Assembly: GCF_054482595.1 (NCBI RefSeq) | Contig: NZ_CM137008.1 | Strand: one strand, 5' to 3' | DNA length: 64,000 bases | Part shown: one piece after another, positions 1 through 64,000 of the stretch | Layout of the letters: each line of letters opens with the position of its first letter | Numbering within the stretch: the first letter of the stretch is position 1 | Position numbers and translations under genes: made by a program | The notes under the pieces: model-generated | Seen by the model: only the letters and a program-made list of their open reading frames with translations | The model's database searches: none | What the model was told of the DNA's origin: nothing

Positions 1-110
1 ATCCGCAGAGGGCGTTCGGCGGTGTAAGAGAGATGTGAAGCACGTTCGCGCAGATGCTCAATTAACTGCATCACCTGTTCCGGCGCGCGATATTCATCAA
101 CAAAACGCAT
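1..110 (-). CDS. hypD: HypD hydrogenase maturation factor, N-terminal fragment (gene runs off the window start)
   Basis: Minus-strand ATG at 108..110 followed by [25 protein letters not shown], which I recognise as the HypD N-terminus; start overlaps the hypC stop by 1 nt (TAATG). Confidence 0.85.
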   Translation of the reverse strand, partial: MRFVDEYRAPEQVMQLIEHLRERASHLSYTAERPLR

Positions 111-382
111 TATTTTTCCTCGCCATACAACAGCGCGCCGACATCCGGCTCAACGTCAAACATGTTTTGTAAGGCGTCGAGAGTGTCGCGTGCTTCGGCT
201 TCATTAATTACGCTCATGGCAAAGCCAACGTGTACCAGTACCCACTGGCCCACGCGCGGCTGACCGTTTTCATCGCAGCTGCCGACTAACGTTAAATCGA
301 CATCGCGCTGAATGCCGCAGACGTCGACTTTCGCCTGGTTGCCGTCAATGGTGCGGATCTGGCCGGGAACGCCTATGCACAT
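110..382 (-). CDS. hypC: HypC hydrogenase maturation chaperone (90 aa)
   Basis: ORF-track 110..409; protein from the internal start is [25 protein letters not shown]..., the HypC N-terminus with its Cys2. Start moved to ATG at 380..382, which overlaps the end of hypB. Confidence 0.9.
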
Positions 383-1245
383 CGCTGTGTCTCCAGCCAG
401 TTCAGCCACTGGTCCATCCCTTCGCCGCTGGTGGCGGAAATAAGGATGATTTCAATTTCTGGATTGACTTCGCGGGCGCAGGCGATGCACTTCTCAACGT
501 CAAAGTTGAGATACGGCAACAGGTCAACTTTGTTGAGCAGCATCAGCGAGGCGGCGGCAAACATATGCGGATATTTCAGCGGTTTGTCTTCACCTTCGGT
601 AACGGAAAGCACCGCCACTTTGTGTTTTTCACCGAGATCGAAGCTCGCCGGGCATACGAGGTTGCCAACGTTTTCGATAAACAGAATACCGTTATCGTCC
701 AGTGGCAGGCGCGGTGCGGCGTCAGCAATCATCTGTGCGTCAAGATGGCAGCCTTTACCGGTATTCACCTGAATCGCTGGTGTGCCGGTAGCGCGAATGC
801 GTGCGGCATCGTTCACGGTTTGCTGGTCACCTTCAATAACCGCGCACGGAACGCTGTCTTTCAGGCGCATTAAGGTTTCCGTCAGCAGGGTGGTTTTACC
901 GGAACCAGGGCTGGAAACCAGGTTGAGCACCAGTTGCTTGCGGGCAGCAAAGCGCGCGCGGTTGCGTTCAGCCAGACGGTTGTTTTTGTCCAGCACGTCA
1001 ATTTCGACTTCCAGCATCCGGCGCTGGCTCATGCCCGGTGCGTGAGTGCCCGCTTCGCCATGACCGTAATGCAGGTCGCCTTCTTCAGTCTGGCTGGGGG
1101 TAAATTCAGGCGCTTTAATGCCGGTGATTTTCATCTTCGGGCGTGCCGCCGGGGCAAATGGCGCGCTACGAAACGCGGAATGAGGGTTATGTTCATCACC
1201 CTCGATATACAGGTTGCCTTCACCGCAACCGCATGTTGTACACAT
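373..1245 (-). CDS. hypB: HypB Ni-binding GTPase for hydrogenase maturation (290 aa)
   Basis: ORF-track protein begins [25 protein letters not shown] and contains a GSGKTT P-loop; length matches HypB. Confidence 0.95.
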
Positions 1246-1248
1246 CGC

Positions 1249-1599
1249 TCACTCCTGGTCTATTTCTATCCGCCGAATCTGTAAACCGTCGTCTGCCACA
1301 ATCTGTAGCATGTCACCATGACACTGTGGACAGCGGCGGACGCGCTGGGTCAGTAGCGTCACATACTGTTGGCATGTTTCACACCAGCATTCGGCCTCTT
1401 GTTCTTCGAGGTGCAGTTTACAACCTTCCGCCACGCTGCCGCGGCAAACCAGATCAAAACAAAAGGCAAGAGAGCTGGTTTCGACACAAGAAAATGCGCC
1501 AATTTTGAGCCAGACCCCAGTTACGCGTTTTGCGCCGTGTTTTGCGGCCTGCTGTTCGATCAATTCCAGTGCCCGTTGGCAGAGGGTTATTTCGTGCAT
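1249..1599 (-). CDS. hypA: HypA Ni insertion protein for hydrogenase 3 (116 aa)
   Basis: ORF-track 1249..1611; the recognised HypA N-terminus MHEITLCQRALELIE starts at the internal ATG 1597..1599. C-terminal CxxC...CxxC zinc motif present. Confidence 0.9.
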   Translation of the reverse strand: MHEITLCQRALELIEQQAAKHGAKRVTGVWLKIGAFSCVETSSLAFCFDLVCRGSVAEGCKLHLEEQEAECWCETCQQYVTLLTQRVRRCPQCHGDMLQIVADDGLQIRRIEIDQE

Positions 1600-1629
1600 A
1601 TCGCCTCCCATTAACTATGGCCAGCTACA

Positions 1630-1645
1630 AGCAATAATTGTGCCA
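1630..1645 (-). promoter_or_regulatory. sigma54 (-24/-12) promoter for the hyp operon
   Basis: Minus strand reads TGGCAC-aatta-TTGCT, a canonical GG-N10-GC sigma54 element about 30 nt upstream of the hypA start; hyc/hyp are known FhlA/sigma54 dependent. Confidence 0.7.
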
Positions 1646-1670
1646 GTATTGATTATCCCTGCGGTGAATA

Positions 1671-1713
1671 ATGTCGATGATGTCGAAATGACACGTCGAC
1701 ACGGCGACGAAAT
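1671..1713. promoter_or_regulatory. Putative FhlA upstream activating sequence between divergent hyp and hyc promoters
   Basis: Repeated TGTCG / CGACA half-sites (atgtcgatgatgtcgaaatgacacgtcgacacggcgacgaaat) centred between the two sigma54 promoters. Confidence 0.6.
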
Positions 1714-1758
1714 TCATCTTTAGCTTAAAAATCGTTTTAATAACAATGAATTAAAAGT

Positions 1759-1774
1759 TGGCACAGAAAATGCT
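1759..1774 (+). promoter_or_regulatory. sigma54 (-24/-12) promoter for the hyc operon
   Basis: TGGCAC-agaaa-ATGCT with GG-N10-GC spacing, about 37 nt upstream of the hycA ATG at 1811. Confidence 0.7.
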
Positions 1775-1810
1775 TAAAGCTGGCATCTCTGTTAAACGGG
1801 TAACCTGACA

Positions 1811-2272
1811 ATGACTATTTGGGAAATAAGCGAGAAAGCCGATTACATCGCACAGCGGCATCGTCGCCTACAGGACCAGTGGCACATCTACTGCAATTCG
1901 CTGGTTCAGGGGATCACGTTATCGAAAGCGCGCCTGCATCACGCCATGAGCTGCGCGCCGGACAAAGAACTCTGTTTCGTCCTTTTTGAACATTTTCGTA
2001 TTTACGTCACCCTGGCGGATGGCTTTAACAGCCACACCATCGAGTATTACGTCGAAACAAAAGAGGGCGAAGACAAACAGCGGATTGCGCAGGCGCAACT
2101 GAGCATTGACGGCATGATTGATGGCAAGGTCAACATCCGCGATCGCGAACAGGTTCTGGAACACTATCTCGAAAAAATCGCTGGCGTTTACGACAGCTTA
2201 TACACCGCTATTGAAAACAATGTGCCGGTGAATTTAAGCCAACTGGTAAAGGGACAAAGCCCGGCAGCATGA
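1811..2272 (+). CDS. hycA: HycA, negative regulator of the formate regulon (153 aa)
   Basis: ORF-track protein MTIWEISEKADYIAQRHRRLQDQWHIY... recognised as HycA; first gene of the hyc operon. Confidence 0.93.
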   Translation: MTIWEISEKADYIAQRHRRLQDQWHIYCNSLVQGITLSKARLHHAMSCAPDKELCFVLFEHFRIYVTLADGFNSHTIEYYVETKEGEDKQRIAQAQLSIDGMIDGKVNIRDREQVLEHYLEKIAGVYDSLYTAIENNVPVNLSQLVKGQSPAA

Positions 2273-2321
2273 GCTGAGGCTTTGCCCGTTTTGCAGGCGT
2301 TACGCCTGTTTGGGGATGGGC

Positions 2322-2367
2322 GTGTCGATGAGTGTCGAAAATGACATTTCATCGGCATGTTTTCGTC
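2322..2367. promoter_or_regulatory. Second putative FhlA-type site in the hycA-hycB intergenic region
   Basis: gtgtcgatgagtgtcgaaaatgacatttcatcggcatgttttcgtcaaaaatgaca: reiterated TGTCGAAAATGACA-like motifs resembling the upstream site at 1671..1713. Confidence 0.5.
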
Positions 2368-2396
2368 AAAAATGACAATCACCTGAGGAATGCCTG

Positions 2397-3008
2397 GTGA
2401 ATCGTTTTGTAATTGCTGACTCCACGCTCTGTATCGGCTGCCACACCTGTGAGGCCGCCTGTTCAGAGACGCATCGCCAGCACGGCCTGCAATCAATGCC
2501 GCGCCTGAGAGTGATGCTAAATGAAAAAGAATCTGCGCCGCAGCTCTGTCACCACTGTGAAGATGCACCCTGCGCGGTGGTCTGCCCGGTTAACGCCATC
2601 ACCCGCGTTGATGGGGCCGTGCAGTTGAATGAAAGCCTGTGCGTAAGCTGCAAACTGTGCGGCATCGCCTGCCCGTTTGGCGCAATCGAATTTTCCGGCA
2701 GCCGTCCGCTGGATATTCCGGCAAACGCCAATACCCCGAAAGCGCCACCGGCACCGCCTGCTCCGGCGCGTGTCAGCACATTGCTTGACTGGGTGCCAGG
2801 TATTCGCGCGATCGCCGTCAAATGTGACCTTTGTAGCTTTGATGAACAAGGTCCGGCCTGCGTGCGGATGTGCCCGACTAAAGCCCTGCATCTGGTGGAT
2901 AACACCGATATCGCCCGCGTCAGCAAACGTAAGCGTGAGCTGACCTTTAACACGGACTTTGGCGATCTCACCTTGTTTCAGCAGGCTCAAAGTGGAGAGG
3001 CTAAATGA
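2397..3008 (+). CDS. hycB: HycB, FHL complex Fe-S (4Fe-4S ferredoxin-type) subunit (203 aa)
   Basis: MNRFVIADSTLCIGCHTCEAAC with multiple CxxCxxCxxxCP motifs; GTG start at 2397 preceded by GAGGA. Confidence 0.93.
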   Translation: MNRFVIADSTLCIGCHTCEAACSETHRQHGLQSMPRLRVMLNEKESAPQLCHHCEDAPCAVVCPVNAITRVDGAVQLNESLCVSCKLCGIACPFGAIEFSGSRPLDIPANANTPKAPPAPPAPARVSTLLDWVPGIRAIAVKCDLCSFDEQGPACVRMCPTKALHLVDNTDIARVSKRKRELTFNTDFGDLTLFQQAQSGEAK

Positions 3009-4831
3009 GCGCAATTTCCCTGATCAATAGCGGCGTGGCGTGGTTTGTCGCCGCCGCTGTTCTGGCATTTCTCTTTTCTTTTCAAAAGGCGCTAAGCGGC
3101 TGGATAGCCGGAATTGGCGGCGCGGTTGGTAGTCTGTATACGGCAGCCGCGGGCTTCACTGTACTGACTGGCGCGGTTGGCGTGAGCGGTGCGCTGTCGC
3201 TGGTAAGCTACGATGTGCAAATCTCTCCGCTTAACGCGATTTGGCTGATTACGCTCGGTCTGTGCGGTCTGTTTGTCAGCCTCTACAACATTGACTGGCA
3301 TCGCCACGCGCAGGTGAAGTGCAACGGCTTGCAGATCAATATGTTGATGGCTGCCGCCGTCTGCGCCGTCATCGCCAGCAACCTCGGCATGTTCGTGGTA
3401 ATGGCTGAAGTCATGGCCTTGTGTGCGGTGTTCCTTACCAGCAACAGCAAAGAGGGCAAACTGTGGTTTGCGCTGGGGCGTCTTGGCACTCTGCTGCTGG
3501 TGATTGCTTGCTGGCTGCTGTGGCAGCGTTATGGCACGCTGGATCTGCGCCTGCTGGATATGCGTATGCAACAGCTGCCGCTCGGTTCCGATATCTGGCT
3601 GCTCGGTGTGATTGGCTTTGGCCTGCTGGCCGGGATTATTCCGCTGCACGGCTGGGTGCCGCAGGCACATGCTAACGCCTCTGCGCCAGCTGCCGCGTTG
3701 TTTTCTACGGTAGTCATGAAAATTGGCCTGCTGGGCATTTTAACCCTGTCACTGCTGGGCGGTAATGCACCGCTGTGGTGGGGGATCGCGCTGCTGGTGC
3801 TCGGTATGATCACCGCGTTTGTCGGCGGTCTGTATGCGTTGATGGAACATAATATCCAGCGTCTACTGGCTTACCACACCCTGGAAAATATCGGCATTAT
3901 CCTGCTGGGGCTGGGCGCTGGCGTAACGGGTATCGCGCTCGAACAACCGGCGCTGATTGCTCTTGGCCTGGTCGGTGGTCTGTACCATCTGCTTAACCAT
4001 AGCCTGTTCAAAAGCGTACTGTTCCTCGGGGCGGGGAGCGTCTGGTTCCGTACCGGTCATCGCGATATCGAAAAACTCGGTGGTATTGGCAAGAAAATGC
4101 CGGTTATCTCCATCGCTATGTTAGTCGGGCTGATGGCAATGGCTGCACTGCCGCCGCTGAACGGTTTTGCCGGGGAATGGGTTATCTATCAATCCTTCTT
4201 CAAACTGAGCAATAGTGGCGCGTTTGTTGCCCGTCTGCTGGGGCCGCTGCTCGCTGTGGGTCTGGCAATTACCGGTGCGCTGGCGGTGATGTGTATGGCG
4301 AAAGTCTATGGCGTCACGTTCCTCGGCGCGCCGCGTACCAAAGAAGCCGAAAACGCCACCTGTGCACCGCTCCTGATGAGCGTAAGCGTAGTGGCACTGG
4401 CGATTTGCTGCGTAATTGGCGGTGTTGCTGCGCCGTGGCTACTGCCGATGCTCTCTGCTGCTGTACCTCTGCCGCTGGAGCCTGCTAACACCACCGTTTC
4501 TCAACCGATGATCACGTTGCTGCTGATTGCCTGCCCGCTGCTGCCATTCATCATTATGGCGATTTGCAAAGGCGATCGTTTGCCATCGCGTTCCCGCGGC
4601 GCGGCCTGGGTGTGCGGCTACGACCACGAAAAATCAATGGTGATTACCGCTCACGGTTTTGCCATGCCGGTGAAACAGGCGTTTGCGCCGGTGCTGAAAC
4701 TGCGCAAATGGCTGAATCCGGTGTCGCTGGTGCCGGGCTGGCAATGCGAAGGCAGTGCGTTGCTGTTCCGCCGGATGGCGCTGGTTGAACTGGCGGTACT
4801 GGTGGTGATTATTGTTTCACGAGGAGCCTGA
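3005..4831 (+). CDS. hycC: HycC, FHL complex membrane subunit (NuoL/ND5-like antiporter-type, 608 aa)
   Basis: Long hydrophobic polytopic protein; start overlaps the hycB stop by 4 nt; position in hyc operon. Confidence 0.93.
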   Translation: MSAISLINSGVAWFVAAAVLAFLFSFQKALSGWIAGIGGAVGSLYTAAAGFTVLTGAVGVSGALSLVSYDVQISPLNAIWLITLGLCGLFVSLYNIDWHRHAQVKCNGLQINMLMAAAVCAVIASNLGMFVVMAEVMALCAVFLTSNSKEGKLWFALGRLGTLLLVIACWLLWQRYGTLDLRLLDMRMQQLPLGSDIWLLGVIGFGLLAGIIPLHGWVPQAHANASAPAAALFSTVVMKIGLLGILTLSLLGGNAPLWWGIALLVLGMITAFVGGLYALMEHNIQRLLAYHTLENIGIILLGLGAGVTGIALEQPALIALGLVGGLYHLLNHSLFKSVLFLGAGSVWFRTGHRDIEKLGGIGKKMPVISIAMLVGLMAMAALPPLNGFAGEWVIYQSFFKLSNSGAFVARLLGPLLAVGLAITGALAVMCMAKVYGVTFLGAPRTKEAENATCAPLLMSVSVVALAICCVIGGVAAPWLLPMLSAAVPLPLEPANTTVSQPMITLLLIACPLLPFIIMAICKGDRLPSRSRGAAWVCGYDHEKSMVITAHGFAMPVKQAFAPVLKLRKWLNPVSLVPGWQCEGSALLFRRMALVELAVLVVIIVSRGA

Positions 4832-4833
4832 GA

Positions 4834-5757
4834 ATGAGTGTTTTATATCCGTTAATTCAGGCGCTGGTGTTATTTGCCGTTGCGCCGCTGCTCTCCGGTA
4901 TTACCCGCGTGGCGCGCGCCCGCTTGCATAACCGTCGCGGGCCGGGCGTGTTGCAGGAGTATCGCGACATTATCAAACTGCTGGGTCGCCAGAGCGTTGG
5001 CCCGGATGCCTCCGGCTGGGTGTTCCGCCTGACGCCGTATGTGATGGTGGGCGTCATGCTGACTATCGCTACTGCGCTGCCGGTGGTGACCGTTGGTTCT
5101 CCGCTGCCGCAACTGGGTGATTTGATCACCTTACTGTATCTCTTTGCCATCGCGCGTTTCTTCTTTGCCATTTCCGGTCTGGATACCGGTAGCCCGTTTA
5201 CTGCTATCGGCGCGAGCCGTGAAGCGATGCTTGGCGTGCTGGTCGAACCGATGCTGCTGCTTGGTCTGTGGGTTGCCGCACAGGTTGCCGGTTCCACCAA
5301 CATCAGCAACATCACCGACACCGTTTATCACTGGCCGCTGAGCCAGAGCATCCCGCTGGTGCTGGCGCTTTGTGCCTGTGCGTTCGCCACTTTTATCGAA
5401 ATGGGCAAACTGCCGTTCGACCTGGCGGAAGCCGAGCAGGAGTTGCAGGAAGGTCCGCTCTCTGAGTATAGCGGCAGCGGCTTTGGCGTCATGAAATGGG
5501 GTATCAGCCTGAAACAGCTGGTGGTGCTGCAGATGTTCGTCGGCGTATTTATCCCGTGGGGACAGATGGAAACCTTCACCGCCGGTGGGCTGCTGCTGGC
5601 GCTGGTGATTGCCATCGTCAAACTGGTGGTCGGCGTCCTGGTTATCGCGCTGTTCGAAAACAGCATGGCCCGTCTGCGTCTTGATATTACTCCGCGCATT
5701 ACCTGGGCTGGGTTTGGCTTTGCATTTTTAGCGTTCGTCTCCTTGCTGGCGGCGTGA
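4834..5757 (+). CDS. hycD: HycD, FHL complex membrane subunit (NuoH-like, 307 aa)
   Basis: Hydrophobic 307 aa protein immediately after hycC; recognised operon position. Confidence 0.93.
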   Translation: MSVLYPLIQALVLFAVAPLLSGITRVARARLHNRRGPGVLQEYRDIIKLLGRQSVGPDASGWVFRLTPYVMVGVMLTIATALPVVTVGSPLPQLGDLITLLYLFAIARFFFAISGLDTGSPFTAIGASREAMLGVLVEPMLLLGLWVAAQVAGSTNISNITDTVYHWPLSQSIPLVLALCACAFATFIEMGKLPFDLAEAEQELQEGPLSEYSGSGFGVMKWGISLKQLVVLQMFVGVFIPWGQMETFTAGGLLLALVIAIVKLVVGVLVIALFENSMARLRLDITPRITWAGFGFAFLAFVSLLAA

Positions 5758-5774
5758 TTAAAGAGAGTTTGAGC

Positions 5775-7484
5775 ATGTCTGAAGAAAAATTAGGTCAACA
5801 TTATCTCGCCGCGCTGAATGAGGCATTTCCGGGCGTCGTGCTGGACCACGCCTGGCAGACCAAAGATCAGCTGACTGTCACCGTAAAGGTGAACTACCTG
5901 CCGGAAGTGGTGGAGTTTCTTTACTACAAACAGGGTGGCTGGCTGTCGGTGCTGTTTGGTAACGACGAACGCAAACTGAATGGTCATTACGCCGTTTACT
6001 ACGTGCTGTCGATGGAGAAGGGTACTAAGTGCTGGGTAACGGTACGCGTCGAAGTTGACGCCAACAAACCGGAATATCCGTCCGTGACACCGCGCGTTCC
6101 GGCGGCGGTATGGGGCGAGCGTGAAGTGCGCGATATGTACGGTTTGATTCCGGTAGGGCTGCCGGATGAACGCCGTCTGGTGCTGCCGGATGACTGGCCG
6201 GATGAACTTTATCCGCTGCGTAAAGACAGCATGGATTATCGTCAACGTCCGGCACCGACCACCGATGCTGAAACCTACGAGTTCATCAACGAACTGGGCG
6301 ACAAGAAAAACAATGTCGTGCCGATTGGTCCGCTGCACGTCACTTCTGACGAACCGGGTCACTTCCGTCTGTTCGTCGATGGCGAAAACATTATCGACGC
6401 CGACTACCGTCTGTTCTATGTCCATCGCGGTATGGAAAAACTGGCAGAAACCCGCATGGGTTACAACGAAGTGACCTTCCTCTCTGACCGTGTGTGCGGG
6501 ATCTGCGGCTTTGCCCACAGCACCGCCTACACCACGTCGGTGGAAAACGCGATGGGTATCCAGGTACCAGAACGCGCGCAGATGATCCGCGCCATTCTGC
6601 TGGAGGTAGAACGCCTGCACTCGCATCTGCTCAACCTCGGCCTCGCCTGCCACTTTACCGGCTTCGACTCCGGCTTTATGCAGTTCTTCCGCGTGCGTGA
6701 AACCTCCATGAAAATGGCAGAGATCCTTACCGGTGCGCGTAAAACCTACGGCCTGAACCTGATCGGCGGGATTCGTCGCGATCTGCTGAAAGATGACATG
6801 ATCCAGACCCGTCAACTGGCGCAACAGATGCGTCGTGAAGTGCAGGAGCTGGTGGATGTGCTGCTGAGTACGCCGAACATGGAACAGCGCACTGTCGGCA
6901 TTGGTCGTCTGGACCCGGAAATCGCTCGCGACTTCAGTAACGTTGGCCCGATGGTCCGCGCCAGCGGTCACGCCCGCGATACCCGCGCCGATCACCCATT
7001 TGTCGGCTATGGCCTGCTGCCAATGGAAGTCCACAGCGAGCAGGGCTGCGACGTTATTTCCCGTCTGAAAGTGCGTATCAACGAAGTCTATACCGCGCTG
7101 AACATGATCGACTACGGTCTGGATAACCTGCCGGGTGGCCCACTGATGGTGGAAGGCTTTACTTACATTCCACACCGTTTCGCGCTGGGCTTTGCCGAAG
7201 CGCCGCGCGGCGATGATATCCACTGGAGCATGACCGGCGACAACCAGAAGCTGTACCGCTGGCGCTGCCGTGCCGCGACCTACGCGAACTGGCCGACCCT
7301 GCGCTACATGCTGCGTGGCAATACCGTTTCCGATGCGCCGCTGATTATCGGTAGCCTGGACCCGTGCTACTCCTGTACCGACCGCATGACCGTAGTCGAT
7401 GTACGTAAGAAGAAGAGCAAAGTGGTGCCGTACAAAGAACTCGAGCGCTACAGCATTGAGCGTAAAAACTCGCCGCTGAAATAA
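5775..7484 (+). CDS. hycE: HycE, hydrogenase 3 [NiFe] large subunit (569 aa)
   Basis: Recognised N-terminus MSEEKLGQHYLAALNEAFPG at ATG 5775 (ORF track started 21 nt upstream); RVCGICGFAH N-terminal and DPCYSCTDR C-terminal Ni-Fe ligand motifs with a C-terminal extension. Confidence 0.93.
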   Translation: MSEEKLGQHYLAALNEAFPGVVLDHAWQTKDQLTVTVKVNYLPEVVEFLYYKQGGWLSVLFGNDERKLNGHYAVYYVLSMEKGTKCWVTVRVEVDANKPEYPSVTPRVPAAVWGEREVRDMYGLIPVGLPDERRLVLPDDWPDELYPLRKDSMDYRQRPAPTTDAETYEFINELGDKKNNVVPIGPLHVTSDEPGHFRLFVDGENIIDADYRLFYVHRGMEKLAETRMGYNEVTFLSDRVCGICGFAHSTAYTTSVENAMGIQVPERAQMIRAILLEVERLHSHLLNLGLACHFTGFDSGFMQFFRVRETSMKMAEILTGARKTYGLNLIGGIRRDLLKDDMIQTRQLAQQMRREVQELVDVLLSTPNMEQRTVGIGRLDPEIARDFSNVGPMVRASGHARDTRADHPFVGYGLLPMEVHSEQGCDVISRLKVRINEVYTALNMIDYGLDNLPGGPLMVEGFTYIPHRFALGFAEAPRGDDIHWSMTGDNQKLYRWRCRAATYANWPTLRYMLRGNTVSDAPLIIGSLDPCYSCTDRMTVVDVRKKKSKVVPYKELERYSIERKNSPLK

Positions 7485-7493
7485 GGAATCGCC

Positions 7494-8036
7494 ATGTTTA
7501 CCTTTATCAAAAAAGTCATCAAAACCGGCACGGCGACCTCGTCTTATCCGCTGGAGCCGATTGCGGTTGATAAAAACTTCCGTGGTAAGCCAGAGCAGAA
7601 CCCGCAGCAGTGCATCGGCTGCGCGGCCTGCGTCAATGCCTGCCCGTCAAACGCCTTAACGGTTGAAACTGACCTCGCCACAGGAGAGCTTGCGTGGGAG
7701 TTTAATCTCGGGCGCTGCATCTTCTGTGGACGCTGCGAAGAAGTTTGCCCGACGGCGGCGATCAAACTGTCGCAAGAGTACGAACTGGCGGTGTGGAAGA
7801 AAGAAGACTTCCTGCAACAGTCTCGCTTCGCGCTGTGCAACTGTCGCGTCTGCAATCGTCCTTTCGCCGTTCAGAAAGAGATCGACTACGCCATTGCGCT
7901 GCTTAAGCACAACGGCGACAGCCGCGCGGAAAACCACCGCGAAAGCTTTGAGACTTGCCCGGAATGTAAGCGCCAGAAATGCCTGGTGCCGTCCGACCGT
8001 ATTGAACTGACTCGCCATATGAAAGAGGCCATCTGA
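7494..8036 (+). CDS. hycF: HycF, FHL complex Fe-S subunit (180 aa)
   Basis: Two CxxCxxCxxxCP ferredoxin motifs ([24 protein letters not shown]); operon position. Confidence 0.93.
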
Positions 8037-8803
8037 TGAGCAATTTATTAGGCCCCCGTGACGCCAACGGCATTCCGGTCCCGATGACGGTGGATGAATC
8101 CATCGCCAGTATGAAGGCGTCGTTACTGAAAAAAATCAAACGCTCTGCCTACGTTTACCGCGTGGACTGCGGCGGCTGCAACGGCTGCGAAATCGAAATT
8201 TTCGCCACGCTTTCGCCGCTGTTTGATGCAGAACGCTTCGGCATTAAAGTCGTTCCTTCACCGCGTCATGCGGATATTTTACTGTTTACCGGCGCGGTCA
8301 CCCGTGCAATGCGATCCCCTGCGCTGCGTGCGTGGCAGTCCACGCCGGACCCGAAAATTTGTATCTCCTACGGTGCCTGCGGTAACAGCGGCGGGATCTT
8401 CCACGATCTCTACTGCGTGTGGGGCGGTACGGATAAAATCGTCCCGGTGGATGTCTACATTCCGGGGTGCCCGCCAACGCCTGCCGCCACGCTGTACGGC
8501 TTTGCAATGGCGCTCGGCCTGCTGGAGCAGAAAATTCACGCCCGTGGCCCGGGTGAGCAGGATGAACAACCGGCGGAGATCCTGCATGGCGATATGGTGC
8601 AGCCGCTGCGTGTGAAAGTGGATCGCGAAGCACGCCGCCTGGCAGGTTATCGTTACGGTCGCCAGATTGCCGATGACTTCCTGACACAGTTAGGGCAGGG
8701 CGAAGAACAGGTTGCACGCTGGCTGGAAGCGGAAAACGATCCGCGTCTGAACGAGATTGTCAGCCATCTGAATCATGTTGTTGAAGAGGCGCGTATCCGA
8801 TGA
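8036..8803 (+). CDS. hycG: HycG, hydrogenase 3 small subunit (NuoB-like, 255 aa)
   Basis: [10 protein letters not shown] and GCPP motifs typical of NuoB-type small subunits; 1-nt overlap with the hycF stop. Confidence 0.93.
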
Positions 8804-9210
8804 GTGAAAAGGTGGTGTTCAGTCAACTGAGCCGTAAATTTATTGATGAGAACGATGCCACGCCCGCCGAGGCGCAGCAGGTGGTCTATTACAGCCTGGC
8901 GATTGGTCACCACCTTGGGGTTATCGATTGCCTGGAAGCGGCGCTCACCTGCCCATGGGATGACTATCTGGCATGGATTGCCACTCTGGAGGCGGGCAGC
9001 GAAGCCCGCCGCAAAATGGAAGGCGTACCGAAGTACGGTGAGATCGTCATCGACATTAACCATGTGCCGATGCTGGCCAATGCATTCGATAAAGCCCGGG
9101 CAGCGCAAACTTCGCAGCAGCAGGAATGGAGTACAATGCTGTTAAGTATGCTGCATGATATTCATCAGGAAAACGCCATCTATTTGATGGTGAGGAGACT
9201 GCGTGACTGA
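8800..9210 (+). CDS. hycH: HycH, FHL complex maturation/assembly protein (136 aa)
   Basis: ORF-track protein and operon position; overlaps hycG stop by 4 nt. Confidence 0.9.
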
Positions 9211-9673
9211 CGTTTTACTCTGTGTTGGCAATAGCATGATGGGCGATGATGGCGCAGGTCCGCTGCTGGCGGAAAAGTGCGCCGCCGCGCCGAAAGGTAA
9301 CTGGGTGGTGATTGATGGCGGTAGTGCACCGGAAAACGACATCGTCGCCATCCGTGAACTGCGCCCTACACGACTGCTGATTGTCGATGCCACGGATATG
9401 GGGCTAAACCCCGGCGAAATCCGCATCATCGACCCGGATGATATCGCCGAGATGTTTATGATGACTACCCATAACATGCCGTTGAACTACCTTATCGATC
9501 AGTTGAAAGAAGACATTGGCGAAGTGATTTTCCTCGGCATCCAGCCGGATATCGTCGGCTTTTACTACCCGATGACCCAGCCGATTAAAGATGCGGTAGA
9601 AACCGTTTATCAACGGCTGGAAGGCTGGGAAGGGAACGGCGGCTTCGCGCAGTTAGCGGTGGAAGAAGAGTAG
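9203..9673 (+). CDS. hycI: HycI, endopeptidase that processes the HycE C-terminus (156 aa)
   Basis: [25 protein letters not shown], the hydrogenase maturation protease family signature; last gene of the hyc operon. Confidence 0.93.
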   Translation: MTDVLLCVGNSMMGDDGAGPLLAEKCAAAPKGNWVVIDGGSAPENDIVAIRELRPTRLLIVDATDMGLNPGEIRIIDPDDIAEMFMMTTHNMPLNYLIDQLKEDIGEVIFLGIQPDIVGFYYPMTQPIKDAVETVYQRLEGWEGNGGFAQLAVEEE

Positions 9674-9744
9674 TTTTTCAATAAGGAATCAGGACAGGGA
9701 TGTTCTTGATGGGGTGAACCAGCTCTGATGCCAAATGCTAAATT

Positions 9745-9824
9745 GCCCGATGCGCTGCGCTTATCGGGCCTACATGTCGCACGAACTATGTAGGCCGGAT
9801 AAGGCGTTCACGCCGCATCCGGCA
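9745..9824. repeat. REP/BIME element (two inverted REP copies) between hycI and ascB
   Basis: gcccgatgcgctgcgcttatcgggcctaca ... tgtaggccggataaggcgttcacgccgcatccggca, the canonical E. coli REP consensus in inverted pair. Confidence 0.85.
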
Positions 9825-9831
9825 CGGTTGC

Positions 9832-12722
<2,891 letters not shown>

Positions 12723-12807
12723 CGGATTTTATCCTGTTATCAGTAGGGTAGATGTAGTTGTTATCAGTCGACGTGACGGAAAAATGCCGATGCTGAAACG
12801 GAATTAG

Positions 12808-12819
12808 GAAACCGGTTTC
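12808..12819. promoter_or_regulatory. Perfect 12-bp palindrome GAAACCGGTTTC, candidate AscG (LacI/GalR-family) operator
   Basis: Exact palindrome in the ascF-ascG divergent intergenic region; LacI-family operators are short palindromes of this kind. Confidence 0.55.
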
Positions 12820-12881
12820 ACAAAATCATGAATAGTTGTCACTAAATAAGCAAGAGAGTTAATTGTTCATTTTTTATATTT

Positions 12882-12895
12882 GTGAAACCGGTCAC
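12882..12895. promoter_or_regulatory. Second candidate AscG operator half-palindrome (gtgaaaccggtcac)
   Basis: Shares TGAAACCGGT with the palindrome about 74 bp upstream; lies just upstream of the ascG start. Confidence 0.45.
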
Positions 12896-12981
12896 CTGAA
12901 TATTTTTCCCGCCGATTGCGCAAGGACAATCGGCAAACGGTGCAGTACACTGCGTTGATTGCGTGTAAAGGGATGAAAATG

Positions 12982-13992
12982 ATGACGACGATGCTGGAAG
13001 TGGCGAAGCGCGCCGGGGTTTCAAAAGCGACCGTTTCCCGCGTGCTTTCAGGTAATGGCTACGTCAGCCAGGAGACTAAAGATCGCGTGTTTCAGGCGGT
13101 AGAAGAGAGCGGTTACCGCCCAAACTTGCTGGCGCGCAATCTGTCGGCGAAGAGTACTCAGACGCTGGGGCTGGTAGTGACCAACACGCTTTACCACGGC
13201 ATTTATTTTAGTGAATTACTCTTTCATGCCGCGCGAATGGCGGAAGAGAAAGGGCGGCAGTTGCTATTGGCAGATGGTAAACACAGCGCCGAAGAAGAGC
13301 GCCAGGCGATTCAGTATCTGCTGGATTTGCGCTGCGACGCCATTATGATTTACCCGCGTTTTTTAAGCGTGGATGAGATCGATGACATCATTGACGCGCA
13401 CAGTCAGCCGATAATGGTGCTTAATCGCCGCCTGCGCAAAAACAGCAGCCATAGCGTCTGGTGCGATCATAAACAGACCAGTTTTAACGCCGTGGCAGAG
13501 TTGATAAACGCCGGGCATCAGGAGATTGCTTTCCTTACCGGCTCGATGGATTCCCCCACCAGCATTGAACGTCTTGCCGGGTATAAAGACGCGCTGTCGC
13601 AGCATGGTATTGCGCTCAATGAAAAACTTATCGCTAACGGTAAATGGACACCTGCCAGCGGGGCCGAAGGGGTAGAAATGTTGCTCGAACGTGGGGCTAA
13701 ATTTAGCGCGTTAGTTGCCAGTAACGACGATATGGCGATAGGTGCGATGAAAGCGTTACACGAGCGCGGCGTAGCGGTGCCAGAGCAGGTGTCAGTTATC
13801 GGATTCGATGATATCGCAATTGCCCCCTATATCGTTCCGGCGCTCTCCAGCGTAAAAATTCCGGTGACTGAGATGATTCAGGAAATTATTGGACGGCTGA
13901 TTTTTATGCTCGATGGCGGGGATTTCTCACCGCCGAAAACCTTCAGCGGAAAACTGATCCGCCGCGACTCACTCATTGCTCTTTCGCGATAA
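12982..13992 (+). CDS. ascG: AscG, LacI/GalR-family repressor of the asc operon (336 aa)
   Basis: HTH LEVAKRAGVSKATVSRVL followed by a periplasmic-binding-protein-like fold; start set at MTTMLEV (ATG 12982), though the adjacent ATG at 12979 or 12973 is possible. Confidence 0.88.
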   Translation: MTTMLEVAKRAGVSKATVSRVLSGNGYVSQETKDRVFQAVEESGYRPNLLARNLSAKSTQTLGLVVTNTLYHGIYFSELLFHAARMAEEKGRQLLLADGKHSAEEERQAIQYLLDLRCDAIMIYPRFLSVDEIDDIIDAHSQPIMVLNRRLRKNSSHSVWCDHKQTSFNAVAELINAGHQEIAFLTGSMDSPTSIERLAGYKDALSQHGIALNEKLIANGKWTPASGAEGVEMLLERGAKFSALVASNDDMAIGAMKALHERGVAVPEQVSVIGFDDIAIAPYIVPALSSVKIPVTEMIQEIIGRLIFMLDGGDFSPPKTFSGKLIRRDSLIALSR

Positions 13993-14005
13993 ACATTGTC
14001 ATCAC

Positions 14006-14033
14006 ATGTCATCGTCACTAGTGTCGATGACAT
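14006..14033. promoter_or_regulatory. Inverted repeat ATGTCATCG-N10-CGATGACAT upstream of hydN, possible FhlA-type site
   Basis: Inverted repeat seen directly; resembles the TGTCG/CGACA motifs at the hyc-hyp sites; hydN-hypF is reported to be formate regulon. Confidence 0.4.
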
Positions 14034-14140
14034 CTTTTTTCCTGCATTACAGAAATTAATTTCCTTAAATAACAGTGAATTAAAAACTGGCATGATTTGT
14101 GAATGTATCGGCGCATTAACTGTCATTGCTGGAGAATTTG

Positions 14141-14668
14141 ATGAACCGTTTCATCATTGCTGACGCGAGTAAATGTATTGGTTGCCGTACCTGTGAAGTG
14201 GCGTGCGTGGTTTCTCATCAGGAAAATCAGGACTGTGCATCGCTGACCCCGGAAACATTTTTACCGCGTATCCATGTCATTAAAGGTGTGAACATTTCCA
14301 CGGCGACAGTTTGCCGTCAGTGTGAAGATGCACCGTGCGCTAACGTCTGCCCGAATGGTGCTATCAGCCGTGATAAAGGGTTTGTTCATGTGATGCAGGA
14401 ACGTTGCATTGGTTGCAAAACCTGCGTTGTGGCTTGCCCGTATGGCGCGATGGAAGTGGTGGTACGTCCGGTGATTCGCAACAGCGGCGCAGGGCTGAAT
14501 GTACGGGCTGACAAAGCCGAAGCCAATAAATGCGACCTGTGCAACCATCGTGAAGACGGCCCGGCGTGTATGGCGGCTTGCCCGACCCATGCGCTAATTT
14601 GTGTCGATCGCAATAAACTTGAACAACTGAGCGCAGAAAAACGCCGCCGTACGGCGCTGATGTTCTAA
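14141..14668 (+). CDS. hydN: HydN, formate dehydrogenase-H associated ferredoxin-type electron transport protein (175 aa)
   Basis: [23 protein letters not shown] with four Cys clusters; start moved to ATG 14141. Confidence 0.92.
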
Positions 14669-14820
14669 AAATCTTACAGAACTGTTCTGGCATCAAAGGA
14701 ATTCCCGGAAATATTCGTAGAATACGGAGCGGGCGGTATCGCCGACCTGTGACTGCCGGATGCGACGCTGTCGTGTCCGGCTGGGCGGGTTACGCAATTC
14801 ATGATGGCGGGAATAACTCA

Positions 14821-17073
14821 ATGTCAAAAAACACATCTTGCGGTGTTCAACTGCGTATTCGTGGCAAAGTGCAGGGCGTCGGTTTTCGTCCGTTTGTCTG
14901 GCAACTGGCACAGCAATTAAATCTTCACGGCGATGTCTGTAATGACGGCGATGGAGTAGAAGTCCGGCTGCTGGAAGACCCGGAAACGTTTCTTGTTCAA
15001 TTGCATCAGCACTGCCCGCCGCTGGCGCGTATTGATAGCGTCGAGCGTGAGCCGTACATCTGGTCACAACTGCCCACTGAGTTCACCATCCGCCAGAGCG
15101 CGGGAGGTGCCATGAATACGCAAATTGTCCCGGATGCCGCTACTTGCTCTGCTTGCCTTGCCGAAATGAATACCCCAGGCGAACGGCGTTATCGTTATCC
15201 ATTTATCAACTGTACCCACTGCGGCCCGCGCTTCACCATTATTCGCGCCATGCCTTACGATCGCCCGTTTACCGTGATGGCGGCGTTTCCGCTGTGTCCA
15301 GCCTGTGATAAAGAGTACCGCGACCCGCTCGATCGTCGCTTCCACGCCCAGCCGGTGGCCTGCCCGGAGTGTGGCCCGCATCTTGAATGGGTAAGTCATG
15401 GTGAACATGCGGAACAAGAGGCGGCATTACAGGCAGCTATCGCACAGCTAAAAGCGGGCAACATTGTCGCCATCAAAGGGATTGGCGGATTTCATCTTGC
15501 CTGCGATGCACGTAACAGTAACGCGGTGGCGACACTTCGGGCGCGCAAACATCGCCCGGCGAAACCGCTGGCGGTCATGTTGCCAGTGGCTGACGGTTTA
15601 CCAGACGCTGCGCGCCAGTTGCTTACCACGCCCGCCGCGCCGATTGTGCTGGTGGATAAAAAATACGTTCCTGAGCTTTGTGATGATATCGCCCCTGGCC
15701 TTAACGAAGTCGGGGTAATGTTGCCTGCGAACCCGCTCCAGCATTTGCTGTTACAGGAACTGCAATGCCCGCTGGTGATGACCTCCGGCAACCTGAGCGG
15801 TAAACCACCAGCTATCAGCAACGAACAGGCGCTGGCGGATTTGCAGGGCATTGCCGACGGATTCTTGATACATAACCGCGACATCGTGCAGCGGATGGAT
15901 GATTCGGTGGTGCGCGAAAGCGGCGAAATGCTGCGCCGTTCACGCGGGTATGTGCCGGATGCGCTGGTTTTGCCTCCGGGCTTTAAAAATGTTCCGCCTG
16001 TGCTGTGTCTTGGCGCGGATCTGAAAAACACCTTCTGCCTGGTGCGCGGTGAACAAGCGGTGTTGAGTCAGCATCTGGGCGATTTAAGTGACGATGGCAT
16101 CCAGATGCAGTGGCGCGAAGCGTTACGCCTGATGCAAAACATCTACGATTTCACTCCGCAATACGTTGTGCATGACGTGCATCCGGGCTATGTCTCCAGC
16201 CAGTGGGCGAGCGAAATGAATATGCCGACGCAAACGGTGCTGCATCATCATGCCCACGCAGCGGCGTGTCTGGCAGAGCATCAGTGGCCGCTGGATGGCG
16301 GTGATGTCATTGCTTTGACGCTCGATGGTATCGGTATGGGGGAGAACGGCGCTTTGTGGGGCGGCGAGTGTCTGCGGGTGAACTATCGCGAATGTGAGCA
16401 CCTGGGCGGCTTGCCTGCAGTGGCGCTTCCGGGTGGCGATTTGGCGGCGACGCAGCCGTGGCGAAACCTGCTGGTGCAGTGCCTGCGCTTTGTGCCGGAG
16501 TGGCAGAATTATTCTGAAACAGCAAGTGTGCAACAGCAAAACTGGAGCGTGCTGGCGCGGGCCATTGAGCGTGGAATTAACGCGCCGCTGGCGTCATCGT
16601 GTGGGCGGTTGTTCGATGCCGTGGCGGCGGCACTGGGCTGTGCGCCAGCCACGTTAAGTTATGAAGGTGAAGCGGCTTGTGCTCTGGAGGCACTCGCAGC
16701 TTCGTGCCACGGAGTGACGCATCCGGTGACAATGCCGCTGGTGGACAATCAACTGGATCTCGCCACTTTCTGGCAGCAGTGGCTGAACTGGCAGGCACCG
16801 GTTAATCAACGCGCGTGGGCGTTTCATGATGCGCTGGCGCAGGGTTTTGCCGCGTTGATGCGTGAGCAGGCCACGATGCGTGGTATCACTACGCTGGTAT
16901 TTAGCGGCGGGGTTATTCATAACCGTTTGCTGCGTGCACGTCTGGCGCATTATCTCGCTGATTTCACATTGCTCTTTCCACAGAGTTTACCGGCGGGTGA
17001 TGGCGGTTTGTCTCTGGGGCAGGGGGTTATTGCTGCGGCGCGTTGGTTAGCGGGTGAAGTCCAGAACGGATAA
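14821..17073 (+). CDS. hypF: HypF, carbamoyltransferase for [NiFe] hydrogenase maturation (750 aa)
   Basis: Acylphosphatase-like N-terminus ([10 protein letters not shown]), two CxxC...CxxC zinc fingers, YrdC and Kae1-like domains; start at [15 protein letters not shown] (ATG 14821). Confidence 0.93.
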
Positions 17074-17097
17074 AACGTGTTGCATTTGGACACCATT

Positions 17098-17180
<83 letters not shown>

Positions 17181-17200
17181 TTTTAGGCACAGTAGCCCAC

Positions 17201-18334
17201 CTACATAGGCAATGTTTTCAACAATCCAAATGCCTCTTTCATCCGATCCTCACTGACCACAAAGGCGCGAAGCTGGTCAGCATCGTCAACGCCGCGCGCC
17301 ACCATTCCCTGGCGTTCGGTATTAATTTGCCAGCGTAAATCCTGACGCTGGGTTTCGCCTGCCAGATGCAGCGGTAATTCCGGCGTTTTGATTTTCACCA
17401 GCATCGCCGGTAGTTTCAGTGGCGTGTTATTGCCGAGAAGATTTTTTGCCAGCACCATCGCGCTAAGTTGAATCGGCTGGAGGAACGGCAATACCTGACC
17501 GTTAATTTCCGCGCAATCGCCCAGCGCGTAAATATCGGCATTACTGGTTTGCAGATAACTATCGACGCAAACGCCGCGATTAATCGTCAGCCCGGCGCGT
17601 CGTGCCAGGGCGGTTTCCGGGCGCAGTCCGGTGGCGGCAATTACCGCATCCACTTCGATACTGCGCTGGCGGTCCAGCGTTGCCAGAATGCCAGAATCTG
17701 TTTTTTCCAGCCCCTGCAACTGAGATTTCAACAACAGATGAACGCCCATCTCCGTCAACCGATGCTGCAAGCGGCTGCTTACTTCCGGTGGCATTAATGA
17801 CGCCAGAATACTGGCAGCGTTGTCGATTAGCGTGACCGCTTTGCCTGCACGACAAAAATCCATCGCCAGTTCGCTACCAATCAAACCACCGCCAACAATC
17901 AACACGCGTCGGGCATCCCGCAGTTGCGTTTCACAGGCGCGATACTCTTGCTGACTATTTAACGTCAGCATTAACTCACGCCCAGGCACAGGCGGGACAA
18001 AGGCACTGGCACCGGTTGCCAGTACTAGCTTGTCGTATTGCCACTGATTATTCTGGCTTTTCACCACACGGGCTTCGGCATCGATATCCGTCACCCAGGT
18101 TTGTGGAAACAGGTGCAGATTAAACTGCTCGGCAAATTCACCCGCCGTCTGGCGGGTAAGGTCATCGGCACGTTGCCCCTGACTGATAACATGGCTGAGG
18201 TCAGGTTTGTTGTACTCATCCATGCTGTCGGCGGCAATCAGGGTTAATGGAATAGTGGCGTCCTGTTTGCGAATATTTTTCACCAGTTGGCGGGCGGCGA
18301 AGCCCGAACCGATGATCACAATGCCGTTACTCAT
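17201..18334 (-). CDS. norW: NorW, NADH:flavorubredoxin oxidoreductase (377 aa)
   Basis: [24 protein letters not shown] Rossmann motifs; overlaps norV stop by 4 nt. Confidence 0.93.
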
Positions 18335-19770
18335 TTTGCCTCCGATGCCAGTTCTTCAAAGACGTCTTTGCCGAGGGAGCATTCCGGGCAGAGGAAGTTA
18401 TCCGGGACTTCACTCCACGGCGTTCCTGGCGCAACGTCCTGCATTGGCTCGCCTTTTGCCGGATCGTAAATCCACTGGCAGACGCTGCACTGCATCCGTG
18501 GGCCGAGGTCAGCCGTCGTGGTGGCAGAGGTTTCTTCTTTAACCACCGTATTCACCGTGCTCTGCGGCAGCGGCGCGAGCGCCCACTGACGGGCGATTTC
18601 GCGACCGTGTTCACGACATAACTCCAGAGCGTCCTGGTCTGGTCGCCATTTGGCTTTCAGGCTAAGCGACATTTCGAAACCCGCATCCTGCAGGCGCGTG
18701 GAAAGACGATCCACCGCACCGCCGCTCCAGCCGTGAGAGCCGAAAGCACTGGCGCGTTTGTTACGGAAGCGTAAACCAGTCATCTCCTCCACCAGCCCGG
18801 CGATTTTCGGCATCATCACGTTATTCATCGTCGAAGTGCCGACCAGCACGCCTTTTGAGCGGAAGACATTGGTCAGGATTTCGTTTTTATCGCTTCGGGC
18901 GACGTTGAAAATTTTCACCGCCACGCGTGGGTCGGTTTCCGCAATCCCCTGGGCGATAGCGTCAGCCATCATGCGGGTGTTATTCGACATGGTGTCGTAG
19001 AAAATGGTGATTCTGTCTTCCTGATAATCAGCGGCCCACTTCAGGTACAGCTCGACAATTTGCGTCGGGTTATCGCGCCAGACCACGCCGTGGGAGGTCG
19101 CTATCATATCGACTGGTAAGTTAAAGCCCAGGATCTCGGTAATTTTCGGCGTTACCAGGCGGCTGAACGGCGTCAGGATATTGGCGTAGTAACGCTGGCA
19201 CTGCTCGAAAAGCTCCGTCTGATCCACTTCATCGTTGAACAGATGCTCGTCGCAGTAGTGCTGACCGAAAGCATCGTTACTGAACAGCACCGCGTCGCCT
19301 GTCAGGTAAGTCATCATGCTGTCCGGCCAGTGCAGCATTGGTGTTTCGACAAAAATGAGCTGTTTGCCGTTGCCGATATCCAGCGTGTCGCCAGTTTTCA
19401 CCACATTAAAATTCCACTCCGGATGATGGTGATGACCATTTATCGAGTCGATAGCGTTGGCAGTACAGTAGATCGGCGTATCGGGAATTTGCGCCATCAG
19501 TTCGGTCAGCGCCCCAGCGTGGTCCTCTTCTGCATGGTTAATCACGATGTAATCGATATCCGCCAGATCGATTTCATTACGCAGGTTCTGCACAAATTCG
19601 CGGCTGAATTTATGGTCGACGGTGTCGATCAGCACGTTTTTTTCTTCGCGGATGAGGTAGCTGTTGTAGCTGCTGCCGCGCAGCGTTTTATATTCCGTGC
19701 CGTGAAAATCACGCACTTCCCAGTCACGTTGACCCACCCAATGAATGTTATTTTTCACCACAATAGACAT
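18331..19770 (-). CDS. norV: NorV, anaerobic nitric oxide reductase flavorubredoxin (479 aa)
   Basis: Metallo-beta-lactamase-like diiron domain, flavodoxin domain and C-terminal rubredoxin CxxC...CxxC ([10 protein letters not shown]...CPEC). Confidence 0.93.
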
Positions 19771-19817
19771 AGCAACCTCAATTTATTCAGCGTGTTCTAA
19801 AAAGATGTCTTGCTAAT

Positions 19818-19833
19818 TGCAGATTGCGTGCCA
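19818..19833 (-). promoter_or_regulatory. sigma54 promoter of norVW
   Basis: Minus strand reads TGGCAC-gcaat-CTGCA (GG-N10-GC), about 45 nt upstream of the norV start. Confidence 0.75.
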
Positions 19834-19888
19834 GTTTTTTATCTGATTGTTTTTACTCTATAAATAAAATTATGCTCATTAATGAGTA

Positions 19889-19944
19889 GTCAAAATGACT
19901 ATCAATCAAATGGTCAATATGACAATATCTATAGTCAAATTGAC
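19889..19944. promoter_or_regulatory. Three NorR enhancer-binding sites (GTCA-N3-TGAC)
   Basis: gtcaaaatgac (19889..19899), gtcaatatgac (19913..19923), gtcaaattgac (19934..19944) in the norR-norV intergenic region, matching the known GT-N7-AC NorR site. Confidence 0.85.
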
Positions 19945-19956
19945 AGTGAGGCAAAG

Positions 19957-21471
19957 ATGAGTTTTTCCGTTGATGTGCTGGCGAATATCGCCATCGAATT
20001 GCAGCGTGGGATTGGTCATCAGGATCGTTTTCAGCGCCTGATCACCACGCTACGTCAGGTGCTGGAGTGCGATGCGTCTGCGTTGCTACGTTACGATTCG
20101 CGGCAGTTTATTCCGCTTGCCATCGACGGTCTGGCAAAGGATGTACTCGGTAGACGCTTTGCGCTGGAAGGGCATCCACGCCTGGAAGCGATTGCCCGCG
20201 CCGGGGATGTGGTGCGCTTTCCCGCAGACAGCGAATTGCCCGATCCCTATGACGGTTTGATTCCTGGGCAGGAGAGTCTGAAGGTTCACGCCTGCGTTGG
20301 TCTGCCATTGTTTGCCGGGCAAAACCTGATCGGCGCACTGACGCTCGACGGGATGCAGCCCGATCAGTTCGATGTTTTCAGCGACGAAGAGCTACGGCTG
20401 ATTGCTGCGCTGGCGGCGGGAGCGTTAAGCAATGCGTTGCTGATTGAACAACTGGAAAGCCAGAATATGATGCCAGGCGATGCCACGCCGTTTGAAGCGG
20501 TGAAACAGACGCAGATGATTGGCTTGTCCCCTGGCATGACGCAACTGAAAAAAGAGATTGAGATTGTGGCGGCGTCCGATCTCAACGTCCTGATCAGCGG
20601 TGAGACGGGAACCGGTAAGGAGCTGGTGGCGAAAGCGATTCATGAAGCCTCGCCACGGGCGGTGAATCCGCTGGTCTATCTCAACTGTGCCGCACTGCCG
20701 GAAAGTGTGGCGGAAAGTGAACTGTTCGGGCATGTGAAAGGAGCGTTTACTGGCGCAATCAGTAACCGCAGCGGGAAGTTTGAAATGGCGGATAACGGCA
20801 CTCTGTTTCTGGATGAGATCGGCGAGTTGTCGTTGGCATTGCAGGCCAAGCTGCTGAGGGTGTTGCAGTATGGCGATATTCAGCGCGTTGGCGATGACCG
20901 CAGTTTGCGGGTCGATGTGCGCGTGCTGGCGGCGACTAACCGCGACTTACGCGAAGAGGTGCTGGCAGGGCGATTTCGCGCTGACTTGTTTCATCGCCTG
21001 AGCGTGTTTCCACTTTCGGTGCCGCCGCTGCGTGAGCGGGGCGATGATGTCATTCTGCTGGCGGGGTATTTCTGCGAGCAGTGTCGTTTGCGGCTGGGGC
21101 TCTCCCGCGTGGTATTAAGTGCCGGAGCGCGAAATTTACTGCAACACTATCGTTTTCCGGGGAACGTGCGCGAACTGGAACATGCTATTCATCGGGCGGT
21201 AGTGCTGTCGAGAGCCACCCGCAACGGCGATGAAGTGATTCTTGAGGCGCAACATTTTGCTTTTCCTGAGGTGACGTTGCCGACGCCAGAAGTGGCGGCG
21301 GTGCCCGTTGTTAAGCAAAACCTGCGTGAAGCGACAGAAGCGTTCCAGCGTGAAACTATTCGTCAGGCGCTGGCACAAAATCATCACAACTGGGCTGCCT
21401 GCGCGCGGATGCTGGAAACCGACGTCGCCAACCTGCATCGGCTGGCGAAACGTCTGGGAATGAAGGATTAA
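19957..21471 (+). CDS. norR: NorR, NO-responsive sigma54-dependent transcriptional activator (504 aa)
   Basis: GAF domain, AAA+ sigma54-interaction domain ([14 protein letters not shown]), C-terminal HTH; start at [18 protein letters not shown] (ATG 19957) so the ORF does not run over its own binding sites. Confidence 0.93.
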
Positions 21472-22433
21472 ATAATCCCGGCCTGATAGAAATCCTGCAG
21501 GTTAATTGCGCCGGTGAGTTTGCCGTTTTCATCTACCACCGGTGCGGCAGTGATTTTGCGCTTCATCAGGATCTCTTTGGCGTCGATGGCGCGACTTTGT
21601 GCCTGTAATGTGGTGCCGCCTGTCGTCATCGCTTCATTGACTGGCGTGGTGAGTGCGCCGCCGCCAACCAGCCAGCGACGTAAATCGCCGTCGGTAAAGA
21701 CGCCTTGTACCTGTTGTTGAGCGTCACATACCGCCACCAGCCCCAGACCGGTGCGGCTGAGTTCCAGCATCGCATCCATCACGCTGGCGGTTAACGCCAC
21801 CTGTGGGATGGCATCGTCACGGCGCATCAGATGATGCACTTTATTCAGCAAGCGAGCGCCCAGTGCTCCAGCAGGGTGGGAGCGGGCAAAATCTTCTTCA
21901 TTAAATCCGCGCGCCTGCATGACTGCCATCGCCAGCGCGTCACCCATCATCAGGGTATTGACGGTGCTGGAGGTCGGCGCAAGGTGCATCGGGCAGGCTT
22001 CGCGTTCTACGGAGATATCCAGCACCGCTTTCGCCGCCAGGCCCAGCGGTGACGTCGGTTTGCCGGTCATCGCCAGCAGCGCGATAGATTTGTCTTCCAG
22101 ACGCGGAATAATCAGATCCAGTTCCTTCGCCCCACCGGAGTAAGAGATAAACAGCATCACATCGCGGCTTTCGATCATCCCCAGATCGCCGTGCAGCGCT
22201 TCTGCCGGATGGACAAAAAAAGCCGGTGTGCCGGTACTGGCAAGCGTTGCGGCGATTTTCTTACCAATGTGGCCCGATTTGCCAATTCCCGAAACCACCA
22301 CTTTGCCTTCGCAGTGCAGGATGATATTGGCGGCGCGAACAAAATCATCGCCCAGACGTTCCGGTAAACGGCTTGCTTCCTGCAATTCCAGCATTAACGT
22401 CTGACGTCCCGCGTTCAGTAGTGCTTCACTCAT
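21468..22433 (-). CDS. gutQ: GutQ, D-arabinose 5-phosphate isomerase (SIS + CBS domains, 321 aa)
   Basis: SIS domain motif [14 protein letters not shown] and tandem CBS domains; last gene of the gut/srl operon. Confidence 0.92.
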
Positions 22434-23199
22434 TGCTCTCTCCGGTTATGATCACATCGATCCCTTTCTCTTCCAGCGCCTGACGAAACGCCGGATCGAT
22501 ATCTGCGTCGGTAATCAGCTTATCGACGCTTTCAAGACTGCAAACTACGTTGGGGCTTTTACGGCCAAACTTTGATGAGTCCGCCATCAAAATCACTTCG
22601 CGCGCGGCATTGCACATTGCCTTACTGACGGTATAGACCTCGTTGAAGGTGGTTACGCCCGCATTGAGATCGATGCCGTCAGTACCCATGAATAATTTGT
22701 CGAAGGTGAAATGCTCGAAGGCATTCTCTGCCAGCTGCCCGTGAAATGAGGCCGATTTTTTACGAAACGTTCCGCCTGGCATCAGGATAGTTTGTTCGTT
22801 ATCCAGTTCGGATAGCGCATTGACGATATGCAGGCTGTTGGTCATCACCGTGATGTTATTAAAGCGCGAGAGCAGAGGCACCATCTGCAAAACGGTGCTG
22901 CCAGCATCAAGAATGATCGAATCGCCATCATGAATAAAACCAACGGCAGCTTCTGCTATCAGCTCTTTCTTGTGGGTGTTGATGAGTGTTTTATGATCGA
23001 TAGGCGGATCGGATTCCTCTTTATTCAACACCACTCCGCCATAAGTACGAATGACGGTTCCGGCATGTTCCAGAATGACCAGATCTTTGCGAATGGTTGT
23101 GCCTGTGGTGTCAAAGTATTGCGCCAATTCTTCAACCGAGCATTTACCCTGCTTTTGCAGATACTCCAGAATGGCGGCCTGACGCTGACGAGGTTTCAT
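22426..23199 (-). CDS. srlR: SrlR (GutR), DeoR-family glucitol operon repressor (257 aa)
   Basis: DeoR-type N-terminal HTH and sugar-binding C-terminal domain; operon context. Confidence 0.92.
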
Positions 23200-23265
23200 G
23201 GGCGTGATTACCTGATTTAGGTTTCAAAATGATAACTTCGCAAGCAAGTAACATTCACAACGAAA

Positions 23266-23625
23266 TTATCCACGTTTCAGTTTAAGCGCCAATGATAGAG
23301 CATTCTGTGATAGTGGATCATGGGGAAAGATCACATCGGGCTGTAAATCACCCGCATGCATGCCGGTAATTGCGGGAATTTTTTGCGGTCGGGCGAAGAC
23401 GGTCAGTCCTTTCATAAACAAGGTGTCGGCGATGCGCTGCTGATCGTCCAGGGCGATGGCGACCACGACCCGCGGTTTAAAGCGCTCGCTGGAACGGCCC
23501 ACGCCAACCCGCCCTTGCTGGCATAGTGTGTCGAAGGCACGGTTAAAACGAGAAATTTGCCAGCCGCCTAAGGCCAGTTGCGCACACCAGGCGATAACGG
23601 CGACAGTGATGAGTGCGGATACCAT
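23266..23625 (-). CDS. gutM: GutM (SrlM), glucitol operon activator (119 aa)
   Basis: ORF-track protein MVSALITVAVIAWCAQLALGGWQISRFNRAF recognised; context between srlD and srlR. Confidence 0.9.
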   Translation of the reverse strand: MVSALITVAVIAWCAQLALGGWQISRFNRAFDTLCQQGRVGVGRSSERFKPRVVVAIALDDQQRIADTLFMKGLTVFARPQKIPAITGMHAGDLQPDVIFPHDPLSQNALSLALKLKRG

Positions 23626-23653
23626 AACTTTTCCTTAATGTAGTGGCGGAAGT

Positions 23654-23686
23654 CCTGTAGGCCTGATGAGCGTAGCGCATCAGGCA
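23654..23686. repeat. REP element between srlD and gutM
   Basis: cctgtaggcctgatgagcgtagcgcatcaggca matches the REP consensus; an adjacent 9-bp-stem hairpin lies at 23701..23723. Confidence 0.75.
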
Positions 23687-23730
23687 TTCTATTAGTCTCA
23701 CGGAGATCCTTAACGGATCTCCGCTGTTAA

Positions 23731-24885
<1,155 letters not shown>

Positions 24886-24895
24886 GTTTCAGCCT

Positions 24896-26433
<1,538 letters not shown>

Positions 26434-26670
26434 TTATTGTTTTATTACCAAACGGCAACCTAATCTAATCAGATTGAAAGATTTAAAAGTGTTATTTTGA
26501 TCGCAAAATGAAAGATAAATATTTTAATTTGAAAGTTTGAGTAAAAGGATAGCGAGGAGAATGAGTTGAGTTATGTAAAGTCCGTATCGGGCAGTGACTA
26601 CCGCTTCCTTGTGCGGGGCGTGATGCTTTACCATACTTGCCCCTGGTTGAATCTGTTAAATGGACCCCTC

Positions 26671-27756
26671 ATGTTCAAGCGTCGTTATGTAACATTGCTT
26701 CCCCTTTTTGTGTTGCTTGCCGCCTGTAGCAGCAAGCCAAAACCTACTGAGACTGAAACGACCACCGGAACGCCGTCTGGCGGCTTCCTGCTTGAGCCGC
26801 AGCACAATGTGATGCAGATGGGCGGCGATTTCGCTAATAACCCGAATGCCCAGCAGTTCATCGACAAAATGGTGAACAAACACGGTTTCGATCGTCAGCA
26901 GTTGCAGGAAATTCTCTCCCAGGCGAAACGTCTGGATTCGGTACTGCGGCTGATGGATAACCAGGCACCAACGACATCGGTGAAACCGCCATCAGGTCCG
27001 AACGGCGCATGGCTGCGTTATCGCAAAAAATTTATTACGCCGGACAATGTACAGAACGGTGTGGTTTTCTGGAATCAGTATGAAGATGCGTTGAATCGCG
27101 CGTGGCAGGTGTATGGCGTACCGCCGGAAATTATCGTCGGGATTATCGGCGTTGAAACCCGCTGGGGGCGCGTGATGGGGAAAACTCGCATCCTCGATGC
27201 GCTGGCAACGCTGTCATTTAACTACCCACGCCGCGCGGAGTATTTCTCTGGCGAGCTGGAAACCTTCCTGTTGATGGCGCGCGACGAGCAGGACGATCCG
27301 CTCAATCTGAAAGGTTCCTTTGCCGGGGCGATGGGCTACGGACAGTTTATGCCGTCGTCTTACAAACAATATGCAGTGGATTTCAGCGGCGATGGGCATA
27401 TCAACCTGTGGGAGCCGGTTGATGCGATCGGTAGCGTGGCGAACTATTTCAAAGCGCACGGCTGGGTGAAAGGCGATCAGGTCGCGGTAATGGCAAACGG
27501 TCAGGCTCCAGGCTTGCCAAATGGCTTCAAAACCAAGTACAGCATTTCGCAGCTTGCCGCGGCAGGTTTAACGCCACAGCAGCCGCTGGGCAACCATCAA
27601 CAAGCCAGCCTGCTGCGTCTGGATGTCGGTACCGGTTACCAGTACTGGTACGGTATGCCGAACTTCTACACCATTACCCGTTATAACCACAGCACCCATT
27701 ACGCAATGGCGGTCTGGCAGTTAGGACAAGCCGTGGCGCTGGCGCGCGTGCAGTAA
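26671..27756 (+). CDS. mltB: MltB, membrane-bound lytic murein transglycosylase B (361 aa)
   Basis: Recognised start MFKRRYVTLLPLFVLLAACSSKP with lipobox LAAC (ATG 26671; ORF track began 105 nt upstream); divergent from srlA. Confidence 0.9.
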   Translation: MFKRRYVTLLPLFVLLAACSSKPKPTETETTTGTPSGGFLLEPQHNVMQMGGDFANNPNAQQFIDKMVNKHGFDRQQLQEILSQAKRLDSVLRLMDNQAPTTSVKPPSGPNGAWLRYRKKFITPDNVQNGVVFWNQYEDALNRAWQVYGVPPEIIVGIIGVETRWGRVMGKTRILDALATLSFNYPRRAEYFSGELETFLLMARDEQDDPLNLKGSFAGAMGYGQFMPSSYKQYAVDFSGDGHINLWEPVDAIGSVANYFKAHGWVKGDQVAVMANGQAPGLPNGFKTKYSISQLAAAGLTPQQPLGNHQQASLLRLDVGTGYQYWYGMPNFYTITRYNHSTHYAMAVWQLGQAVALARVQ

Positions 27757-27900
27757 CTATTTGCAAGAGGGGGGCGTGAGCTTCCCTCTGGCTAATCAGC
27801 TTTTTTCTGAATCCTCCTCGTAAAATTGCAACGCCAACACCATCTTCCTGACGAAAGTGCTATCTTGTCCGGCATAAATTTTTGACTGACAGAGGTTGTG

Positions 27901-28398
27901 ATGACTGACAGTGAACTGATGCAGTTAAGCGAACAGGTTGGGCAGGCGCTGAAAGCCCGTGGCGCAACCGTAACAACTGCTGAGTCTTGTACCGGCGGTT
28001 GGGTAGCGAAAGTGATTACCGATATTGCCGGCAGTTCCGCCTGGTTTGAACGCGGATTTGTCACCTACAGTAACGAAGCGAAAGCGCAAATGATCGGCGT
28101 ACGCGAAGAGACGCTGGCGCAGCATGGCGCGGTGAGCGAACCCGTCGTGGTGGAAATGGCGATAGGCGCACTGAAAGCGGCTCGTGCTGATTACGCCGTG
28201 TCTATTAGTGGTATCGCCGGGCCGGATGGCGGCAGTGAAGAGAAGCCTGTCGGCACCGTCTGGTTTGCTTTTGCCACTGCCCGCGGTGAAGGCATTACCC
28301 GGCGGGAATGCTTCAGCGGCGACCGTGATGCGGTGCGTCGTCAGGCTACTGCGTATGCATTGCAGACCTTGTGGCAACAATTTCTACAAAACACTTGA
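27901..28398 (+). CDS. pncC: PncC (YgaD), NMN amidohydrolase / CinA-like (165 aa)
   Basis: MTDSELMQLSEQVGQALKARGATVTTAESCTGGW, CinA C-terminal domain family; start taken at ATG 27901. Confidence 0.9.
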   Translation: MTDSELMQLSEQVGQALKARGATVTTAESCTGGWVAKVITDIAGSSAWFERGFVTYSNEAKAQMIGVREETLAQHGAVSEPVVVEMAIGALKAARADYAVSISGIAGPDGGSEEKPVGTVWFAFATARGEGITRRECFSGDRDAVRRQATAYALQTLWQQFLQNT

Positions 28399-29539
<1,141 letters not shown>

Positions 29540-29733
29540 TCGTTCGTTATTGATGATAATAGATAATGTGTGCACGGACGGTCCCCTCGCCCCTTTGGGG
29601 AGAGGGTTAGGGTGAGGGGAACAGGCCAGCACTGGCGTGAAAAATTACTCTCACCTCGATCCTCTAACGAATTGGGCCTGCGGGAACATTCTGCACACTC
29701 ATTGACTATTAAATCTGTTTATCAGCAAAACCT

Positions 29734-29763
29734 GGGTCGCATCTGCGGCCCTTTTGCTTTTTT
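29734..29763 (+). terminator. Intrinsic terminator after recA, immediately upstream of recX
   Basis: Hairpin gggtcgc-atct-gcggccc followed by TTTTGCTTTTTT, ending 19 nt before the recX ATG. Confidence 0.7.
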
Positions 29764-29781
29764 AAGTTGTAAGGATATGCC

Positions 29782-30282
29782 ATGACAGAATCAACGTCCC
29801 GTCGCCCGGCATATGCTCGCCTGTTGGATCGTGCGGTACGCATTCTGGCGGTGCGCGATCACAGTGAGCAAGAACTGCGACGTAAACTCGCGGCACCGAT
29901 TATGGGCAAAAATGGCCCGGAAGAGATTGATGCCACGGAAGAAGATTACGAGCGCGTTATTGCCTGGTGCCATGAACATGGCTATCTCGATGACAGCCGA
30001 TTTGTTGCGCGCTTTATCGCCAGCCGTAGCCGCAAAGGTTATGGACCTGCGCGTATTCGCCAGGAACTGAATCAGAAAGGTATTTCCCGCGAAGCGACAG
30101 AAAAAGCGATGCGTGAATGTGACATCGACTGGTGCGCACTGGCGCGCGATCAGGCGACGCGAAAATATGGTGAACCTTTGTCAACTGTCTTTTCAGAAAA
30201 AGTTAAGATCCAGCGTTTTCTGCTCTATCGTGGCTATCTGATGGAAGATATCCAGGATATTTGGCGAAATTTTGCCGACTGA
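29782..30282 (+). CDS. recX: RecX, RecA inhibitor (166 aa)
   Basis: ORF-track protein [36 protein letters not shown] recognised; position directly after recA. Confidence 0.93.
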
Positions 30283-30409
30283 ACGCATACGGTATTTTAC
30301 TTCCCAGTCAAGAAAACTTATCTTATTCCCACTTTTCAGTTACCAGCCCGGCGGTTAAGACACGCTGGAGCTGGTGGCGATATTTCGTTAGCTTGATTTC
30401 AGGATAATT

Positions 30410-33040
30410 ATGAGCAAGAGCACCGCTGAGATCCGTCAGGCGTTTCTCGACTTTTTCCATAGTAAGGGACATCAGGTAGTTGCCAGCAGCTCCCTGGTAC
30501 CCCATAACGACCCAACTTTGTTGTTTACCAACGCCGGGATGAACCAGTTCAAGGATGTGTTCCTTGGGCTCGACAAGCGTAATTATTCCCGCGCTACCAC
30601 TTCCCAACGCTGTGTGCGTGCGGGTGGTAAACACAACGACCTGGAAAACGTCGGTTACACCGCGCGTCACCATACCTTCTTCGAAATGCTGGGCAACTTC
30701 AGCTTCGGCGACTATTTCAAACACGATGCCATTCAGTTTGCATGGGAACTGCTGACCAGCGAAAAATGGTTTGCCCTGCCGAAAGAGCGTCTGTGGGTTA
30801 CCGTCTATGAAAGCGACGACGAAGCCTACGAAATCTGGGAAAAAGAAGTCGGGATCCCGCGCGAACGTATTATTCGCATCGGCGATAACAAAGGTGCGCC
30901 ATACGCATCTGACAACTTCTGGCAGATGGGTGACACTGGTCCGTGCGGCCCGTGCACCGAAATCTTCTACGATCACGGCGACCACATTTGGGGTGGCCCT
31001 CCGGGAAGTCCGGAAGAAGACGGCGACCGCTACATTGAGATCTGGAACATCGTCTTCATGCAGTTCAACCGCCAGGCCGATGGCACGATGGAACCGCTGC
31101 CGAAGCCGTCTGTAGATACCGGTATGGGTCTGGAGCGTATTGCTGCGGTGCTGCAACACGTTAACTCTAACTATGACATCGACCTGTTCCGCACGTTGAT
31201 CCAGGCGGTAGCGAAAGTCACTGGCGCGACCGATCTTAGCAATAAATCGCTGCGCGTAATCGCTGACCACATTCGTTCTTGTGCGTTCCTGATCGCGGAT
31301 GGCGTAATGCCGTCCAATGAAAACCGTGGTTATGTACTGCGTCGTATCATTCGTCGCGCAGTGCGTCACGGTAATATGCTCGGCGCGAAAGAAACCTTCT
31401 TCTACAAACTGGTTGGTCCGCTGATCGACGTTATGGGCTCTGCGGGTGAAGACCTGAAACGCCAGCAGGCGCAGGTTGAGCAGGTGCTGAAGACTGAAGA
31501 AGAGCAGTTTGCTCGTACTCTGGAGCGCGGTCTGGCGTTGCTGGATGAAGAGCTGGCAAAACTTTCTGGTGATACGCTGGATGGTGAAACTGCTTTCCGT
31601 CTGTACGACACCTATGGCTTCCCGGTTGACCTGACGGCTGATGTTTGTCGTGAGCGCAACATCAAAGTTGACGAAGCTGGTTTTGAAGCTGCAATGGAAG
31701 AGCAGCGTCGTCGCGCGCGCGAAGCCAGCGGCTTTGGTGCCGATTACAACGCAATGATCCGTGTTGACAGTGCATCTGAATTTAAAGGCTATGACCATCT
31801 GGAACTGAACGGCAAAGTGACCGCGCTGTTTGTTGATGGTAAAGCGGTTGATGCCATCAATGCAGGCCAGGAAGCTGTGGTCGTGCTGGATCAAACGCCA
31901 TTCTATGCGGAATCCGGCGGTCAGGTTGGTGATAAAGGCGAACTGAAAGGCGCTAACTTCTCCTTCGTGGTGGAAGATACGCAGAAATACGGCCAGGCGA
32001 TTGGTCACATCGGTAAACTTGCTGCGGGTTCTCTGAAAGTGGGCGACGCTGTGCAGGCTGATGTTGATGAGGCTCGTCGCGCCCGTATTCGTCTGAATCA
32101 CTCCGCAACGCACCTGATGCATGCTGCGCTGCGCCAGGTTCTGGGTACTCATGTATCGCAGAAAGGTTCACTGGTTAACGACAAGGTGCTGCGCTTCGAC
32201 TTCTCACACAACGAAGCGATGAAACCAGAAGAGATTCGTGCGGTCGAAGACCTGGTGAACGCACAGATTCGTCGCAATTTGCCGATCGAAACCAACATCA
32301 TGGATCTCGAAGCGGCGAAAGCGAAAGGTGCGATGGCGCTGTTCGGCGAGAAGTATGATGAGCGCGTACGCGTGCTGAGCATGGGCGATTTCTCCACCGA
32401 GCTGTGTGGCGGTACTCACGCCAGCCGCACTGGTGATATTGGTCTGTTCCGCATCATCTCTGAATCGGGTACTGCTGCAGGCGTTCGTCGTATCGAAGCG
32501 GTAACCGGAGAAGGTGCTATCGCCACCGTTCATGCAGACAGCGATCGCTTAAGCGAAGTCGCGCATCTGCTGAAAGGCGATAGCAATAATCTGGCTGATA
32601 AAGTGCGCTCAGTACTGGAACGTACGCGTCAGTTAGAAAAAGAACTACAACAGCTTAAAGAACAAGCTGCCGCACAGGAGAGCGCAAATCTTTCCAGTAA
32701 GGCAATTGATGTTAATGGTGTTAAGCTGTTGGTTAGCGAGCTTAGCGGTGTTGAGCCGAAAATGTGGCGTACCATGGTTGACGATTTAAAAAATCAGCTG
32801 GGGTCGACAATTATCGTGCTGGCAACGGTAGCCGAAGGTAAGGTTTCTCTGATTGCAGGCGTATCTAAGGACGTCACAGATCGTGTGAAAGCAGGGGAAC
32901 TGATTGGTATGGTCGCTCAGCAGGTGGGCGGCAAGGGTGGTGGACGTCCTGACATGGCGCAAGCCGGTGGTACGGATGCTGCGGCCTTACCTGCAGCGTT
33001 AGCCAGTGTGAAAGGCTGGGTCAGCGCGAAATTGCAATAA
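30410..33040 (+). CDS. alaS: AlaS, alanine-tRNA ligase (876 aa)
   Basis: [24 protein letters not shown]..., class II aaRS motifs and the C-terminal editing/C-Ala domains; length matches AlaRS. Confidence 0.97.
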
Positions 33041-33274
33041 TATAAGCGTCAGGCAATGCCGTGGACTCGCTTCACGGCATTCGCATTAACGCTATCGACA
33101 ACGATAAAGTCAGGTTGAAGTTGTGTATATCGGCTAAACTTAGGTTTAACAGAATGTAATGCCATGACTGCTTAGATGTAATGTGTTTGTCATTGCTTAC
33201 TTTTTGGCGTTATATGATGGATAATGCCGGGATACAGAGAGACCCGACTCTTTTAATCTTTCAAGGAGCAAAGA

Positions 33275-33460
33275 ATGCTGATTCTGACTCGTCGAGTTGG
33301 TGAGACCCTCATGATTGGGGATGAGGTCACCGTGACAGTTTTAGGGGTAAAGGGCAACCAGGTACGTATTGGCGTAAATGCCCCGAAGGAAGTTTCTGTT
33401 CACCGTGAAGAGATCTACCAGCGTATCCAGGCTGAAAAATCCCAGCAGTCCAGTTACTAA
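33275..33460 (+). CDS. csrA: CsrA, carbon storage regulator (61 aa)
   Basis: [61 protein letters not shown], the CsrA sequence. Confidence 0.97.
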
Positions 33461-33776
33461 TCTTTCCGCGTCTCATCTTTATCGGTGAGACGCACCCTCA
33501 AAATTTCTCCTTCACTCTATAGTCTTTTCGCTTTACTCCCGTTCATTCAACTTAAGTCTCCATATTTTTTACATTACTGCTATCTGTCAGACCTCCGTTT
33601 TTCTGTTGATAAAACACTCTTTTTGACGTTTTTACAGACTAATTGAGCGTGAAGTGTGCAAACGATAAAAGTGTGGGAAAAATTGTTTGACTTATAAGTC
33701 TCAGAAAGTAATATGTGCGCCACGCAGCGACGATGAGCGATAAACAAGTTCTTCGAAGCACTCGTAAGAGGCGTGT

Positions 33777-33869
33777 GGTGAGGTGGCCGAGAGGCTGAAG
33801 GCGCTCCCCTGCTAAGGGAGTATGCGGTCAAAAGCTGCATCCGGGGTTCGAATCCCCGCCTCACCGCCA
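33777..33869 (+). tRNA. serV: tRNA-Ser (anticodon GCU), 93 nt with long variable arm and encoded CCA
   Basis: GGTGAGGTGGCCGAGAGGCTGAAGGCGCTCCCCTGCTAAGGGAG...GGTTCGAATCCCCGCCTCACCGCCA; cloverleaf with GCT anticodon. Confidence 0.93.
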
Positions 33870-33872
33870 TTT

Positions 33873-33949
33873 GCATCCGTAGCTCAGCTGGATAGAGTAC
33901 TCGGCTACGAACCGAGCGGTCGGAGGTTCGAATCCTCCCGGATGCACCA
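33873..33949 (+). tRNA. argV: tRNA-Arg (anticodon ACG), copy 1 of 4
   Basis: GCATCCGTAGCTCAGCTGGATAGAGTACTCGGCTACGAACCGAGCGGTCGGAGGTTCGAATCCTCCCGGATGCACCA; 3 nt after serV. Confidence 0.93.
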
Positions 33950-34085
33950 TATTCTCCGTAACTTTCAGCGATGAAGGTATGGAAGAGGTGGCGGTACTAA
34001 CCGCAGGCACCAGGGAGGATAACGTTGCTTTAGCAACGGCCCGAAGGGCGAGCCGCAAGGCGAGTAATCCTCCCGGATGCACCAT
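33950..34085 (+). repeat. tRNA-operon spacer repeat unit A (about 136 nt) ending in a duplicated tRNA-Arg 3' end
   Basis: GC-rich structured segment ...ccgcaggcaccagggaggataacgttgctttagcaacggcccgaagggcgagccgcaaggcgagtaATCCTCCCGGATGCACCAt; last 17 nt identical to the tRNA-Arg 3' terminus. Followed by a 63-nt unit B (34086..34148). Confidence 0.8.
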
Positions 34086-34148
34086 CTCTTACTTGATACG
34101 GCTTTAGTAGCGGTATCAAAAAATCTGCAGTAAAGTAAGTTTCCCGAT

Positions 34149-34225
34149 GCATCCGTAGCTCAGCTGGATAGAGTACTCGGCTACGAACCGAGCGGTCGGA
34201 GGTTCGAATCCTCCCGGATGCACCA
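34149..34225 (+). tRNA. argY: tRNA-Arg (anticodon ACG), copy 2
   Basis: Identical 77-nt tRNA-Arg sequence. Confidence 0.93.
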
Positions 34226-34287
34226 TCTCTTACTTGATATGGCTTTAGTAGCGGTATCAATATCAGCAGTAAAATAAATTTCCCGAT

Positions 34288-34364
34288 GCATCCGTAGCTC
34301 AGCTGGATAGAGTACTCGGCTACGAACCGAGCGGTCGGAGGTTCGAATCCTCCCGGATGCACCA
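34288..34364 (+). tRNA. argZ: tRNA-Arg (anticodon ACG), copy 3
   Basis: Identical 77-nt tRNA-Arg sequence; preceded by a unit-B-only spacer (34226..34287). Confidence 0.93.
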
Positions 34365-34500
34365 TATTCTCCGAAATCTTCAGCAATGAAGATATCGAAG
34401 AGGTAGCGGAATTAACCGCAGGCACCAGGGAGGATAACGTTGCGCCAGCAACGGCCCGAAGGGCGAGCCGCAAGGCGAGTAATCCTCCCGGATGCACCAT
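34365..34500 (+). repeat. tRNA-operon spacer repeat unit A, copy 2
   Basis: Near-identical to 33950..34085, again ending in ...aATCCTCCCGGATGCACCAt; followed by unit B (34501..34562). Confidence 0.8.
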
Positions 34501-34562
34501 CTCTTACTTGATATGGCTTTAGTAGCGATATCAATATCAGCAGTAAAATAAATTTTCCCGAT

Positions 34563-34639
34563 GCATCCGTAGCTCAGCTGGATAGAGTACTCGGCTACGA
34601 ACCGAGCGGTCGGAGGTTCGAATCCTCCCGGATGCACCA
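34563..34639 (+). tRNA. argQ: tRNA-Arg (anticodon ACG), copy 4
   Basis: Identical 77-nt tRNA-Arg sequence. Confidence 0.93.
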
Positions 34640-34773
34640 TATTCTCCGAAATCTTCAGCAATGAAGATATCGAAGAGGTAGCGGAATTAACCGCAGGCAC
34701 CAGGAAGGATAACGTTGCTTTAGCAACGGCCCGAAGGGCGAACGCCAGTGAGTCATCCTCCCGGATGCACCAT
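34640..34773 (+). repeat. tRNA-operon trailer repeat unit A, copy 3 (diverged)
   Basis: Same unit with substitutions (...gaacgccagtgagtcATCCTCCCGGATGCACCAt) after the last tRNA. Confidence 0.75.
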
Positions 34774-34919
34774 CTTCTCCAAAAAATTTCCTTCAAAAAT
34801 ATCTCATTTCTAAATAACTACTTTATCCATTTCCTGAATTTTCTTCTCCTTCGCCATCAGCGACAAAATCAAGCAATTACGCTAAAGTAGCGTCATATTT
34901 TTCGACTTGCGAGAAGACC

Positions 34920-35486
34920 ATGTACGAGCGTTATGCAGGTTTAATTTTTGATATGGATGGCACAATCCTGGATACGGAGCCTACGCACCGTAAAGCGTGG
35001 CGCGAAGTATTAGGGCACTACGGTCTTCAGTACGATGTTCAGGCGATGATTGCGCTTAATGGATCGCCCACCTGGCGTATTGCTCAGGCAATTATTGAGC
35101 TGAATCAGGCCGATCTCGACCCGCATGCGTTAGCGCGTGAAAAAACAGAAGCAGTAAGAAGTATGCTACTGGATAGTGTCGAGCCGCTTCCTCTTGTTGA
35201 AGTGGTGAAAAGTTGGCATGGTCGTCGCCCAATGGCTGTAGGAACGGGGAGTGAAAGCGCCATCGCTGAGGCATTGCTGGCTCACCTGGGATTACGCCGT
35301 TATTTTGACGCCGTCGTCGCTGCCGATCACGTCCAACACCATAAACCTGCGCCAGACACATTTTTGTTGTGCGCGCAGCGTATGGGCGTGAAACCGACAC
35401 AGTGTGTGGTCTTTGAAGATGCCGATTTCGGTATTCAGGCGGCCCGTGCAGCAGGCATGGACGCTGTGGATGTTCGCTTGCTGTGA
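34920..35486 (+). CDS. yqaB: YqaB, HAD-family sugar phosphatase (188 aa)
   Basis: HAD motif I FDMDGTILDTEP near the N-terminus; recognised context downstream of the tRNA operon. Confidence 0.9.
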   Translation: MYERYAGLIFDMDGTILDTEPTHRKAWREVLGHYGLQYDVQAMIALNGSPTWRIAQAIIELNQADLDPHALAREKTEAVRSMLLDSVEPLPLVEVVKSWHGRRPMAVGTGSESAIAEALLAHLGLRRYFDAVVAADHVQHHKPAPDTFLLCAQRMGVKPTQCVVFEDADFGIQAARAAGMDAVDVRLL

Positions 35487-35911
35487 GTGAAGCGTTATCG
35501 CTTTTCTCGTTGTTTGCCAGTAGTTTTCTCAGCGCTACACTATTACCCGGCAACTCCGAAGTCGTGCTGGTGGCAATGTTGCTTTCCGGGATCAGTCATC
35601 CCTGGGTTTTAGTTTTAACAGCAACAATGGGTAATAGCCTTGGAGGGTTAACTAACGTTATCCTTGGGCGTTTCTTTCCATTGCGTAAAACATCGCGCTG
35701 GCAAGAGAAAGCTACCGGCTGGCTGAAACGCTATGGTGCAGTCACGCTATTATTAAGCTGGATGCCCGTGGTTGGCGATTTACTGTGTCTGTTAGCGGGA
35801 TGGATGCGCATCTCCTGGGGGCCAGTAATCTTTTTTTTGTGCCTTGGTAAAGCGTTACGCTATGTTGCAGTTGCAGCAGCGACCGTTCAGGGCATGATGT
35901 GGTGGCACTAA
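35483..35911 (+). CDS. yqaA: YqaA, DedA/SNARE-associated family inner membrane protein (142 aa)
   Basis: Hydrophobic 142 aa protein; GTG start overlapping the yqaB stop. Confidence 0.88.
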   Translation: MSEALSLFSLFASSFLSATLLPGNSEVVLVAMLLSGISHPWVLVLTATMGNSLGGLTNVILGRFFPLRKTSRWQEKATGWLKRYGAVTLLLSWMPVVGDLLCLLAGWMRISWGPVIFFLCLGKALRYVAVAAATVQGMMWWH

Positions 35912-35956
35912 TTGTAGGCCTGCACATATGGTCACCATTACAGTTATGCTAATTAA

Positions 35957-37540
<1,584 letters not shown>

Positions 37541-37548
37541 CAGAAAAG

Positions 37549-37621
37549 AAAAAGGCCACTCGTGAGTGGCCAAAATTTCATCTCTGAATTCAGGGATGAT
37601 GATAACAAATGCGCGTCTTTC
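37549..37621 (-). ncRNA. micA: MicA (SraD) small regulatory RNA, about 73 nt
   Basis: Minus strand reads GAAAGACGCGCATTTGTTATCATCATCCCTGAATTCAGAGATGAAATTTTGGCCACTCACGAGTGGCCTTTTT, which I recognise as MicA; ends in its hairpin (37554..37571) plus U-run. Lies between gshA and luxS. Confidence 0.92.
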
Positions 37622-37689
37622 ATATACTCAGACTCGCCTGGGAAGAAAGAGTTCAGAAAATTTTTAAAAAAATTACCGGAGGTGGCTAA

Positions 37690-38205
37690 ATGCCGTTGTT
37701 AGATAGCTTCACAGTCGATCATACCCGGATGGAAGCGCCTGCAGTTCGGGTGGCGAAAACAATGAACACCCCGCATGGCGACGCAATCACCGTGTTCGAT
37801 CTGCGCTTCTGCGTGCCGAACAAAGAAGTGATGCCAGAAAGAGGGATCCATACCCTGGAGCACCTGTTTGCTGGTTTTATGCGTAACCATCTTAACGGTA
37901 ATGGTGTAGAGATTATCGATATCTCGCCAATGGGCTGCCGCACCGGTTTTTATATGAGTCTGATTGGTACGCCAGATGAGCAGCGTGTTGCTGATGCCTG
38001 GAAAGCGGCAATGGAAGACGTGCTGAAAGTGCAGGATCAGAATCAGATTCCGGAGCTGAACGTCTACCAGTGTGGCACTTACCAGATGCACTCGTTGCAG
38101 GAAGCGCAGGATATTGCGCGTAGCATTCTGGAACGTGACGTGCGCATCAACAGCAACGAAGAACTGGCGCTGCCGAAAGAGAAGTTGCAGGAACTGCACA
38201 TTTAG
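37690..38205 (+). CDS. luxS: LuxS, S-ribosylhomocysteine lyase (171 aa)
   Basis: [25 protein letters not shown]... with HTLEH metal-binding motif. Confidence 0.96.
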
Positions 38206-38236
38206 TCAGTAAACTATCTTCACAATTAATTGAAAA

Positions 38237-38260
38237 AAGCCAGTTCAAATGAACTGGCTT
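38237..38260. terminator. Bidirectional intrinsic terminator between convergent luxS and emrB
   Basis: Hairpin aagccagttc-aaat-gaactggctt; A6 on the plus side upstream gives a U-run for the minus-strand emrB transcript. Confidence 0.75.
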
Positions 38261-38268
38261 AGTTGTAC

Positions 38269-39807
38269 TTAGTGCGCACCGCCTCCGCCGCCACCTGCGC
38301 CAAAGGGCGGTTTAGCAAACCACACCAGCCCCAGCAAGACGAGGAATATCCCGGCTGACATCCAGAAGATCTCATTTGCGGAAATAATCAGCCCCTGATT
38401 GGTGATCTGCTGGGCAATCCAGCCTGATGCCTGCTGTTGCGTCATCCCAAGTCCTTCCAGTTGACTGTACATCGCCTGGGCATTCGGGTTGAACGGGTTT
38501 ACCGACTCGGTTAACTGCGCATGGTGCATCGACTCGCGGTTGGTCCACATGGTTGTGGTTATCGACGTGCCGATAGACCCCGCCAGCGTACGCGTAAAGT
38601 TGGAGAGGCTCGATGCCGCCGCCAGTCGTTCCGGTGGCAAACCAGACAGCGTAATGGTGGTCAGCGGCATAAAGAAGCAGGCCACCGCAAACCCCTGGAT
38701 AAACTGCGGCCAGGCCGACGCGCCAAAATCCATACCTGGTTCAAAGGTATAGGCACGCCAGTAGAAGCAGACGGCATACATAATAAAGCTGAAGGTTACC
38801 AGTCGGCGCATATCCAGTTTATGCGCGAAGCGGCCGATAATCGGCGACAGTATCACTGGAATAATCCCTACCGGCGCAGAGGCCAAACCTGCCCAGGTCG
38901 CCGTGTAACCGTAGACCTCCTGCAACAACTGCGGCAGCAGAACAATCGCGCCGAAGTAGAGCATATACGCGAGGCTGATACACAAACAGCCGATGGTGAA
39001 GTTGCGCGACTTAAACAACGACAGATCGACTATCGGGTTATCGTCGGTCAGCTCCCAGACAATCAGGAAGCAGATAGCCACCACCGCCACCACGGTAAGG
39101 ATGATAATTTCCTGTGATGAAAACCAGTCCAGCTCTTTACCGCGGTCGAGCATAATCTGCAGGCTGCCTATACCAATAACCAGCAGTGCCAGCCCCACGG
39201 CATCAATCCGCCGCCGTTCGGTGCGGGTTTCGCGTCCGCGCAGAGTTTGCAGTGTCATCAACACCACCGCCACGCCAATCGGCACGTTGATGAAGAATAT
39301 CCAGCCCCAGTGGTAATTATCGCTGATATACCCGCCGAGGATTGGGCCGCAAATTGGCGCGACAATCACCGTCATCGACCACAACGCCAGCGCGATTGAG
39401 CGTTTGGCTGGCGGGTAATTATTCAGCAATAGACTTTGCGAAAGCGGGATCAACGGCCCGGCGACAATCCCCTGAATCACGCGGAAGAAGATCAGCATAT
39501 TCAGGCTGCTGGAGACACCACACGCCCACGACGCAATAGCAAAGGCGATGGTTGACCAGAGGAACAGTTTCACTTCCCCGACGCGCTTTGCCAGCCAGCC
39601 GGTAAGCGGGATCGAGATGGCATTCGCCACCCCGAAAGAAGTGATTACCCACGTTCCCTGGCTGAGCGATGAGCCCAGATTCCCGGCGATAGTGGGGATC
39701 GCCACGTTAGCAATGGTGGAGTCCAGCACCTGCATGAATGTCGCTAGTGACAGCGCAATCGTCATAATGACCAGTTGCGCGCCTTCCAGCGGTTTTTGCT
39801 GTTGCAT
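38269..39807 (-). CDS. emrB: EmrB, MFS multidrug efflux pump subunit (512 aa)
   Basis: Recognised start MQQQKPLEGAQLVIMTIALSLATFMQVLD (ATG 39805..39807); 14-TMS MFS protein. Confidence 0.93.
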   Translation of the reverse strand: MQQQKPLEGAQLVIMTIALSLATFMQVLDSTIANVAIPTIAGNLGSSLSQGTWVITSFGVANAISIPLTGWLAKRVGEVKLFLWSTIAFAIASWACGVSSSLNMLIFFRVIQGIVAGPLIPLSQSLLLNNYPPAKRSIALALWSMTVIVAPICGPILGGYISDNYHWGWIFFINVPIGVAVVLMTLQTLRGRETRTERRRIDAVGLALLVIGIGSLQIMLDRGKELDWFSSQEIIILTVVAVVAICFLIVWELTDDNPIVDLSLFKSRNFTIGCLCISLAYMLYFGAIVLLPQLLQEVYGYTATWAGLASAPVGIIPVILSPIIGRFAHKLDMRRLVTFSFIMYAVCFYWRAYTFEPGMDFGASAWPQFIQGFAVACFFMPLTTITLSGLPPERLAAASSLSNFTRTLAGSIGTSITTTMWTNRESMHHAQLTESVNPFNPNAQAMYSQLEGLGMTQQQASGWIAQQITNQGLIISANEIFWMSAGIFLVLLGLVWFAKPPFGAGGGGGGAH

Positions 39808-39823
39808 CACACGCACCTCTGGA

Positions 39824-40996
39824 TTAGCCAGCGTTAGCTTTTACGATATCGTCGATCAGTTTATTGACAGGTGCCAGGCTGATTTCACGCGCGGTGCTTA
39901 CCGCTACCGGAGTGGAACGTACTTTATTTGCCAGTACCTGACCGTCACGGTTAGTGGTATTGACGCTCACCAGCGTGGATAAACCGATACGCAGCGGATA
40001 TTGCTCCAGCTGTTTCTGGTCCAGTTCGATACGCACAGGCAGACGCTGAACGACTTTGATCCAGTTACCGGTCGCATTTTGCGCTGGAAGCAGTGAGAAC
40101 GCGCTACCTGTGCCCATATCCAGACCAACCACTTTACCGGTGTATTTCACATCATCGCCGTAAATATCGGTGGTGATGGTGACCGGCTGACCGATGCGCA
40201 TATTGGCAATCTGCGTCTCTTTAAAGTTGGCATCCACCCACATATTGGTGGCTGGAACGACCGCCATCAGCGGCGTCGTTGGGCTAATTTGCGCCCCAGG
40301 CTGTACCGCGCGGCGGGAGACATAACCGGTCATCGGACTGACAATACGAGTACGCTCCAGCGCCAGCCAGGCGTTACGTACTTCGGTGGCAGCCTGTTGC
40401 ACGGCAGGCTGATCTTCCAGTTTAGTCCCCAGAATCATCGCCTGATTGGCATTGTATTGTTGAATCGCGACGTCCAGTTGCGCCTGGGCACTGGTAACGG
40501 CGTCGCGGGCGTGTTGCAGCTCTTCGCGACCAATCAGGTTGGCATTGCCCAGCGGCACACGGCGGTTGTAGTCGCTTTGTGCTTTCGCGAGGGCGATTTT
40601 TTGCACCTCAATATTCGCCTGCAACTGTTTGCTGTTAATCATCAGCTGGTGGGTTTGGCGAACGCTGGAAGCCAGTGCAGTTTTGGCTTTTTCAAACGCC
40701 TGGCGAGCATCTGTCGGGTCGAGAGTGACCAGCACGTCGCCTTCTTTTACAAAATCGGTGTTATCGGCCCAGACTTTCGTCACGCTGCCAGACACCTGAG
40801 ACATAATTTGAATTTGATTCCCTGCCACGTATGCGTCATCGGTTTCTTCGAAGTGACGCAGTACCAAAAACCAATAAATCCCTATCGCTACGGCAATAAT
40901 TATAAAGAGCAAGGTGAGAAGGAGGAGCAGACGCTTACGTTTGCCGCTCTTCTTTACCGGTTGCTGCGGGGTTTGAGTCTCCGCATTTGCGCTCAT
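39824..40996 (-). CDS. emrA: EmrA, multidrug efflux periplasmic adaptor protein (390 aa)
   Basis: Recognised start MSANAETQTPQQPVKKSGKRKR; single N-terminal TM then coiled-coil/HlyD-family fold. Confidence 0.93.
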   Translation of the reverse strand: MSANAETQTPQQPVKKSGKRKRLLLLLTLLFIIIAVAIGIYWFLVLRHFEETDDAYVAGNQIQIMSQVSGSVTKVWADNTDFVKEGDVLVTLDPTDARQAFEKAKTALASSVRQTHQLMINSKQLQANIEVQKIALAKAQSDYNRRVPLGNANLIGREELQHARDAVTSAQAQLDVAIQQYNANQAMILGTKLEDQPAVQQAATEVRNAWLALERTRIVSPMTGYVSRRAVQPGAQISPTTPLMAVVPATNMWVDANFKETQIANMRIGQPVTITTDIYGDDVKYTGKVVGLDMGTGSAFSLLPAQNATGNWIKVVQRLPVRIELDQKQLEQYPLRIGLSTLVSVNTTNRDGQVLANKVRSTPVAVSTAREISLAPVNKLIDDIVKANAG

Positions 40997-41122
40997 ATTG
41001 TTCTCCACGATCTTCTTAACTCATCGGCTGAGCCGACCTGCTTGCCAAAAAGGCCAGCATGTTGCGATGCTGGCCAGTCATTTTTTCTTTTATAAATCTG
41101 GATTTTTGAGCGAGATGACGCG

Positions 41123-41653
41123 TTAGCTCATCGCTTCGAGAACCACACCGTCTTGTTCCATCTGGTCGAGACGGGAGAGCAATTTGCGGGTGATTTGCTC
41201 GAGCTGATCTTTTTCTGTTGTGCTGAGCGCGGACCAGAGTTGATGCAGGCAGTTATGCTGCGGTGGTAAAACCTCGCGCAAAAACTCGTGACCTTTTTCC
41301 GTTAATTGCAGATGCAGGCAGCGGCGATCATTATCGCTTTCACGACGTTCGATCCAACCGCGTTTTTCCAGTTCATCGGCAATACGCGTCGCGTTGGTAC
41401 GGGATGATCCAAGAGCACAACTTAATTCAGAAGGCTGAATACTGTGGTTTTCCTGAGACTCCAGCGTAATCAACGCCATAAACAACGTCTCGTTAATCCC
41501 CTGAGCCTTCAGCATTTTATTGCGGTTCTCCAGCAGCTTGCTTTGCATGTGCATGCAAAGACGAGTCAGAAGGATCTCCTGATAAGGAAAATCTTCGTGG
41601 CGGCTGGCGCGAAATTTTAGCATTTGTTCAATGGGCGTAAACGAACTATCCAT
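41123..41653 (-). CDS. mprA: MprA (EmrR), MarR-family repressor of emrRAB (176 aa)
   Basis: [32 protein letters not shown]..., MarR winged-helix; first gene of the emr operon. Confidence 0.93.
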
Positions 41654-41743
41654 TTGGGTATGACCTCATTAATTTCAGCCGATATAGTAACGACAGTGAC
41701 AAATAAAGTAAATGTATTGTTTTAGAAAAATGATTCTTGTGGG

Positions 41744-42079
41744 TTATATAATCGCCATCACTTTCCAGGCGAGCCCATAGGCCAGCGCACTAAGCAGTGT
41801 TGGGATGATAATGCTGCGTGTTTTATAGAAACTGGCACCCAGTACCGCGAAGCCGACCAGCGTGGGCACGAAACGGCGTGTATCGTGCATCACTTCTGGT
41901 GCGGTAGAGACAACCAGCAGAGCGCATATCGAGGCGATGCCAATGGTGTCGAGCAAAATACCTACCGCGCCACGTTTGGTTGGGCGGGCATTACCCACAC
42001 GCAGGCGCAGCGGCAAATAGCGGAAGCAATAATTCGCTGCGCCAACCAGTAACCCAAGCAGCAGAACCTCATAGCTCAT
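41744..42079 (-). CDS. ygaH: YgaH, L-valine exporter small subunit (AzlD-like, 111 aa)
   Basis: Small hydrophobic protein; start overlaps the ygaZ stop by 11 nt. Confidence 0.88.
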
Positions 42080-42806
42080 CGGGCGCTCCTTGCCAGAATG
42101 CCTGGATTAACGCAGTGAGGCAGCCACAGACAATGCCTGCCAGAATGGCGACGGGAATAGAAAATAGCGTTACGCCTGCAAGGGCACCAACTAACGCTGC
42201 GGTAACGCAAAGAGATTGTTTGCGCTGGAAAGAGGCGAGCAGGAAACTCATAAAGAGTGCCGGAAGCATAAAACCTAATGCTGCTTCAACGGCGGGATAA
42301 CCTTGCAGCAAGCCGCTGCCGGAGAATGCCCCTATTACCGTACCAAATACCCACGATGACCATGAACTGAAGGCAATGCCGATCATCCAGTTCTCGCTCC
42401 AGCGGCGATTATTGCGTACCAGTTTTGCGGTGGCGGCGGCAAAAACCTCATCCGTCAGGCCAAACGCCCATAGGGCGGTTTTCGATTTTTGCAGACGCTG
42501 AATAATACGGCTACGCAGTGACGGGCCATACAACACATGGCGAACATCCATTGCCATGACGGTCAGTGCAGCAACCCACAAACTACTCCCGGCTGCCAGC
42601 ATCGCGGTAATGACGAACTGGCTCGCGCCTGCATAAATGATGCAGGAGAAAAAAACGCTTTCGAGAGGAGAGAATCCCAGACGGGTCGCATTCAGACCGA
42701 ACGCAAAGGCCACCGGAATATAACTAATAACAATCGGTAAACTGTCTTTGCATCCTTCCATGAAGGTCGCCGAACCAGGAGCAGGCTGTGGAGTAGGGCT
42801 TTCCAT
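42069..42806 (-). CDS. ygaZ: YgaZ, L-valine exporter large subunit (AzlC family, 245 aa)
   Basis: Polytopic membrane protein [26 protein letters not shown]...; context. Confidence 0.88.
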
Positions 42807-42929
42807 AGAGTGTACGCTTAACGATTGTTAATATTATAAATAGACTGAATGAATATCTTAACCTTATCAGACTGATGGGCTTCTTAACACCCTTATAAGT
42901 GTAAAGCCACGAAAACGGTTGCTGATTGC

Positions 42930-44114
42930 TTAATTTGCGGCTTCCTGACGATGAAAACCTCGCCACCAGACCAGTAAGTTAACCAGGGCAATTGTCGCGC
43001 CAGCCAGACAAACGCCAGCCCAACCGCCATGTTGCCAGGCTGAGGCTGAAATTAGCGAACCGGCGGCACCGCCAATAAAGTAGCTGGTCATGTAACCTGC
43101 AGTCAGGCGATTACGCGCATCAGGATGTATTCGATAAATTACCGTCTGGTTAGTGATATGCACGCCCTGTACGGTGAGGTCCAGCACCAGAATGCCGATA
43201 ATCAACGCCAGTACGGAAGTGTGACCAAACCAGATTGCCAGCCATGAAAGTAATAGCAGCAGCAGACCGAAAGTTGTGGTGTGGTGCGATTTGCCCTTGT
43301 CGGCAAAACCGCCCGCCGGACGAGCGCTCAACGCTCCGGCAGCTCCCGCAAGCCCAAACAGACCAATGACACCATCGCTGTAGTTAAAAGGTGGAGCGGC
43401 AAGCAAAAAGGCCATTGAGGTCCAGAGAATGCTGAAGTTGGCAAAGGTCAGGCAGCCCAGCAACGCGCGGGTGCGCAGGATCTTATTGCTGATAAACATA
43501 CTGAAAACGGAACCCAACAACTGTGGGTAATTGAGGTGGGTTTCTGATTTCATTTGTGGCAGACCACGCCATAATGCCAGCGCCATCAGTGCCATTAACA
43601 CCGAGGCAACCCAAAAGACGGTGCGCCAGCCGCCGAGGTTTGCCAGTAACCCGGCAACGGTTCGTGCCAGCAAGATCCCCAACAGCAGACCGCTCATAAT
43701 GGTGCCAACCACTTTGCCGCGTTTGTCCGGTGAAGCCAGCGTCGCTGCCAGTGGAACCAGAATTTGTGCCACGACTGAGAATAAACCGGTTAATGCCGTA
43801 CCGAGGATCATCATCGCCAGCGACTGACTGCTGGCGGTAATCAACATGCCGCATGCCGCCAGTAAGGTCATCGAGACAATCAGGCGGCGGCGTTCAAACA
43901 TATCACCGAGGGGAACAAGAAACAGTAGACCTGCGGCATAGCCCAACTGCGCGGCGGTAACAATAAAGCCTGCCGAACTGGCGGAAAGGGAAAAGTTACG
44001 CGCGATGGTGTCGAGCAATGGCTGGGCGTAATAGTTACTGGCGACCGCCAGACCGGTGGCGATAGACATCAGCACGATCAGCGCCGGGCTAAGCTCATGA
44101 TTAGGTTTAGTCAT
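42930..44114 (-). CDS. ygaY: YgaY, MFS transporter, intact 394-aa reading frame
   Basis: Uninterrupted MFS-like ORF (12 predicted TMS pattern) between ygaZ and proX. Confidence 0.85.
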   Translation of the reverse strand: MTKPNHELSPALIVLMSIATGLAVASNYYAQPLLDTIARNFSLSASSAGFIVTAAQLGYAAGLLFLVPLGDMFERRRLIVSMTLLAACGMLITASSQSLAMMILGTALTGLFSVVAQILVPLAATLASPDKRGKVVGTIMSGLLLGILLARTVAGLLANLGGWRTVFWVASVLMALMALALWRGLPQMKSETHLNYPQLLGSVFSMFISNKILRTRALLGCLTFANFSILWTSMAFLLAAPPFNYSDGVIGLFGLAGAAGALSARPAGGFADKGKSHHTTTFGLLLLLLSWLAIWFGHTSVLALIIGILVLDLTVQGVHITNQTVIYRIHPDARNRLTAGYMTSYFIGGAAGSLISASAWQHGGWAGVCLAGATIALVNLLVWWRGFHRQEAAN

Positions 44115-44213
44115 TATTTTTGTTCATCAGGTGATGATTAAGCTGGAAATCAATAATAGCGGATGTTGATGAATATGGGATGAAAGATAGATTGTTGAAA
44201 TGTGCGGTGTGGT

Positions 44214-44297
<84 letters not shown>

Positions 44298-44305
44298 AAT
44301 AAAAA

Positions 44306-45298
44306 TTACTTCTGCGCTGCCAACGCCTCATTCACCCAGCCATCGAACTGTTGCTGGTGGGCTTTGATCCAGCCATCAACGTGGCCCTGAATATCGCCTT
44401 CTGAGGCTTTGCCGTCATGCATAATGGCGTTCTGGGCGTTAATATCTGCCACTGGCAACTGCATAATGGCAAACAGTTTCGCTGCTGCCGGGTTTTTCTC
44501 GGCCCAGGCTTTATTGGCAACGATATGCATGGTGCTGACCGGGAAGCCGTAATTCGCGCCATTCGGCAGTTTGGTATCGGCATTTTTATCGCCCGGCAGT
44601 GCAGAGAACGGCACCTGCAACCAGACCACATCTTTCCCTGGCTTCAGCTCATTACTCACCCAGTACGGCGTCCAGGTGTAGTAAAACACCGGTTTGCCCT
44701 CTTTGTAACGACTGATGGTGTCAGCCATCATCGCCGCGTAGTTCCCCTGATTATGCGTCACGGTATTGGTCAGTTCATACGCGGCAAGCTGGTGGTTGAT
44801 CGCCCCTTCGCAGCCCCAGCCAGGGTTACAGCCAGTCAAATCCGCTTTACCGTCGCCGTTGGTATCGAACAGTTTGGCGATCTTCGGATCTTTTAGTTGT
44901 GCGATGTTGGTGATTTTGTACTGGTCGGCGGTTTTCTTATCGATCAGGTAACCCTGTGCCGCGCCGTTAACAAATACCCCTTCACGATAAAATTTCTTAT
45001 CGCCACCGGCAGCTTCGTACATGTTGTCATGCAGTGGCGTCCAGTTCACGGCGGTGAAGGTTGCATCGCCGGAAGCAAGCGAGGTGTAGCCAACGTTGTA
45101 ATCCACTTCGCTGGGTTTATTGACGGTATAACCTAATTTCTCCAGCGCACGACTGACCAGCAGTGTCTGGAAGGTTTCTTCGGTGATGGTGCTTTGAACT
45201 GGATTAACAGTAATGCCTTTGCCCGGCAGATCGGCAGCAAAAGTTTGTGTAGAGATAAGCGTGGCAAACGCTGTCGCAAAAAGTACGCTATGTCGCAT
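44306..45298 (-). CDS. proX: ProX, glycine betaine/proline ABC transporter periplasmic binding protein (330 aa)
   Basis: Recognised start [21 protein letters not shown] (signal peptide) at ATG 45296..45298; ORF track began 48 nt upstream. Confidence 0.93.
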
Positions 45299-45354
45299 TG
45301 TTATTCCTTTTTTTGGCAGGGTGATATGCCCGGCGTCACCGGGCAAGTGCAGAG

Positions 45355-46419
45355 TTACTTAATGAATGGGCGGGTCAGCAGACCGACAGGGCCAGTGGTG
45401 TACCAGCGACGGTTGCCGCGACTGCGTGAGTCGCGCCCAACGGCCTGCGTCAGACGATCGAGGATAATGGCGAGGATCACAATCCCGACGCCGCCAACGG
45501 TGGCAAGCCCCATATCCAGACGACCGATACCGCGAAGTACCATCTGACCCAGCCCGCCGACGGCAATCATCGAGGCGATGACCACCATAGAAAGGGCCAG
45601 CATCAGCGTCTGGTTAACGCCCGCCATAATGGTCGGCATCGCCAGCGGTAACTGAACTTTGAACAGCATCTGGCGCGGGCTGGCACCGAATGAGCGCGAG
45701 GCTTCAATCAGATCCGCCGGAACCTGGTTAATCCCCAGAATGGTCAGACGGATAATCGGCGGCAGAGCAAAGATGATCGTCACCACCACGCCCGGCACGT
45801 TACCGATACCAAATAGCATGACGATTGGCACCAGATAAACAAACGCTGGCGTGGTCTGCATGGCATCAAGCAGTGGACGAATAATTTTCGCCGCTCGCGG
45901 ACTTCTCGCCAGCCAGATCCCCAACGGCAAACCGATGACGATACAGAACAGCAGGGCGGTTAACACCAGCGCCAGAGTCACCATTGCCTGCGACCAGGCA
46001 CCGATTGCGCCGATGGCAATCAGCGAAACCAGCGTCGCCACACCCATTCCGACCCCGGAAATCTGCCAGGCGATGAGAGCGAAAACGATAATCGCCACCG
46101 GTGCGGGCATACCCAGCAGCAATTGCTGGAAACCGTTGAGGATATAATCAACCGGAACGCGCACGCCCTGGAAGACGGGACGGAAATGGGTAACGACCCA
46201 GTCGATCCCTTCAGTGACCCAACTGTCGAGCGGGATCAGCGTTTTATGGAACGGATCGAGAATATTAAAATGCTCGACGTTTGGCGCAGGCGTACTGGTC
46301 AGCCAGTCAGCACCACCGCCGTCAGTCGGTGCAGTCGCCGGTGTACCCCAGGCGTCTGCGGATTGTGCGGCACTGTCCGCCGCTGGCGTGGTATCCCACG
46401 GATTATTTTGATCAGCCAT
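45355..46419 (-). CDS. proW: ProW, glycine betaine/proline ABC transporter permease (354 aa)
   Basis: [25 protein letters not shown]... followed by an ABC permease domain; overlaps proV stop. Confidence 0.93.
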
Positions 46420-47614
46420 TATTTACCCCCTCACGATCTAAAGCGCGCAGCAGCATTCCTTTCGAAATGATGCCGACATACTGTTGGTCCTCGTCGACCA
46501 CGGGCACCGCACAGGGTGCCTGTCCGACATGAGAGAGCAACTCGCTAAGAGGCGTTTGTGCATCGACTGCTAACGGCGCATCAATCAGCGCCGCATCAAG
46601 ACCTTGCTGCTGCGTTAACGCGGTTTTAAGCGAATCGATGGAGACAGCGCCGACAAACTTATTACCGCGTTCGATAACGTAGCCATATTCGCGATCTTCA
46701 TCCTGCAATAATTTCAGTGCCGAACGTGGGCCGAAGCCAGGGGTTTTACGAATTAAGCCATTTGGTGTCCGGCGGGCAATATCTTTCGCACTGAATACCT
46801 GACTAATATCAACGCCACGGAAGAAGGTACGGACATAATCATTCGCCGGATTATTGAGAATTTCATCCGGTGTGCCGACCTGTACCACTTCACCATTTTG
46901 CATAATGGCAATTCGGTCGCCAATACGCATGGCTTCATCGAGATCGTGGGAAATAAAGACAATGGTGCGCTGATGTTTCGCCTGTAATTTTACCAGCTCA
47001 TCCTGCATCTCGGTGCGAATTAATGGATCGAGCGCCGAGAAGGCTTCATCCATTAATAAAATATCCGGATTAATTGCTAACGCGCGGGCTAATCCCACAC
47101 GTTGACGCATCCCGCCAGAGAGTTCATCCGGGTAGCTGTGGGCATAATTTTCCAGCCCGACCTGACGCAGTGCATCAATGGCTTTTTCCCGGCGTTCTTC
47201 GGCATTAATTCCGGCCAATTCCATACCAAACGCAGTATTGTCCAGCACGGTCATATGCGGCATTAAGGCAAAGGACTGGAAGACCATCGCAATCTTTTTT
47301 CTGCGCACCTCACGGAGTTCGGCGTCGGATATTTTGGCAATATCCACACCATCAATCAGTACTTGCCCGCGGGTGGGTTCAATCAGGCGATTGAGAAGGC
47401 GTACCATTGTGGATTTACCCGAACCGGATAATCCCATGATGACAAATATCTCGCCTTCTTCAATGGCCAGACTGGCGTCTTTTACGCCAAGCGATAGCCC
47501 AGTTTTTTCCAGAATTTGTTCTTTTGAAAGTCCTTGTTCGATATATTTGAAAGCTCGCTGTGGATGCTCACCAAATATTTTATAAAGATTTTTAATTTCT
47601 AATTTAATTGCCAT
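46412..47614 (-). CDS. proV: ProV, glycine betaine/proline ABC transporter ATPase with C-terminal CBS domains (400 aa)
   Basis: Walker [13 protein letters not shown] signature LSGGMRQR, then CBS pair. Confidence 0.95.
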
Positions 47615-47969
47615 GCAATAGAAAGATTCCTGTTATTTGTTTATGTCGATACATTACCCAATGGAAATAGTCACTTTTTTCTACCCTAACATACTGAGAA
47701 TCTGAGGCAACCCCTGAGGGCAAATGTGGCATGAATATTGATGTGAGCAAATCGCCGGAATTTCCCGTGATATAAGGGCTGAGAGCAAATCGAGAAAAGT
47801 TGATATTTTTTGTCAAAGATAGCGAAAAAACGCCTGAATATTGTGGTTTCAGGCGAATAATGCAACAGAGTATCAGTGTAGATCACCACAAAATATTTGC
47901 GTGATAAAAAGCTATTTGGCGGGAATTATTTCCCTGTCGCGGGTAGTGATATTTTTGAAAATAACACCC

Positions 47970-48938
<969 letters not shown>

Positions 48939-51083
48939 TTAAAGTGCACAGGAGACGCAGCCTTCAATTTCAGTGCCTTCCAGCGCCATCTGACGCAGGC
49001 GGATGTAATAGAGCGTTTTGATACCCTTGCGCCAGGCGTAAATCTGCGCTTTGTTGATATCGCGAGTGGTGGCGGTATCGGGGAAAAACAGCGTCAGCGA
49101 CAGCCCCTGATCGACATGGCGAGTCGCTTCCGCGTAGGTGTCGATGATCTTTTCTGCGCCGATTTCGTAAGCGTCCTGATATAGCGCCAGATTTTCGTTA
49201 GTCATAAACGGGGCAGGGTAGTAAACGCGTCCTGTTTTGCCCTCTTTGCGTATCTCTACTTTCGCCACAATCGGATGAATACTCGACGTAGCATGGTTGA
49301 TATAAGAGATAGAACCGGTTGGCGGCACCGCCTGGAGATTCTGGTTGTAAATGCCGTATCGCATCACGTCATCGCGCAGTTGCGCCCACATCTCACGGGT
49401 AGGTAACGTAATACCGCTGCGGGCAAACAGTTCGCCAACTTTCGCCGTTTTCGGCTGCCAGTTACCTTGCAGATATTGGCTGAAATATTCACCACTGGCA
49501 TAGCGTGACTGTTTGAACCCGGCGAAGGTTTGACCGCGTTCGCGCGCCAGCAACATCGAGGTACGCAGTGCGTGCCAGGTGATGGTATAGAAATAGAGAT
49601 TGGTGAAATCCAGTGCTTCCGGCGAACCATAAGCGATGCCTTCCCTCGCCAGATAACCATGTAAATTCATCTGCCCCAGTCCGATGGCGTGCGAGGCGGC
49701 ATTTCCGGCTTCGATGGAGGGCACGCTGCGGATATGACTCATATCTGACACCGCCGTTAAACCGCGTACGGCAGTCTCTACCGTGCGGGCAAAGTCGGGG
49801 GAATCCATGGTGTGGGCAATATTCAACGAACCTAAATTGCAGGAGATATCATGGCCTGTGCGGGCATAGTCGAGATTCTCGTTATACTCTGAGGCGCTGT
49901 TAACCTGCAAAATTTCTGAGCAGAGATTACTCATATTTATGCGCCCGGCGATAGGGTTAGCACGGTTTACCGTGTCTTCATACATGATGTACGGATAGCC
50001 AGACTCAAACTGGATTTCTGCCAGTCGCTGGAAGAAATCACGGGCGTTGAGGTATTTTTTGCGAATGCGTTCATCGGCAACCAGTTCGTCATAGTGTTGG
50101 CTGATGGCCACATCGGCAAACGGCTTGCCATAAACTCGCTCTACGTCATAAGGCGAAAACAGCGCCATCTGCGCATTCTCTTTTGCCAGATGGAAAGTGA
50201 TATCCGGGATCACCACGCCCAGCGACAGTGTTTTAATGCGGATTTTTTCGTCGGCATTTTCCCGTTTCGTGTCGAGAAAACGCAGAATATCGGGATGATG
50301 AGCATGTAAATAGACTGCACCAGCCCCCTGACGAGCGCCGAGTTGGTTGGCATAGGAAAATGCGTCTTCCAGCATTTTCATCACCGGAATTACGCCAGAA
50401 GATTGATTTTCAATACGTTTAATTGGCGCGCCCGCTTCTCGCAGATTCGACAGCAAAAATGCCACGCCGCCGCCGCGTTTCGACAGTTGTAGTGCGGAAT
50501 TTACCGCCCGGCCAATCGACTCCATATTGTCTTCAATACGCAGCAGAAAACAGGAAACCAGTTCGCCGCGCTGCTGCTTACCGCAGTTGAGGAATGTCGG
50601 CGTGGCTGGCTGAAAGCGTCCTGACAGCATCTCATCAGTGAGCTGCGTCGCCAGTGTTTCATCGCCTTGTGCCAGCGTCAGCGCCACCATCGTGACTCGA
50701 TCGGCAAAATCTTCCAGATAACGTTTACCGTCGAATGTCTTCAACGTATAGCTGGTGTAAAACTTCCATGCCCCGAGGAATGTCTGGAAACGAAAACCGC
50801 TGGTGTGTGCGTGGGCAAACAGCGTAATGACAAAGTCGCGAGGGTAGCGATTAAGAACGCTTTCATCATAGTAACCTTCGTTGACCAGCCAGTTCAGGCG
50901 CTGCTGCTGGCTACTGAAGGTCACACTGTTCGGACGCACATGCGTCGCAATAAAGGCGTCAACGGCCTGGCGGTCTTTATCGAACTGAATGCGACCTGCG
51001 CTATCGTAGAGGTTAAGCATCGCATTCAGCGCGTGATAATCCATCGTTTCCTGCGTCAGGCGTTCTGCGGTTGTCGTTGCCAA
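48939..51083 (-). CDS. nrdE: NrdE, class Ib ribonucleotide reductase alpha subunit (714 aa)
   Basis: [27 protein letters not shown]...; RNR large-subunit catalytic motifs including NLCSEI. Confidence 0.95.
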
Positions 51084-51466
51084 AATTCGGTTACTCCTTT
51101 ACGAACGTTTTCGATATCGCTTTGCGTACCCATGAGTTCAAAACGGTACAGCCACGGCACGCCGCATTTCCGGGCAATCACATCTCCGGCGCGGCCATAC
51201 GCCTCACCAAAGTTGCGATTACCCGAAGCAATAACGCCGCGCAGCAATGCCCGGTTATGCTCGTTGTTTAAAAAGCGAATTACCTGTCGTGGCACCGCGC
51301 CAGCCGTACCGCCGCCGCCGTAAGAGGGCACGATCAGGATGTAAGGCTCGTCTACCTGAATCCGTTCCCGCTCATTGAGCGGGATGCGCACCGCGGGCAG
51401 CCCTAAACGTTCGATAAAACGCTGCGTATTTTCGGAGCTGCTGGAGAAGTAGACGAGCTGGCTCAT
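51056..51466 (-). CDS. nrdI: NrdI, flavodoxin-like RNR Ib activation protein (136 aa)
   Basis: [30 protein letters not shown]...; 3' end overlaps the nrdE start by 28 nt. Confidence 0.93.
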
Positions 51467-51708
51467 GCACTGGCCGCGTGTGGCGCTGGATGCAGACGGT
51501 TAATCATGTCCGGACGGAAACCAGACCAGCTAAGATCGCCAGCAATCACTACCGGCAACTGACGAAAGCCCTGAGCACGCAACGCTTCTGCCGCTTCAGG
51601 AACGCGATCGACATTAATCATTTCAAAATCAAAGCCCCGGTTTTCCATCGCCCGTTTGGTGGCGTGGCACTGAACGCAATCGTTACGAGTGTAAATAGTA
51701 ATGCGCAT
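51463..51708 (-). CDS. nrdH: NrdH, glutaredoxin-like redoxin (81 aa)
   Basis: [26 protein letters not shown] with CVQC active site. Confidence 0.95.
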
Positions 51709-51812
51709 GATTCGTATTTCCGTTTAAAATGAAGATACGGCGCGATGATACGCGTCGGGTTGTCTCTCTGTTGATACAGAGATACTAGATGTAGTTGAAA
51801 AAAGATTCAACC

Positions 51813-51828
51813 ACACAATATATAGCAA
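51813..51828 (-). promoter_or_regulatory. Candidate NrdR box upstream of nrdHIEF
   Basis: acacaatatatagcaa matches 13 of 16 positions of the NrdR palindrome as I recall it (acaCwAtATaTwGtgt). Confidence 0.4.
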
Positions 51829-51892
51829 ATAGTGGTCGGAATTACCCTGGATATGAGCGTGACGGGGTAGGGGGATTTGTGTGATTTAAGAG

Positions 51893-51924
51893 GCAAAAAG
51901 AAACCCCGAAAACAGGCTTCGGGG
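51893..51924 (-). terminator. Intrinsic terminator of ygaM
   Basis: Hairpin ccccgaa-aacaggc-ttcgggg with the plus-strand A-run (gaggcaaaaagaaa) providing the minus-strand U-tract just downstream of the ygaM stop. Confidence 0.7.
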
Positions 51925-51955
51925 TCAAAGACGCGTATTTATTATCATTTTTGCA

Positions 51956-52285
51956 CTACGATTTGCGCATGCTTAACAGTGCGCCGATAAAAATACCTAC
52001 CGCAGCTGCTGTACCCACGCTACACCAGGGTCTTTCACGAACAAAAGAATCCGCGCAGCCAACGGCATCGCGTGCGGCTTGCTGGACGCGAGTACGACCA
52101 TGCATTCGCGCCCTGGTTTCTTTCAGCAATGCCTGAGCTTTACTTCGTGCGGCTTCAGCTTCCCCTTTGGCGTCGCTGCCCCAGGACTTCAATACAGATT
52201 CGAGGCTGTCAGCTAATTGATTGACATCATTCTGGATATCCTGCACGCCATCATCAACGTCGTTGCGGTTCGGTCGGTTAAACAT
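51956..52285 (-). CDS. ygaM: YgaM, ElaB/YqjD-family ribosome- and membrane-associated protein (109 aa)
   Basis: MFNRPNRNDVDDGVQDIQNDVNQLADSLESVLKSW... with C-terminal TM anchor; start at ATG 52285 (an in-frame ATG 12 nt upstream is possible). Confidence 0.85.
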   Translation of the reverse strand: MFNRPNRNDVDDGVQDIQNDVNQLADSLESVLKSWGSDAKGEAEAARSKAQALLKETRARMHGRTRVQQAARDAVGCADSFVRERPWCSVGTAAAVGIFIGALLSMRKS

Positions 52286-52436
52286 ATGATCCCCCATTAG
52301 AATTCGATGTAATTTTCAGTGTAGACCATAATTTTCTTAACTGAGGTTCATCGCGGCTTTATGGACTTTTCTGAAAGCGTTGTGAATGCGCAATCAGGTA
52401 AGGTAGGCCCGCGGTTGATAATAACGAGGATCAAAT

Positions 52437-52781
52437 ATGTATTTACGACCAGACGAGGTGGCGCGCGTACTTGAAAAAGTCGGTTTTACTGTCGATGTGG
52501 TAACCCAGAAAGCGTATGGTTACCGCCGTGGGGAAAATTATGTCTATGTTAATCGCGAAGCGCGAATGGGACGTACCGCACTGGTAATTCATCCAACATT
52601 AAAAGAACGTAGTTCGACACTGGCTGAACCCGCTTCCGATATTAAAACTTGCGATCATTATCAACAATTTCCGCTCTATTTAGCAGGCGAGCGACACGAG
52701 CATTACGGTATCCCGCATGGCTTTAGTTCGCGTGTTGCGCTTGAACGTTATTTGAATGGTTTATTTGGCGAAGCCAGTTAA
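52437..52781 (+). CDS. ygaC: YgaC, uncharacterised DUF2002-family protein (114 aa)
   Basis: ORF-track protein [35 protein letters not shown]...; recognised context. Confidence 0.85.
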
Positions 52782-52817
52782 AGACGCGACTGGCGATGCC
52801 AGTCGCGAAAAGAAGAG

Positions 52818-53267
52818 TCAGGCTTTTACCTGCTGGTAATGGCTGACTTTAAACAGTCGGCGGCAATAATCGAGGAAGTAGCCATAAACCGCCCCCATCA
52901 ACATCGAAACAACGATGTTTGAACTGACCGCCGCCATAATCTGATGCCAGTCTGCGCCCACCACTAACAAGATCGCCACATACACCGGTGACTGGAACGT
53001 CACATAAGCCAGGATATCCGCCAGATTTTTTATCCAGCCCGACGGGCTAACTTTGCGTGCCGCGCGCATAAACAGATCGCGGTACATACCGTATGGCCAT
53101 GCAATTAAGATGTTCACCGGAATCGCTACCAATCTGGAATAAAAAGACTGTTCGAAGCTCATTCCGGAGAGGAAAACTTCAATACACATGTTCACGACAG
53201 AACAGTAAACAACCATCGCGAACGTATCTGCAACTGCATGACGCAAGCGTGACTGCGGTGAGAACAT
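52818..53267 (-). CDS. alaE: AlaE (YgaW), L-alanine exporter (149 aa)
   Basis: Small 4-TMS membrane protein [27 protein letters not shown]... Confidence 0.88.
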
Positions 53268-53934
53268 GCTAATGCTCCTTAATAAAAGCGTAATGGGATG
53301 TTAATGGAGATGAAAGCAGTGGATCTCATTGCCATCTGCATTTTCGCATAGCGTATATCGCTGGCTATGACTAATCAATTAGTGAAAAATTTTTATTTAG
53401 TCAGTTTTTGTAGATAAAATATTCCGTAACGGCTCGTTTTTTGTACATTGTGGATTTTTACATGCCGATATGATTTATTTTCAATTAAATCAATTAGATA
53501 TGACCTTGCCTTTAATTTCACTAATGAAAGTTTGGGGGTGAGGTAACGCTATAAGCGTAGAGAATTCGGTGTATGTCGTGACCGGGTCATTTACAGCATT
53601 TTTTATGCCAGAAAATGTACATTAACAGCAGAAAGCACCAGTGATGGATGTTTTCTTTTATTCTGTTATATTGCATTTTTATTCACTTTGGTTTTGTCAG
53701 GCTTGCGGAATTAGCGAGCAGAGAGCGCCGTTCTGTTCACCAATAATCTAAATTACTCATCAAAATGGCTAATATATAATCTTGAAATTATTCTGAGAGT
53801 TTCAGAAAATAACAGCTGAAATAATCTCGCGCAGGACTGTAAATAGATTAAATTTTGTGGAAATATAATAAGTGATCGCTTACACTACGCGACGAAATAC
53901 TTTTTTGTTTTGGCGTTAAAAGGTTTTCTTTATT

Positions 53935-54339
53935 ATGTCCGTAATGTTACAAAGTTTAAATAACATTCGCACCCTCCGTGCGATGGCTCGCGAATTCTCC
54001 ATTGACGTTCTTGAAGAAATGCTCGAAAAATTCAGGGTTGTCACTAAAGAAAGACGTGAAGAAGAAGAACAGCAGCAGCGTGAACTGGCAGAGCGCCAGG
54101 AAAAAATTAGCACCTGGCTGGAGCTGATGAAAGCTGACGGAATTAACCCGGAAGAGTTATTGGGTAATAGCTCTGCTGCTGCACCACGCGCTGGTAAAAA
54201 ACGCCAGCCGCGTCCGGCGAAATATAAATTCACCGATGTTAACGGTGAAACTAAAACCTGGACCGGTCAGGGCCGTACACCGAAGCCAATCGCTCAGGCG
54301 CTGGCAGAAGGTAAATCTCTCGACGATTTCCTGATCTAA
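53935..54339 (+). CDS. stpA: StpA, H-NS paralog nucleoid protein / RNA chaperone (134 aa)
   Basis: [36 protein letters not shown]...[10 protein letters not shown], the H-NS family DNA-binding motif. Confidence 0.95.
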
Positions 54340-54385
54340 TTACTGAGGCCGGATGTCGCTGCCAGGGCGCGTCCGGCGTCGCTTC

Positions 54386-54910
54386 TCAAGCTCGTTGGTT
54401 CCACGGCATCTTATCTAACAACCTTGCCATTCCACAAAAACCGCTGATTCCTGCAAACAGTAACCCGGCACCAACCAAGCCACTTAATAAGAAGAAACCG
54501 CTATTTACGGTATAACCCAGTACAACGCCGATTAATATTAAACCACCCGCAGCGATCTGCACCTGGCGCATTAACGGCAAGGGTTGAGATTTATTTACCG
54601 CTACTGGCAATCCTGCTTTTTTCCAGCCATCAATCCCATCTTCGAGTAAAAAGATTTCTGCGGGGGCGGCAATCGCTGCTAATTTATCGGCATTATTACT
54701 GGTGCGTTTACCTGCCTGGCAGTGGAATATAATTTGCTCGTGACGTAATTTAGCCGGAAGACCTGACTGTTCCAGCACGGATAATGGAGCCAGATCTGCT
54801 TCAGGAATATGTTCACGAAGATATTCATCAGCATCACGAATATCGATTAACTTTGCGCCGCGTGCGATTAATTCTTGTGCATCATGCGGCGAAATGGTTG
54901 TCAAAGCCAT
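54386..54910 (-). CDS. ygaP: YgaP, membrane-anchored rhodanese (thiosulfate sulfurtransferase, 174 aa)
   Basis: Rhodanese domain with active-site CQAGKR, C-terminal TM helices. Confidence 0.9.
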
Positions 54911-54919
54911 AGTGACTCC

Positions 54920-55219
54920 TTACGGACAATAGACATTTTTCAGGGTGGCGATAATGGCATTTACCGCCTCATTTTTAATGGAATATAGAATGCGTTGGGC
55001 ATCCCGTTGGCTGTCGATAAGCCCTTCGTCCCGCATACGAGCGAGATGCTGTGATGTCGCAGAGGCACTCAGTCCGGTAATGCGCGTCAGCTCTCCCGCG
55101 CTGGTGCCGGGGGAACCGCTAAGCATGCACAGAATCAGCAATCGTTTAGGGTGGCTCATTGCTTTCAATAAGGCCGCTGCCTGTTCAGCACTGGCCTGTA
55201 ATTGCGTGAGTTCGGTCAT
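54920..55219 (-). CDS. ygaV: YgaV, ArsR/SmtB-family transcriptional regulator (99 aa)
   Basis: Winged HTH ...LKAMSHPKRLLILCML...; co-oriented immediately upstream of ygaP. Confidence 0.9.
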   Translation of the reverse strand: MTELTQLQASAEQAAALLKAMSHPKRLLILCMLSGSPGTSAGELTRITGLSASATSQHLARMRDEGLIDSQRDAQRILYSIKNEAVNAIIATLKNVYCP

Positions 55220-55401
55220 AGTTATTTAAGTATTTTCTAAATTAAGTAAACTCTAAACTAAAAATGCAACATATACCAGCCTCAGCAGCGTAAATGAGAG
55301 TAAAAGCGTAAGCTGAAACTGGCAGCCTCCGCTAAAATTACTACGCTTAAGAGATAAAATCTCTTTTTAAACAATGAGTAATTTTCTTATAGGGAGTACA
55401 T

Positions 55402-55560
55402 ATGGGTTTCTGGAGAATCGTCATCACCATCATTCTGCCGCCGCTCGGCGTGCTGCTCGGTAAAGGGTTCGGTTGGGCGTTCATTATTAATATTCTGCTG
55501 ACACTGCTTGGGTATATCCCCGGTTTGATTCACGCGTTCTGGGTGCAAACCCGCGATTAA
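55402..55560 (+). CDS. yqaE: YqaE, Pmp3/UPF0057-family small membrane protein (52 aa)
   Basis: Not in the ORF track (<60 aa). ATG 55402 after RBS-like agggag; translation MGFWRIVITIILPPLGVLLGKGFGWAFIINILLTLLGYIPGLIHAFWVQTRD. Confidence 0.85.
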   Translation: MGFWRIVITIILPPLGVLLGKGFGWAFIINILLTLLGYIPGLIHAFWVQTRD

Positions 55561-55643
55561 ACCTGTGCTCATCCCCGCGGCGTTAACGCGCCGCGTTCCT
55601 CTGCTACACTTTCTGAGTGTTTCCGTTAACGAATGAGGTAGCT

Positions 55644-56093
55644 ATGGGTCTGTTCAATTTTGTGAAAGATGCCGGAGAAAAACTCTGGGACGCGGTTACA
55701 GGTCAGCACGATAAAGACGATCAGGCGAAGAAGGTGCAGGAGCATCTGAACAAAACCGGTATACCTGATGCCGATAAAGTGAATATTCAAATTGCCGACG
55801 GCAAAGCGACGGTCACTGGTGACGGCCTGAGTCAGGAGGCGAAAGAGAAAATCCTTGTTGCGGTGGGGAATATTTCCGGCATTGCCAGTGTTGATGATCA
55901 GGTGAAAACGGCGACACCAGCCACTGCCAGCCAGTTTTATACCGTTAAGTCTGGCGACACTCTGAGTGCCATTTCCAAACAGGTCTACGGTAACGCCAAT
56001 CTGTACAATAAAATCTTCGAAGCGAATAAACCGATGCTAAAAAGCCCGGATAAAATTTACCCGGGGCAAGTGTTGCGTATTCCTGAAGAGTAG
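55644..56093 (+). CDS. kbp: Kbp (YgaU), K+-binding BON + LysM domain protein (149 aa)
   Basis: Recognised start [15 protein letters not shown] (ATG 55644); C-terminal LysM ([19 protein letters not shown]). Confidence 0.92.
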
Positions 56094-56756
56094 TTAATTG
56101 CCAGCCATCGCCTGCTGGATAATGGGAATTGGCGTCAGTAAATGCTGGCGCATTAACTCACTGGCGCGCGCGGTATCTCGCGCCAGTACCGCCGCAGTCA
56201 GGGTCTGGTGCTGATCGTGTTTATCCTCCAGCATTTCCACCGAAAGCACTGTTTGTCGCAGCCAGATAAATCGATAGCGCGCCGCCAGATCAAACAACCG
56301 TTCACGCATTTGCAGCAAATAGTGAGAACCACAGCCCGCCACAATTGCCGTATGAAACGCCTGATGACGCAGATCCCACTCATCAAGCATTTTCTCGCTG
56401 GCGTCACGGGCCTCAAGCTTACTCAACAGATGCGCTTTTGCGAGAACGTCTGCCTCCCACTCATCGCCACCGCGGGCAATCGCCAGACTCACTAACATCG
56501 CTTCCATATTGGCGCGGGCGTCGAAAATATCGAGCAGCTCCTGCTCTGACATAGACGCCACCCGATACCCTTTTTGATTCACCACCGTGACCAGCCGTTC
56601 CGCCACCAGTTGCGAAAGAGCTTCCCGTAACGGCCCAACGCCAAGTGCATAACGCGATGTCAGCAAACTCATTCGTAATTTTTCATCCGGTTGAAAATTA
56701 CCGCGAATAATATCGTTCTTCAGCCAGCGATAGCCATCCAGAGACGTAATGGTCAT
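56094..56756 (-). CDS. csiR: CsiR (GabC), GntR/FadR-family repressor of csiD-lhgO-gabDTP (220 aa)
   Basis: Start at MTITSLDGYRWLKNDIIRGNF (ATG 56754..56756); GntR HTH plus FCD domain. Confidence 0.9.
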   Translation of the reverse strand: MTITSLDGYRWLKNDIIRGNFQPDEKLRMSLLTSRYALGVGPLREALSQLVAERLVTVVNQKGYRVASMSEQELLDIFDARANMEAMLVSLAIARGGDEWEADVLAKAHLLSKLEARDASEKMLDEWDLRHQAFHTAIVAGCGSHYLLQMRERLFDLAARYRFIWLRQTVLSVEMLEDKHDQHQTLTAAVLARDTARASELMRQHLLTPIPIIQQAMAGN

Positions 56757-56776
56757 GGTGTGACTCCTGATCATTA

Positions 56777-58177
56777 TCAGCGCGTATTATGAACGGGTGT
56801 TTTTTGCCACAATACCAGCTTTTTCCAGCGCGCCATAATCGGCACGGTACAGATAATCCCTATCGCTAATAAGCCGGTAGAGATCACTTCTAACTGTTGC
56901 GCCGGGCGGAATAACATCACCACCAACACAAAGGTAATAAAGCCTATTACCAGCCAGGTGAGCCACGGGTAAAGCCACATGCGCAAGCGAATTTCGCTTC
57001 CTTCTGCTCGCAGAATTTTACGCATCCGCAACTGTGAAACGGCGATGACTAAATAAACCAGCAGGGCGATAGCACCGGAGCTATCTATCAGGAATTTAAA
57101 CACTTTCGCAGGTGCGTAATAGTTCACCACCACCGTTAAAAATGCCGCTCCGGTGGAGAGTAACACCGCCACGTACGGGGTTTTACTGCGGTTGATTTTG
57201 CCCATTACCGCGGGCGCATCACCGCGACGGCTTAAGGAGTAGAGCATCCTTGACGCGGTATACAGCGCCGAGTTCAGACAGCTGGTTACGGAAAGTAATA
57301 TCACGCAGTCCATGATTAATTTCGCATGGGGAATATTGAGCAATTCCAGAACCGAGCGATAAGAACCAACGGCTTTCAGCCCCGGCATATTCCACGGTAT
57401 TAACGCCACTACGACAAAAATAGAGCACAAATAGAAGATAGAAATACGCCAGATAACCGAGTTGGTAGCGCGGACAATATGTTTTTCCGGCGTGTCGGAT
57501 TCCGCGGCGGCAATGGTGACAATTTCTGCGCCCATAAACGAGAACATGGTGATCAACATCGCGCTTAATACCGCACCGAAGCCGTTGGGCATAAAGCCGC
57601 CGCTATCCCACAATCTTGAGATCCCGCTCACGTCGGCATACGGGTAAAAACCGCTAATTGCGACTGCACCAAGGAAAATAAAGGCCAGGATAGCGATGAC
57701 TTTGCACAGCGCCAGCCAGAACTCAAATTCGCCGTAGTTTTTAACGCTTAATAAATTACTGCCGGTTAAAGCGAGAGTAATGACGAGGGAAAATAACCAG
57801 ATGGGAATACCGGGAACCCACGAGTGCAGGATCATGGCGGCGATGTTGGCTTCCAGCGGGATAACCAGTACCCAAAACCACCAGTACAACCAGCCGATGG
57901 TATAGCCCGCCCAGCGACCAATGGCTTTATCGGCATAGGTGGAAAACGAACCGGTATCGGGCGTGGCAACCGCCATTTCCGCCAACATCCGCATAATCAT
58001 AACCACCAGTAGCCCGGCGAACAGATAGGCCAGTAATACCGCCGGGCCCGCTTCGGCGATGGCGACGCTGGAACCGACAAACAGACTTGCGCCGATAACA
58101 CCGGCAATAGACAACATGGTGACATGGCGTGATTTCAGCCCGCCGCCTAACTCATGTGGTTGCGATGATTGCCCCAT
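56777..58177 (-). CDS. gabP: GabP, GABA permease (APC family, 466 aa)
   Basis: Recognised start MGQSSQPHELGGGLKSRHVTMLSIAGVIG (ATG 58175..58177); ORF track began 63 nt upstream. Confidence 0.93.
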   Translation of the reverse strand: MGQSSQPHELGGGLKSRHVTMLSIAGVIGASLFVGSSVAIAEAGPAVLLAYLFAGLLVVMIMRMLAEMAVATPDTGSFSTYADKAIGRWAGYTIGWLYWWFWVLVIPLEANIAAMILHSWVPGIPIWLFSLVITLALTGSNLLSVKNYGEFEFWLALCKVIAILAFIFLGAVAISGFYPYADVSGISRLWDSGGFMPNGFGAVLSAMLITMFSFMGAEIVTIAAAESDTPEKHIVRATNSVIWRISIFYLCSIFVVVALIPWNMPGLKAVGSYRSVLELLNIPHAKLIMDCVILLSVTSCLNSALYTASRMLYSLSRRGDAPAVMGKINRSKTPYVAVLLSTGAAFLTVVVNYYAPAKVFKFLIDSSGAIALLVYLVIAVSQLRMRKILRAEGSEIRLRMWLYPWLTWLVIGFITFVLVVMLFRPAQQLEVISTGLLAIGIICTVPIMARWKKLVLWQKTPVHNTR

Positions 58178-58326
58178 CCTGAATCCTCTCGAAAGTGTGT
58201 CACTTGGGAGAGCGCCCCGACATTTCCCGCGTCGGGTCACGCGTATAATTGTTATTGATTCTTTTTGCCGGAGAGCGGCTCCGCCTTACCCGGCCAACAT
58301 AGATTTCTTCCTGTTCACGTACAGAT

Positions 58327-58401
58327 TGTCGGATGCGGCGTAAACGCCTTATCCGACCTACACTCTCGTAGGCCGGACAAGACGCGTAGCGTCGCCTCCG
58401 G
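58327..58401. repeat. REP/BIME element between gabT and gabP
   Basis: gtcggatgcggcgtaaacgccttatccgacctaca ... gtaggccggacaagacgcgtagcgtcgcctccggca. Confidence 0.85.
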
Positions 58402-58414
58402 CATGGGTGCGGTG

Positions 58415-59695
58415 CTACTGCTTCGCCTCAGCAAAACACTGGCTGATGATCTCCAGACCCTGACGGATCTGAGCGTCTTCAATGGTGAGCGGTACAAGGA
58501 TGCGTAGCACGTTGTAATACGGGCCGCAGGAGAGAAGAATCAGGCCCTTATCGCGGGCGCGCGCCACGATCTCGGCGGTGAGTTTTGCGTCCGGTTTGCT
58601 GTGATCGCCATCTTCAAACAGCTCGATGGCGATCATCGCTCCCAGCCCGCGTACGTCGCCGATCTCCGGGTGTTTTTCGGCTATCGCCAGCAATCCGTCT
58701 TTCAACTTCTGCCCCAGATCGTTGGCTTTTTGCAGCAGATTTTCCTGCTCAAACACCTTCAACACTTCCAGCGCCGCCACGCAGGCAATCGGATTACCGG
58801 CATAGGTGCCGCCCAGCCCGCCTGGAGCGACGGCATCCATCACTTCGGCGCGCCCGGTGACGCCCGCCAGCGGGAAGCCGCCTGCGATCGATTTCGCAAA
58901 GGTGGTGAGATCTGGTGCCACGCCCATTTGCTCCATCGCAAACAGCGTGCCGGTACGCCCCGCGCCGCTCTGCACTTCATCGGCAATCAGCATGATCCCG
59001 TGCTCGTCACACAGCGCGCGTAAACGCTGCATAAACGCAGGCGTCGCGGCGTAGAAACCGCCTTCGCCCTGAACCGGCTCAATCACGATGGCGGCGATAT
59101 CTTCCGGCGCGGCGTCATTTTTGAAGATCCGGTGGATGCTGGCGATAGCGTCATCTTCACTGATGCCGTGCAGCGGGCAAGGATAAAGCGCGCGATAAAC
59201 GTGCCCTGGCATCAGGCCCATGCCCGCAGAGTACGGATTCACCTTGCCGGTCAGCGCCAGCGTGTAATGCGTGCGCCCGTGATACGCGCCGCTAAAAGCG
59301 ATGGTGCCGCTACGTTTGGTGGCTGCGCGGGCGATTTTCACCGCGTTTTCCACCGCTTCGGAACCGGTCGTAACCAGCAGCGTTTTCTTGGCAAAATCGC
59401 CCGGCACCTTCTGATTCATAATCTCGCACAGCTCCAGATACGGCTCGTAAGCCAGCACCTGGAAGCAGGTGTGCGACAATTTTTTCAACTGCGCTTCCAC
59501 CGCCGCAACCACTTTCGGATGCAGGTGCCCGGTATTGAGCACCGCAATGCCGCCCGCGAAATCAAGATACTCACGGCCTTCAACGTCCCACACCCGGCAG
59601 TTTTCTGCGCGATCAGCGAAAATGGGGTGAATTTGCCCAACGCCACGAGGAACTGCCTGACTACGGCGCTGCATTAACTCTTTATTGCTGCTCAT
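58415..59695 (-). CDS. gabT: GabT, 4-aminobutyrate aminotransferase (PLP-dependent, 426 aa)
   Basis: MSSNKELMQRRSQAVPRGVGQIHPIFADRAEN...; class III aminotransferase. Confidence 0.95.
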   Translation of the reverse strand: MSSNKELMQRRSQAVPRGVGQIHPIFADRAENCRVWDVEGREYLDFAGGIAVLNTGHLHPKVVAAVEAQLKKLSHTCFQVLAYEPYLELCEIMNQKVPGDFAKKTLLVTTGSEAVENAVKIARAATKRSGTIAFSGAYHGRTHYTLALTGKVNPYSAGMGLMPGHVYRALYPCPLHGISEDDAIASIHRIFKNDAAPEDIAAIVIEPVQGEGGFYAATPAFMQRLRALCDEHGIMLIADEVQSGAGRTGTLFAMEQMGVAPDLTTFAKSIAGGFPLAGVTGRAEVMDAVAPGGLGGTYAGNPIACVAALEVLKVFEQENLLQKANDLGQKLKDGLLAIAEKHPEIGDVRGLGAMIAIELFEDGDHSKPDAKLTAEIVARARDKGLILLSCGPYYNVLRILVPLTIEDAQIRQGLEIISQCFAEAKQ

Positions 59696-59708
59696 TCGCG
59701 TTCTCCAG

Positions 59709-61157
59709 TTAAAGACCGATGCACATATATTTGATTTCTAAGTAATCTTCGATGCCATACTTCGAACCTTCACGACCCAGACCCGAGGCTTTGATGCCGC
59801 CGAACGGGGCCACTTCATTGGAAATAATCCCGGTATTGATGCCGACGATGCCATACTCCAGCGCCTCGCCCACGCGGAAGACGCGACTTAAATCACGGGC
59901 GTAGAAATAGGCGGCAAGGCCAAACTCGGTGTCATTGGCCTGCGCAATCACATCGGCTTCATCTTTAAAACGGAACAGTGGGGCGAGGGGGCCGAAGGTC
60001 TCTTCTTTCGACACTTTGGCGTTAGCCGGAACGTTCACCAGAATGGTCGGCTGGAAGAAGTTACCGCCACGTTCATGTGCTTTACCGCCGCAAACCACGC
60101 GCGCGCCTTTCTCCAGCGCATCGGCAATATGCTCTTCCACTTTTGCTACCGCTTTTTCATCGATCAGCGGCCCGATGGTGACGCCTTTATCCAGCCCGTC
60201 GCCGATGTGCAGTTTGCTTACCGCCTGCTGCAATTTTTCGGCAAAGCGGTCATACACGCCGTCCTGCACGTATAAACGGTTGGCGCAGACGCAGGTTTGC
60301 CCGGCGTTGCGGAATTTCGAGGCCAGTGCGCCTTCCACGGCTTTATCGAGATCGGCATCGTCAAAGACGATAAACGGCGCGTTGCCGCCCAGCTCCAGCG
60401 ACACTTTTTTGATGTCTTTCGCGCACTGTTCCATTAACTGGCGGCCAATTTCGGTCGAACCGGTAAACGACAGTTTGCGTACCAGCGGGTTGCTGGTCAG
60501 TTCGTTACCCACCGCGCCCGCCGAACCGGTGACCACGTTAAACACGCCAGCCGGAATGCCCGCGCGGATCGCCAGCTCCGCCAGCGCCAGCGCAGAGAAC
60601 GGCGTTTGACTGGCGGGCTTCAGCACCATGGTGCAGCCTGCCGCCAGCGCCGGGCCGGCTTTACGGGTAATCATCGCCGCCGGGAAGTTCCACGGCGTGA
60701 TGGCAGCGGTAACGCCAATCGGCTGCTTGATCACAATCAGGCGCTTATCGGCCTGATGACCGGGAATGGTGTCGCCATAAATGCGTTTGCCTTCTTCGGC
60801 AAACCACTCAATAAAAGAGGCGGCGTAGCTGATTTCGCCTTTCGCTTCAGCCAGCGGTTTACCCTGTTCGAGGGTCATCAGGCGCGCTAAATCGTCCTGA
60901 TGCTCCATCATCAAATTGAACCAGTTGCGCAGAATGTTGGCGCGTTCTTTGGCGGTGAGCGCACGCCAGGCGGGCAGGGCGCGGTTGGCGGCGTCGATAG
61001 CGGCGCGGGTTTCATCTGCGCCCATTTTCGGCACGCTACCCAGCTTGTCGCCGTTCGCCGGATTGGTGACGTCGATGACCTCGCCATTGTTGGCGTCCAG
61101 CCATTCCCCGTTAATTAACGCCTGCTGGCGGAATAAGTTACTGTCGTTCAGTTTCAT
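59709..61157 (-). CDS. gabD: GabD, succinate-semialdehyde dehydrogenase (NADP+, 482 aa)
   Basis: MKLNDSNLFRQQALINGEWLDANNGE...; aldehyde dehydrogenase motifs (ELGGNAP, catalytic Cys region). Confidence 0.95.
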   Translation of the reverse strand: MKLNDSNLFRQQALINGEWLDANNGEVIDVTNPANGDKLGSVPKMGADETRAAIDAANRALPAWRALTAKERANILRNWFNLMMEHQDDLARLMTLEQGKPLAEAKGEISYAASFIEWFAEEGKRIYGDTIPGHQADKRLIVIKQPIGVTAAITPWNFPAAMITRKAGPALAAGCTMVLKPASQTPFSALALAELAIRAGIPAGVFNVVTGSAGAVGNELTSNPLVRKLSFTGSTEIGRQLMEQCAKDIKKVSLELGGNAPFIVFDDADLDKAVEGALASKFRNAGQTCVCANRLYVQDGVYDRFAEKLQQAVSKLHIGDGLDKGVTIGPLIDEKAVAKVEEHIADALEKGARVVCGGKAHERGGNFFQPTILVNVPANAKVSKEETFGPLAPLFRFKDEADVIAQANDTEFGLAAYFYARDLSRVFRVGEALEYGIVGINTGIISNEVAPFGGIKASGLGREGSKYGIEDYLEIKYMCIGL

Positions 61158-61179
61158 CGTTACGTCCTGTTTTCAAAGG

Positions 61180-64000: not shown

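Follow-up and report, generated by a model that had tools for sequence, protein, structure and literature searches.

Divergent sigma-54 promoters and FhlA-type repeat clusters in the hyp-hyc control region of the Escherichia coli formate regulon

Introduction

In fermenting enterobacteria, the region between hypA and hycA turns on the production of hydrogen from formate. Two genes of the divergent operons bear on this control themselves: the hyp operon ends with fhlA, and the hycA product antagonises FhlA. In the hycA-hypA region of E. coli K-12, the divergent sigma-54 promoters PhycA and PhypA and an FhlA UAS are reported to have been described by Lutz et al. 1990, Schlensog et al. 1994 and Hopper et al. 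1994. The latter two studies are said to have shown FhlA bound to the DNA and activation that depends on formate, and Hopper et al. 1994 reportedly located IHF binding to the DNA that separates the central repeat cluster from the hyc promoter. The central cluster was reportedly assigned to the hyc promoter, and the cluster here called UAS2 to the hyp promoter, by Schlensog, Lutz and Böck 1994 and Lutz et al. 1990. The upstream activating sequence of E. coli fdhF is said to have been described by Birkmann and Böck 1989.

Occupancy of the region by sigma-54 has been reported in two species. The E. coli ChIP-seq study lists, as previously known sites, OS27 at hycA (TTGGCACAAAAAATGCT, 26 nt from the gene) and OS28 at hypA (CTGGCACAATTATTGCT, 20 nt from the gene), and it describes hypA as activated by FhlA with formate under anaerobiosis (PMC4591121). 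In Salmonella, ChIP-chip located sigma-54 at hycA (TGGCATGGAAAATGCTTA) and hypA (TGGCATAAATATTGCTTT), with FhlA named as the activator, and microarrays revealed sigma-54-dependent expression of 26-fold for hyc and 5.6-fold for hyp (PMC3844500). Genomic SELEX yielded a peak of the RpoN holoenzyme in the hycA/hypA spacer in vitro (PMC8743547), and FhlA binds upstream of fdhF and hyc (PMC11291172).

The region is the classical, already known hyp-hyc sigma-54 control region of the E. coli formate regulon, and it has been experimentally characterised for three decades. Here, we describe how it reads in a 64,000-nt window (the whole stretch of DNA that was analysed) and how its elements compare among enterobacterial species.

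Results

The locus and the comparison set

The genes that frame the control region in the window are as follows.

1249-1599, minus strand: hypA
1811-2272, plus strand: hycA
2397-3008, plus strand: hycB

Positions 1600-1810 are thus exactly the hypA-hycA intergenic region, 211 bp long. Many E. coli chromosomes match the stretch 1250-2400 with 100% identity, and 5,425 of 5,426 complete E. coli genomes contain it. For comparison, one genome per species was taken, which gave 80 loci from about 20 enterobacterial genera, or 81 with the window. The arrangement hypA / hycA / hycB was present in all 80 scanned loci. In an alignment of the spacer from 20 species, the columns without variation were those of the ribosome-binding site of hypA, of both -24/-12 elements and of the core TG.C...GACA of the central UAS.

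The RefSeq annotation of the K-12 region contains no regulatory features. A scan of 1500-2500 for sigma-70 promoters and terminators revealed nothing beyond chance; its single terminator-like match is the GTCGAC-containing repeat of the UAS itself. An Rfam search of 1200-2700 returned two sub-threshold chance matches only and no known RNA element.

Two divergent sigma-54 promoters

A first-pass annotation, made from the sequence alone, had proposed divergent sigma-54 promoters in the spacer, with TGGCAC-N5-TTGCT directed toward hypA and TGGCAC-N5-ATGCT toward hycA. Both elements can be read directly as described, and each predicts a transcription start from promoter geometry.

1645..1630, minus strand: sigma-54 promoter of hypABCDE-fhlA, TGGCAC-AATTA-TTGCT, by direct reading; TGGCAC at 1645..1640, AATTA, TTGCT at 1634..1630, with GG at 1644-1643 and GC at 1632-1631
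1619, minus strand: predicted start of hyp transcription; the -12 C lies 12 nt upstream and the hypA ATG (1599) 20 nt downstream
1759-1774, plus strand: sigma-54 promoter of hycABCDEFGHI, TGGCAC-AGAAA-ATGCT, by direct reading; TGGCAC at 1759-1764, AGAAA, ATGCT at 1770-1774, with GG at 1760-1761 and GC at 1772-1773
1785, plus strand: predicted start of hyc transcription, with the hycA ATG (1811) 26 nt downstream

The hyp promoter has no mismatch to TGGCACN5TTGCW, and the hyc promoter has one, an A for T before TGC. At both, the GG and GC dinucleotides lie one helical turn apart, the element is oriented toward its gene, and the distance to that gene is short and conserved, as expected of sigma-54 promoters. 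The predicted starts at 1619 and 1785 agree with the published distances of 20 nt for hypA and 26 nt for hycA (PMC4591121).

With at most one mismatch allowed, TGGCACN5TTGCW occurs four times in the 64-kb window against 3.66 expected, so that the count alone is not above chance. Two of the four matches fall in the 211-bp spacer, one on each strand and each facing its gene, where about 0.006 per strand would be expected. The whole window was also scanned, over 128,000 strand positions, with a sigma-54 matrix derived from the 186 promoters of Barrios et al. (PMC7658346). The highest-ranked matches, together with a known promoter of lower rank, were the following.

Rank 1, 1630-1645, minus strand, 19.0 bits: hyp promoter, the top match of the whole 64 kb
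Rank 2, 19818-19833, minus strand, 16.4 bits: norV promoter (known)
Rank 3, 1759-1774, plus strand, 15.5 bits: hyc promoter
Lower rank, 14088-14103, plus strand, 10.9 bits: hydN promoter (known)

Among the 81 loci, a minus-strand TGGCA(C/T)-N5-TTGC(T/A) was found in every case, ending 29-35 nt from the hypA start (43 nt in one locus), and a plus-strand TGGCA(C/T)-N5-NTGC(T/A) was likewise present in all 81, its last base 34-37 nt from the hycA start. TGGCA and TGC were invariant at both promoters throughout the set, the N5 spacer varied freely, and the distance of each promoter to its start codon was almost fixed. The columns of the hyp promoter were also invariant in the 20-species alignment. 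The significance of the two elements therefore derives from their placement, matrix rank and conservation and not from raw counts. Taken together with the published ChIP results in E. coli and Salmonella, the matrix ranks and the 81/81 conservation support the divergent promoters of the first-pass annotation.

The two promoters differ at one position. In none of the 81 loci was the base before the -12 TGC of the hyc promoter (1770 in the window) the consensus T; A, G or C stood there instead. The hyp promoter, by contrast, always had TTGC. This non-consensus base fits the weaker ChIP signal at hyc, 91 compared with 201 at hyp (PMC4591121).

Several other features of the promoters and their surroundings were observed. 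The segments 1620-1645 and 1759-1784 form a 26-nt imperfect inverted repeat with 77% complementarity, which runs past the -12 elements to a common AGCTGGC just before the predicted starts; this extension is not conserved beyond Escherichia. The hycA 5' leader (1786-1810, ATCTC..TTAAACGGGTAACCTGAC) has no obvious Shine-Dalgarno sequence and is well conserved in Escherichia, Salmonella, Citrobacter, Kluyvera and Pseudocitrobacter. A sigma-54-like motif inside hycA (1880-1895, plus strand, TGGCACATCTACTGCA, 15.1 bits) ranked fourth in the matrix scan, and we considered and dropped its reading as an internal promoter, as it is probably fortuitous. It is spelled by the codons Trp-His-Ile-Tyr-Cys, conserved among species as Trp-His/Arg-x-Tyr-Cys, and the Cys codon alternates between TGC and TGT, so that the -12 GC is lost in some species and a by-product of coding is likely. 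The motif is not in the E. coli sigma-54 ChIP-seq table (PMC4591121).

Farther away in the window, the norV promoter (TGGCACGCAATCTGCA, 19818-19833, minus strand) is the published sigma-54 site OS25. Two additional sigma-54-like motifs were seen. One, TGGCATAAAAAATGCT (53595-53610, minus strand, 13.9 bits), lies in an AT-rich stretch of about 600 bp that has no ORF of at least 80 aa. The other, TGGCATGAATATTGAT (47727-47742, plus strand, 14.5 bits), lies in a spacer upstream of a 400-aa minus-strand ORF, the size of proV, and has GA in place of GC at -12. Both motifs are absent from the text of the E. coli ChIP-seq paper (PMC4591121).

The central FhlA cluster and the AT-rich tract

Between the promoters, the first-pass annotation had noted a block of TGTCG/CGACA repeats at 1671..1713. 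The repeats are read directly at 1672-1710, within a cluster that we call UAS1.

1672-1713, strand-less: FhlA enhancer cluster UAS1, with the core TGTCGATGA-TGTCG-AAATGACA at 1672-1693, followed by CGTCGACACGGCGACGAAAT
1672-1676 and 1681-1685: TGTCG
1689-1693: TGACA
1695-1701: GTCGACA
1705-1710: CGACGA
1714-1758, plus strand: AT-rich segment with an IHF-like core, GC 0.20 compared with 0.53 for the window
1741-1753, plus strand: IHF-like core TAACAATGAATTA, separated by 5 nt from the hyc -24 element

UAS1 lies at -114..-72 from the predicted hyc start and at -53..-94 from the predicted hyp start, in line with the location expected of an FhlA enhancer, roughly 70-150 bp upstream of a sigma-54 promoter. 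Two descriptions of the FhlA consensus were used, the TGWC-N6-GWCA matrix (PMC7658346) and the CGAAATG half-site of CATTTCGTACGAAATG (PMC4987338, citing Leonhartsberger 2000). The matrix match at 1672-1685 (16.05 bits) is the second best in the window, a rank that is partly circular because the matrix was built from characterised, partly E. coli sites that probably include these. The CGAAATG half-site occurs at 1684-1690, and TGTCGAAATGACA has a 5-nt centre, not a 6-nt one as in the FhlA consensus.

As with the promoters, pentamer counts carry little weight. The three exact TGTCG/CGACA copies in 45 nt make the densest such cluster in the window, yet this density was reached in 65 of 200 shuffles and is not significant alone; TGTCGN4TGACA and TGTCGN3TGACA, with one mismatch, showed no excess over shuffles in the whole window. 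When the half-site was broadened to TGWCR/YGWCA, the three 45-nt windows with the highest density in the 64 kb were located upstream of hydN (13996), in UAS1 (1662) and in the hycA-hycB spacer (2333); FhlA is expected to bind in precisely these three regions. In all 81 loci, the hypA-hycA spacer held four or more half-sites within 45 nt, and the core columns TG.C...GACA were invariant across 20 species. The proposed control by FhlA and formate is thus supported, FhlA being the named activator (PMC3844500, PMC4591121) and UAS1 holding the second-best, if partly circular, matrix match.

The AT-rich tract is found only on the hyc side of UAS1, and there is none between UAS1 and the hyp promoter. 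In E. coli, the core TAACAATGAATTA departs from the IHF consensus WATCAANNNNTTR by one mismatch. Of the 81 loci, 27 had a perfect consensus at this place, 10 had one with a single mismatch and 44 had none that could be recognised, and the A/T columns of the segment were partly conserved in the 20-species alignment. The earlier reading had omitted this tract, which is an addition to it.

A second FhlA-type cluster in the hycA-hycB spacer

A second cluster was found outside 1600-1810, downstream of hycA.

2323-2377, strand-less: FhlA-type cluster UAS2, TGTCGATGAGTGTCGAAAATGACA ... TTTTCGTCAAAAATGACA, in the hycA-hycB spacer
2333-2346: TGTCGAAAATGACA, FhlA matrix match of 17.4 bits
2361-2376: 16-nt element TTTCGTCAAAAATGAC
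2364-2377: further FhlA matrix match

The match at 2333-2346 is the best in the window, its rank being partly circular in the same way as that of UAS1. In a local alignment, the UAS1 core (1672-1693) and the UAS2 segment 2323-2346 (TGTCGATGAGTGTCGAAAATGACA) agree at 22 of 24 aligned positions, a score reached by none of 2000 shuffles. The element TTTCGTCAAAAATGAC was exact in 77 of the 81 loci, and CGTCAWAARTGAC was present in all 81, usually 20 nt before the hycB start. The RpoN matrix scan revealed no sigma-54 motif adjoining UAS2. Judged from its sequence, UAS2 is a near-duplicate of UAS1 and a putative enhancer that the earlier reading missed.

The spacer that holds UAS2 varies among genera. 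It measures 124-146 nt in Escherichia, Salmonella, Citrobacter and Intestinirhabdus, the only genera in which its left part is present, and 67-97 nt in the others. This left part is where two repeats able to form hairpins are located, around and just after the hycA stop codon (2243-2308), the one composed of GGGACAAAGCC/GGCTTTGCCC followed by GTTTTG and the other of CAGGCG-TTA-CGCCTG followed by TTTGGGG.

Spacing between the promoters

The GG-to-GG distance between the two promoters fell into discrete classes: 116-118 bp in 58 of the 81 loci, 104-105 bp in 19, 94 bp in three and 114 bp in one. Among the loci of the 117-bp class, the UAS anchor occupied one of two positions, with distances to the two promoters of 46/71 bp or 56/61 bp, which differ by roughly one turn of the helix.

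Discussion

A model of the region

The present analysis establishes the motifs, how they rank within the window, and how they are conserved and spaced; occupancy by sigma-54 and dependence on FhlA and sigma-54 are established by published work. With high confidence, we take the motifs to represent the classical hyp-hyc mechanism, in which FhlA and sigma-54 act at both promoters, UAS1 serves hyc, UAS2 serves hyp and IHF bends the DNA. According to this model, sigma-54 RNA polymerase would form closed complexes on both divergent -24/-12 promoters (1645..1630 toward hypA and 1759-1774 toward hycA), neither of which would open without an enhancer-binding ATPase. The activator would be FhlA, switched on by formate and bound to the TGTCG/TGACA cluster at 1672-1713. 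A bend in 1714-1758, assisted by IHF, may then bring FhlA into contact with the polymerase bound at hyc, and ATP hydrolysis would open this promoter. UAS2 (2323-2377), about 700 bp from the hyp promoter, would most likely be the hyp enhancer and act through a long DNA loop. The pairing of enhancers with promoters, the IHF bend and the exact transcription starts are parts of the model that are inferred or taken from the older literature. Because fhlA ends the hyp operon and hycA encodes the FhlA antagonist, the region would give rise to positive and negative feedback driven by formate and would also be subject to it.

The asymmetric layout, with the IHF-like tract on the hyc side and a UAS2 that has no promoter of its own, agrees with the classical assignment of UAS1 to hyc and UAS2 to hyp. 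The main competitor is a reading in which UAS1 is a shared bidirectional enhancer for hyc and hyp, and UAS2 is auxiliary or has another role. UAS1 does lie between the promoters, 72-114 bp away from the predicted start of hyc and 53-94 bp away from that of hyp, and at the latter distance it could in principle act on hyp as well. The discrete spacing classes and the anchor shift of about 10 bp could likewise reflect a face-of-helix constraint toward both promoters. However, the 10-12-bp steps may equally be the gain or loss of 9-10-bp repeat units in the cluster, and the classes comprise only a handful of independent events in related species. Moreover, the IHF-like AT-rich tract is confined to the hyc side, a conserved promoterless UAS2 is hard to explain if UAS1 suffices, and Schlensog et al. 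1994 reportedly assigned the hycA-hycB site to hyp. We regard a shared enhancer as rather unlikely. That the motifs are chance matches in an AT-rich spacer, with no regulatory role, has a probability close to nil: the whole-window consensus counts do equal expectation and the pentamer cluster is readily matched by shuffles (65/200), but the idea is refuted by the 81/81 conservation, with fixed GG/GC and variable spacers, and by the in vivo occupancy of sigma-54 in two species, and the placement, orientation and top matrix ranks also oppose it.

A different doubt concerns the element TTTCGTCAAAAATGAC (2361-2376), which might be conserved mainly for a reason other than FhlA, such as an RNA signal that affects hycB translation or transcript processing. 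Its exact conservation in 77 of 81 loci exceeds that of most of UAS1, and in 68 of 81 loci it adjoins the ribosome-binding site at a near-fixed distance of 20 nt upstream of the hycB start. Nevertheless, it matches the FhlA matrix on both strands, resembles the motif CGTCAAAACTGACG upstream of fdhF, and is paired with upstream TGTCGA..TGTCG units in 80 of 81 loci, and no Rfam family matches there; we consider a mainly non-FhlA role very improbable. A variant with tighter geometry, in which UAS1 is phase-locked to both promoters and could act on both, and the 16-nt element before hycB has a second, RNA-level role beside FhlA binding, seems to us decidedly unlikely. The classical mechanism, with UAS1 directed to hyc and UAS2 to hyp, is the reading that we retain.

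The hyp-hyc region is a textbook case of enhancer-dependent sigma-54 transcription, and the present reading adds no new biology. What it adds is limited to UAS2, which the first-pass annotation did not mention, the one-sided position of the IHF-like tract and the statistics of the comparison. The 81/81 conservation, the duplicated enhancer core and the spacing classes are small refinements, which could guide promoter engineering for hydrogen production.

Comparison with related regions

The hycA-hypA intergenic region of E. coli K-12 is the same locus, with strain-level SNPs only. A window position p corresponds to MG1655 coordinate 2852246 minus p. Between the two sequences, window positions 1249-2400 contain nine substitutions, six of them in the hypA-hycA spacer, and none of the six falls in a GG, a GC or the UAS core. 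The N5 spacer of the hyc promoter is AAAAA in K-12 and AGAAA in the window, and position 1619, the predicted hyp start, is T in K-12 and G in the window. The promoter motifs and the gene distances of 26 and 20 nt are the same as those in the published table (PMC4591121).

Within the window, the hydN-hypF region (13995-14103), also dependent on FhlA and sigma-54, has the same three-part layout as the hyc side.

13995-14035: TGTCA/TGACA repeat cluster, followed by an AT-rich IHF-like tract and then the promoter
14071-14092: module AATAACAGTGAATTAAAAACTGGCA
14088-14103, plus strand: hydN promoter TGGCAT-N5-GTGAA, TGGCATGATTTGTGAA, 10.9 bits

The hydN promoter is the sigma-54 site OS26 (PMC4591121). 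The module AATAACAGTGAATTAAAAACTGGCA is nearly identical to the IHF/-24 module of hyc, AATAACAATGAATTAAAAGTTGGCA. Unlike the hyp-hyc region, the hydN region is unidirectional, has a weaker -12 element (GTGAA) and uses another repeat spacing (TGTCGATGACA).

The region upstream of K-12 fdhF shares with the hyp-hyc region the units CGTCAAAA(A/C)TGAC(G/A) and TTTCGTCA, and it carries CGTCAAAACTGACG, which resembles the UAS2 element TTTCGTCAAAAATGAC. A TGGCAT-N5-ATGCA promoter lies downstream of the shared units. In contrast to hyp-hyc, fdhF has a single promoter without a divergent partner, at another chromosomal locus outside the window. The norR-norVW region resembles hyp-hyc in that its divergent spacer contains a sigma-54 promoter and, upstream of it, enhancer sites (PMC2831303). 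However, only one of its two divergent promoters depends on sigma-54, and its activator is NorR, which uses GT-N7-AC sites, and not FhlA.

Follow-up and report, generated by a model that had tools for sequence, protein, structure and literature searches.

Why should the spacer between two genes of one operon carry a cluster of repeats that closely resembles the operon's own upstream activating sequence (UAS)? The question is raised by the hycA-hycB spacer in the window, the whole 64-kb stretch of DNA analysed here, which is Escherichia coli chromosome and includes the hyp-hyc DNA. The initial annotation had taken the cluster for a second FhlA site downstream of hycA and had proposed that, as an intra-operon enhancer, it could raise expression of hycB-I relative to hycA. 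Over 821 bases around the cluster, the sequence is 100% identical to that of strain XH990, and this region is found in 5425 of 5426 complete E. coli genomes; one of the 5426 region-bearing E. coli records is a plasmid, and one genome holds two copies of the region. The hycA-hycB spacer has the same sequence as in K-12 MG1655. Table 1 collects the coordinates of the genes, promoters and motifs discussed below.

Table 1. Genes, promoters and regulatory motifs in the 64-kb window.
Feature	Coordinates	Strand	Remarks
hypB	373..1245	-	
hypA	1249..1599	-	
sigma54 -24/-12 promoter of hypABCDE(-fhlA), TGGCACAATTATTGCT	1630..1645	-	zero consensus mismatches; conserved in all genera
First FhlA UAS (IR1), TGTCGA-TGA-TGTCGAAATGACA-CG-TCGACA...GACGAAATTCA	1672..1716	.	
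IHF-like site, TAACAATGAATTA	1741..1753	+	between IR1 and the hyc promoter; one mismatch to WATCAANNNNTTR
sigma54 promoter of hycABCDEFGHI, TGGCACAGAAAATGCT	1759..1774	+	ChIP-seq site for hycA
hycA	1811..2272	+	
hycA-hycB spacer	2273..2396		
Whole motif array in the hycA-hycB spacer	2323..2377	.	from sequence, repeat searches and conservation in 24 genera
A1, outer half-site TGTCGA	2323..2328	+	10 bp (one helical turn) before A2
A2, inverted repeat TGTC-GAAAAT-GACA = TGTCGAAAATGACA	2333..2346	.	exact match
Mirror half-site TCGGCA (bottom strand TGCCGA)	2352..2357	.	
Block B, TTTCGTCAAAAATGACA, with inverted repeat GTC-N6-GAC	2361..2377	.	
hycB ribosome-binding site GAGGA; GTG start codon	2385..2389; 2397..2399	+	directly 3' of the array
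hycB	2397..3008	+	GTG start
hycC	from 3005		
hydN-hypF FhlA-type array (the third), TGTCAT, TGTCAT, TGTCGATGACA	13997..14032		-87 to -115
hydN sigma54 promoter, CTGGCATGATTTGTGAA	14087..14103	+	third FhlA-dependent promoter
norV sigma54 promoter	19818..19833	-	
NorR enhancer triplet of norVW, GTCAAAATGAC, GTCAATATGAC, GTCAAATTGAC (GTCA-N3-TGAC)	19889..19944		

The array has the layout TGTCGA-N4-TGTCGAAAATGACA-N5-TCGGCA-N3-TTTCGTCAAAAATGACA. Its first part, region A (2323..2357), is a near-palindrome centred at 2339.5 and built of the four half-sites TGTCGA, TGTC, GACA and TCGGCA; the second part, block B, contains an inverted repeat centred at 2370.5 as well as the word CGTCAAAAATGACA (2364..2377), which matches the A2 14-mer at 12 of 14 positions. 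The interval originally assigned to the cluster, 2322..2367, was right in its start, but its end cuts the last repeat by 10 nt. The FhlA consensus CATTTCGTACGAAATG, with the half-site CGAAATG, is attributed to Leonhartsberger et al. 2000 as quoted in PMC4987338. A2 holds a half-site of this type with one extra A, TCGAAAATG and CAAAAATG match the half-site of the consensus with one extra A or one substitution, and a CGAAATG-like half-site is carried by the cores of both the UAS upstream of hyc and the spacer array.

The likeness to the UAS, placed by the initial annotation at 1671..1713, is genuine: one 9-mer, TGTCGATGA, is present at both 1672 and 2323. The composite motif TGTCGA-N3-4-TGTCGAAA is found at these two positions only in the 64 kb, and in none of 100 dinucleotide shuffles. 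An ungapped search with the 14-mer, allowing up to 3 mismatches, is not significant alone (10 matches, 6.5 expected), and it misses the upstream site, the core of which is one base shorter. The signal resides in the clustering of motifs. When FhlA-type words are counted in 60-bp windows across the 64 kb, the top three by density fall in the hycA-hycB spacer, in the UAS between hyp and hyc, and upstream of hydN; from the composite motif and from word clustering alike, the repeat cluster stands out as non-random.

The upstream element, IR1, follows the same plan as region A, with TGTCGA-TGA-TGTC-GAAAT-GACA-CG-TCGACA at 1672..1701; within it, the counterpart of A2 is TGTCGAAATGACA at 1681..1693, and that of the mirror half-site is TCGACA at 1696..1701. 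Block B resembles CGTCAAAACTGAC of the K-12 fdhF UAS, in which TTTCGTCACGTCAAAACTGAC comes close to block B and the elements lie at -83 to -117. To judge from these shared words and their arrangement, the UASs that precede hyc, hydN and fdhF are homologues of the array, and the earlier recognition of a second FhlA-type site downstream of hycA was correct.

IR1 lies between two divergent sigma54 promoters. That of hyp is identical to the K-12 sigma54 ChIP-seq site given for hypA in PMC4591121, and that of hyc differs by one base from the site given there for hycA. From promoter spacing, transcription would start near 1619 for hyp and near 1785 for hyc, which places the centre of IR1 at -98 from the hyc start and at only -68 from the hyp start. 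The IHF-like site reads AATCAAT.... in most other genera in the alignment, and no exact IHF consensus occurs in the region. Across 80 related loci (L001-L080), the IR1 core is always 57, 68-71 or 79-80 bp from the -24 element of hyc, and 35-37 or 45-48 bp from that of hyp; the values change in steps of roughly one helical turn, which suggests that the whole divergent promoter region is phase-constrained. A further sigma54-like element, TGGCACATCTACTGCA, with 1 mismatch, lies inside hycA at 1880..1895 (+ strand). It is conserved because it overlaps the codons for the invariant residues W24, Y27 and C28, and the main text of PMC4591121 gives no ChIP-seq peak inside hycA.

The array is under strong purifying selection at the DNA level. 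The comparison covered the 80 loci found with an alignment of HycA as the query, which belong to Escherichia, Salmonella, Citrobacter, Enterobacter, Klebsiella, Raoultella, Kluyvera, Kosakonia, Lelliottia and other genera, and hypA is divergent from hycA-hycB in all of them. Over 24 genera, the length of the spacer ranges between 67 and 146 nt, its 5' part cannot be aligned or is missing, and its only conserved parts are the array and the hycB ribosome-binding site; in Enterobacter and its relatives, the motif array and the ribosome-binding site make up the whole spacer of only 67-73 nt. Fourteen consecutive bases of the array are invariant in the 24 genera, compared with 7% of the four-fold sites of hycB in the same species. 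Five of the six bases of A1 are invariant, the TGTCGA of A2 is invariant or nearly so, and the block B sequence TCGTCAAAAATGAC is the same in every one of the 24 genera, while the mirror half-site TCGGCA is kept in Escherichia, Salmonella, Citrobacter and some others but not in Klebsiella or Kluyvera. Conservation also reaches two distant loci, L085 and L089, with HycA identities of 40% and 38%: just before hycB, both carry TGTCGAAATGTCA followed by TTTCGTCAAAAATGAC or TTCGTCATCTTTGACGAA, TCGTCAAAAATGAC of block B being still present in L085, and both keep the divergent hyp arrangement. Within E. coli, the array itself is identical in 5309 of 5426 records; the 83 bp that bear it are variant in 117 and the adjoining 83 bp in 891.

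The spacing of the motifs is constrained together with their sequence. A1 and A2 are 10 bp apart in nearly all 80 loci, and A2 and block B are separated by 30-31 bp, except in the Enterobacter clade, where the distance is 18-22 bp, that is, one helical turn less. Repeats set whole helical turns apart are what a row of proteins bound along a single DNA face is expected to leave. This fits PMC11291172, in which Leonhartsberger 2000 is cited for the binding of the FhlA helix-turn-helix domain to one side of the DNA.

HycA-family proteins (25-50% identity, Pfam HycA_repressor) also occur outside the hyc/hyp context. These distant HycA-like genes (L084, L086, L087, L088 and L090) are orphans outside hyc, with flagellar genes, a pair of FaeA/AraC-type regulators, an autotransporter or a two-component system as neighbours.

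Since an FhlA-type array sits immediately before hycB, it could be read as an intra-operon enhancer that feeds a sigma54 promoter in front of hycB and so raises hycB-I relative to hycA, as the initial annotation proposed. The DNA between the array and hycB leaves little space for such a promoter: from the end of the array to the hycB GTG there are just 20 nt, occupied only by the ribosome-binding site, whereas FhlA UASs elsewhere lie ~85-115 bp upstream of the transcription start. A search for the proposed sigma54 promoter on the + strand from 2150 to 2700 yielded a single GG-N10-GC site, which has 6 further mismatches, and none with fewer. The hycA-hycB spacer contains no sigma70-like promoter either, and the 67-73 nt spacers of other genera are too short to hold one. 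Of two independent genome-wide maps of sigma54 binding, the ChIP-seq study (PMC4591121, main text) reports binding only in the hycA/hypA spacer and none before hycB, and gSELEX gave binding at the hycA and hypA promoters only (PMC8743547). With no space, no promoter element and no mapped sigma54 binding, an internal hycB promoter is therefore not supported, and an enhancer acting on hycB-I in this manner is extremely improbable. We conclude that hycB has no promoter of its own, and that hycB-I are driven from the hyc promoter.

Given that the array is transcribed, its conservation might instead reflect a role in the mRNA, as a long hairpin that controls hycB translation or the processing or stability of the message. 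For the transcript of 2235..2400, an unusually stable fold is indeed predicted (-70.6 kcal/mol, z = -5.1), including a 19-pair hairpin over 2319..2363 and a small CACC...GGTG stem across the ribosome-binding site and start codon. The alignment, however, lends this fold no covariation support: 74.6% of the cells pair, compared with 72.7% in shuffles, and just 4 cells change on both sides. Moreover, block B is invariant although most of it has no pairing partner, the right arm of the hairpin is missing from the Enterobacter clade, and these motifs are also found ahead of hyc, hydN and fdhF, in DNA that is not transcribed. The strong predicted fold arises because the protein sites are palindromic, and a function of the conserved sequence at the RNA level is very unlikely. 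A structured RNA element was accordingly rejected as a candidate, with paired cells no more frequent than in shuffles and no match to an Rfam family.

Other features of the transcript lie on either side of the array. The hycB start is GTG in all 24 genera (alignment of 2380..2425), the first hycB codons, GTGAAYCGTTTTGTAATTGC, are almost invariant, synonymous positions included, and through the CACC...GGTG stem the start codon could pair with sequence 5' of the ribosome-binding site. Two stem-loops are predicted at 2251..2313, around and just past the hycA stop codon, one of them being CAGGCG-TTA-CGCCTG followed by TTTGGGG; neither was called by a terminator scan. Salmonella and Citrobacter have different sequences at this position, also with inverted repeats, and the segment is absent in the genera with short spacers. 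It may set the hycA:hycB ratio, either as a weak terminator or through mRNA stability.

FhlA is a formate-responsive sigma54 enhancer-binding protein, a tetramer in solution. We take the array to be IR2, a remote FhlA enhancer that has already been described and is a textbook feature of the E. coli formate regulon; as an FhlA enhancer it is already known, and little in this assignment is new. In 1994, Schlensog, Lutz and Bock reportedly obtained an FhlA footprint between hycA and hycB and assigned the site to the activation of hyp. On the evidence assembled here, the array is most likely an FhlA binding site and a remote enhancer of the divergent sigma54 hyp promoter. Its motif content suggests that FhlA would occupy it, and geometry, together with the assignment reported in the literature, points to the hyp promoter as its target. 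Relative to the hyp start, regions A and B lie at ~-720 and ~-751, on the upstream side and within looping range. IR1, by comparison, has its centre at -98 for hyc, with the conserved IHF-like site before the start, and at only -68 for hyp, while other FhlA UASs lie at ~-83 to -117; this geometry favours the array as the element that serves hyp.

In the mechanism that we propose, FhlA would occupy the near-palindrome A and block B on one face of the helix. Once formate is bound, it would hydrolyse ATP and, looping out the ~720 bp that contain hycA, contact the sigma54 holoenzyme waiting at the hyp promoter, which would thereby open. From the opened promoter, hypABCDE would be transcribed, and by read-through also fhlA itself. 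For the hyc operon with hycB-I, the driving element would be the separate UAS at 1672..1716, which acts on that operon's own promoter at 1759..1774.

The same array might, instead of or besides serving hyp, be a second enhancer for the hyc promoter that raises the whole operon, hycA included. It would then act from ~+555 to +586, possibly in cooperation with IR1-bound FhlA through a loop of ~650 bp that encloses hycA. NtrC-type activators are generally known to act at a distance and in either orientation, enhancers of this class can also act from downstream, and the array and IR1 share one architecture and are retained together in every locus examined. Against this, IR1 alone has both the canonical position (-98) and the IHF-like site for the hyc promoter, and the literature reportedly gives IR2 to hyp; this reading, too, predicts no change in the hycB/hycA ratio. 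Comparative data do not separate the two targets, as divergent hypA is present in every hycA-bearing hyc locus examined (the 80 loci together with L085 and L089), and among these no locus has hycA-hycB separated from hyp. The array and the hyp promoter are 657 to 742 bp apart, with distances spread continuously over this range and no sign of helical phasing. Taken together, we consider a role at the hyc promoter unlikely.

With the hyp promoter retained as the preferred target, an enhancer placed within the hyc unit, where the anti-activator gene hycA gives way to the structural genes, may still do more than feed hyp. FhlA at both arrays could bridge a loop of ~650 bp holding hycA and both promoters, with either array serving either promoter; or RNA polymerase reading through from the hyc promoter could displace FhlA from the array, or the array could slow the polymerase. 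Such interference between polymerase and array, were it to occur, would link hyc transcription with the expression of hyp-fhlA and with the hycA:hycB ratio. The sequence offers no specific support for loop sharing or polymerase coupling, and we regard both as speculative and quite improbable.

Read as the remote hyp enhancer, the array would provide a clean example of a natural long-range bacterial enhancer placed inside a neighbouring operon. Beyond the old footprints, the comparison adds an invariant 14-mer, spacing changes by whole helical turns and retention down to 38% HycA identity, details that could guide FhlA motif models or the design of formate-responsive promoters.

Among known systems, the closest likeness is with IR1 itself. 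Both elements consist of TGTCGA, one helical turn, TGTCGAAA(A)TGACA and then a mirror TCGRCA, and both are conserved in the same genera and belong to the same regulon; they differ in that the DNA around IR1 is not transcribed and its promoter follows ~98 bp downstream, beyond an IHF-like site, whereas the array is itself part of the hyc transcription unit, is separated from the hyp promoter by ~720-750 bp and has the extra invariant block B. The UASs of fdhF and hydN-hypF share with the array the GTC-N5-6-GAC inverted repeats and the TTTCGTCA words, and each is linked to a sigma54 promoter. Their elements, however, are at ~-83 to -117, not hundreds of bp away and not inside another operon.

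Two further comparisons extend beyond the FhlA regulon. The norVW enhancer triplet in the same window consists of GTCA-N3-TGAC sites for NorR, a paralogous GAF-domain sigma54 activator. The NorR consensus GT-N7-AC, as quoted in PMC4987338, is also matched by the FhlA core GTCGAAATGAC in IR1 (1682..1692), and the paralogues FhlA and NorR therefore recognise very similar half-sites. The NorR system nevertheless has another regulator and a nitric oxide signal, and its three evenly spaced 11-mers lie directly upstream of one promoter. In the NtrC family, the closed sigma54 complex is activated through DNA looping, independently of distance and orientation, and the same is proposed here for the array. 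The natural NtrC sites of glnA (glnAp2), however, are at ~-110 to -140, whereas the array would act from ~720 bp away, through a loop that encloses a gene.

Follow-up and report, generated by a model that had tools for sequence, protein, structure and literature searches.

REPs, described since the 1980s, are in E. coli imperfect palindromes of 30-37 nt that are extragenic and present in high copy number, carry a mismatch in the stem and a CTAC/GTAG foot, and alternate in orientation when they occur in pairs (Bachellier et al.; Ton-Hoang et al. 2012, PMC3333891). K-12 contains 584 REPs in 4.64 Mb, and variability of REP copy number between strains has already been described (PMC3333891). BIME-1 is defined by Z1 and Y units around a long L linker with an IHF site (PMC3333891), and BIME-2 by inverted Y and Z2 units separated by short linkers, often in tandem arrays. 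REPIN-RAYT systems likewise have inverted doublets, able to form a single long hairpin and variable in copy number between strains (Bertels and Rainey; Nunvar et al. 2010). Finally, the REP325 element of the yjdM-yjdN spacer gives rise to naRNA4 proper (PMC4550694; Rfam RF02564).

Here we analysed a stretch of 64,000 nucleotides (the window) from contig NZ_CM137008.1, assembly GCF_054482595.1, in which the original prediction had placed canonical REPs at five sites on an E. coli-type chromosome. A 1-kb probe around site 1 matched E. coli chromosomes at 100% identity, strain XH990 (NZ_CP019359.1, 1124098-1188097) differed from the window by 3 bases over the full length, and K-12 MG1655 2.788-2.852 Mb, read as its reverse complement, was collinear with the window (98.1% identity) except for one 190-bp insertion. 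Because only 3 differences separate the two, we read the XH990 annotation directly as the gene coordinates of the window. It bears out the gene names given to all five spacers: hycI and ascB converge on site 1 and hypF and norW on site 2; the remaining gene pairs are transcribed leftward, with srlD before gutM (site 3), proX, the last gene of proVWX, before the MFS gene ygaY (site 4), and gabT before gabP (site 5). The spacers had been described as convergent or operon-boundary. This holds for the two convergent spacers and for the operon end at proX, but sites 3 and 5 lie within operons.

To inventory the REPs, we ran a fuzzy search with Y, Z1 and Z2 consensus sequences and an unfiltered, whole-window nhmmer search with a profile built from the units found. 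The consensus seeds agree with the description of the family in PMC3333891. Both scans gave the same nine units at the same five sites (Table 1); the predicted coordinates were right to within 1-3 bases, and no unit had been missed. In the nhmmer search the nine units scored E-values from 2e-12 to 1e-6, and the next matches, at 0.037 and 0.41, were more than four orders of magnitude weaker; given this gap, no canonical REP was overlooked in the window. The density of nine REPs in 64 kb equals the K-12 average.

Table 1. REP units and associated features at the five sites of the window. Hairpin energies are in kcal/mol.
Site	Feature	Position	Strand	E-value	Predicted fold	Remarks
1	Z1 unit (TGCCCGATGCGCTGCGCTTATCGGGCCTAC)	9744..9773	+	2.3e-7	-14.7, z -3.2	71 nt past hycI stop
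1	Tail-to-tail linker, 16 nt	9774..9789				No IHF consensus; most divergent stretch vs K-12
1	Y unit	9790..9824	-	7.5e-12	-21.3, z -5.3	0 mismatches to Y consensus
2	Y unit, downstream of hypF	17097..17131	+	2.3e-12	z -4.9	1 mismatch to Y consensus
2	Z2 unit, downstream of norW	17144..17180	-	1.2e-9	z -2.9	Two stem mismatches
3	Solitary Z1 unit, srlD-gutM spacer	23657..23686	-	1.1e-6	z -4.8	Sense for srl operon mRNA
4	Z2 unit, distal hairpin of proX 3' UTR	44216..44252	-	3.9e-10	z -3.3	
4	Y unit	44265..44298	+	1.7e-8	z -5.2	Degenerate tail CCGA vs CTAC
4	Whole pair, naRNA4 (RF02564) match	44219..44296	-			Strand transcribed from proX; 76.4 vs gathering score 59.5 bits
5	Y unit, gabT-gabP spacer	58327..58361	+	1.3e-11	z -5.9	3 mismatches to Y consensus
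5	Z2 unit	58368..58403	-	8.3e-9	z -3.4	Stem 12 nt past gabT stop
5	Weak candidate for a decayed third REP (TGCCGGAGAGCGGCTCCGCCTTACCCGGCCAACAT)	58266..58300	+	0.41 (whole window), 0.009 (spacer)		

Neither of the two weak matches was counted. The first, at 14753-14768, matches the REP model over its 5' half only and does not make a sixth site. The second, the candidate third REP of site 5, is too decayed, and its fold is not significant (z -1.6). It has the same orientation as the adjoining Y unit, and K-12 has it without any difference; a gabT/gabP haplotype described below (L014) lacks both it and the REP pair.

All nine units are ordinary E. coli REPs, of the Y, Z1 and Z2 types. The signature GCC(G/T)GATG...CATC(C/A)GGCCTAC is visible at all five sites, and the CTAC foot is kept in eight of the nine units. 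The features that TnpA-REP binding requires, the GTAG foot and the stem mismatch (PMC3333891), are likewise present in eight of the nine. The oddities relative to described E. coli REPs are limited to the footless Y unit of site 4 and the doubly mismatched Z2 unit of site 2. Three sites are Y + Z2 pairs of the BIME-2 type: site 2 and site 5 are tail-to-tail, with linkers of 12 and 6 nt, respectively, and site 4 is head-to-head with a 12-nt linker. Inversion and linker length (6-13 nt) are likewise as in BIME-2; unlike the tandem arrays often formed by that class, however, the window sites are single pairs, and it is in other strains that 2-4 tandem pairs occur (two and four at site 2, two at site 4). 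Site 1 shares its Z1 + Y composition and single copy with BIME-1/RIP/RIB elements, but its linker is only 16 nt long and has no IHF consensus. Lacking the L linker, it is an atypical BIME rather than a BIME-1. Site 3 is a lone Z1. The same five sites are known in K-12, where they map, from site 5 to site 1, to 2794027-2794103, 2808132-2808214, 2828560-2828589, ~2835066-2835149 and 2842422-2842502, with unit counts identical to those of the window; the substitutions between the two strains concentrate in the linkers.

The units also fold as REPs should. All nine are predicted to form the canonical bulged hairpin, in which an 8-bp outer stem is followed by a single unpaired position, the inner stem and the loop (-14.7 to -21.6 kcal/mol; z -2.9 to -5.9, n=9). 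Outer-stem pairing reaches 95.8% over the nine units, vs 29-47% in slid controls. Compensatory double changes occur at two pair positions (six cells; for example GCCGGATG/CATCCGGC, GCCTGATG/CATCAGGC, GCCCGATG/CATCGGGC and GTCGGATG/CATCCGAC), and their total was matched by none of 500 shuffles.

Since the elements are located just past stop codons, as terminators are, they could in principle be gene-specific terminator hairpins or chance palindromes outside any repeat family. We consider this reading ruled out, its probability being practically nil. Mean column identity is 79% across nine units from unrelated loci. The Y consensus, with up to three mismatches, was matched three times in the window and in 0 of 100 dinucleotide-preserving shuffles, and the profile E-values point the same way. 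The hairpins lack the U-tract of an intrinsic terminator. Moreover, there are tens of copies per genome: the spacer queries match a median of at least 37 places (at least 40 pieces in 2,322 records), so that related copies are present elsewhere in the genome, as REP identity calls for.

We then related the REPs to the surrounding genes. None of the nine units overlaps a coding sequence, and each site lies 3' of at least one stop codon. REPs occupy 2 of the 5 convergent, 3 of the 27 tandem and none of the 7 divergent spacers of the window. This pattern fits the genome-wide one, in which 207 of the 704 convergent gene pairs bear REPs, as do 146 tandem pairs. The REP stem begins 8 nt past the stop codon of ascB, 10 nt past that of proX, where the complement of the site 4 Y unit is the first hairpin of the 3' UTR, and 12 nt past that of gabT; at the other flanks the distance is 21-71 nt. 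The three short distances presumably fit a mechanism of ribosome stalling and tmRNA action by which, as Liang, Rudd and Deutscher reportedly found in 2015, a REP less than about 15 nt from a stop codon lowers translation. Two further features of these spacers and their genes deserve mention. Just upstream of the site 3 REP, 3 nt past the srlD stop, lies a perfect 10-bp stem-loop (23696-23727; CGGAGATCC-TTAAC-GGATCTCCG), which together with the REP makes two consecutive hairpins at the srlD-gutM junction. The ygaY gene (42930-44114) is here an intact gene for a 394-aa MFS transporter; the K-12 copy is annotated as a pseudogene.

The REPs had also been proposed to mark mRNA 3' ends. We compared them with published K-12 Term-seq data (Adams et al. 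2021, PMC7815308), taking 3 as the cut-off for the intrinsic-terminator score. No intrinsic-terminator-like site was found in any of the five REP spacers. At two sites an RNA 3' end coincides with a REP. The 'primary' 3' end of proX, at K-12 2808169 (+), is listed twice in the curated table; the printed flanking sequence puts it between the Y and Z2 units of site 4, 5 nt beyond the foot of the hairpin nearer to proX (PMC7815308). Another end, 2828590 (+), directly adjoins the srlD-gutM REP on its downstream side, 31 nt upstream of gutM; it has a Rho score of 1.91, lies inside a region of significant Rho-dependent termination, and has an intrinsic-terminator score of 1.5. Searching by gene name and coordinate prefix, we found no Term-seq 3' end listed at hycI/ascB, hypF/norW or gabT/gabP (PMC7815308). 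The marker role is supported at proX and srlD but finds no counterpart in the listed ends of the other three sites. Expression of their operons is probably low in LB and in M63 glucose, and they may simply have been silent in the conditions used, so that the function of sites 1, 2 and 5 is inferred.

A 3' end at the foot of a hairpin is compatible with either termination or trimming. Dar and Sorek 2018 and Harris et al. 2026 offer a model in which 3' exonucleases are halted by REP hairpins, and in which these hairpins can also bring about partial, Rho-dependent attenuation; according to Harris et al. 2026, REP effects depend on context, and mRNA half-life is not uniformly lengthened. The proX and srlD data fit this model, and by analogy sites 1, 2 and 5 would behave in the same way. 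We hold, with high confidence, that these are ordinary REPs whose transcribed hairpins would fix and protect the 3' ends of upstream mRNAs, with partial Rho attenuation at some sites.

A hairpin that resembles these elements lies in the hydN-hypF spacer (14750-14782; CTGCCGGATGCGACGCTGTCGTGTCCGGCTG). Its 5' half is identical to that of a Z2 REP, and the profile match covers model positions 2-17 only. A K-12 Term-seq end (2837453; 55,806 reads) lies ~9 nt past it. Whether as the relic of a REP or as an attenuator of separate origin, the hairpin may be read either way.

A different view would give the elements mainly a role at the DNA level, as gyrase (BIME-2), IHF (BIME-1) or HU/naRNA-linked nucleoid anchors, and the original prediction had indeed named gyrase and IHF sites. 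Gyrase binding is documented for only a subset of BIME-2, in which cleavage by the enzyme is enriched and favours Y units (PMC6379681), and sites 2, 4 and 5 have the BIME-2 composition. The named gyrase sites, sucC-sucB and tldD-yhdP, however, house multiple cleavage sites each (PMC6379681), whereas the window sites are single pairs. The gene names of the five REP sites were not found among the entries listed in the supplement of Sutormin et al. (PMC6379681). For IHF, the core consensus WATCAANNNNTTR is absent from all five sites; its single match in the window, at 34867, is far from any REP. As the sole Z1 + Y pair also lacks the L linker, there is no BIME-1 among the sites, and the IHF claim is unsupported.

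As to naRNA4, the site 4 pair scores above the Rfam gathering threshold (Table 1), and the other sites reach 34-52 bits, below it. Site 4 aligns with naRNA4/REP325 end to end, with the same arrangement of two hairpins (anti-Y + Z2), and in both cases the strand is the one that transcription of the upstream gene would copy into RNA. Site 4 is, however, a different locus and has one pair, not six. The match is accounted for by the anti-Y + Z2 build common to BIME-2, which identifies no distinct gene, and it reflects shared BIME-2 ancestry rather than a gene for an HU-binding RNA. Against a nucleoid function, Harris et al. 2026 observed neither measurable compaction by REP325/naRNA4 nor long-range contacts between REPs. 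Taken as the principal explanation, a DNA-level role seems to us decidedly unlikely.

To see how the sites vary between strains, we compared 5,426 complete E. coli genomes. Percentages given below as approximate come from rows sampled evenly down the match ranking, and for expanded alleles the number of REPs was checked in those of 625, 819 and 691 bp only. At site 1, about half of the genomes (3,075, at 80% cover or more) resemble the window; the REP count is 1 or 2, with some strains keeping one REP. Site 2 has two units in ~52% of sampled rows and is expanded in ~34%, with four and eight units in the cases checked. The units of these tandem amplifications are near-identical within the locus. 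Site 3 is fixed: 5,405 of 5,412 genomes have a single piece of 504-505 bp. Site 4 has two units in ~62% and four in ~28%, and the pair of site 5 is present in 4,056 of 5,425 genomes.

The remaining alleles of these sites have no REP pair. At site 2, ~14% of sampled rows have no unit, and at site 5 the remaining ~25% have a box-C-like element and no REP; in these minority strains (haplotypes L011 at hypF/norW and L014 at gabT/gabP) the REPs are replaced by another G+C-rich palindromic repeat, of the CCCTCGCCCTTTGGGCGAGGG / CCCTCACCCTAACCCTCTCCCC type. At site 4, ~10% carry an unrelated segment of ~350 bp in place of the pair (L013). The occurrence of REP-less strains at sites 2, 4 and 5 means that the elements are dispensable there. 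REP copy number had been put forward as a strain marker. Four sites do vary, but srlD/gutM does not, and since K-12 and the window strain have identical copy numbers the marker separates more distant lineages only.

The hycI-ascB spacer (9674-9743; loci L005-L008) is, in addition, a hot spot of presence and absence. In many strains, what separates hycI from the REPs includes a 251-aa ORF without a Pfam match and/or a HigB/HigA-like pair (HTH_3). The window retains 32 bp, at 9697-9728, that match the 3' end of the 251-aa ORF at 87.5% identity, which suggests a deletion in the window lineage and in K-12.

This variation bears on the view that the elements are purely selfish or neutral, REPIN-type sequences, mobilised and amplified by a RAYT and tolerated in 3' spacers only for the harmlessness of insertions there, with any effect on RNA 3' ends incidental. 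At four of the five sites the REPs vary and can be dispensed with, with 0, 2, 4 or 8 units and an unrelated element in some strains, and the tandem amplification at hypF/norW is the pattern that Ton-Hoang et al. link to TnpA-REP recombination (PMC3333891). The tail-to-tail pairs are, moreover, predicted to form an alternative, REPIN-like hairpin spanning both units (-43 to -47 kcal/mol; -47 kcal/mol on either strand at site 2). In contrast to the REPIN-RAYT systems, the RAYT gene lies outside the window, and the mobility of the pairs is a presumed one. A purely selfish origin also fits poorly with the structural fixation of the srlD-gutM REP, the mapping of RNA 3' ends to the foot of a REP at proX and srlD, and the genome-wide expression bias of gene pairs that contain REPs. 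We regard it as possible but doubtful as a full account, although it and a role at 3' ends are not mutually exclusive.

The mechanism that we favour, in which REP hairpins define 3' ends, runs as follows. REPs are non-autonomous palindromic repeats, which a single-copy TnpA-REP (RAYT) encoded outside the window would spread and amplify locally, and they persist only in spacers 3' of genes. There, a transcribed unit folds into a stable bulged hairpin without a U-tract, which would block 3'->5' exonucleases and thus fix and protect the upstream mRNA at its 3' end. In places, Rho would in addition attenuate part of the read-through to the next gene, and between convergent genes one palindrome could serve both transcripts. 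Of these steps, the blocking of exonucleases, the action of Rho at sites other than srlD-gutM and the RAYT-driven change in copy number are drawn by analogy from the literature, whereas the present analysis itself shows what the elements are, how they fold, where they lie, how they vary between strains and that two of them coincide with published K-12 RNA 3' ends.

Other repeats and RNA elements occur nearby. The 190-bp insertion relative to K-12 lies in the recA-recX spacer (29544-29733) and contains a G+C-rich palindromic repeat (core GGTCCCCTCGCCCCTTTGGGGAGAGGGTTAGGGTGAGGGG) that we take to be 'box C'-like; the insertion is full-length in 1,632 of 5,426 genomes, and the core is found at a median of 6 places per genome. 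Rfam finds MicA at 37550-37621, and two spacers of the serV-argVYZQ tRNA cluster (33957-34084 and 34373-34499) match RtT at 29 and 27 bits, below its gathering score of 45.

The finding of five REP sites was itself already known, and it has little significance beyond annotation: the spacers deserve the label of REP/BIME 3'-UTR elements, not of terminators or IHF sites. The length polymorphism of 0, 2, 4 or 8 units at four of them could serve as a simple lineage marker. Rather more speculative, and in our judgement very unlikely, is the idea that REP/BIME sites are not stable landmarks but slots in which unrelated repeat families take each other's place; the same applies to the separate idea that a stable naRNA4-like RNA could be released from the proX 3' UTR. 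If such swaps altered 3'-end formation and the read-through to norW, gabP or ygaY, they would make the haplotypes naturally occurring alleles of regulation. In any case, the variants described here provide natural alleles for testing whether REPs act as terminators and stabilisers at once, as has recently been proposed.

Follow-up and report, generated by a model that had tools for sequence, protein, structure and literature searches.

What controls the ascFB operon and the divergently transcribed ascG in E. coli, and what part is played in this control by two related sequences lying between them? The question arises from a 259-bp gap, positions 12723-12981 of an analysed stretch of 64,000 nucleotides of an E. 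coli genome (hereafter the window, always at its full length), which separates ascF on the minus strand from ascG on the plus strand. A first-pass annotation had placed in this ascF-ascG divergent region a perfect 12-bp palindrome and, about 74 bp away, a second related site, and had proposed that AscG, as a LacI/GalR-family repressor, uses both to repress by looping. The genes concerned are the following.

9832..11256, minus strand: ascB, 6-phospho-beta-glucosidase (NCBIfam NF007356, 1092.5 bits, cut-off 623), intact.
11265..12722, minus strand: ascF, PTS cellobiose/arbutin/salicin IIBC component (NCBIfam NF007311, 1029.7 bits, cut-off 722), intact.
12982..13992, plus strand: ascG, LacI/GalR-family repressor of 336 aa (annotated as AscG by RefSeq in identical E. 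coli records), intact.

NCBIfam and the RefSeq annotation agree on the identity of this region, with ascB downstream of ascF and hydN and hypF downstream of ascG. Many E. coli chromosomes with RefSeq-annotated ascF and ascG carry the 501 bases spanning the gap at 100% identity. AscG matches the PDB entries 3brq and 3dbi and is placed by NCBIfam in the LacI/GalR family. All three genes are intact and differ from their K-12 counterparts by three (AscG), four (AscF, with internal stops absent) and seven (AscB) residues, while the intergenic region differs at 3 of 259 bases. Compared with the AscG operators of K-12 ascFB (Ishida, Kori & Ishihama 2009, J Bacteriol 191:6136), this is the same locus, in which the 12-bp core of the first site and the whole of the second are identical; the differing bases are one in the flank of the first site (...TTTCC in the window, ...TTTCT in K-12) and two elsewhere in the gap, and no functional difference is apparent. 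Activation of the cryptic asc operon of K-12 through an IS186 insertion in ascG has likewise been reported (PMC3505978). The region is present in 4698 of 5426 complete E. coli genomes; the remaining 728 give no match whatever to positions 12600-13100 of the window, and the asc locus is thus accessory, not core, in the species. In E. coli strain 04A19CPO007 an IS1 element (L082 2289-2986) is found at the equivalent of window position ~12768/12769, between the first site and the ascF start codon, where it detaches ascFB from the AscG operator, the CRP site and the promoter that normally serve it; the insertion might shut ascFB down or, by way of an outward promoter, switch it on.

In order to follow the control region across species, the AscG protein was used to scan one genome per species, which yielded 80 loci with 66-99% AscG identity from Escherichia, Citrobacter, Enterobacter, Klebsiella, Raoultella, Kluyvera, Leclercia, Lelliottia, Phytobacter, Pseudocitrobacter, Aeromonas, Dryocola and Sodalis. 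In every one of them ascF is divergent from ascG, across a gap of 192-459 bp (mostly 212-266 bp). Conservation figures are given as mean identity to the window over 81 sequences, that is, the 80 loci plus the window itself. The first features needed are these.

12723-12981: whole intergenic region, mean identity to the window 0.55 (81 sequences).
12807..12820, unstranded: AscG primary operator (site 1), GGAAACCGGTTTCA, with a perfect 12-bp core at 12808-12819; assigned from conservation and PMC8667592.

The palindrome GAAACCGGTTTC was confirmed at 12808-12819, and the second site, which reads GTGAAACCGGTCAC at 12882..12895, was likewise found where it had been placed, sharing with the first the 9-mer GAAACCGGT. 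Palindromicity is a poor guide here, as the window holds 21 perfect 12-bp palindromes against 15.8±4.0 in shuffled sequence, so that the rarity of this one among the 64 kb is not significant by itself; with up to two mismatches allowed, the pattern has six matches in the window and 2.7 are expected. The 9-mer is more telling: its copies start at 12808 and 12884, it is confined within the 64-kb window to the ascF-ascG intergenic region, and the chance of a second copy within 259 bp is about 0.002. It is this confinement, together with the conservation of site 1 in 80 of 80 loci, that exceeds chance, and the strong evidence for the sites is comparative and experimental, not the palindrome alone.

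Measured against the palindromic consensus TGAAACC|GGTTTCA, site 1 agrees at 13 of 14 positions, including the perfect 12-bp core. None of the 80 AscG-orthologue loci, which range from Escherichia to Aeromonas and Sodalis, lacks it (81 of 81 intergenic regions when the window is included); it takes the form GGAAACCGGTTCCA in most genera and the perfect form TGGAACCGGTTCCA in Aeromonas. With a mean identity to the window of 0.92, compared with 0.55 for the region as a whole, the 14-mer at 12807-12820 is one of the two best-conserved 14-nt stretches of the gap. Most of residues 1-53 of AscG, a segment that includes the DNA-binding helix-turn-helix, are shared by 90% or more of the 80 orthologues, and the same DNA specificity is therefore expected throughout. 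Guharajan et al. (2021) used TGAAACCGGTTTCT from PascF, which is exactly the K-12 form of site 1, as an AscG binding site, and in their synthetic promoters AscG acting through it repressed strongly at +1 and had next to no effect at -61 (PMC8667592). The palindrome is accordingly an operator of AscG, as had been supposed, and the main one on the ascFB promoter. The same 14-bp palindromic consensus, 5'-TGAAACCGGTTTCA-3', is that of PtxS, a LacI-family protein of Pseudomonas whose operator lies at or near -10/+1 of the promoters it represses (PMC5902321); nevertheless PtxS is another regulator, with other target genes and with 2-ketogluconate as effector, whereas AscG has no known effector (PMC3505978).

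Half-sites of the same kind are found outside site 1. A lone TGAAAC lies in the ascF leader at 12794-12799 (plus strand), at a distance of 14 bp from the half of site 1 that it matches. It is about 0.7 conserved; most genera have it, and the Enterobacter group has lost it by deletion. In the prpR-prpB intergenic region of K-12 (L084 195-245), reported to be another AscG target, four direct copies of TGAAAC follow one another at intervals of 10-12 bp. AscG may use such half-site arrays.

To see what AscG would do at site 1, the promoter has to be placed. Between the two sites the alignment in the ascF sense shows a conserved tcTTG (12851-12855), a fixed interval and a conserved cATGAT (12825-12830), which we read as follows.

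12848..12853, minus strand: predicted ascFB -35, TTGCTT; the TTG (12851-12853) is 100% conserved in 81 loci, and the 17-bp spacer to the -10 is constant.
12825..12830, minus strand: predicted ascFB -10, CATGAT, conserved at 0.85 across 81 sequences.

From the conserved TTG-N17+3-cATGAT arrangement and its spacing, the ascFB start is predicted near A12818, so that site 1 spans about -2 to +12 of the predicted promoter. AscG bound at 12807-12820 would cover the predicted start and block RNA polymerase directly. The ascFB hexamers are weak (7 of 12 consensus positions), and a consensus promoter and terminator scan of 12650-13050 found nothing; both results fit what is expected for an activator-dependent promoter.

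The second site points to the activator, and its two layers are listed here together with the conservation of their parts.

12881..12896, unstranded: cAMP-CRP box TGTGAAACCGGTCACC, matching 9 of 10 consensus positions, with its centre at 12888.5, about -70.5 from the predicted ascFB start.
12883..12896, unstranded: AscG-like secondary site (site 2) TGAAACCGGTCACC, matching 11 of 14 consensus positions, nested in the CRP box and specific to Escherichia.
12882-12885: CRP half-site TCAC, mean identity to the window 1.0 (81 sequences).
12886-12891: CRP spacer of 6 bp, mean identity 0.36 (81 sequences), with 36 distinct spacers.
12892-12895: CRP half-site GTGA, mean identity 0.93 (81 sequences).

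The box TGTGAaaccggTCACc at 12881-12896, read as TGTGA-aaccgg-TCACc, departs from TGTGA-N6-TCACA at one position in ten and is the sole match with at most one mismatch in the 64-kb window. A CRP-like site is found in 81 of 81 loci, with no more than two mismatches in 79. Measured to the centre of site 1, it lies 73-75 bp away in 77 loci; in the other four, which carry a clean 10-bp deletion corresponding to one helical turn, the distance is 65 bp. The four are Pseudescherichia vulneris, Escherichia sp. ESNIH1, Enterobacter sp. ENT03 and one metagenome-assembled genome (L029, L032, L040 and L041). The centre of the box would thus fall at about -70.5 from the predicted start, and at -60.5 in the four short loci. 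Class I CRP sites are centred near -61.5 or -70.5/-72.5, as at lac (-61.5) and malT (-70.5). The 10-bp difference preserves the helical face, which is consistent with class I activation; the distance keeps helical phase, and the absolute position of -70.5 depends on where the start is placed. Conserved half-sites, a free spacer and two spacings one helical turn apart are all features of class I cAMP-CRP sites, and a CRP ChIP-seq target matches as well: Haycocks et al. (2015) report, for ascG/ascF in enterotoxigenic strain H10407 (ETEC), the site GGTGACCGGTTTCACA (PMC4287617), corresponding to 12881-12896 read on the opposite strand. The second site is primarily a CRP activator box, and what is conserved in it is the pair of CRP half-sites, not the AscG-like core.

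That core is nevertheless present in Escherichia. Within the second site, TGAAACCGGT occupies 12883..12892 and contains the shared 9-mer at 12884-12892, and the stretch of 14 bases TTTGTGAAACCGGT reproduces the corresponding arm of site 1 exactly; the right half is poor (GGTCACC), and of the 14 positions of the AscG consensus 11 are matched. The spacer AACCGG on which it depends occurs in 4 of the 81 loci, the window and L002-L004, all of Escherichia type, while eight Kluyvera-like loci have AACCGA or AATCGA; the AscG-like core is missing from all 77 non-Escherichia loci, those of Kluyvera type having a near version of it. Variation among K-12, O157:H7, a divergent clade strain and Escherichia sp. 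E1V33 is restricted to the flanks: neither the 12-bp core of site 1 nor any base of the 16-bp second site changes, and the second site is invariant across five diverged Escherichia sequences. Where the usual CRP site reads TGTGAt...gaTCACA, the spacer and inner flanks of the Escherichia asc site spell an AscG half-site, which would make it a composite site for activator and repressor. One could argue instead that it is a CRP site only, its likeness to an AscG box being incidental and of no use for AscG binding: across genera conservation is limited to the CRP half-sites, the match to the AscG consensus is just 11 of 14, and CRP occupancy in vivo is on record (PMC4287617). We regard this as very improbable, since the exact AACCGG would arise in a free 6-bp spacer about once in 4096 per lineage and some 36 spacer variants were sampled, the identity with the arm of site 1 extends over 14 bases, the sequence is invariant in the five Escherichia representatives, and a passage of PMC3505978 citing Ishida 2009 gives two AscG sites at ascFB. 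The earlier reading of the second site as an AscG site consequently stands in part: that passage agrees with it, but the site is a CRP box first and AscG-like in Escherichia only.

Two AscG-type sites would also be the raw material for a loop, with AscG bound to both and the ascFB promoter closed off between them in the manner of other LacI/GalR-family repressors. Their centres, at 12813.5 and 12889.5, are 76 bp apart, close to the 74 bp first given, and flank the predicted -35 and -10; two AscG sites are given in the passage cited above, and dimer-dimer contacts have been suggested to be possibly common among dimeric LacI/GalR proteins (PMC3505978). In the same way, the lac O1/O3 and gal OE/OI loops combine a repressor of this family with two operator-like sites around a CRP-dependent promoter. 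In contrast to those systems, AscG has no tetramerisation domain: its 336 residues align to residues 5-329 of the 360 of LacI and to positions 6-332 of a 358-position LacI-subfamily profile, and because the alignment stops at about 329-332 of 358-360, the tetramerisation tail is absent, although dimers may touch in some other mode. In the study of Meinhardt et al. (2012), the chimera LLhA/Q55A, which joins the LacI DNA-binding domain to the AscG regulatory domain, showed a less than 2-fold dependence of repression on operator spacing, unlike looping-competent chimeras (PMC3505978). The auxiliary site is not conserved either, as its AscG-like core is missing in all 77 non-Escherichia loci although the remaining architecture is kept, and AscG alone at -61 had almost no effect on a CRP-independent promoter (PMC8667592). 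Helical phasing neither supports nor excludes a loop, because the preferred phase depends on the protein (76 bp corresponds to 7.24 turns at 10.5 bp per turn and to 6.91 at 11.0), and the 76-bp geometry of two operators in E. coli is compatible with cooperative binding and does not by itself exclude it. On balance we consider repression by looping unlikely, and this part of the first-pass annotation is not upheld.

We hypothesize instead, with high confidence, that AscG controls the ascFB-ascG region by blocking the promoter at site 1 and by competing with CRP at a composite second site. AscG at site 1 would exclude RNA polymerase; the second site (12881-12896) would serve as the class I cAMP-CRP activator site of the ascFB promoter, about 70.5 bp upstream of the start; and the Escherichia spacer AACCGG would create an AscG half-operator, TGAAACCGG, inside the CRP box, so that AscG and CRP compete for it (anti-activation). 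Repression would then be the sum of promoter occlusion and activator exclusion, and a DNA loop would be unneeded. The sequences and their pattern of conservation come from the present analysis, and the CRP occupancy in vivo and the repression by AscG through the site-1 sequence from the papers cited above, whereas the promoter hexamers, the start and the competition at the second site are what we infer. The near absence of an effect of AscG at -61 on a promoter that does not depend on CRP fits an upstream AscG site that represses only by displacing CRP. The existence of two AscG sites at ascFB is taken from the passage of PMC3505978 that refers to Ishida 2009. AscG sites are curated in RegulonDB and RegPrecise. 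The asc control region is indeed already known, its AscG box, two AscG sites and CRP dependence having been described in 2009 and entered in databases. In that description AscG is said to recognise TGAAACC-GGTTTCA and to have two sites upstream of ascFB; a CRP box reportedly overlaps one of them, and repression is said to come about through interference with the binding of both CRP and RNA polymerase.

The half of the gap that faces ascG holds further conserved sequence, including a candidate promoter.

12923..12951, plus strand: putative ascG promoter, with -35 AGGACA (12923-12928), a 17-bp spacer and -10 TACACT (12946-12951).

Its nGACA-N17-TACACT arrangement is conserved from Escherichia to Aeromonas. 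Over the same range the block GGTGCAGTACACTGCG (12939-12954, plus strand), which precedes the ascG start codon by about 28-43 bp, is 0.93 conserved, which makes it as well conserved as the AscG operator; it contains the near-palindrome GCAGT-AC-ACTGC, and 74 of 80 loci have it exactly once, 37-42 bp ahead of the ATG. The block fits a TACACT -10 placed 17 bp after the conserved nGACA -35. Since its conservation exceeds what a -10 needs, it may be a binding site for a further factor. A sigma-54 promoter was considered for this block and rejected on inspection, as the sequence has GG-N11-GC, one base off the required GG-N10-GC. Overlapping the putative ascG -35 is a perfect 8-bp inverted repeat, GCCGATTG/CAATCGGC, at 12911-12918 and 12927-12934 with an 8-nt loop; K-12 and Escherichia sp. 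E1V33 differ from the window in the loop base, the stem is altered in O157:H7 and in the divergent Escherichia strain SCPM-O-B-8794, and the repeat shows no conservation outside Escherichia. On the other side, the ascF leader carries an exact 10-bp direct repeat, TGTTATCAGT, at 12735-12744 and 12759-12768 (24 bp apart), of which the copy nearer ascF falls within a conserved block of the Enterobacteriaceae, TACCCTACTGATAACAGGAT when read on the ascF strand, which immediately precedes the ribosome-binding site. A hairpin in which 12778-12792 would pair with the ribosome-binding site and start codon of ascF was dismissed, since folding of the predicted leader gave an energy equal to the shuffle mean (z = 0.00), and an Rfam search of the region at E-values up to 1 gave no match.

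The annotation of asc gains a useful correction: the second site is to be described as a CRP box serving also as an AscG site, and not as a looping operator. What is modestly new is the evolutionary point, namely that the operator, the CRP box and the spacing between them are ancient and that the AscG-like CRP spacer is confined to Escherichia, Kluyvera-like loci having a form one base off. It is tempting to go one step further, although we put this forward as a doubtful proposal: an ancestral CRP box may have been rewritten by AACCGG in Escherichia alone into a composite AscG/CRP site, and the anti-activation so added could contribute to the crypticity of asc in E. coli, orthologous operons elsewhere being perhaps more readily expressed. 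The Escherichia-specific AscG-like spacer offers, in any case, a simple handle on the tightness with which the cryptic asc operon is silenced.

Follow-up and report, generated by a model that had tools for sequence, protein, structure and literature searches.

The 148-bp spacer between ascG and hydN in Escherichia coli carries an inverted repeat, and the question raised by this locus is what role the repeat plays. The DNA analyzed here (referred to as the window, 64 kb in length) corresponds to the E. coli hyp-hyc-asc-hydN-hypF-nor region, in which norW lies on the minus strand. Regulation of hydN-hypF by formate, FhlA and sigma-54 is already known, and no new system is described in this work; indeed, a recent review (PMC11841067, citing Maier 1996) presents the operon as a member of the formate regulon, with expression enhanced by formate-FhlA. 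What our analysis establishes is the position of the palindrome formed by the repeat, its conservation, and the sharing of its half-sites with the UAS (enhancer) of hyc. We propose that the element TGTCATCGTCA-CTAG-TGTCGATGACA, located at 14007-14032, is most probably the UAS of the hydN-hypF sigma-54 promoter, with FhlA as the predicted activator.

The genes that frame the element, for which the RefSeq annotation under the match reads ascG / hydN / hypF, are the following:

12916-13992, plus strand: ascG open reading frame, with its stop codon at 13990-13992
14141-14668, plus strand: coding sequence of hydN, with which the controlled operon begins
14821-17073, plus strand: coding sequence of hypF, which comes second in the operon; its start is the one annotated by RefSeq in the homologous record, and the open frame reaches back to 14749

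A palindrome downstream of ascG

In a preliminary description of this DNA, the repeat was given as ATGTCATCG at 14006-14014 and CGATGACAT at 14025-14033, separated by 10 nt, and these arms and positions proved to be exact. The 10-nt spacer, tcactagtgt, is itself nearly self-complementary, and the element is therefore a palindrome without a spacer and with 14-nt arms. It covers 28 bp (14006-14033; arms 14006-14019 and 14020-14033), begins 14 nt 3' of the ascG stop codon, and matches at 13 of 14 arm positions, the exception being one T:T mismatch. Its parts, with positions counted from the palindrome centre, and the sequences next to it are:

13999-14004, no strand assigned: TCATCA, the E. coli version of a third block, TCGWCA (positions -21 to -16, 1.0-1.8 bits over 79 loci)
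14007-14017, plus strand: left arm or half-site TGTCATCGTCA, positions -13 to -3, invariant or near-invariant in 79 loci; its minus strand is an exact TGWCGATGWCA
14013-14026, no strand assigned: CGTCACTAGTGTCG, the central 14-mer, which fits CGWCA-N4-TGWCG, a form with exact matches upstream of fdhF and of hyf
14018-14021, no strand assigned: variable 4-nt centre, here CTAG, fixed in length and free in sequence
14022-14032, plus strand: right arm or half-site TGTCGATGACA, positions +3 to +13, invariant or near-invariant in 79 loci
14035-14040, plus strand: T-run TTTTTT after the palindrome, terminator-like in combination with the hairpin

Taken alone, a 9+9 inverted repeat is unremarkable in the window, where perfect repeats of this type with spacers of up to 20 nt have 15 distinct centres, versus 4.7 ± 2.2 in shuffled sequences. 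The 13/14 palindrome, by comparison, ranks first in the 64 kb, and its score was reached in none of 30 shuffles. The runner-up, centred at about 63756, matches at 12 of 14 arm positions.

The repeat had also been assigned to a TGTCG/CGACA motif family, and this assignment holds for one arm: TGTCG is present at 14022-14026, whereas CGTCA stands in the left arm in place of CGACA. A literal search for TGTCG-N(0-30)-CGACA showed no enrichment in the window (4 occurrences versus 2.4 expected), and the hydN repeat is not among them. An Rfam search of 13800-14300 identified no family, its sole match being to a miRNA, sub-threshold and meaningless.

The sigma-54 promoter of hydN and its IHF-like site

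The -24/-12 element quoted in the preliminary description, tggcatgatttgtgaa, was located at 14088-14103; it had been considered non-canonical, and the promoter assignment uncertain. Compared to the sigma-54 consensus TGGCAC-N5-TTGCW, the hydN promoter has the GG and the correct spacing, with GA instead of GC as the -12 doublet, and many hydN loci of other genera carry a canonical TGC at this place. Despite the GA, the assignment is certain, because the motif CTGGCATGATTTGTGAA agrees at every position with OS26, a sigma-54 ChIP-seq site assigned to hydN (PMC4591121), because its Salmonella homologue TGGCACGATTCGTGTATA is ChIP-chip positive for sigma-54 (PMC3844500), and because genomic SELEX with sigma-54 holoenzyme yielded a match in the ascG/hydN spacer (PMC8743547). 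In Salmonella, hydN-hypF displays a 13-fold dependence on sigma-54, and FhlA is given as the enhancer-binding protein (PMC3844500). Both the occupancy of this promoter by sigma-54 and the dependence of the operon on FhlA, formate and sigma-54 are thus taken from the literature. The elements between the palindrome and hydN are:

14070-14082, plus strand: IHF-like site TAACAGTGAATTA, located between the palindrome and the -24 element and differing from WATCAANNNNTTR at 2 positions
14087-14103, plus strand: sigma-54 promoter CTGGCATGATTTGTGAA, with the -24 GG at 14089-14090 and GA, not GC, at -12 (14101-14102)
14114, plus strand: predicted transcription start, placed by the 27 nt that separate the predicted start of OS26 from the gene (PMC4591121), counted here from the hydN ATG

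Relative to this predicted start, the palindrome centre (14019.5) lies at about -94.5, and its distance to the -24 GG in E. coli is 69 nt. A consensus scan for sigma-70 promoters and terminators, run over 13500-14700, called nothing at the site.

A strict IHF consensus is found at a fixed position in 18 of the 80 hydN loci described below, and a loose form in 64 of them. The IHF-like site and the -24 element together form a module that closely resembles the one at hyc, since TTAAATAACAGTGAATTAAAAACTGGCA (hydN, 14064-14092) and TTTAATAACAATGAATTAAAAGTTGGCA (hyc, 1735-1763) are identical at 24 of 29 positions. IHF is said to act at hyc, as reportedly described by Hopper et al. in 1994. A similar sequence, AACAATCAGATAAAAAACTGGCAC, is seen at the norV sigma-54 promoter (19835-19860, minus strand).

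Conservation and spacing of the palindrome

In order to follow the element across species, we collected hydN loci from 80 Enterobacteriaceae species genomes, representing about 20 genera. The pattern nGWCATCGWCA-N4-TGWCGATGWCn is present upstream of hydN in 79 of them. When these 79 loci are anchored on the palindrome centre, positions -13 to -3 and +3 to +13 each carry about 2 bits, and the 4-nt centre, together with the 20 nt to its right, about 0.1 bit. The only changes tolerated in the arms are A/T swaps, at two W positions per arm, and the inner W gives a T:T mismatch in 24/79 loci, this window included. The centre, for its part, is occupied by about 20 different tetranucleotides across genera, and its length is always 4 nt. 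This invariance of the arms looks like the result of sequence-specific recognition by a protein, and not of selection for a stem. The TCGWCA block, 16-21 nt to the left of the centre, shows moderate conservation and is possibly an accessory half-site.

Within E. coli, the hydN upstream region is single-copy among 5,426 genomes, and the palindrome of K-12 is that of the window. Among the matches listed, the two E. coli strains that diverge most (94-95% identity across the intergenic region) carry, as the only change in the palindrome, an A instead of a T at the inner W, which renders it perfect.

In the 79 loci, the spacing between palindrome centre and promoter GG falls into two classes, with 58-61 nt in 30 and 68-71 nt in 49, intermediate values of 62-67 nt being found in none. 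The two classes differ by about one helical turn, and in E. coli fdhF a matching core is located 79.5 nt before its GG. This bimodal spacing is suggestive of a face-of-helix constraint, although the loci are related, so that shared ancestry could partly explain it.

The gene directly upstream of hydN is ascG, in the same direction, in 65 of the 80 loci, and hycI in 12; the palindrome is kept with either. Furthermore, ascBFG is absent between hycI and hydN in about 730 of the 5,426 complete E. coli genomes, in which the palindrome is 100% identical. As the palindrome is kept next to three kinds of upstream neighbour (ascG, hycI and a divergent gene), it travels with hydN and not with ascG. We note that the approximately 730 genomes have, in place of the asc genes, an island with higB-higA between two hypothetical genes, the last of which is divergent from hydN, and that homology with the window resumes exactly at the ascG stop (13987-13992; loci L001 and L002, 2950-3010).

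Downstream, the unit formed by the palindrome and the sigma-54 promoter precedes hydN-fdhF'-hypF in 26/80 genomes, where a full-length fdhF paralogue is inserted between hydN and hypF. The intervening paralogue shares 65-67% identity with formate dehydrogenase H of E. coli, and selenocysteine 140 is replaced by Cys in all five of the proteins checked. In about a third of the sampled genomes, the palindrome-plus-promoter unit precedes an fdhF paralogue that is apparently of the Cys type. The loci concerned are:

about 3583-5730 in most: fdhF paralogue of loci L019, L022, L033, L045-L050, L052, L053, L055, L057, L058, L061-L065, L067-L071, L076 and L082

Units shared with FhlA targets

The published FhlA matrix is 14 bp in length (TGWC-RAWRAT-GWCA, built from 13 sites; PMC7658346). 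When the window was scanned with it, the hyp UAS (2333-2346, 17.4 bits) came first and the hyc UAS (1672-1685, 16.1 bits) second, and the best match of the hydN upstream region, CGTCACTAGTGTCG, reached 6.9 bits, which corresponds to rank 209 of about 128,000 positions. The palindrome also matches the cited 16-bp FhlA consensus, CATTTCGTACGAAATG, only loosely. As judged from its letters, the hydN palindrome is to be classed as non-canonical by the published matrix.

Its units are nevertheless found at FhlA targets. The form of the central 14-mer, CGWCA-N4-TGWCG, is present as an exact match upstream of fdhF (CGTCAAAACTGACG, L003 506-519) and of hyf (CGACACGGGTGTCG, L085 336-349), and with one mismatch in the hyp UAS. 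Its one other exact copy in the 64 kb, CGTCACTTCTGACG at 6338-6351, lies inside the hyc coding region and is probably there by chance. In addition, the 9-mer TGTCGATGA is common, without mismatch, to the hydN palindrome, the hyc UAS (1672) and the hyp UAS (2323), and occurs 6 times in the window versus 0.5 expected.

We then turned to hypA-hycA-hycB loci from 7 other genera, which were identified through HycA homologues and scanned over 17.2 kb with at most one mismatch. All eight matches to the half-site TGWCGATGWCA fell between hypA and hycA, in the intergenic region that harbours the hyc UAS and in which chance would give about 0.35. Three of them, those from K. quasipneumoniae, Raoultella and Pseudocitrobacter, are exact 11-mers in the hyc UAS. 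This sharing indicates that the hydN half-site is a recognition unit also employed, in a different arrangement, at the known FhlA-dependent hyc enhancer.

The poor fit to the FhlA matrix could be taken to mean that the palindrome serves as an enhancer or operator for another regulator, be it HyfR (a paralogue of FhlA), NorR (encoded nearby), AscG or a further protein. For HyfR, this reading draws on its close relationship to FhlA and on the CGWCA-N4-TGWCG core in the hyf upstream region, and for NorR on the left arm, in which GTCATCGTCAC formally fits the minimal GT-N7-AC. However, it is specifically in the hyc UAS that the half-sites are met again, and it is FhlA that the literature names as the activator of hydN; we consider it unlikely that another protein takes the place of FhlA, while HyfR may bind as well. 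Two of the candidates were rejected on more specific grounds. The NorR sites of the window have the form GTCA-WWT-TGAC, and the 'AC' of the match in the left arm is not conserved, position -2 being variable. As for an AscG operator, the palindrome persists in the asc-less E. coli genomes and in the 12 loci with hycI upstream, Salmonella included, which have no nearby AscG match.

Palindrome and T-run as a possible terminator

The palindrome and the T-run could also be primarily a Rho-independent terminator of ascG, which would insulate hydN from read-through, with the position before the hydN promoter being incidental. In the window, the element does have the appearance of such terminators, namely a hairpin followed by a T-run just past a stop codon. 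The RNA is predicted to form a hairpin of 9+2 pairs (dG -13.1 kcal/mol) with CUUUUUU after it, the 66-nt fold has a z of -2.2, and ascG is, as described above, the co-directional upstream gene in most of the genomes sampled. A comparison of the loci gives a different picture. Of the 79 orthologous loci, only 18 have a T-run of 5 or more T, and most of those outside Escherichia and Salmonella lack the U-tract. The arms are invariant across genera save for the W positions, whereas the stems of terminators usually drift by compensatory substitutions. Unlike a terminator, the palindrome persists in places where no co-directional gene lies upstream, with equal conservation behind hycI and in the approximately 730 E. 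coli genomes with a divergent neighbour. The half-sites are also present in the hyc UAS, a region of divergent promoters in which terminators would not be expected, and the consensus scan for terminators made no call.

Since T-runs are scarce, the stem is invariant and not covarying, and the element is kept even where no co-directional gene precedes it, termination is at most a secondary role, limited to Escherichia and Salmonella, and we regard it as very improbable that it is the primary one. That the palindrome and T-run act secondarily as the ascG terminator in Escherichia is conceivable, but it is not what we would expect. A literature search for data on an ascG terminator returned nothing useful.

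Finally, a functionless chance repeat, which the abundance of perfect 9+9 repeats with short spacers (15 centres versus 4.7 expected) might bring to mind, can be dismissed, as this palindrome is the best of the 64 kb, was equalled in 0/30 shuffles, and is kept in 79/80 species genomes while its flanks are randomised.

A putative FhlA enhancer for hydN-hypF

We interpret the palindrome as a putative FhlA enhancer on the basis of the promoter that it precedes, its geometry, its conservation, its independence of the upstream gene, the units that it shares with hyc, fdhF and hyf, the hyc-like promoter module and the units that precede the fdhF paralogues. The preliminary description had suggested that hydN-hypF is co-regulated with hyc and hyp by formate and FhlA, and this is upheld by two publications (PMC11841067 and PMC3844500), by the enhancer distance, by the cross-genus conservation and by the half-sites in hyc. 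Direct binding of FhlA at the hydN palindrome was not found in the accessible literature, and a literature search for FhlA ChIP-exo data found none.

In the mechanism that we envisage, formate-activated FhlA would bind the two inverted 11-bp half-sites, and possibly also the weaker TCGWCA block upstream of them. The IHF-like site at 14070-14082 would serve to bend the DNA, and FhlA could then contact the closed complex of RNA polymerase and sigma-54 on CTGGCATGATTTGTGAA (14087-14103). ATP hydrolysis by FhlA would convert this into the open complex, and hydN-hypF transcription would start from near 14114.

The proposed hydN enhancer has much in common with the UAS of hyc, hyp (in the hycA-hycB spacer) and fdhF of E. 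coli. Like them, it lies upstream of a sigma-54 promoter, is built of GWC/TCGWCA-type units, and has FhlA as the activator named in the literature. The hyc, fdhF and hydN sites are all found at about -95 to -105, and at hyc, as at hydN, an IHF-like site precedes the -24 element. The differences concern mainly the architecture, since the hydN site is one compact, near-perfect 26-bp palindrome, whereas the UAS of hyc, hyp and fdhF are longer arrays in which units such as TGTCGAAAATGACA are spaced by A-tracts. Its conservation across genera is much stricter than that of the hyc UAS, and the -12 element of its promoter is GA, unlike the GC of its relatives in the E. coli formate regulon. The comparison with hyc is most direct in Klebsiella, Raoultella and Pseudocitrobacter, whose hyc UAS contain the exact 11-mer of the hydN half-site (TGTCGATGACA / TGTCATCGACA). 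In Klebsiella and Raoultella, the half-sites TGTCGATGACg and TGTCATCGACA point apart, with starts 23 bp from each other (L094 861-894; L096 859-892), in contrast to those of hydN, which face each other across 4 nt.

Another sigma-54 enhancer of the window, that of NorR at norV (19880-19950), is likewise composed of GTCA/TGAC-type inverted repeats and is accompanied by an IHF-like A/T-rich site by the -24 element. It differs from the hydN site in having three 11-bp GTCA-N3-TGAC sites, in the sequence of its half-sites and in its effector, NO.

As the place of hydN-hypF in the formate regulon is textbook knowledge, the result has little import beyond annotation, to which it contributes by pinning the probable hydN enhancer to a defined 26-bp palindrome whose footprint is clear across genera. 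If the site was previously unmapped, it would add to a known class of enhancers a member with an unusually compact and conserved architecture. The published matrix appears to under-describe FhlA sites, and the shared 11-mer could improve the prediction of the regulon in Enterobacteriaceae.

We also raise, very tentatively, the idea that the hydN enhancer constitutes a distinct, compact FhlA architecture, with 11-bp half-sites (TGWCATCGWCA) placed head to head around a fixed 4-nt spacer, which in Escherichia doubles as the ascG terminator; taken as a whole, we find this more doubtful than not. If it is true, the recognition unit of FhlA would be the 11-mer, or its GWC triplets, in arrangements that differ from promoter to promoter, and in Escherichia a single palindrome would be both enhancer and ascG terminator. 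Such a compact architecture would be much more strictly conserved than the enhancers of hyc, hyp and fdhF, and would be missed by the 14-bp matrix.

Other motif copies in the window

Copies of TGTCGATGA are also found outside the known enhancers, at 9039-9055 (minus strand), 26858-26866 (minus strand) and 49139-49147 (plus strand). The first of these positions, inside hycH and just before hycI, holds two overlapping near-matches to the hydN half-site, TGACGATCTCA and TGTCGATGACG. The pattern TGGCAY-N6-TGCW has 5 exact matches in the window, versus 1.1 expected, among which are two further sites, TGGCACATCTACTGCA inside hycA (1880-1895, plus strand) and TGGCATAAAAAATGCT at 53595-53610 (minus strand).

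Follow-up and report, generated by a model that had tools for sequence, protein, structure and literature searches.

The closest described system is the norR-norVW region of E. coli K-12, which is reportedly treated in Tucker et al. 2004 and Justino et al. 2005 (BBRC). The K-12 region carries three GT-N7-AC sites, the promoter CTGGCACGCAATCTGCA and the divergently oriented norR gene; the locus analyzed here is the same one, with the same three-site layout, an identical promoter and the same divergent gene. In the work of Tucker et al. (2010, NAR 38:1182, PMC2831303), the minimum DNA with three footprinted NorR sites is an oligonucleotide called NorR123, and the mutagenic primers name the three palindromes sites 1, 2 and 3, site 1 being reported as the site of highest affinity. 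Replacement of GT-N7-AC by GG-N7-CC in any one site led to the complete loss of induction of a chromosomal norV-lacZ fusion, while methylation protection disappeared at the mutated site only. ATPase activity and open-complex formation required all three sites, and a 266-bp fragment containing the three sites and flanking DNA stabilized a ring-shaped higher-order NorR oligomer (Tucker et al. 2010, PMC2831303). NorR has been reported to regulate both norVW and norR.

The scheme of norVW activation, established by published experiments on the nearly identical K-12 sequence, would be as follows here. Three NorR dimers, as shown for K-12, would bind the three GT-N7-AC palindromes, and the enhancer DNA would promote NorR's assembly into a higher-order oligomer, which in K-12 is most likely a hexamer. 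This complex would be present on the sites before NO appears, the K-12 protein binding with or without NO. IHF would bind between the enhancers and the promoter, and the resulting bend, as suggested by the authors of the K-12 work, may help NorR to reach the σ54 RNA polymerase, which would be waiting in a closed complex at TGGCAC-N5-CTGCA. The GAF domain with its ferrous iron center would keep the AAA+ domain inactive until the binding of NO to the iron releases the AAA+ ATPase, and ATP hydrolysis would then remodel the σ54 closed complex, leading to promoter opening and norVW transcription.

The region under study (positions 19771-19956 of a stretch of 64,000 nucleotides, referred to below as the window) is the DNA that separates norR from norVW on an E. 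coli chromosome; its 186 bp fill the whole gap between two divergent ORFs. The first gene of the operon, norV (18331..19770, minus strand), codes for the 479-aa anaerobic NO reductase flavorubredoxin (NCBIfam NF003954, 1047 bits vs. a cutoff of 711), and the second, norW (17201..18334, minus strand), for the 377-aa NADH:flavorubredoxin reductase (NCBIfam equivalog NF003437, 684.9 bits vs. a cutoff of 392), in agreement with RefSeq in both cases. On the plus strand, norR (19957..21471) codes for a 504-aa NO-sensing σ54 activator with GAF, AAA+ and DNA-binding domains (NCBIfam equivalog NF003451, 824.9 bits vs. a cutoff of 476). RefSeq likewise annotates norV up to 19770 and norR from 19957. Residues 2-503 of NorR align to positions 3-511 of the 512-position NF003451 model, and the Pfam entries GAF, Sigma54_activat and AAA_lid_14 were matched; the C-terminal helix-turn-helix produced no separate Pfam entry at E<=0.001 and is spanned by the full-length NorR model. 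An Rfam scan of positions 19500-20200 returned no matches.

The 451 bp around the gap agree at 100% of positions with an E. coli chromosome, and 5425 of 5426 complete genomes of this species contain them. Around norR, E. coli strain 120899 is also identical to the window. Between hycI and ascB, however, it carries an insert of 1.27 kb (8452-9724 of the compared sequence), which encodes a hypothetical protein and a helix-turn-helix protein and is absent from the window (at about 9693-9725), and its identity to the window over 10 kb is only 98.6%, from which it follows that the window comes from another strain. For comparative purposes, a scan with one genome per species was carried out, which retrieved 80 loci encoding NorR proteins with 78-98% identity, all from Enterobacterales. 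Both gene starts were available for 78 of them, so that together with the window 79 sequences were compared. The length of the intergenic region in this set varies between 179 and 192 bp, and the ATG at the norV start is kept in all 79.

Taken together, the data presented below make us almost certain that the locus is the DNA that natively controls the divergent norR and norVW genes of E. coli, made up of a NorR enhancer and a σ54 promoter. The architecture of norVW control is already known in detail and there is nothing new in it here: the region is a textbook σ54 enhancer, and our analysis adds little to basic knowledge of it.

Three palindromes matching GTCA-N3-TGAC, as proposed in the initial annotation, are indeed present: site 1, GTCAAAATGAC, at 19889-19899 (promoter-proximal, about -82 to -92; identical to Site1 of Tucker et al. 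2010), site 2, GTCAATATGAC, at 19913-19923 (about -106 to -116), and site 3, GTCAAATTGAC, at 19934-19944 (about -127 to -137). All three were found by pattern match and are the ones named in the mutagenic primers of Tucker et al. 2010. The pattern GTCANNNTGAC has eight matches in the 64-kb window vs. 0.79 expected, a number reached in none of 100 shuffles, and three of the eight matches are clustered within 56 bp at 19889-19944. Counted from the T of TGGCAC, the start of site 1 is 56 bp and the end of site 3 is 111 bp upstream, which corresponds to 71-126 bp when measured from the far end of the σ54 element, and the earlier estimate of about 55 to 125 bp is thus acceptable. Less exact is the description of the sites as evenly phased: the start-to-start distances are 24 bp and then 21 bp, so that phasing is only approximate, and it is the uneven 24/21 spacing that is invariant. 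The exact 24/21-spaced triple is found in 76 of 79 loci, usually at positions -68, -44 and -23 relative to the norR ATG; in the three exceptional loci, either one site is degenerate or the spacing is 24/20. Between TGGCAC and site 1 there are 54-57 bp in 74 of 76 loci. Thus, across Enterobacterales both the spacing of the sites and their distance from the promoter are kept fixed. GTC and GAC show no variation within the sites, whose center is A/T, the family consensus being GTCA-(A/T)3-TGAC; while GT and AC were imposed by the way the sites were selected, the invariance of GTC and GAC goes further than that.

A comparison with published NorR footprints had been suggested as a check. The reverse complement of positions 19884-19949 matches the 66-bp NorR123 oligonucleotide of Tucker et al. 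2010 at 65 of 66 positions, and with +1 placed at 19807 the published footprint limits, -84 and -137, land on minus-strand G residues at 19891 in site 1 and 19944 in site 3. The other suggested check, mutation of individual sites in a norV-lacZ fusion, is already in print (Tucker et al. 2010), with each site found to be essential. By analogy with the K-12 DNA, which differs at 1 of 66 bases from the allele studied here, NorR should occupy these sites and induction should depend on NO, NorR and RpoN.

The σ54 promoter TGGCACGCAATCTGCA, an instance of the TGGCAC-N5-CTGCA element that the initial annotation placed on the norV strand, was found by pattern match at 19833..19818 on the minus strand, with the -24 GG at 19832-31 and the -12 GC at 19820-19. 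There are two TGGCAC-N5-YTGCA matches in the window vs. 0.17 expected. In a σ54 ChIP-seq study, the main-text tables list the identical motif for norV, bound in vivo, with a distance value of 37. Across the orthologues TGGCAC is invariant except in three loci that have TGGCAT, and the -12 region has two clade-specific forms, CTGCAA in 30 loci (Escherichia, Citrobacter, Salmonella, Kluyvera) and TTGATA, which lacks the -12 C, in 34 loci (Enterobacter, Klebsiella and others). The only other match in the window, TGGCACATCTACTGCA at 1880-1895 on the plus strand, lies inside hycA (ORF 1811-2272) on the sense strand. This motif is absent from the main-text tables of the ChIP-seq study and may be a chance match.

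Placing G(-24) at 19831 and C(-12) at 19819 predicts, to within about plus or minus 1 nt, a norV transcription start at 19807 on the minus strand and a 37-nt leader. This start fits the ChIP-seq value of 37, the -84/-137 footprint numbering and the use of ATP and CTP as initiating nucleotides (the sequence being ...GACAT...). From the promoter geometry and the published numbering we infer that norVW transcription begins near 19807, about 37 nt ahead of the norV ATG. The leader contains the norV ribosome-binding site, a GAGG at 19776..19779 (minus strand) located 5 nt before the ATG (19770..19768), which was read from the sequence and whose columns are 80-90% conserved in the 79 loci. The stretch 19799-19812 over the predicted start (AAAAAGATGTC on the plus strand) is also 80-90% conserved in the 79 loci, vs. 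60-90% elsewhere in the leader. It includes a conserved AAGATG near the predicted +1, which may resemble an NsrR half-site. As a candidate, the half-site was rejected: its conservation is not clearly above that of the leader, and the second half overlaps the -12 element and makes a poor inverted repeat.

The DNA between the promoter and the sites had been described as AT-rich and suitable for bending by IHF. An IHF footprint is said to be contained in Tucker et al. 2004 (J Bacteriol 186:6656). The 55-bp spacer between the promoter and site 1 is 80% A+T, vs. a G+C content of 53% for the window, and the whole intergenic region is 69% A+T. According to the literature, IHF binds between the enhancers and the start of norV transcription, and a later paper mentions a "second" IHF site. 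A scan of the window with the IHF consensus is uninformative alone (51 one-mismatch hits vs. 48 expected), and it was the comparative alignment alone that singled out an A/T block beside the -24 element, at 19836..19856 (minus strand), as the best candidate: in the 79 loci no other part of the spacer is so well conserved. Its orthologue consensus on the norV strand, AATCAATnAATTA, agrees fully with the IHF core WATCAR-N4-TTR. An exact match to this core, at a constant distance of 5-6 nt from TGGCAC, is present in about 23 of 76 loci; in E. coli, the copy AATCAGATAAAAA deviates from the consensus by two bases. On sequence grounds, the 19836-19856 block is a likely candidate for an IHF site, possibly one of the two mentioned in the literature. 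Two IHF-like hits between sites 1 and 2 (19900-16) were rejected, as their columns are poorly conserved. The initial annotation spoke of a complete architecture; this stands for the NorR sites and the σ54 promoter, whereas neither the IHF sites nor the norR promoter could be placed exactly.

On the other side of the region, the norR ATG follows the sites at a distance of 13-68 nt. Site 3, the nearest, ends 4 nt before the ribosome-binding site of this gene, a GAGG at 19948..19951 (plus strand) positioned 5 nt before the ATG. The commonest variants in the orthologues are TGAGG and CGAGG, with columns 80-90% conserved. It follows that transcription of norR must begin inside the NorR sites or upstream of them and that the sites must overlap the norR promoter or leader. 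Such an overlap would fit the reported control of norR by NorR. A scan for σ70 promoters, which included 19900-19956, gave no convincing plus-strand candidate for norR; a single minus-strand hit was obtained, no more than shuffles give.

The position of the norR start has a direct bearing on how the sites are read. The mechanical ORF call extends norR to an in-frame ATG at 19882 (19882..21471, 529 aa) and does run over the sites, as had been pointed out; were this ATG the true start, the palindromes would lie within coding sequence and their enhancer function would be secondary. The frame is open throughout, and a start codon occurs at the 19882-equivalent position in about 15 of 79 loci (ATG in 12). 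Yet no purine-rich ribosome-binding site precedes 19882 (AAATAAAATTATGCTCATTAATG), and the upstream ATG is not conserved: in 31 loci there is an in-frame stop within the 17 codons upstream of the conserved ATG, and in 15 loci there is no upstream start codon whatsoever. Another in-frame ATG, ten codons upstream and frequent in other genera, is the ATG within GTCAAAATGAC of site 3. Differences in intergenic length among the loci include non-multiples of three, conservation upstream of 19957 tracks the binding sites rather than codons, and codon-like period-3 conservation in the 79-locus alignment starts only at 19957, where an ATG is present at the equivalent position in 79 of 79 orthologous loci. 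The 504-aa form fills the NorR equivalog model end to end, and RefSeq takes 19957, not 19882. We consider initiation at 19882 highly unlikely and infer from the conserved ATG, the GAGG, the period-3 conservation and the model fit that norR translation starts at 19957; the longer ORF is an artefact of an open frame across regulatory DNA. The initial annotation had favored the same shorter start because the extension would cover the sites. Conservation is a better argument for it than this overlap, and a practical use of the check is that the RefSeq norR start at 19957 is confirmed.

The proximity of the palindromes to norR and the reported regulation of norR by NorR could be taken to mean that they are only operators for NorR self-repression, norVW being activated independently of them. 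There is very little chance of this, since a change in any one of the sites prevents norV-lacZ from being induced in vivo and hampers formation of the open complex in vitro (Tucker et al. 2010); for K-12, these mutants have already refuted it. Autoregulation through the sites is very likely an additional role, not an alternative to the activation of norVW. It is next to inconceivable that the palindromes and TGGCAC are chance matches, even though the region is rich in A+T and the site cores are A/T-rich: the shuffled sequences never gave the observed count; position, spacing and sequence are conserved in 76 of 79 loci from many genera; and there are direct published footprints and mutants. One may also ask whether the enhancer comprises a fourth site. 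Inside norV, at 19723-19733, the palindrome GTCACGTTGAC is an exact GTCA-N3-TGAC located 156 bp from site 1, where 0.79 matches are expected in the window, and it could be contacted, for example, by DNA wrapping round the hexamer, Tucker et al. 2010 (PMC2831303) having proposed that flanking DNA wraps the NorR ring. However, GT-N7-AC at this position is kept in only 26 of 79 loci, and it breaks at a glycine wobble position where all four bases occur, which argues for selection on the peptide WVGQRDW, not on a site. Moreover, the reporter fragment used in the published work stops at 19728 and the 266-bp one starts at 19727, so that both cut the palindrome in half, and fragments halving it still give full induction, cooperative binding and ATPase stimulation. 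We regard a fourth site as improbable; the 19723-19733 palindrome, which spans the Gly-Gln-Arg-Asp codons of norV, is most likely a coding coincidence. The reading that we retain is that of a three-site NorR enhancer acting on the σ54 promoter of norVW.

The sole difference between the enhancer studied here and the K-12 NorR123 oligonucleotide is at position 19916, which is A here and G in K-12. In K-12 and the other Escherichia sampled, site 2 is GTCGATATGAC, an imperfect palindrome with GTCG; here it is the perfect palindrome. The exact 66-bp enhancer is shared by at most 313 of 5423 E. coli records, and A at 19916 is thus a minority allele within the species, present in at most about 6% of complete genomes. 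Outside Escherichia, the A-type site 2 is the consensus in Salmonella, Citrobacter and Enterobacter, and most other genera have the consensus form. Judging from the sequence, one can imagine that the allele raises NorR affinity at what is possibly a weaker site in K-12 and shifts the threshold or the amplitude of the NO response in this lineage, though we hold this to be rather doubtful. Were it true, the 19916 allele would, as a natural variant, tune a promoter on which NO biosensors are widely based, and a natural site-2 variant could interest engineers of PnorV-based nitric-oxide sensors.

The locus is that of K-12, and the enhancers of the two strains are identical at 65 of 66 positions. 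In other proteobacteria, the same regulator family and the GT-N7-AC core are found at norA/norB of Ralstonia eutropha and at hmp of Pseudomonas aeruginosa and Vibrio cholerae (references in PMC2831303 and PMC4601167), and the R. eutropha promoter is reported to need its NorR-binding region (as cited in the same two papers); in this comparison, made from the literature, the targets differ, being a haem NO reductase or a flavohaemoglobin. Looping assisted by IHF is a feature of the σ54 enhancer systems of NtrC at glnAp2, NifA at nifH and PspF at pspA; these, too, have activator sites upstream of a -24/-12 promoter and form the open complex at the expense of ATP, and an IHF bend, likely here, would be common to all. 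NorR is unusual among σ54 activators in its absolute need for all three sites and in its assembly on DNA before the signal (Tucker et al. 2010, PMC2831303). An analogy drawn by the same authors is that with TyrR on three TyrR boxes, where a hexamer is proposed to form on three dimer sites; TyrR, however, acts at σ70 promoters and is a repressor in the three-box arrangement.

Follow-up and report, generated by a model that had tools for sequence, protein, structure and literature searches.

The long recA–recX spacer of Escherichia coli: a conserved recA terminator beside an inserted BoxC/PIT/TMECO repeat

The recA–recX interval of Escherichia coli K-12 contains a termination site, and the mRNA that reads through it from recA into recX amounts to 5–10% of recA mRNA, a figure that applies to the short K-12 allele of the spacer only (Pages et al. 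2003, as cited in PMC6662834; also cited in PMC3062782). In this leaky terminator (Pages, Koffel-Schwartz and Fuchs, DNA Repair 2003), SOS induction of recX is achieved via the recA promoter and its level is held low by termination, a logic that the locus described here would share.

The second system that bears on this locus is a family of dispersed repeats known as BoxC since the 1990s (Bachellier et al.); Hoyne et al. (2000) described its members as PIT elements, for potential intrastrand triplex, and Holder et al. (2015, PMC4666352) as TMECO. At five K-12 loci, a type A motif of this family faces an inverted type B motif (PMC4666352). According to Holder et al. (PMC4666352), the position of TMECOs is unrelated to gene function or to the distance to genes, TMECO loci are more variable from strain to strain than control loci, and there is no association with mobile elements; the same authors propose that TMECO loci are unstable, and count 25–30 TMECOs in strains such as IAI1, 55989 and E24377A, 10–11 in O157:H7 and 1–2 in strains such as CFT073 and UTI89 (their Table S1). 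The tests performed with PIT elements by Hoyne and Maher, in the form in which PMC4666352 reports them, detected neither promoter nor terminator activity, and RNA polymerase was unaffected. In vitro, TMECO oligonucleotides fold into a stable triplex; the guanines of another TMECO, footprinted with DMS in vivo, were unprotected. No transposase is known for a BoxC-type repeat, and the older name “RSA” (152 bp) may denote the paired BoxC element. The review by Delihas (2008) mentions neither the RSA nor the BoxC name.

Two other kinds of repeat have to be considered. REP and BIME elements located between tandem genes, such as REP325 in yjdMN, are likewise structured, strain-variable repeats in the 3' UTR of the upstream gene of a co-oriented pair; REP elements make the message of the first gene more stable and attenuate that of the second, and have been described as combined stabilisers and partial terminators (REP325 preprint, bioRxiv 10.64898/2026.03.23.713779), while BIMEs stabilise upstream genes by means of an RNA-stabilising 3' end (PMC9023263). 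E. albertii carries a REP pair at the exact place considered here, between recA and recX. However, REP/BIME is another sequence family, and stabiliser and terminator activities are known for its members, whereas none has been shown for BoxC. Between recA and recX, attenuation is already the work of a dedicated intrinsic terminator. The ERIC/IRU miniature inverted repeats are similar in size (150–190 bp), form a long imperfect palindrome, are intergenic and are polymorphic for presence or absence; the recA–recX insert of E. coli differs from them in showing no clean target-site duplication.

The window, that is, the whole stretch of DNA that was analysed, comprises 64,000 nucleotides of contig NZ_CM137008.1 (RefSeq assembly GCF_054482595.1). 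Its positions 29440–29860 (421 bp) are 100% identical to E. coli O145 RM9872, with recA and recX annotated on both sides, and the species of the window is E. coli. The features of the locus are collected in Table 1. An earlier note on this sequence had reported a spacer of 242 bp after recA, with a hairpin and T-run ending 19 nt before the recX ATG; the spacer is indeed delimited in this way by the recA stop codon and the recX start, and both the coordinates of the hairpin and T-run (29734–29763) and their distance to the ATG are correct. The spacer is the second longest among 78 species representatives of the Enterobacteriaceae, for which the median is 69.5 bp, and its predicted fold beats those of 200 out of 200 shuffled sequences (z = −5.0). 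It is made of two unrelated parts that stand side by side, a conserved terminator on the 3' side and a repeat insertion on the 5' side.

Table 1. Coordinates in the window of the features of the recA–recX region.
Feature	Position	Strand	Remarks
recA promoter, TTGATA-16-TATAAT	28395–28422	+	11/12 hexamer matches; overlaps LexA box
LexA box, tactgtatgagcatacagta	28399–28418	+	sequence read directly
recA CDS	28478–29539	+	353 aa; RefSeq annotation of the identical stretch is WP_000963143.1
recA stop codon, TAA	29537–29539	+	read from sequence
recA–recX spacer, long allele	29540–29781	+	242 bp; E24377A spacer also 242 bp
BoxC/PIT/TMECO composite palindromic repeat, inserted	29546–29733		~185 bp; ends approximate within ~5 bp; filled/empty-site alignment and other copies
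Long imperfect hairpin from the two insert halves, recA 3' UTR RNA	29557–29711	+	folding prediction
TMECO ‘type A mm’ motif, CCCTCGCCCC-TTT-GGGGAGAGGG-TTA-GGGTGAGGGG	29584–29619	+	pattern match
Inverted partner arm, eroded (former type B BoxC)	29649–29688	−	consensus comparison
recA intrinsic terminator, hairpin 29734–29751 then TTTTGCTTTTTT	29734–29763	+	scan, conservation, folding
recX Shine-Dalgarno AAGGA (29771–29775) and ATG (29782–29784)	29771–29784	+	read from sequence
recX CDS	29782–30282	+	166 aa

The 3' part of the spacer (29734–29781) reads as the standard enterobacterial arrangement, in which a Rho-independent terminator is followed, within 18 nt, by the ribosome-binding site and ATG of recX. 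The hairpin, GGGTCGC-ATCT-GCGGCCC, has a stem of 7 bp with six GC pairs and a loop of 4 nt; the U-run lies directly 3' of it, and the predicted ΔG of the core is −12.3 kcal/mol. The hairpin GGGTCGCATCTGCGGCCC, the T-run, the Shine-Dalgarno sequence and the start of recX are the same, base for base, as in K-12. The support for this terminator comes from conservation, since the consensus scan by itself is no better than chance (two sites in 2.2 kb against 2.5 expected). A scan of our own found a hairpin with a T-tail in 77 of 78 enterobacterial recA–recX spacers, and the sole spacer missed by its threshold, that of Salmonella arizonae, has the same hairpin followed by the tail TTTTGGCA. In 75 distinct sequences, pairing holds for 98.4% of the stem cells and covariation is seen at one pair (UA/UG/CG), while most pairs are invariant and hence uninformative on covariation; these values come from explicit pair counting, and RNAalifold gave no structure for the 75 terminator regions, the gaps in the loop breaking the alignment. 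Purine-rich motifs also line up 5' of the recX start codon across the aligned enterobacterial sequences. Among the species representatives, the distance from the hairpin to the recX start is short (20–50 nt, with a median of 27), whereas that from the recA stop codon to the hairpin goes from 14 to 973 nt, so that all the length variation lies 5' of the hairpin. The second T-run (29758–29763) shows a small polymorphism in the U-tract of the leaky terminator, with six T in the window and in CFSAN064036 and five in O157:H7, E. whittamii, E. albertii and the GTDB representative of E. coli.

As for the promoters, the LexA-controlled recA promoter is the only good promoter-like site that the scan found upstream of recX. 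One weak promoter-like site was found inside recA (28965–28992), and neither the spacer nor the 3' portion of recA contains any. Besides these sites, the scan for promoters and terminators gave only the hairpin and one weak site after recX, and the spacer has no second terminator-like site. When the spacer is inspected by eye, the hexamer TTGACT at 29703–29708 has no usable −10 hexamer at 16–18 bp, and two GATAAT hexamers, at 29553 and 29561, have no partner at a usable spacing. These results agree with the earlier claim that recX has no obvious promoter of its own, and the dependence of recX on read-through, which had been deduced from it, is supported by the promoter scan together with the published termination site of K-12. 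Given that termination and read-through have been published for K-12 and that no promoter was found between the recA promoter and recX, the read-through reading appears to be right: recX would be made only from LexA-controlled recA transcripts that read through the hairpin, and this would keep RecX inducible by SOS and far below RecA.

The spacer of the window is one of two forms that exist in E. coli. A total of 1634 of the 5426 complete E. coli genomes (30%) have the long one, with 99–100% identity, and the sampled remainder match 55% of the query, i.e., they are without the insert. K-12, O157:H7 and CFSAN064036 have spacers of 67–68 bp with an identical terminator. In this short form the hairpin begins 20 nt (TCGTCTTGTTTGATACACAA) past the recA stop codon, as is the case in K-12, against 194 nt in the window, while in alignments with the three strains the two forms agree at the end of recA and from the hairpin onwards as far as recX. 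The short form is taken as ancestral and the long form as the product of an insertion, because the spacer measures 66–73 bp in 49 of the 78 species representatives and that of K. pneumoniae resembles the sequence of the E. coli short allele; ~70% of complete E. coli genomes, and almost all other Enterobacteriaceae, have no such insert here. The proteins RecA WP_000963143.1 and RecX WP_000140506.1 occur both with the long allele (E24377A) and with the short one (O157:H7), and the RecA protein is the same in all the alleles checked. The coding sequences are uncoupled from the insert.

The filled site lacks ~16 bp of the empty site, which are replaced by the insert (CTTGTTTGATACACAA in the short allele), and there is no clean target-site duplication. 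A MITE mobilised by a transposase was considered in view of the inverted arms and was rejected, since such a duplication is missing. A REP/BIME identity was discarded as well, the REP consensus being absent from the spacer. REP-like palindromes (GCCTGATGCGCTACGCTTATCAGGCCTAC) do occur elsewhere in the window, at 9745–9773 on the + strand with three mismatches and at 23657–23685 on the − strand with one.

The insert is a member of the known BoxC/PIT/TMECO family and is not unique to the recA–recX locus. When used as a lone query, it typically matches 15 places in an E. coli genome (median), and of the 70,165 places in total 70,137 are chromosomal. It aligns over ~190 bp with copies at yggL–yggN, yijF–gldA and gcvP–ygfF, and it also aligns with the K-12 TMECO pairs at hrpB–mrcB, fepB–entC, alx–sstT and lldD–trmL over the core of these pairs; the other copies whose loci were retrieved are intergenic, and the alignments show that copies of the family differ by indels. 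The recA–recX copy resembles the five K-12 pairs in being intergenic and dispersed and in having a type A arm that faces an inverted second arm, but its partner arm is eroded. This copy is in fact already catalogued. It is TMECO no. 91 of Table S8 of Holder et al. (2015), located at 2,983,331–2,983,296 in E. coli E24377A, and it falls between recX and recA, given that in this genome recX occupies 2,982,633–2,983,133 and recA starts at 2,983,376, with a spacer of 242 bp. Holder et al. do not discuss the genes that neighbour copy no. 91, nor do they comment on its location within the transcribed 3' UTR of a highly expressed SOS gene, ahead of the terminator.

The number of places matched by the repeat differs between genomes: there are only 2–4 in O145 strains and about 20 in B7A and O111:H11. 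O145 still has the recA–recX copy despite its few repeats, and the region may have been imported by recombination.

The earlier note had described a GC-rich imperfect palindrome at 29581–29620. The string that it quoted is present, although it is a 39-mer whose true end is 29619, one base shorter, and it is not a simple palindrome. The TMECO pattern (CCCTCNCCC N3–6 GGGNGAGGG N3 GGGNGAGGG; Holder et al. 2015) has a single match in the 64 kb, at 29584–29618 and on the + strand only, and none in 100 shuffled sequences, and the 36-mer 29584–29619 is identical to nos 7, 11 and 15 in Table 1 of PMC4666352, which are K-12 ‘type A mm’ entries. The supposed palindrome thus consists of one C-block and, 3' of it, two G-blocks, to either of which the C-block is complementary. 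To judge by its sequence, such a layout is a potential intrastrand triplex. The G-rich half (29597–29619), GGGG-AGA-GGG-TTA-GGG-TGA-GGGG, has the canonical form of a four-run G-quadruplex, and this stretch belongs to the non-template strand of the DNA and, in the RNA, to the recA 3' UTR. The G-quadruplex was raised by Holder et al. as an in vitro competitor of the triplex (PMC4666352).

The partner arm has fared differently. While the left arm (29581–29620) agrees with the family consensus throughout (40 of 40 positions), the partner arm does so at 27 of 40; among the other copies, the right arm is ~95% alike, and in the recA–recX copy it is 35% diverged. The minus strand of the window has no match to the TMECO pattern, and the search of Holder et al. 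scores this copy as a solo motif because the partner arm no longer fits. Nevertheless, the layout and flanks of the paired form (type A facing inverted type B) align with paired copies over ~190 bp, and the copy is best read, from its sequence, as a decayed pair. The erosion is old, given that Escherichia sp. E1V33 (sequence L008, 1259–1500) has the same BoxC allele with the eroded arm included. Simple neutral decay does not explain the asymmetry between the two arms; selection against a perfect long palindrome is one guess as to its cause.

The spacers of other lineages have been occupied in different ways. Escherichia sp. MOD1-EC7003 (L010, 479–1500) has a spacer of 1022 bp with a further decayed BoxC, followed by REP units and repeated copies of the hairpin. 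The REP pair of E. albertii (L012, 1263–1500) is preceded by a decayed second copy of the terminator hairpin, and this BIME form was found in none of the 5426 E. coli genomes. E. albertii and the long allele of E. coli share the right junction, TCAGCAAAACCT-GGGTCGC, and an outer motif, GATGAYAA ... GTTTGTCAGCAA, is common to the BoxC copy and the E. albertii BIME, the right-hand extension being present in four of eight aligned family copies. The spacer of Silvania confinis (L021, 1306–1500) presumably contains an ERIC-like element, to judge by the ERIC consensus, and we take three spacers (L021, 1306–1500; L068 and L074, 1352–1500) to contain full and partly deleted ERIC/IRU look-alikes between recA and the terminator. 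This variety of repeats in the Escherichia lineages and in Silvania confinis points to the stretch between the stop codon and the terminator as a recurrent landing place for repeats, which fits the finding that TMECO loci are more variable than control loci (Holder et al.).

It could be thought that the motif acts at the level of DNA, i.e., that the C-G-G arrangement on the non-template strand of a strongly induced gene forms a triplex or a G-quadruplex during transcription and that rearrangement or stalling of the polymerase follows. Such an effect would be in line with the identity of the motif to the kind of sequence that forms a stable triplex in vitro, with its four G-runs, with the strain variability of TMECO loci and with the different repeats that the spacer carries in different Escherichia lineages. 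However, the variability of repeat loci may be mere gain and loss of repeats, the guanines were not protected at the TMECO footprinted in vivo, and the 1634 genomes with the long allele show hardly any variation in it, with recA and recX intact on both sides. Taken together, these observations make a DNA-level effect very unlikely.

At the level of RNA, the two halves of the insert are predicted to fold into a long imperfect hairpin. Its outer arms of 30 nt are 70% complementary, the RNA ΔG over 29557–29711 is −69.8 kcal/mol and the z-score of the DNA is −3.6. Being 5' of the terminator, the insert is transcribed with recA and belongs to its 3' UTR. By analogy with REP elements, a 3' UTR hairpin of 155 nt could change the decay of recA mRNA.

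The insertion has also altered the foot of the terminator stem. In most enterobacterial recA terminators, the AA located directly 5' of the GGG stem pairs with the first two Us (alignment columns 15 and 16 form A–U in 57 and 63 of 69 sequences, respectively). K-12 has these two As, whereas the window has CT (29732–29733), and the same CT is found in E1V33 and E. albertii. An upstream GCAAAA can pair with UUUUGC instead (local context −19.0 vs −16.6 kcal/mol, predicted). With CT in place of AA and this alternative pairing, the efficiency of the terminator could differ, in either direction. Chen et al. are said to have reported in 2013 that the A-tract contributes to termination strength, and for this reason too a small change in efficiency is possible, again in either direction.

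These features have to be weighed as a possible tuning element, in which the 3' UTR hairpin and the replacement of the A-tract would alter the stability of recA mRNA or the read-through, and with them the RecX:RecA ratio. The insert is co-transcribed with recA upstream of the terminator, its predicted hairpin is strong, the conserved AA has been lost from the long allele, the allele is 99–100% identical across 1634 genomes, and at like positions REP elements act as stabilisers and partial terminators and BIMEs stabilise upstream genes. On the other hand, the terminator core, the T-run and the Shine-Dalgarno sequence are unchanged, and the predicted local context of the terminator differs by just 2.4 kcal/mol. 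The published PIT/BoxC tests, as related in PMC4666352, saw no terminator, promoter or RNA polymerase effect, the position of TMECOs bears no relation to gene function or gene distance (Holder et al.), and 70% of E. coli genomes do without the insert. We regard a tuning function as unlikely, and it is quite improbable that the insertion is non-neutral in the sense that the 155-nt hairpin and the replaced conserved A-tract shift recA mRNA stability or read-through.

The strength of the whole-spacer fold against shuffled sequences, the TTGACT hexamer and the presence of ORFs of 71 and 51 aa that overlap the insert might also suggest a dedicated cis-regulatory RNA (attenuator, riboswitch or protein-binding site), or an insert with a recX promoter or a small gene. 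Yet a scan of 28300–30500 on both strands against Rfam 15 gave no match at E ≤ 1, no site in the spacer passes the promoter scan, TTGACT has no usable −10 partner, and a promoter within the insert would still meet the terminator. As for the ORFs, neither has a Pfam match, and the copies of the family vary by indels. Moreover, the sequence in question is a dispersed repeat that stands beside unrelated genes, and the locus is without it in 70% of E. coli and in nearly all other genera. An element of this type is extremely improbable.

The passenger reading was adopted on the grounds that the Rfam, promoter, terminator and Pfam searches gave no signal, that the PIT tests were negative as reported and that TMECO position has no link with function: in the recA 3' UTR, the insert most likely behaves as a passenger. 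The locus as a whole is very probably a conserved recA terminator together with an inserted BoxC repeat that is tolerated in this role. The insert would be transcribed with the recA 3' UTR and would fold there into its long imperfect hairpin, would add no promoter or terminator, and would change the RecA:RecX ratio mildly at most, leaving the hairpin, the T-run, the Shine-Dalgarno sequence and both coding sequences untouched. It may have landed between the stop codon and the terminator because few other places would accommodate a repeat of this kind without harm. A reading of the length and GC-rich structure of the spacer as part of the regulatory design of recA–recX is not supported, since the structure belongs to a dispersed repeat, ~70% of E. 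coli have no copy at this locus, and the terminator and its distance to recX are unchanged.

The feature is real but ordinary, and both of its halves are already known: the control of recX by termination and read-through was established in 2003, independently of any extra spacer length, the repeat family has been known since the 1990s, and the exact copy appears in a published table. Two corrections follow for the biology of E. coli. The first is that the “long structured spacer” is not to be taken for the regulatory design of the operon. The second is that studies of recA–recX expression in K-12 deal with an allele whose 3' UTR is 174 bp different from the one found in about one third of E. 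coli genomes. If the insertion were non-neutral after all, ~30% of E. coli, including O145, O111, ETEC B7A and E24377A, would have a heritably different RecX:RecA ratio, and a set-point of SOS induction and recombination unlike that of K-12-like strains. If the two alleles do differ in RecX output, they would constitute a simple natural variant in SOS control.

Follow-up and report, generated by a model that had tools for sequence, protein, structure and literature searches.

The tRNA-linked repeats (TLRs) are elements whose 3'-terminal 18-19 bp are identical to the upstream tRNA or rRNA gene, and 22 of them have been described at ten loci of Escherichia coli K-12 (Stenum et al., 2021, PMC8144298). 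The family has been on record since 1978 (Egan and Landy, 1978; Rudd, 1999, both cited there) and is still without an established function, a small open question on which the present case touches. The TLRs are listed as having "no known function", and the sole functional claim made for a tRNA-linked member, a part of RtT in the stringent response, has been retracted (PMC8144298). A strain that lacks all 22 elements, TSS107, has also been constructed (PMC8144298).

The members characterized as RNAs are found in two settings. The RrA, RrB and RrF are 5S-linked TLRs located between terminators T1 and T2 of rrnA, rrnB and rrnD, and their RNAs, which measured about 173 and 115 nt on detection, have a half-life of 2-3 min (Stenum et al., 2021, PMC8144298). 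The 3' end of RrB maps 3 nt past the repeat, and recognition by RNase E was suggested (Stenum et al., 2021, PMC8144298). The relative in the tyrT operon, RtT, is described as released during tRNA processing (PMC8144298), and RNAs of the RtT family are Northern-positive in Actinobacillus.

Here, the spacers of the serV-argVYZQ operon were analyzed in a window of 64,000 nt from contig NZ_CM137008.1 (assembly GCF_054482595.1), where a first-pass annotation had described two repeated spacer units, A and B, without recognising catalogued elements in them. The three copies of unit A are in fact the known TLRs raV, raZ and raQ (PMC8144298). With a high degree of confidence, the locus is read as three such TLRs joined to the tRNA genes by an ordinary linker, and the TLR RNA as most likely a passenger that is processed with the operon or a module for its processing. 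Beyond this identification, the analysis contributes a family-wide structural model, in which the predicted pairing of the tail with an upstream strand closes a multi-hairpin body containing a tandem-G.A helix. It also shows that the tail tracks its own tRNA across the Tyr, Lys, Arg and Pro classes and in genera beyond Enterobacterales, and it describes both intermediates with the module in the T-loop of a partial tRNA copy and free-standing arrays in other Gammaproteobacteria.

Operon Layout and Identity of the Spacer Units

Repeat finding and alignment gave the order argV-A-B-argY-B-argZ-A-B-argQ-A behind serV (Table 1), which bears out the modular layout tRNA-A-B-tRNA-B-tRNA-A-B-tRNA-A proposed at first reading. 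The four tRNA-Arg(ACG) genes are all identical (ARAGORN), and csrA lies immediately 5' of the operon. The promoter match is weak evidence alone, since one site was found against 2.1 expected. On the other side, the 3' flank has a stretch with 28 C and 5 G in 106 nt and ends with a terminator-like hairpin (34879-34893), just after which the start codon of yqaB follows at 34920. No strong intrinsic terminator was seen between raQ and yqaB, and the flank may take part in Rho-dependent or intrinsic termination.

Table 1. Features of the serV-argVYZQ operon, with positions counted from the first base of the window.
Feature	Coordinates	Strand	Description	Basis
Sigma-70-like promoter match	33687..33714	+	5' of serV; TTGACT-16-TAATAT	Consensus scan
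serV	33777..33869	+	tRNA-Ser(GCU)	ARAGORN; Rfam tRNA 56.8 bits
argV	33873..33949	+	tRNA-Arg(ACG)	ARAGORN; Rfam tRNA 67.1 bits
Unit A1 (raV)	33950..34084	+	TLR after argV, 135 nt	Repeat/core matches, fold, Rfam RtT, strain table of PMC8144298
Unit A1, parts		+	5' hairpin domain; closing-helix 5' strand 34007-34020; core 34023-34048	
Unit A1, 3' end		+	19-nt tRNA-identical tail 34066-34084; free ACCA 34081-34084 (predicted)	
Unit B1	34085..34148	+	AT-rich inter-tRNA linker and argY leader, one hairpin, 64 nt	Alignment, fold z = -2.1
argY	34149..34225	+	tRNA-Arg(ACG)	ARAGORN
Unit B2	34226..34287	+	Linker, 62 nt	Alignment, fold z = -1.45
argZ	34288..34364	+	tRNA-Arg(ACG)	ARAGORN
Unit A2 (raZ)	34365..34499	+	TLR after argZ, 135 nt; core 34438-34463; 19-nt tail 34481-34499	
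Unit B3	34500..34562	+	Linker, 63 nt	Alignment
argQ	34563..34639	+	tRNA-Arg(ACG)	ARAGORN
Unit A3 (raQ)	34640..34772	+	Terminal TLR after argQ, 133 nt; core 34713-34738; 18-nt tail 34755-34772	
Operon 3' flank	34773..34893	+	C-rich, G-poor stretch, then terminator-like hairpin	

The unit A is a TLR, and A1, A2 and A3 are raV, raZ and raQ in the nomenclature of EcoGene. All three copies begin one base past the CCA of argV, argZ or argQ, directly 3' of a tRNA gene and on its strand, and their terminal 18-19 nt equal the 3' end of that upstream gene. Both the shared core and the alignment to the Rfam RtT family show kinship with other TLRs. The K-12 catalogue of 22 elements includes them, since the entry "argY/Z/Q, raQ/Z/V" stands among the 22 deleted TLRs in a strain table (PMC8144298); the sites 3' of argV, argZ and argQ correspond to A1, A2 and A3 in K-12 and the window alike, and at this array the window strain differs from K-12 by point substitutions only. 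Because the units are already catalogued under these names, this is a rediscovery and no new element is added to the biology of E. coli. In RefSeq, E. coli genomes (K-12 as well as those annotated by PGAP) leave raV, raZ and raQ unmarked, and together with an Rfam RtT threshold that misses the arg copies, this silence means that automated scans will re-flag them as novel.

The dimensions given earlier needed some correction. The unit A is a true repeat, with 119-125 of 135 positions shared between copies pairwise, and it measures 133-135 nt rather than about 136 nt if its last base is not taken to be the T with which unit B opens. It was called GC-rich, which is only mildly so: its G+C content is 52-56%, against 53% in the window and 32-38% in unit B. 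Likewise, the quoted tail ATCCTCCCGGATGCACCA is an exact copy of the tRNA 3' end but had been counted as 17 nt; the string itself has 18 nt, and the exact identity to the tRNA-Arg 3' end covers 18 nt in A3, whereas in A1 and A2 it is 19 nt long (AATCC...). Three matches to the 26-nt core, CGTTGC-loop-GCAACGGCCCGAAGGG, are present in the window where 0.00 are expected. In A3 the third hairpin is shorter (CGAA-CGCCAG-TGAG) and the tandem G.A motif is retained.

The unit B is an ordinary inter-tRNA linker. Its B1 hairpin architecture is retained in other Enterobacterales with different stem sequences, and the same comparison covers unit B2.

Predicted Fold and Covariation

The inverted repeats noticed within unit A form real hairpins in the folding run, with energies of -47.5 to -60.5 kcal/mol and z-scores of -5.5 (A1), -6.2 (A2) and -3.9 (A3); none of 200 shuffled sequences folded as well. 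The predicted structure has the tail paired to an upstream strand, with three hairpins enclosed and ACCA left single-stranded. The closing helix with its free ACCA would thus imitate the acceptor/T-arm helix of a tRNA, and the tRNA-identical tail can be said, as was first suspected, to act as a pseudo-acceptor end within a structured unit. The same architecture was obtained in every TLR class compared.

Comparison among relatives supports this fold on the transcribed strand. In 28 3' domains of the unit A type, 89.4% of the cells pair, compared with 83.0% after shuffling (0/500 reach the observed value), and the covariation score is 0.129 against 0.056 (0/500), with slid controls at or below 0.057. 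The pair 8-73 in these domains, for example, is U-A in 13 and G-C in 12. The 66 distinct versions of hairpin 3 have an outer pair of C-G (47) or U-A (13), followed by G.A (57) and A.G (61), while canonical pairs, of several types, make up 87-94% at the inner levels and G.U exceeds A.C by about 9 to 3. The invariance of hairpins 1 and 2 in the alignment is uninformative on structure, since the search pattern fixed both. For the closing helix, an anchored test of the 5' strand against its own tail gave 5.26 of 9 pairs versus 4.26 when permuted (0/2000 as high); an unanchored search for a tail complement has a high background, finding about 9 of 13 pairs for any tail. Part of this helix could be due to descent from a tRNA T-stem rather than to selection.

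Relatives and Distribution of the Module

Rfam at its gathering thresholds reports nothing in the arg-operon spacers. Against the RtT family (RF00391), A1, A2 and A3 score 29.1, 26.9 and 22.0 bits over the full length and A1 reaches 34.2 bits in local mode, where the 3' half is near-identical, so that unit A misses the gathering threshold of 45 bits in both modes. The four units in the tyrT operon that carry the unit A core score 133-137 bits, and the lysT operon has the core module after all five of its tRNA-Lys genes with 46.7-60 bits, above the threshold. An exact core of 25-27 nt is common to unit A and the TLRs of tyrT and lysT, and the TLR in the T1-T2 spacer of rrnB has the unit A core with one substitution, the identity between this TLR and the unit A 3' domain being 51%. 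In this shared core, GCCCGAAGGG links a CGUUGC/GCAACG hairpin on its 5' side to another hairpin that contains tandem G.A pairs. Taken with this relatedness, the below-threshold scores indicate that unit A is homologous to RtT and lies outside the operational boundary of Rfam.

A scan of species-representative genomes, mostly Gammaproteobacteria, gave 118 elements with a tRNA at most 700 nt upstream, and in 104 of these the tail is an 18-nt copy of the cognate tRNA with no more than one mismatch. The cognate classes among the tail-matching elements are Tyr, Lys, Arg and Pro. Copies linked to 5S genes were confirmed in L010 and L070. Members of the family follow genes for tRNA-Tyr, -Lys, -Pro and -Arg and for 5S RNA in many genera, some of them beyond Enterobacterales, and the TLRs in arg operons are kept across many Enterobacterales. 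The pseudo-3' end, recurring in related genomes and in other operons, is real and not a chance similarity. Free-standing tandem arrays of the module were also observed in Pseudomonas, Marinobacter, Alcanivorax, Pectobacterium and Stenotrophomonas; on a free-standing Pseudomonas array, the RtT model gave no match even at E up to 10.

Origin and Dynamics of the Array

In evolutionary terms, a TLR would be an incomplete copy of the RNA gene beside it, taken from the 3' part of that gene, with the conserved module inside the T-loop. Only the relatives in Yersinia and Serratia keep positions 22-59 of tRNA-Arg 5' of the module. In long-form TLRs, the 5' strand of the cognate T-stem precedes an internal TTYGA, matching 4.0 of 5 positions against 3.48 (0/5000), and the terminator is duplicated along with the tail. 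For E. coli, a view of the 5' part of unit A as a degenerate tRNA-Arg was rejected, the similarity being no better than in shuffles (z = -1.0 to 0.8), and unit A is called as a tRNA neither by ARAGORN nor by the Rfam tRNA model.

Within E. coli, six arrays show four different A/B arrangements; the terminal unit A is kept in all six, and the internal copies are polymorphic. Array composition would shift through recombination between the repeated tRNA, tail and B segments. The unequal crossing-over that was held to have built the array is supported by the presence or absence of unit A among strains. The tail is not a mere by-product of such local events, as it is a hallmark of the family across many genera, whether the gene concerned is for tRNA-Tyr, -Lys, -Pro or -Arg or for 5S RNA.

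A wider proposal, which we consider improbable, is that the TLR body is an autonomous structured-RNA module of Gammaproteobacteria and not merely a local duplication product. Its free-standing arrays may carry GGA loops that could titrate CsrA/RsmA, and it may on several occasions have settled within T-loops of incomplete tRNA copies and ahead of 5S 3' ends. It may then borrow the 3' end of the host RNA for excision and stabilisation by the tRNA-processing machinery. The arg units may on this proposal be a stripped-down tRNA mimic derived from a mobile or repeatedly recruited RNA domain, whose conserved tandem-G.A hairpin binds some partner.

Processing and Expression

The TLRs are presumably co-transcribed with the tRNAs of the operon. 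The sequence surrounding a tRNA 3' end is repeated without change by the tail (19 nt) and the unit B behind it (about 62 nt), and CCA is followed by UCUCUUAC at TLR ends exactly as after argY. Since the tail and the sequence downstream match this processing context exactly, RNase E and 3' exonucleases would be expected to cut out every TLR, giving RNAs about 135 nt long whose 3' ends resemble those of tRNAs. The view that the tail supplies tRNA-type processing signals agrees with the family proposal of Stenum et al. (2021) and with the mapped end of RrB.

A literature search found no RNA or phenotype findings on raV, raZ or raQ, and as it yielded no reports on their expression or processing, their release as discrete RNAs would rest on analogy with RtT and RrA/B/F. 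Published mentions of argVYZQ contain nothing on the spacers, and a search for rttR with ProQ, Hfq, Grad-seq or RIL-seq gave nothing relevant. The first-pass annotation had proposed the units as candidate processed spacer RNAs, with reference to the stable regulatory fragments of E. coli tRNA-operon spacers. As candidates for processed RNAs they are reasonable by homology to RtT and RrA/B/F. A reading as stable regulatory fragments is not supported: the family has no known function, the RtT claim was retracted, the 5S-linked RNAs are short-lived with modest phenotypes, and the 19 TLRs of tRNA operons score below 0.01 as CsrA binders. Most likely, the RNA of a TLR is a passenger that is processed along with the operon transcript, or a module in that processing, and not a proven regulator.

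Possible Roles of the Arg-Operon TLRs

What the units do for the operon, if anything, can be read in several ways. A role in cis is a possibility to be taken seriously, although we give it less than an even chance: the units would be processing or termination modules, serving as an RNase E entry site, as a shield of the 3' end against exonucleases, as a separator of identical tRNAs or as a positioner of Rho-dependent termination. The exact tRNA 3' context formed by tail and unit B fits such a role, as do the retention of the terminal copy in 6/6 E. coli arrays, the TLR that also ends the tyrT and lysT operons, the C-rich, G-poor stretch after raQ with no strong intrinsic terminator before yqaB, the joint duplication of terminator and tail in long-form TLRs, and the attribution of the repeat to RNase E recognition by Stenum et al. 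(PMC8144298). However, processing evidently runs normally at tRNA-B-tRNA junctions that lack a TLR (argY-argZ; also V-B-Y in the strains that have it), and a TLR is absent from most tRNA operons. It is unlikely that the units act in trans, as regulatory RNAs or sponges of sRNAs or proteins freed from the tRNA precursor, which is the reading of the first-pass annotation, by analogy with 3'ETS-leuZ or with RrA/B/F. Such action would agree with the conserved and covarying structure, its conservation in the arg operons of many Enterobacterales, the in vitro binding of Hfq and CsrA by 5S-linked relatives (PMC8144298), the Northern-positive RNAs of Actinobacillus and the position of csrA directly upstream. 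Yet the only functional claim for a tRNA-linked relative was withdrawn in a family of "no known function" (PMC8144298), the 19 tRNA-operon TLRs fall below 0.01 as CsrA binders, and the GGA motifs of unit A are predicted inside the closing helix and not in loops. In addition, deleting or overexpressing RrA/B/F had modest phenotypes only (PMC8144298), strains differ by gains and losses of internal arg copies, and no partner or target is known. The strain without the 22 TLRs and the polymorphic internal copies argue against an important function of any single copy, and individual internal copies of unit A are dispensable.

Rather doubtful, too, is persistence without benefit to the host, in which a neutral or selfish repeat, as a small mobile or recombination-spread element, landed in the T-loops of redundant tRNA copies and near 5S ends and its RNA is incidental. 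One module recurs in varied RNA-gene contexts and in free-standing tandem arrays of five genera, the Yersinia form looks as if inserted into the T-loop of an incomplete tRNA, and presence/absence polymorphism in E. coli and the existence of a strain devoid of all 22 TLRs (PMC8144298) point the same way. The module is, however, accompanied by no transposase, integrase or terminal inverted repeats, and its core was found in only 3 of 2.9 million viral contigs, all of them with host-type Tyr or Lys arrays, by which a phage-borne or integrative origin was rejected. The tandem G.A pairs, whose opposite-strand counterparts would be mismatches between two pyrimidines, and the G.U excess in hairpin 3 are strand-specific and argue for selection on the transcribed strand, where the helices are kept by compensatory changes. 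Repeats at tRNA-gene att sites of tRNA-targeting integrases typically extend from the T-loop to CCA, and the duplicated segment of unit A runs from the T-loop through CCA. That the duplications are attL/attR scars of an element integrated at the tRNA-Arg T-loop is nevertheless extremely improbable, being effectively refuted by the anatomy of the units: about 116 nt separate the repeats with no integrase gene or conserved ORF, Tyr, Lys, Pro and 5S loci carry this conserved module too, up to five times in one operon, and a 45-65 nt module extends from the T-stem 5' strand to the tail in place of a 7-nt overlap region. Almost no credence is given to the view that unit A encodes a small basic protein, comparable to tpr, the "protamine-like" ORF annotation within the tyrT unit. 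A 42-codon ORF does cross A1 (33979-34107) and is arginine-rich over the core; protein coding was rejected, because the ORF is missing in A2 and A3 (no ATG, in-frame TAG) and its frame through the core differs from that of tpr, and the substitution pattern is that of paired RNA helices.

Comparison With Known Systems

Like unit A, the 3'ETS-leuZ is a non-tRNA part of a polycistronic tRNA precursor that RNase E could release. It differs in that it is not a TLR and has no tRNA-identical tail, and whereas it base-pairs with RyhB and RybB (Lalaouna et al., 2015, as cited in PMC8144298), no such pairing is known or predicted for unit A.

The RrA, RrB and RrF share with unit A a module of hairpin 1, GCCCGRAGGG and a GC hairpin, together with a terminal 18 nt copied from the upstream gene's 3' end. 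What sets the 5S copies apart from unit A is an additional hairpin at the start, with a CGGGA loop, and a hairpin 3 that is Watson-Crick paired throughout and has an AGGA loop. In vitro, both CsrA and Hfq are bound by the 5S copies, whereas the GGA motifs of unit A would be buried in the closing helix, and the TLRs of tRNA operons are, in contrast to the 5S copies, predicted not to bind CsrA.

The RtT RNA (rttR, tyrT-tyrV) is like unit A in its core, closing helix and hairpins, cognate tail and tRNA-TLR-linker-tRNA order. The unit A is a short form, without about 40 nt that comprise a GAACCnn/nnGGTTC hairpin and a GAGCG..CGAGA segment, and it has an unrelated 5' domain, a tail from tRNA-Arg and not tRNA-Tyr, and RtT scores of 22-29 instead of 133-137 bits. 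Compared with the TLRs of K-12, finally, the units of the window are alike in position, strand, tail, core and the presence of copies after argV, argZ and argQ, with no categorical difference.

Organization of the Spacer Units

The E. coli serV-argVYZQ tRNA operon lies on the + strand of the window, with 100% identity to strain XH990 (the best match) and ~98% to K-12. Its four tRNA-Arg(ACG) genes, as called by ARAGORN, are identical in sequence. Repeat finding and alignment gave the order argV-A-B-argY-B-argZ-A-B-argQ-A, which confirms, with small corrections, the modular spacer layout proposed in the first-pass annotation. The A units agree pairwise at 119-125 of 135 positions. Each ends in a copy of the tRNA 3' end, as had been claimed, but the proposed length of 17 nt was wrong: the string quoted has 18 nt, and the identity is exact over 19 nt in A1 and A2 (AATCCTCCCGGATGCACCA) and over 18 nt in A3.

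Features of the serV-argVYZQ array in the window
Feature	Position	Strand	Length	Source
tRNA-Ser(GCU)	33777-33869	+		ARAGORN
tRNA-Arg(ACG) argV	33873-33949	+		ARAGORN
unit A1	33950-34084		135 nt	
unit B1	34085-34148		64 nt	
tRNA-Arg(ACG) argY	34149-34225	+		ARAGORN
unit B2	34226-34287		62 nt	
tRNA-Arg(ACG) argZ	34288-34364	+		ARAGORN
unit A2	34365-34499		135 nt	
unit B3	34500-34562		63 nt	
tRNA-Arg(ACG) argQ	34563-34639	+		ARAGORN
unit A3	34640-34772		133 nt	

The A units are real but already known, as raV, raZ and raQ of the tRNA-linked repeat (TLR) family. In the historical account of Stenum et al. (2021; PMC8144298), TLRs were first described by Egan and Landy in 1978, the 1999 catalogue of Rudd held 22 TLRs at ten K-12 loci, and a claim of 1991, crediting the tyrT TLR with modulation of recovery from amino acid starvation, was retracted in 1994. 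The strain table of the same paper lists an all-22-TLR deletion that includes "argY/Z/Q, raQ/Z/V", which equates A1, A2 and A3 with raV, raZ and raQ. A literature search on raV/raZ/raQ RNA found no published data.

Unit B, with a G+C of 32-38%, is an AT-rich inter-tRNA linker and not part of the TLR. Upstream of it stands a TLR tail or a true tRNA 3' end, and downstream, in every case, a tRNA-Arg gene. Its folding exceeds chance only weakly (z = -2.1 and -1.45), and its plan of TCTnTTAC, a hairpin and then TATCAGCAGTA...CCCGAT recurs in other genera with differing stem sequences.

The csrA gene lies directly upstream of serV, ~300 nt apart on the same strand, in the annotated relatives L123, L125 and L126. 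Downstream of raQ (window 34773-34893), a C-rich and G-poor stretch of 106 nt (28 C, 5 G) is followed only by a weak terminator-like hairpin at 34879-34893, ahead of the yqaB start at 34920. This arrangement would fit Rho-dependent termination, or may permit read-through into yqaB; at tyrT, Rho-dependent termination is described in the older literature. Elsewhere in the window, Rfam gathering-level matches were obtained for the MicA sRNA (37550-37621, - strand, 83.9 bits) and for naRNA4/CssrE, a REP-derived nucleoid-associated RNA (44219-44296, - strand, 76.4 bits).

Conserved Fold of the TLR

The internal inverted repeats noted earlier for unit A are borne out by a strong fold, with z = -5.5, -6.2 and -3.9 for A1, A2 and A3 and none of 200 shuffles folding as well. 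The 3' domain (34006-34084 in A1) is predicted to be closed by a helix of GCACC.AGGGAGGAU (34007-20) with AUCCUCCC.GG.UGC (34067-80), which encloses three hairpins, hp1 (CGUUGC/GCAACG), hp2 (CCC-GAA-GGG) and hp3 (GCC-GCAA-GGC), and leaves the 3' ACCA unpaired. The predicted shape thereby imitates the acceptor/T-arm helix of a tRNA, with a structured insert replacing the T-loop. Local folding of one representative per class gave a common architecture, to which long forms add two hairpins.

Several tests support the fold. Among the matches listed, 28 3' domains of the unit A type (from Arg and short Lys forms) are paired in 89.4% of cells against 83.0% after shuffling (0/500 reach the observed value), and their covariation score is 0.129 against 0.056 (0/500), with slid controls at <=0.057; pair 8-73, for example, is U-A in 13 and G-C in 12 of them. 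Pairing of the nine nt on the 5' side of the GGAU junction reaches 5.26 of 9 positions with the element's own tail, compared with 4.26 for permuted tails (0/2000 permutations as high, among the matches listed). The 5' strand thus tracks the tail, as in CGUGAA/UGCACG (Lys) vs CGUAUA/UAUACG (Amphritea Lys) and GGGA-GGAU (E. coli Arg) vs GGGA-AGAU (Hafnia Arg). Descent from tRNA, instead of selection, could account for the T-stem portion of the closing helix, and the lack of variation in hp1 and hp2 follows from the search pattern, which fixes both.

Hairpin hp3 was read outside in over 66 distinct versions among the matches listed. Its outermost pair is C-G in 47 and U-A in 13; G.A and A.G follow at the second and third positions (57 and 61 versions), then G-C (49) or A-U (11), so that the tandem G.A/A.G is flanked by covarying Watson-Crick pairs, and the inner levels, in which several pair types occur, are canonical in 87-93%. 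On the opposite strand the tandem G.A pairs would become pyrimidine-pyrimidine mismatches, and G.U outnumbers A.C by ~9 to 3 in these versions, which together point to selection acting on the transcribed strand. This strand-specific RNA motif may be a docking site for a protein or RNA. A YGAR...YGAR frame is conserved in hp3 (window 34049-34064, 34464-34479 and 34739-34752).

Distribution and Origin of the Module

Species-representative genomes were surveyed with the shared core CGTTGC-N3-7-GCAACG-R-CCCGAAGGG, which returned at least 120 loci; the listed loci, the window and K-12 tyrT hold at least 163 elements. Among the matches listed, at least 118 have a tRNA gene <=700 nt upstream on the same strand, namely Tyr(GTA) 44, Lys(UUU) 38, Arg(ACG) 20, Pro(UGG) 11, Pro(CGG) 2, Arg(CCG) 2 and Thr 1, and 104 of these 118 copy the 3' end of their own cognate tRNA over 18 nt (<=1 mismatch). 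At least 18 further listed elements end in a 5S-rRNA-type 3' end, confirmed by context at two loci, L010 (5S, element, tRNA-Thr, 5S) and L070. The listed hosts are mostly Enterobacterales, with Gilliamella, Zophobihabitans, Amphritea and Marinobacterium in addition. The refuting case named at first reading, absence of the pseudo-3' end from related genomes, is contradicted by TLR-bearing tRNA-Arg arrays in Enterobacter, Pantoea, Phytobacter, Brenneria, Hafnia and others, where the TLR position varies.

The 5' part of the E. coli arg units is not significantly similar to tRNA-Arg (z = -1.0 to 0.8). The TLRs after tRNA-Arg in Yersinia nurmii (L069) and Serratia grimesii (L063) retain tRNA-Arg positions 22-59 (36/37 identical in Y. 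nurmii) up to ...GGAAGUUCGA, followed by the ~62-nt module, after which the tRNA 3' end (positions 60-77) is duplicated together with the terminator. This shows the module seated in the T-loop of a partial tRNA copy. Among the matches listed, 68 long-form TLRs carry a TTYGA internally, 19-20 nt 5' of the core, and the five nt before it match the 5' strand of the cognate T-stem at 4.0/5 positions (3.48 when permuted; 0/5000 reach 4.0). On both grounds, the most fitting description of the TLR is an incomplete copy of the neighboring RNA gene's 3' part, with its T-loop taken up by a conserved module; from the E. coli arg and short Lys forms, TTCGA and ~20 further nt have been lost.

Free-standing units of ~75-80 nt, 56-72% identical to the body of the K-12 rrnB TLR, also occur among the matches listed, singly or in tandems of 2-4 at loci free of tRNA/rRNA genes. 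They were seen in Pseudomonas (L034, reverse strand, ~10575-10880 in reverse-complement coordinates; L035, L122, L121, L068), Marinobacter (L080), Alcanivorax (L053), Pectobacterium and a relative (L050, L099) and Stenotrophomonas (L003, L026). Their plan is [A-run hairpin, CGGGA loop]-[CGTTGC/GCAACG hairpin]-GCCCGAAGGG-[GC hairpin, AGGGA/AGGA loop]-A-run. Since both loops hold GGA, a CsrA/RsmA-type motif, arrays of these units may serve as Csr/Rsm sponges. No Rfam family covers the units. The Pasteurellaceae RF02902 (Aggregatibacter sRNA 22) may be a TLR relative, with weak matches to unit A (16.8 bits, window 34001-34095, +) and to a Pseudomonas unit (22.3 bits, L034 3758-3844, -).

Array Variation and Possible Function

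The 1.2-kb query is held nearly whole in one piece by 3,715 of 5,425 matching E. coli genomes. Four variant arrays were inspected (V, Y, Z and Q for the arg genes): V-A-B-Y-B-Z-B-Q-A in strain E06, V-B-Y-A-B-Z-A-B-Q-A in S1-IND-01-A, and V-B-Y-B-Z-A'B-Q-A in NCCP 13946 and strain 121. All keep the four tRNA-Arg genes; the spacers differ. The 102-nt A'B spacer between the third and fourth genes (L124 860-961, NCCP 13946; L126 1059-1160, strain 121) fuses ~40 nt of unit A, only its 5' hairpin, to unit B, with module and tail deleted and a compensatory change of CTTCA/TGAAG to CATCA/TGATG. The polymorphism across the six E. coli arrays compared fits exchange between repeated tRNA/tail/B segments, in keeping with the unequal crossing-over first envisaged.

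Position, tail identity, family membership, conserved fold and array polymorphism rest directly on this analysis. As for mechanism, the TLRs would be transcribed within the serV-argVYZQ precursor. The tail together with the sequence after it (CCA-UCUCUUAC..., exactly as found downstream of argY) would reproduce a tRNA 3' processing site, so RNase E and 3' exonucleases would be expected to release each TLR as a ~135-nt RNA, made similar to a tRNA end by its paired tail and its ACCA overhang.

Among the functional readings, we tentatively place a cis role in processing or termination first. A terminal unit A is present in all six E. coli arrays, and RrB, a 5S-linked TLR RNA, ends 3 nt past the repeat, for which RNase E recognition was invoked by the authors (PMC8144298). 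The variation among strains shows that internal unit A copies are dispensable; neutral or selfish persistence seems rather unlikely to us. We regard trans-regulation by TLR RNA as improbable. The 5S-linked rrA, rrB and rrF are transcribed via T1 read-through, and their processed RNAs of ~173 and ~115 nt have a half-life of 2-3 min; in vitro these bind Hfq and CsrA, their phenotypes are only modest, and the CsrA-binder score is <0.01 for the 19 tRNA-operon TLRs (PMC8144298). In Actinobacillus, Rfam RtT matches beside Asn- and Lys-tRNA genes were Northern-positive (Rossi et al., 2016; PMC4986893).

Other readings were rejected. Coding is contradicted by a 42-codon ORF of A1 that is missing from A2 and A3 and by a core frame differing from tpr, and an attL/attR scar by the ~116 nt between repeats, which hold no integrase, and by the presence of the module at many loci. 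Against phage carriage, the core occurs in only 3 of 2.9 million viral contigs, all with host-type arrays. One viral contig (L130, IMGVR_UViG_2660238126_000002, reverse strand ~239) has a tyrT-type TLR whose truncated 5' side adjoins unrelated sequence, which may be a prophage or rearrangement breakpoint inside the TLR. As known elements, the arg-operon TLRs have low discovery value; the remaining interest lies in TLR function and the side observations, chiefly the set of free-standing units at 68-72% identity to the rrnB TLR.

Relation to RtT and Other K-12 Copies

The Rfam scan of the window at permissive thresholds gave full-length RF00391 (RtT RNA) matches to A1, A2 and A3 at 29.1, 26.9 and 22.0 bits, below the gathering score of 45 bits, and 34.2 bits for unit A in local mode, where its 3' half is close to the RtT consensus (AACGUUGC-loop-GCAACGGCCCGAAGGGCGAG...CGAGUAAUCC). 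In the lysT operon of K-12, the module and an exact 18-nt tail come after each tRNA-Lys gene, in four cases as a short form like unit A and, behind lysQ, as a long form that includes a duplicated terminator; between T1 and T2 of rrnB, the spacer holds the module with an 18-nt copy of the 5S 3' end. The five Lys copies reach 46.7-60 bits with the RtT model, above threshold, which makes the arg copies divergent short members missed by the Rfam cut-off. In the lysQ TLR (L127 2154-2309), hairpin 1 is swapped for GCCGC-TC-GCGGC, GCCCGAAGGG and hairpin 3 are retained, and the lysQ terminator is duplicated past the tail.

K-12 RefSeq annotates rttR and tpr at the tyrT locus and no feature in the arg spacers. 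The tyrT locus is built like the arg array, with tyrT, an RtT-like unit, a short linker, tyrV and three further RtT units, all four units scoring 133-137 bits with the RtT model. The two differ at the 3' terminus, which is the tRNA-Arg 3' end in unit A and the tRNA-Tyr 3' end in RtT.
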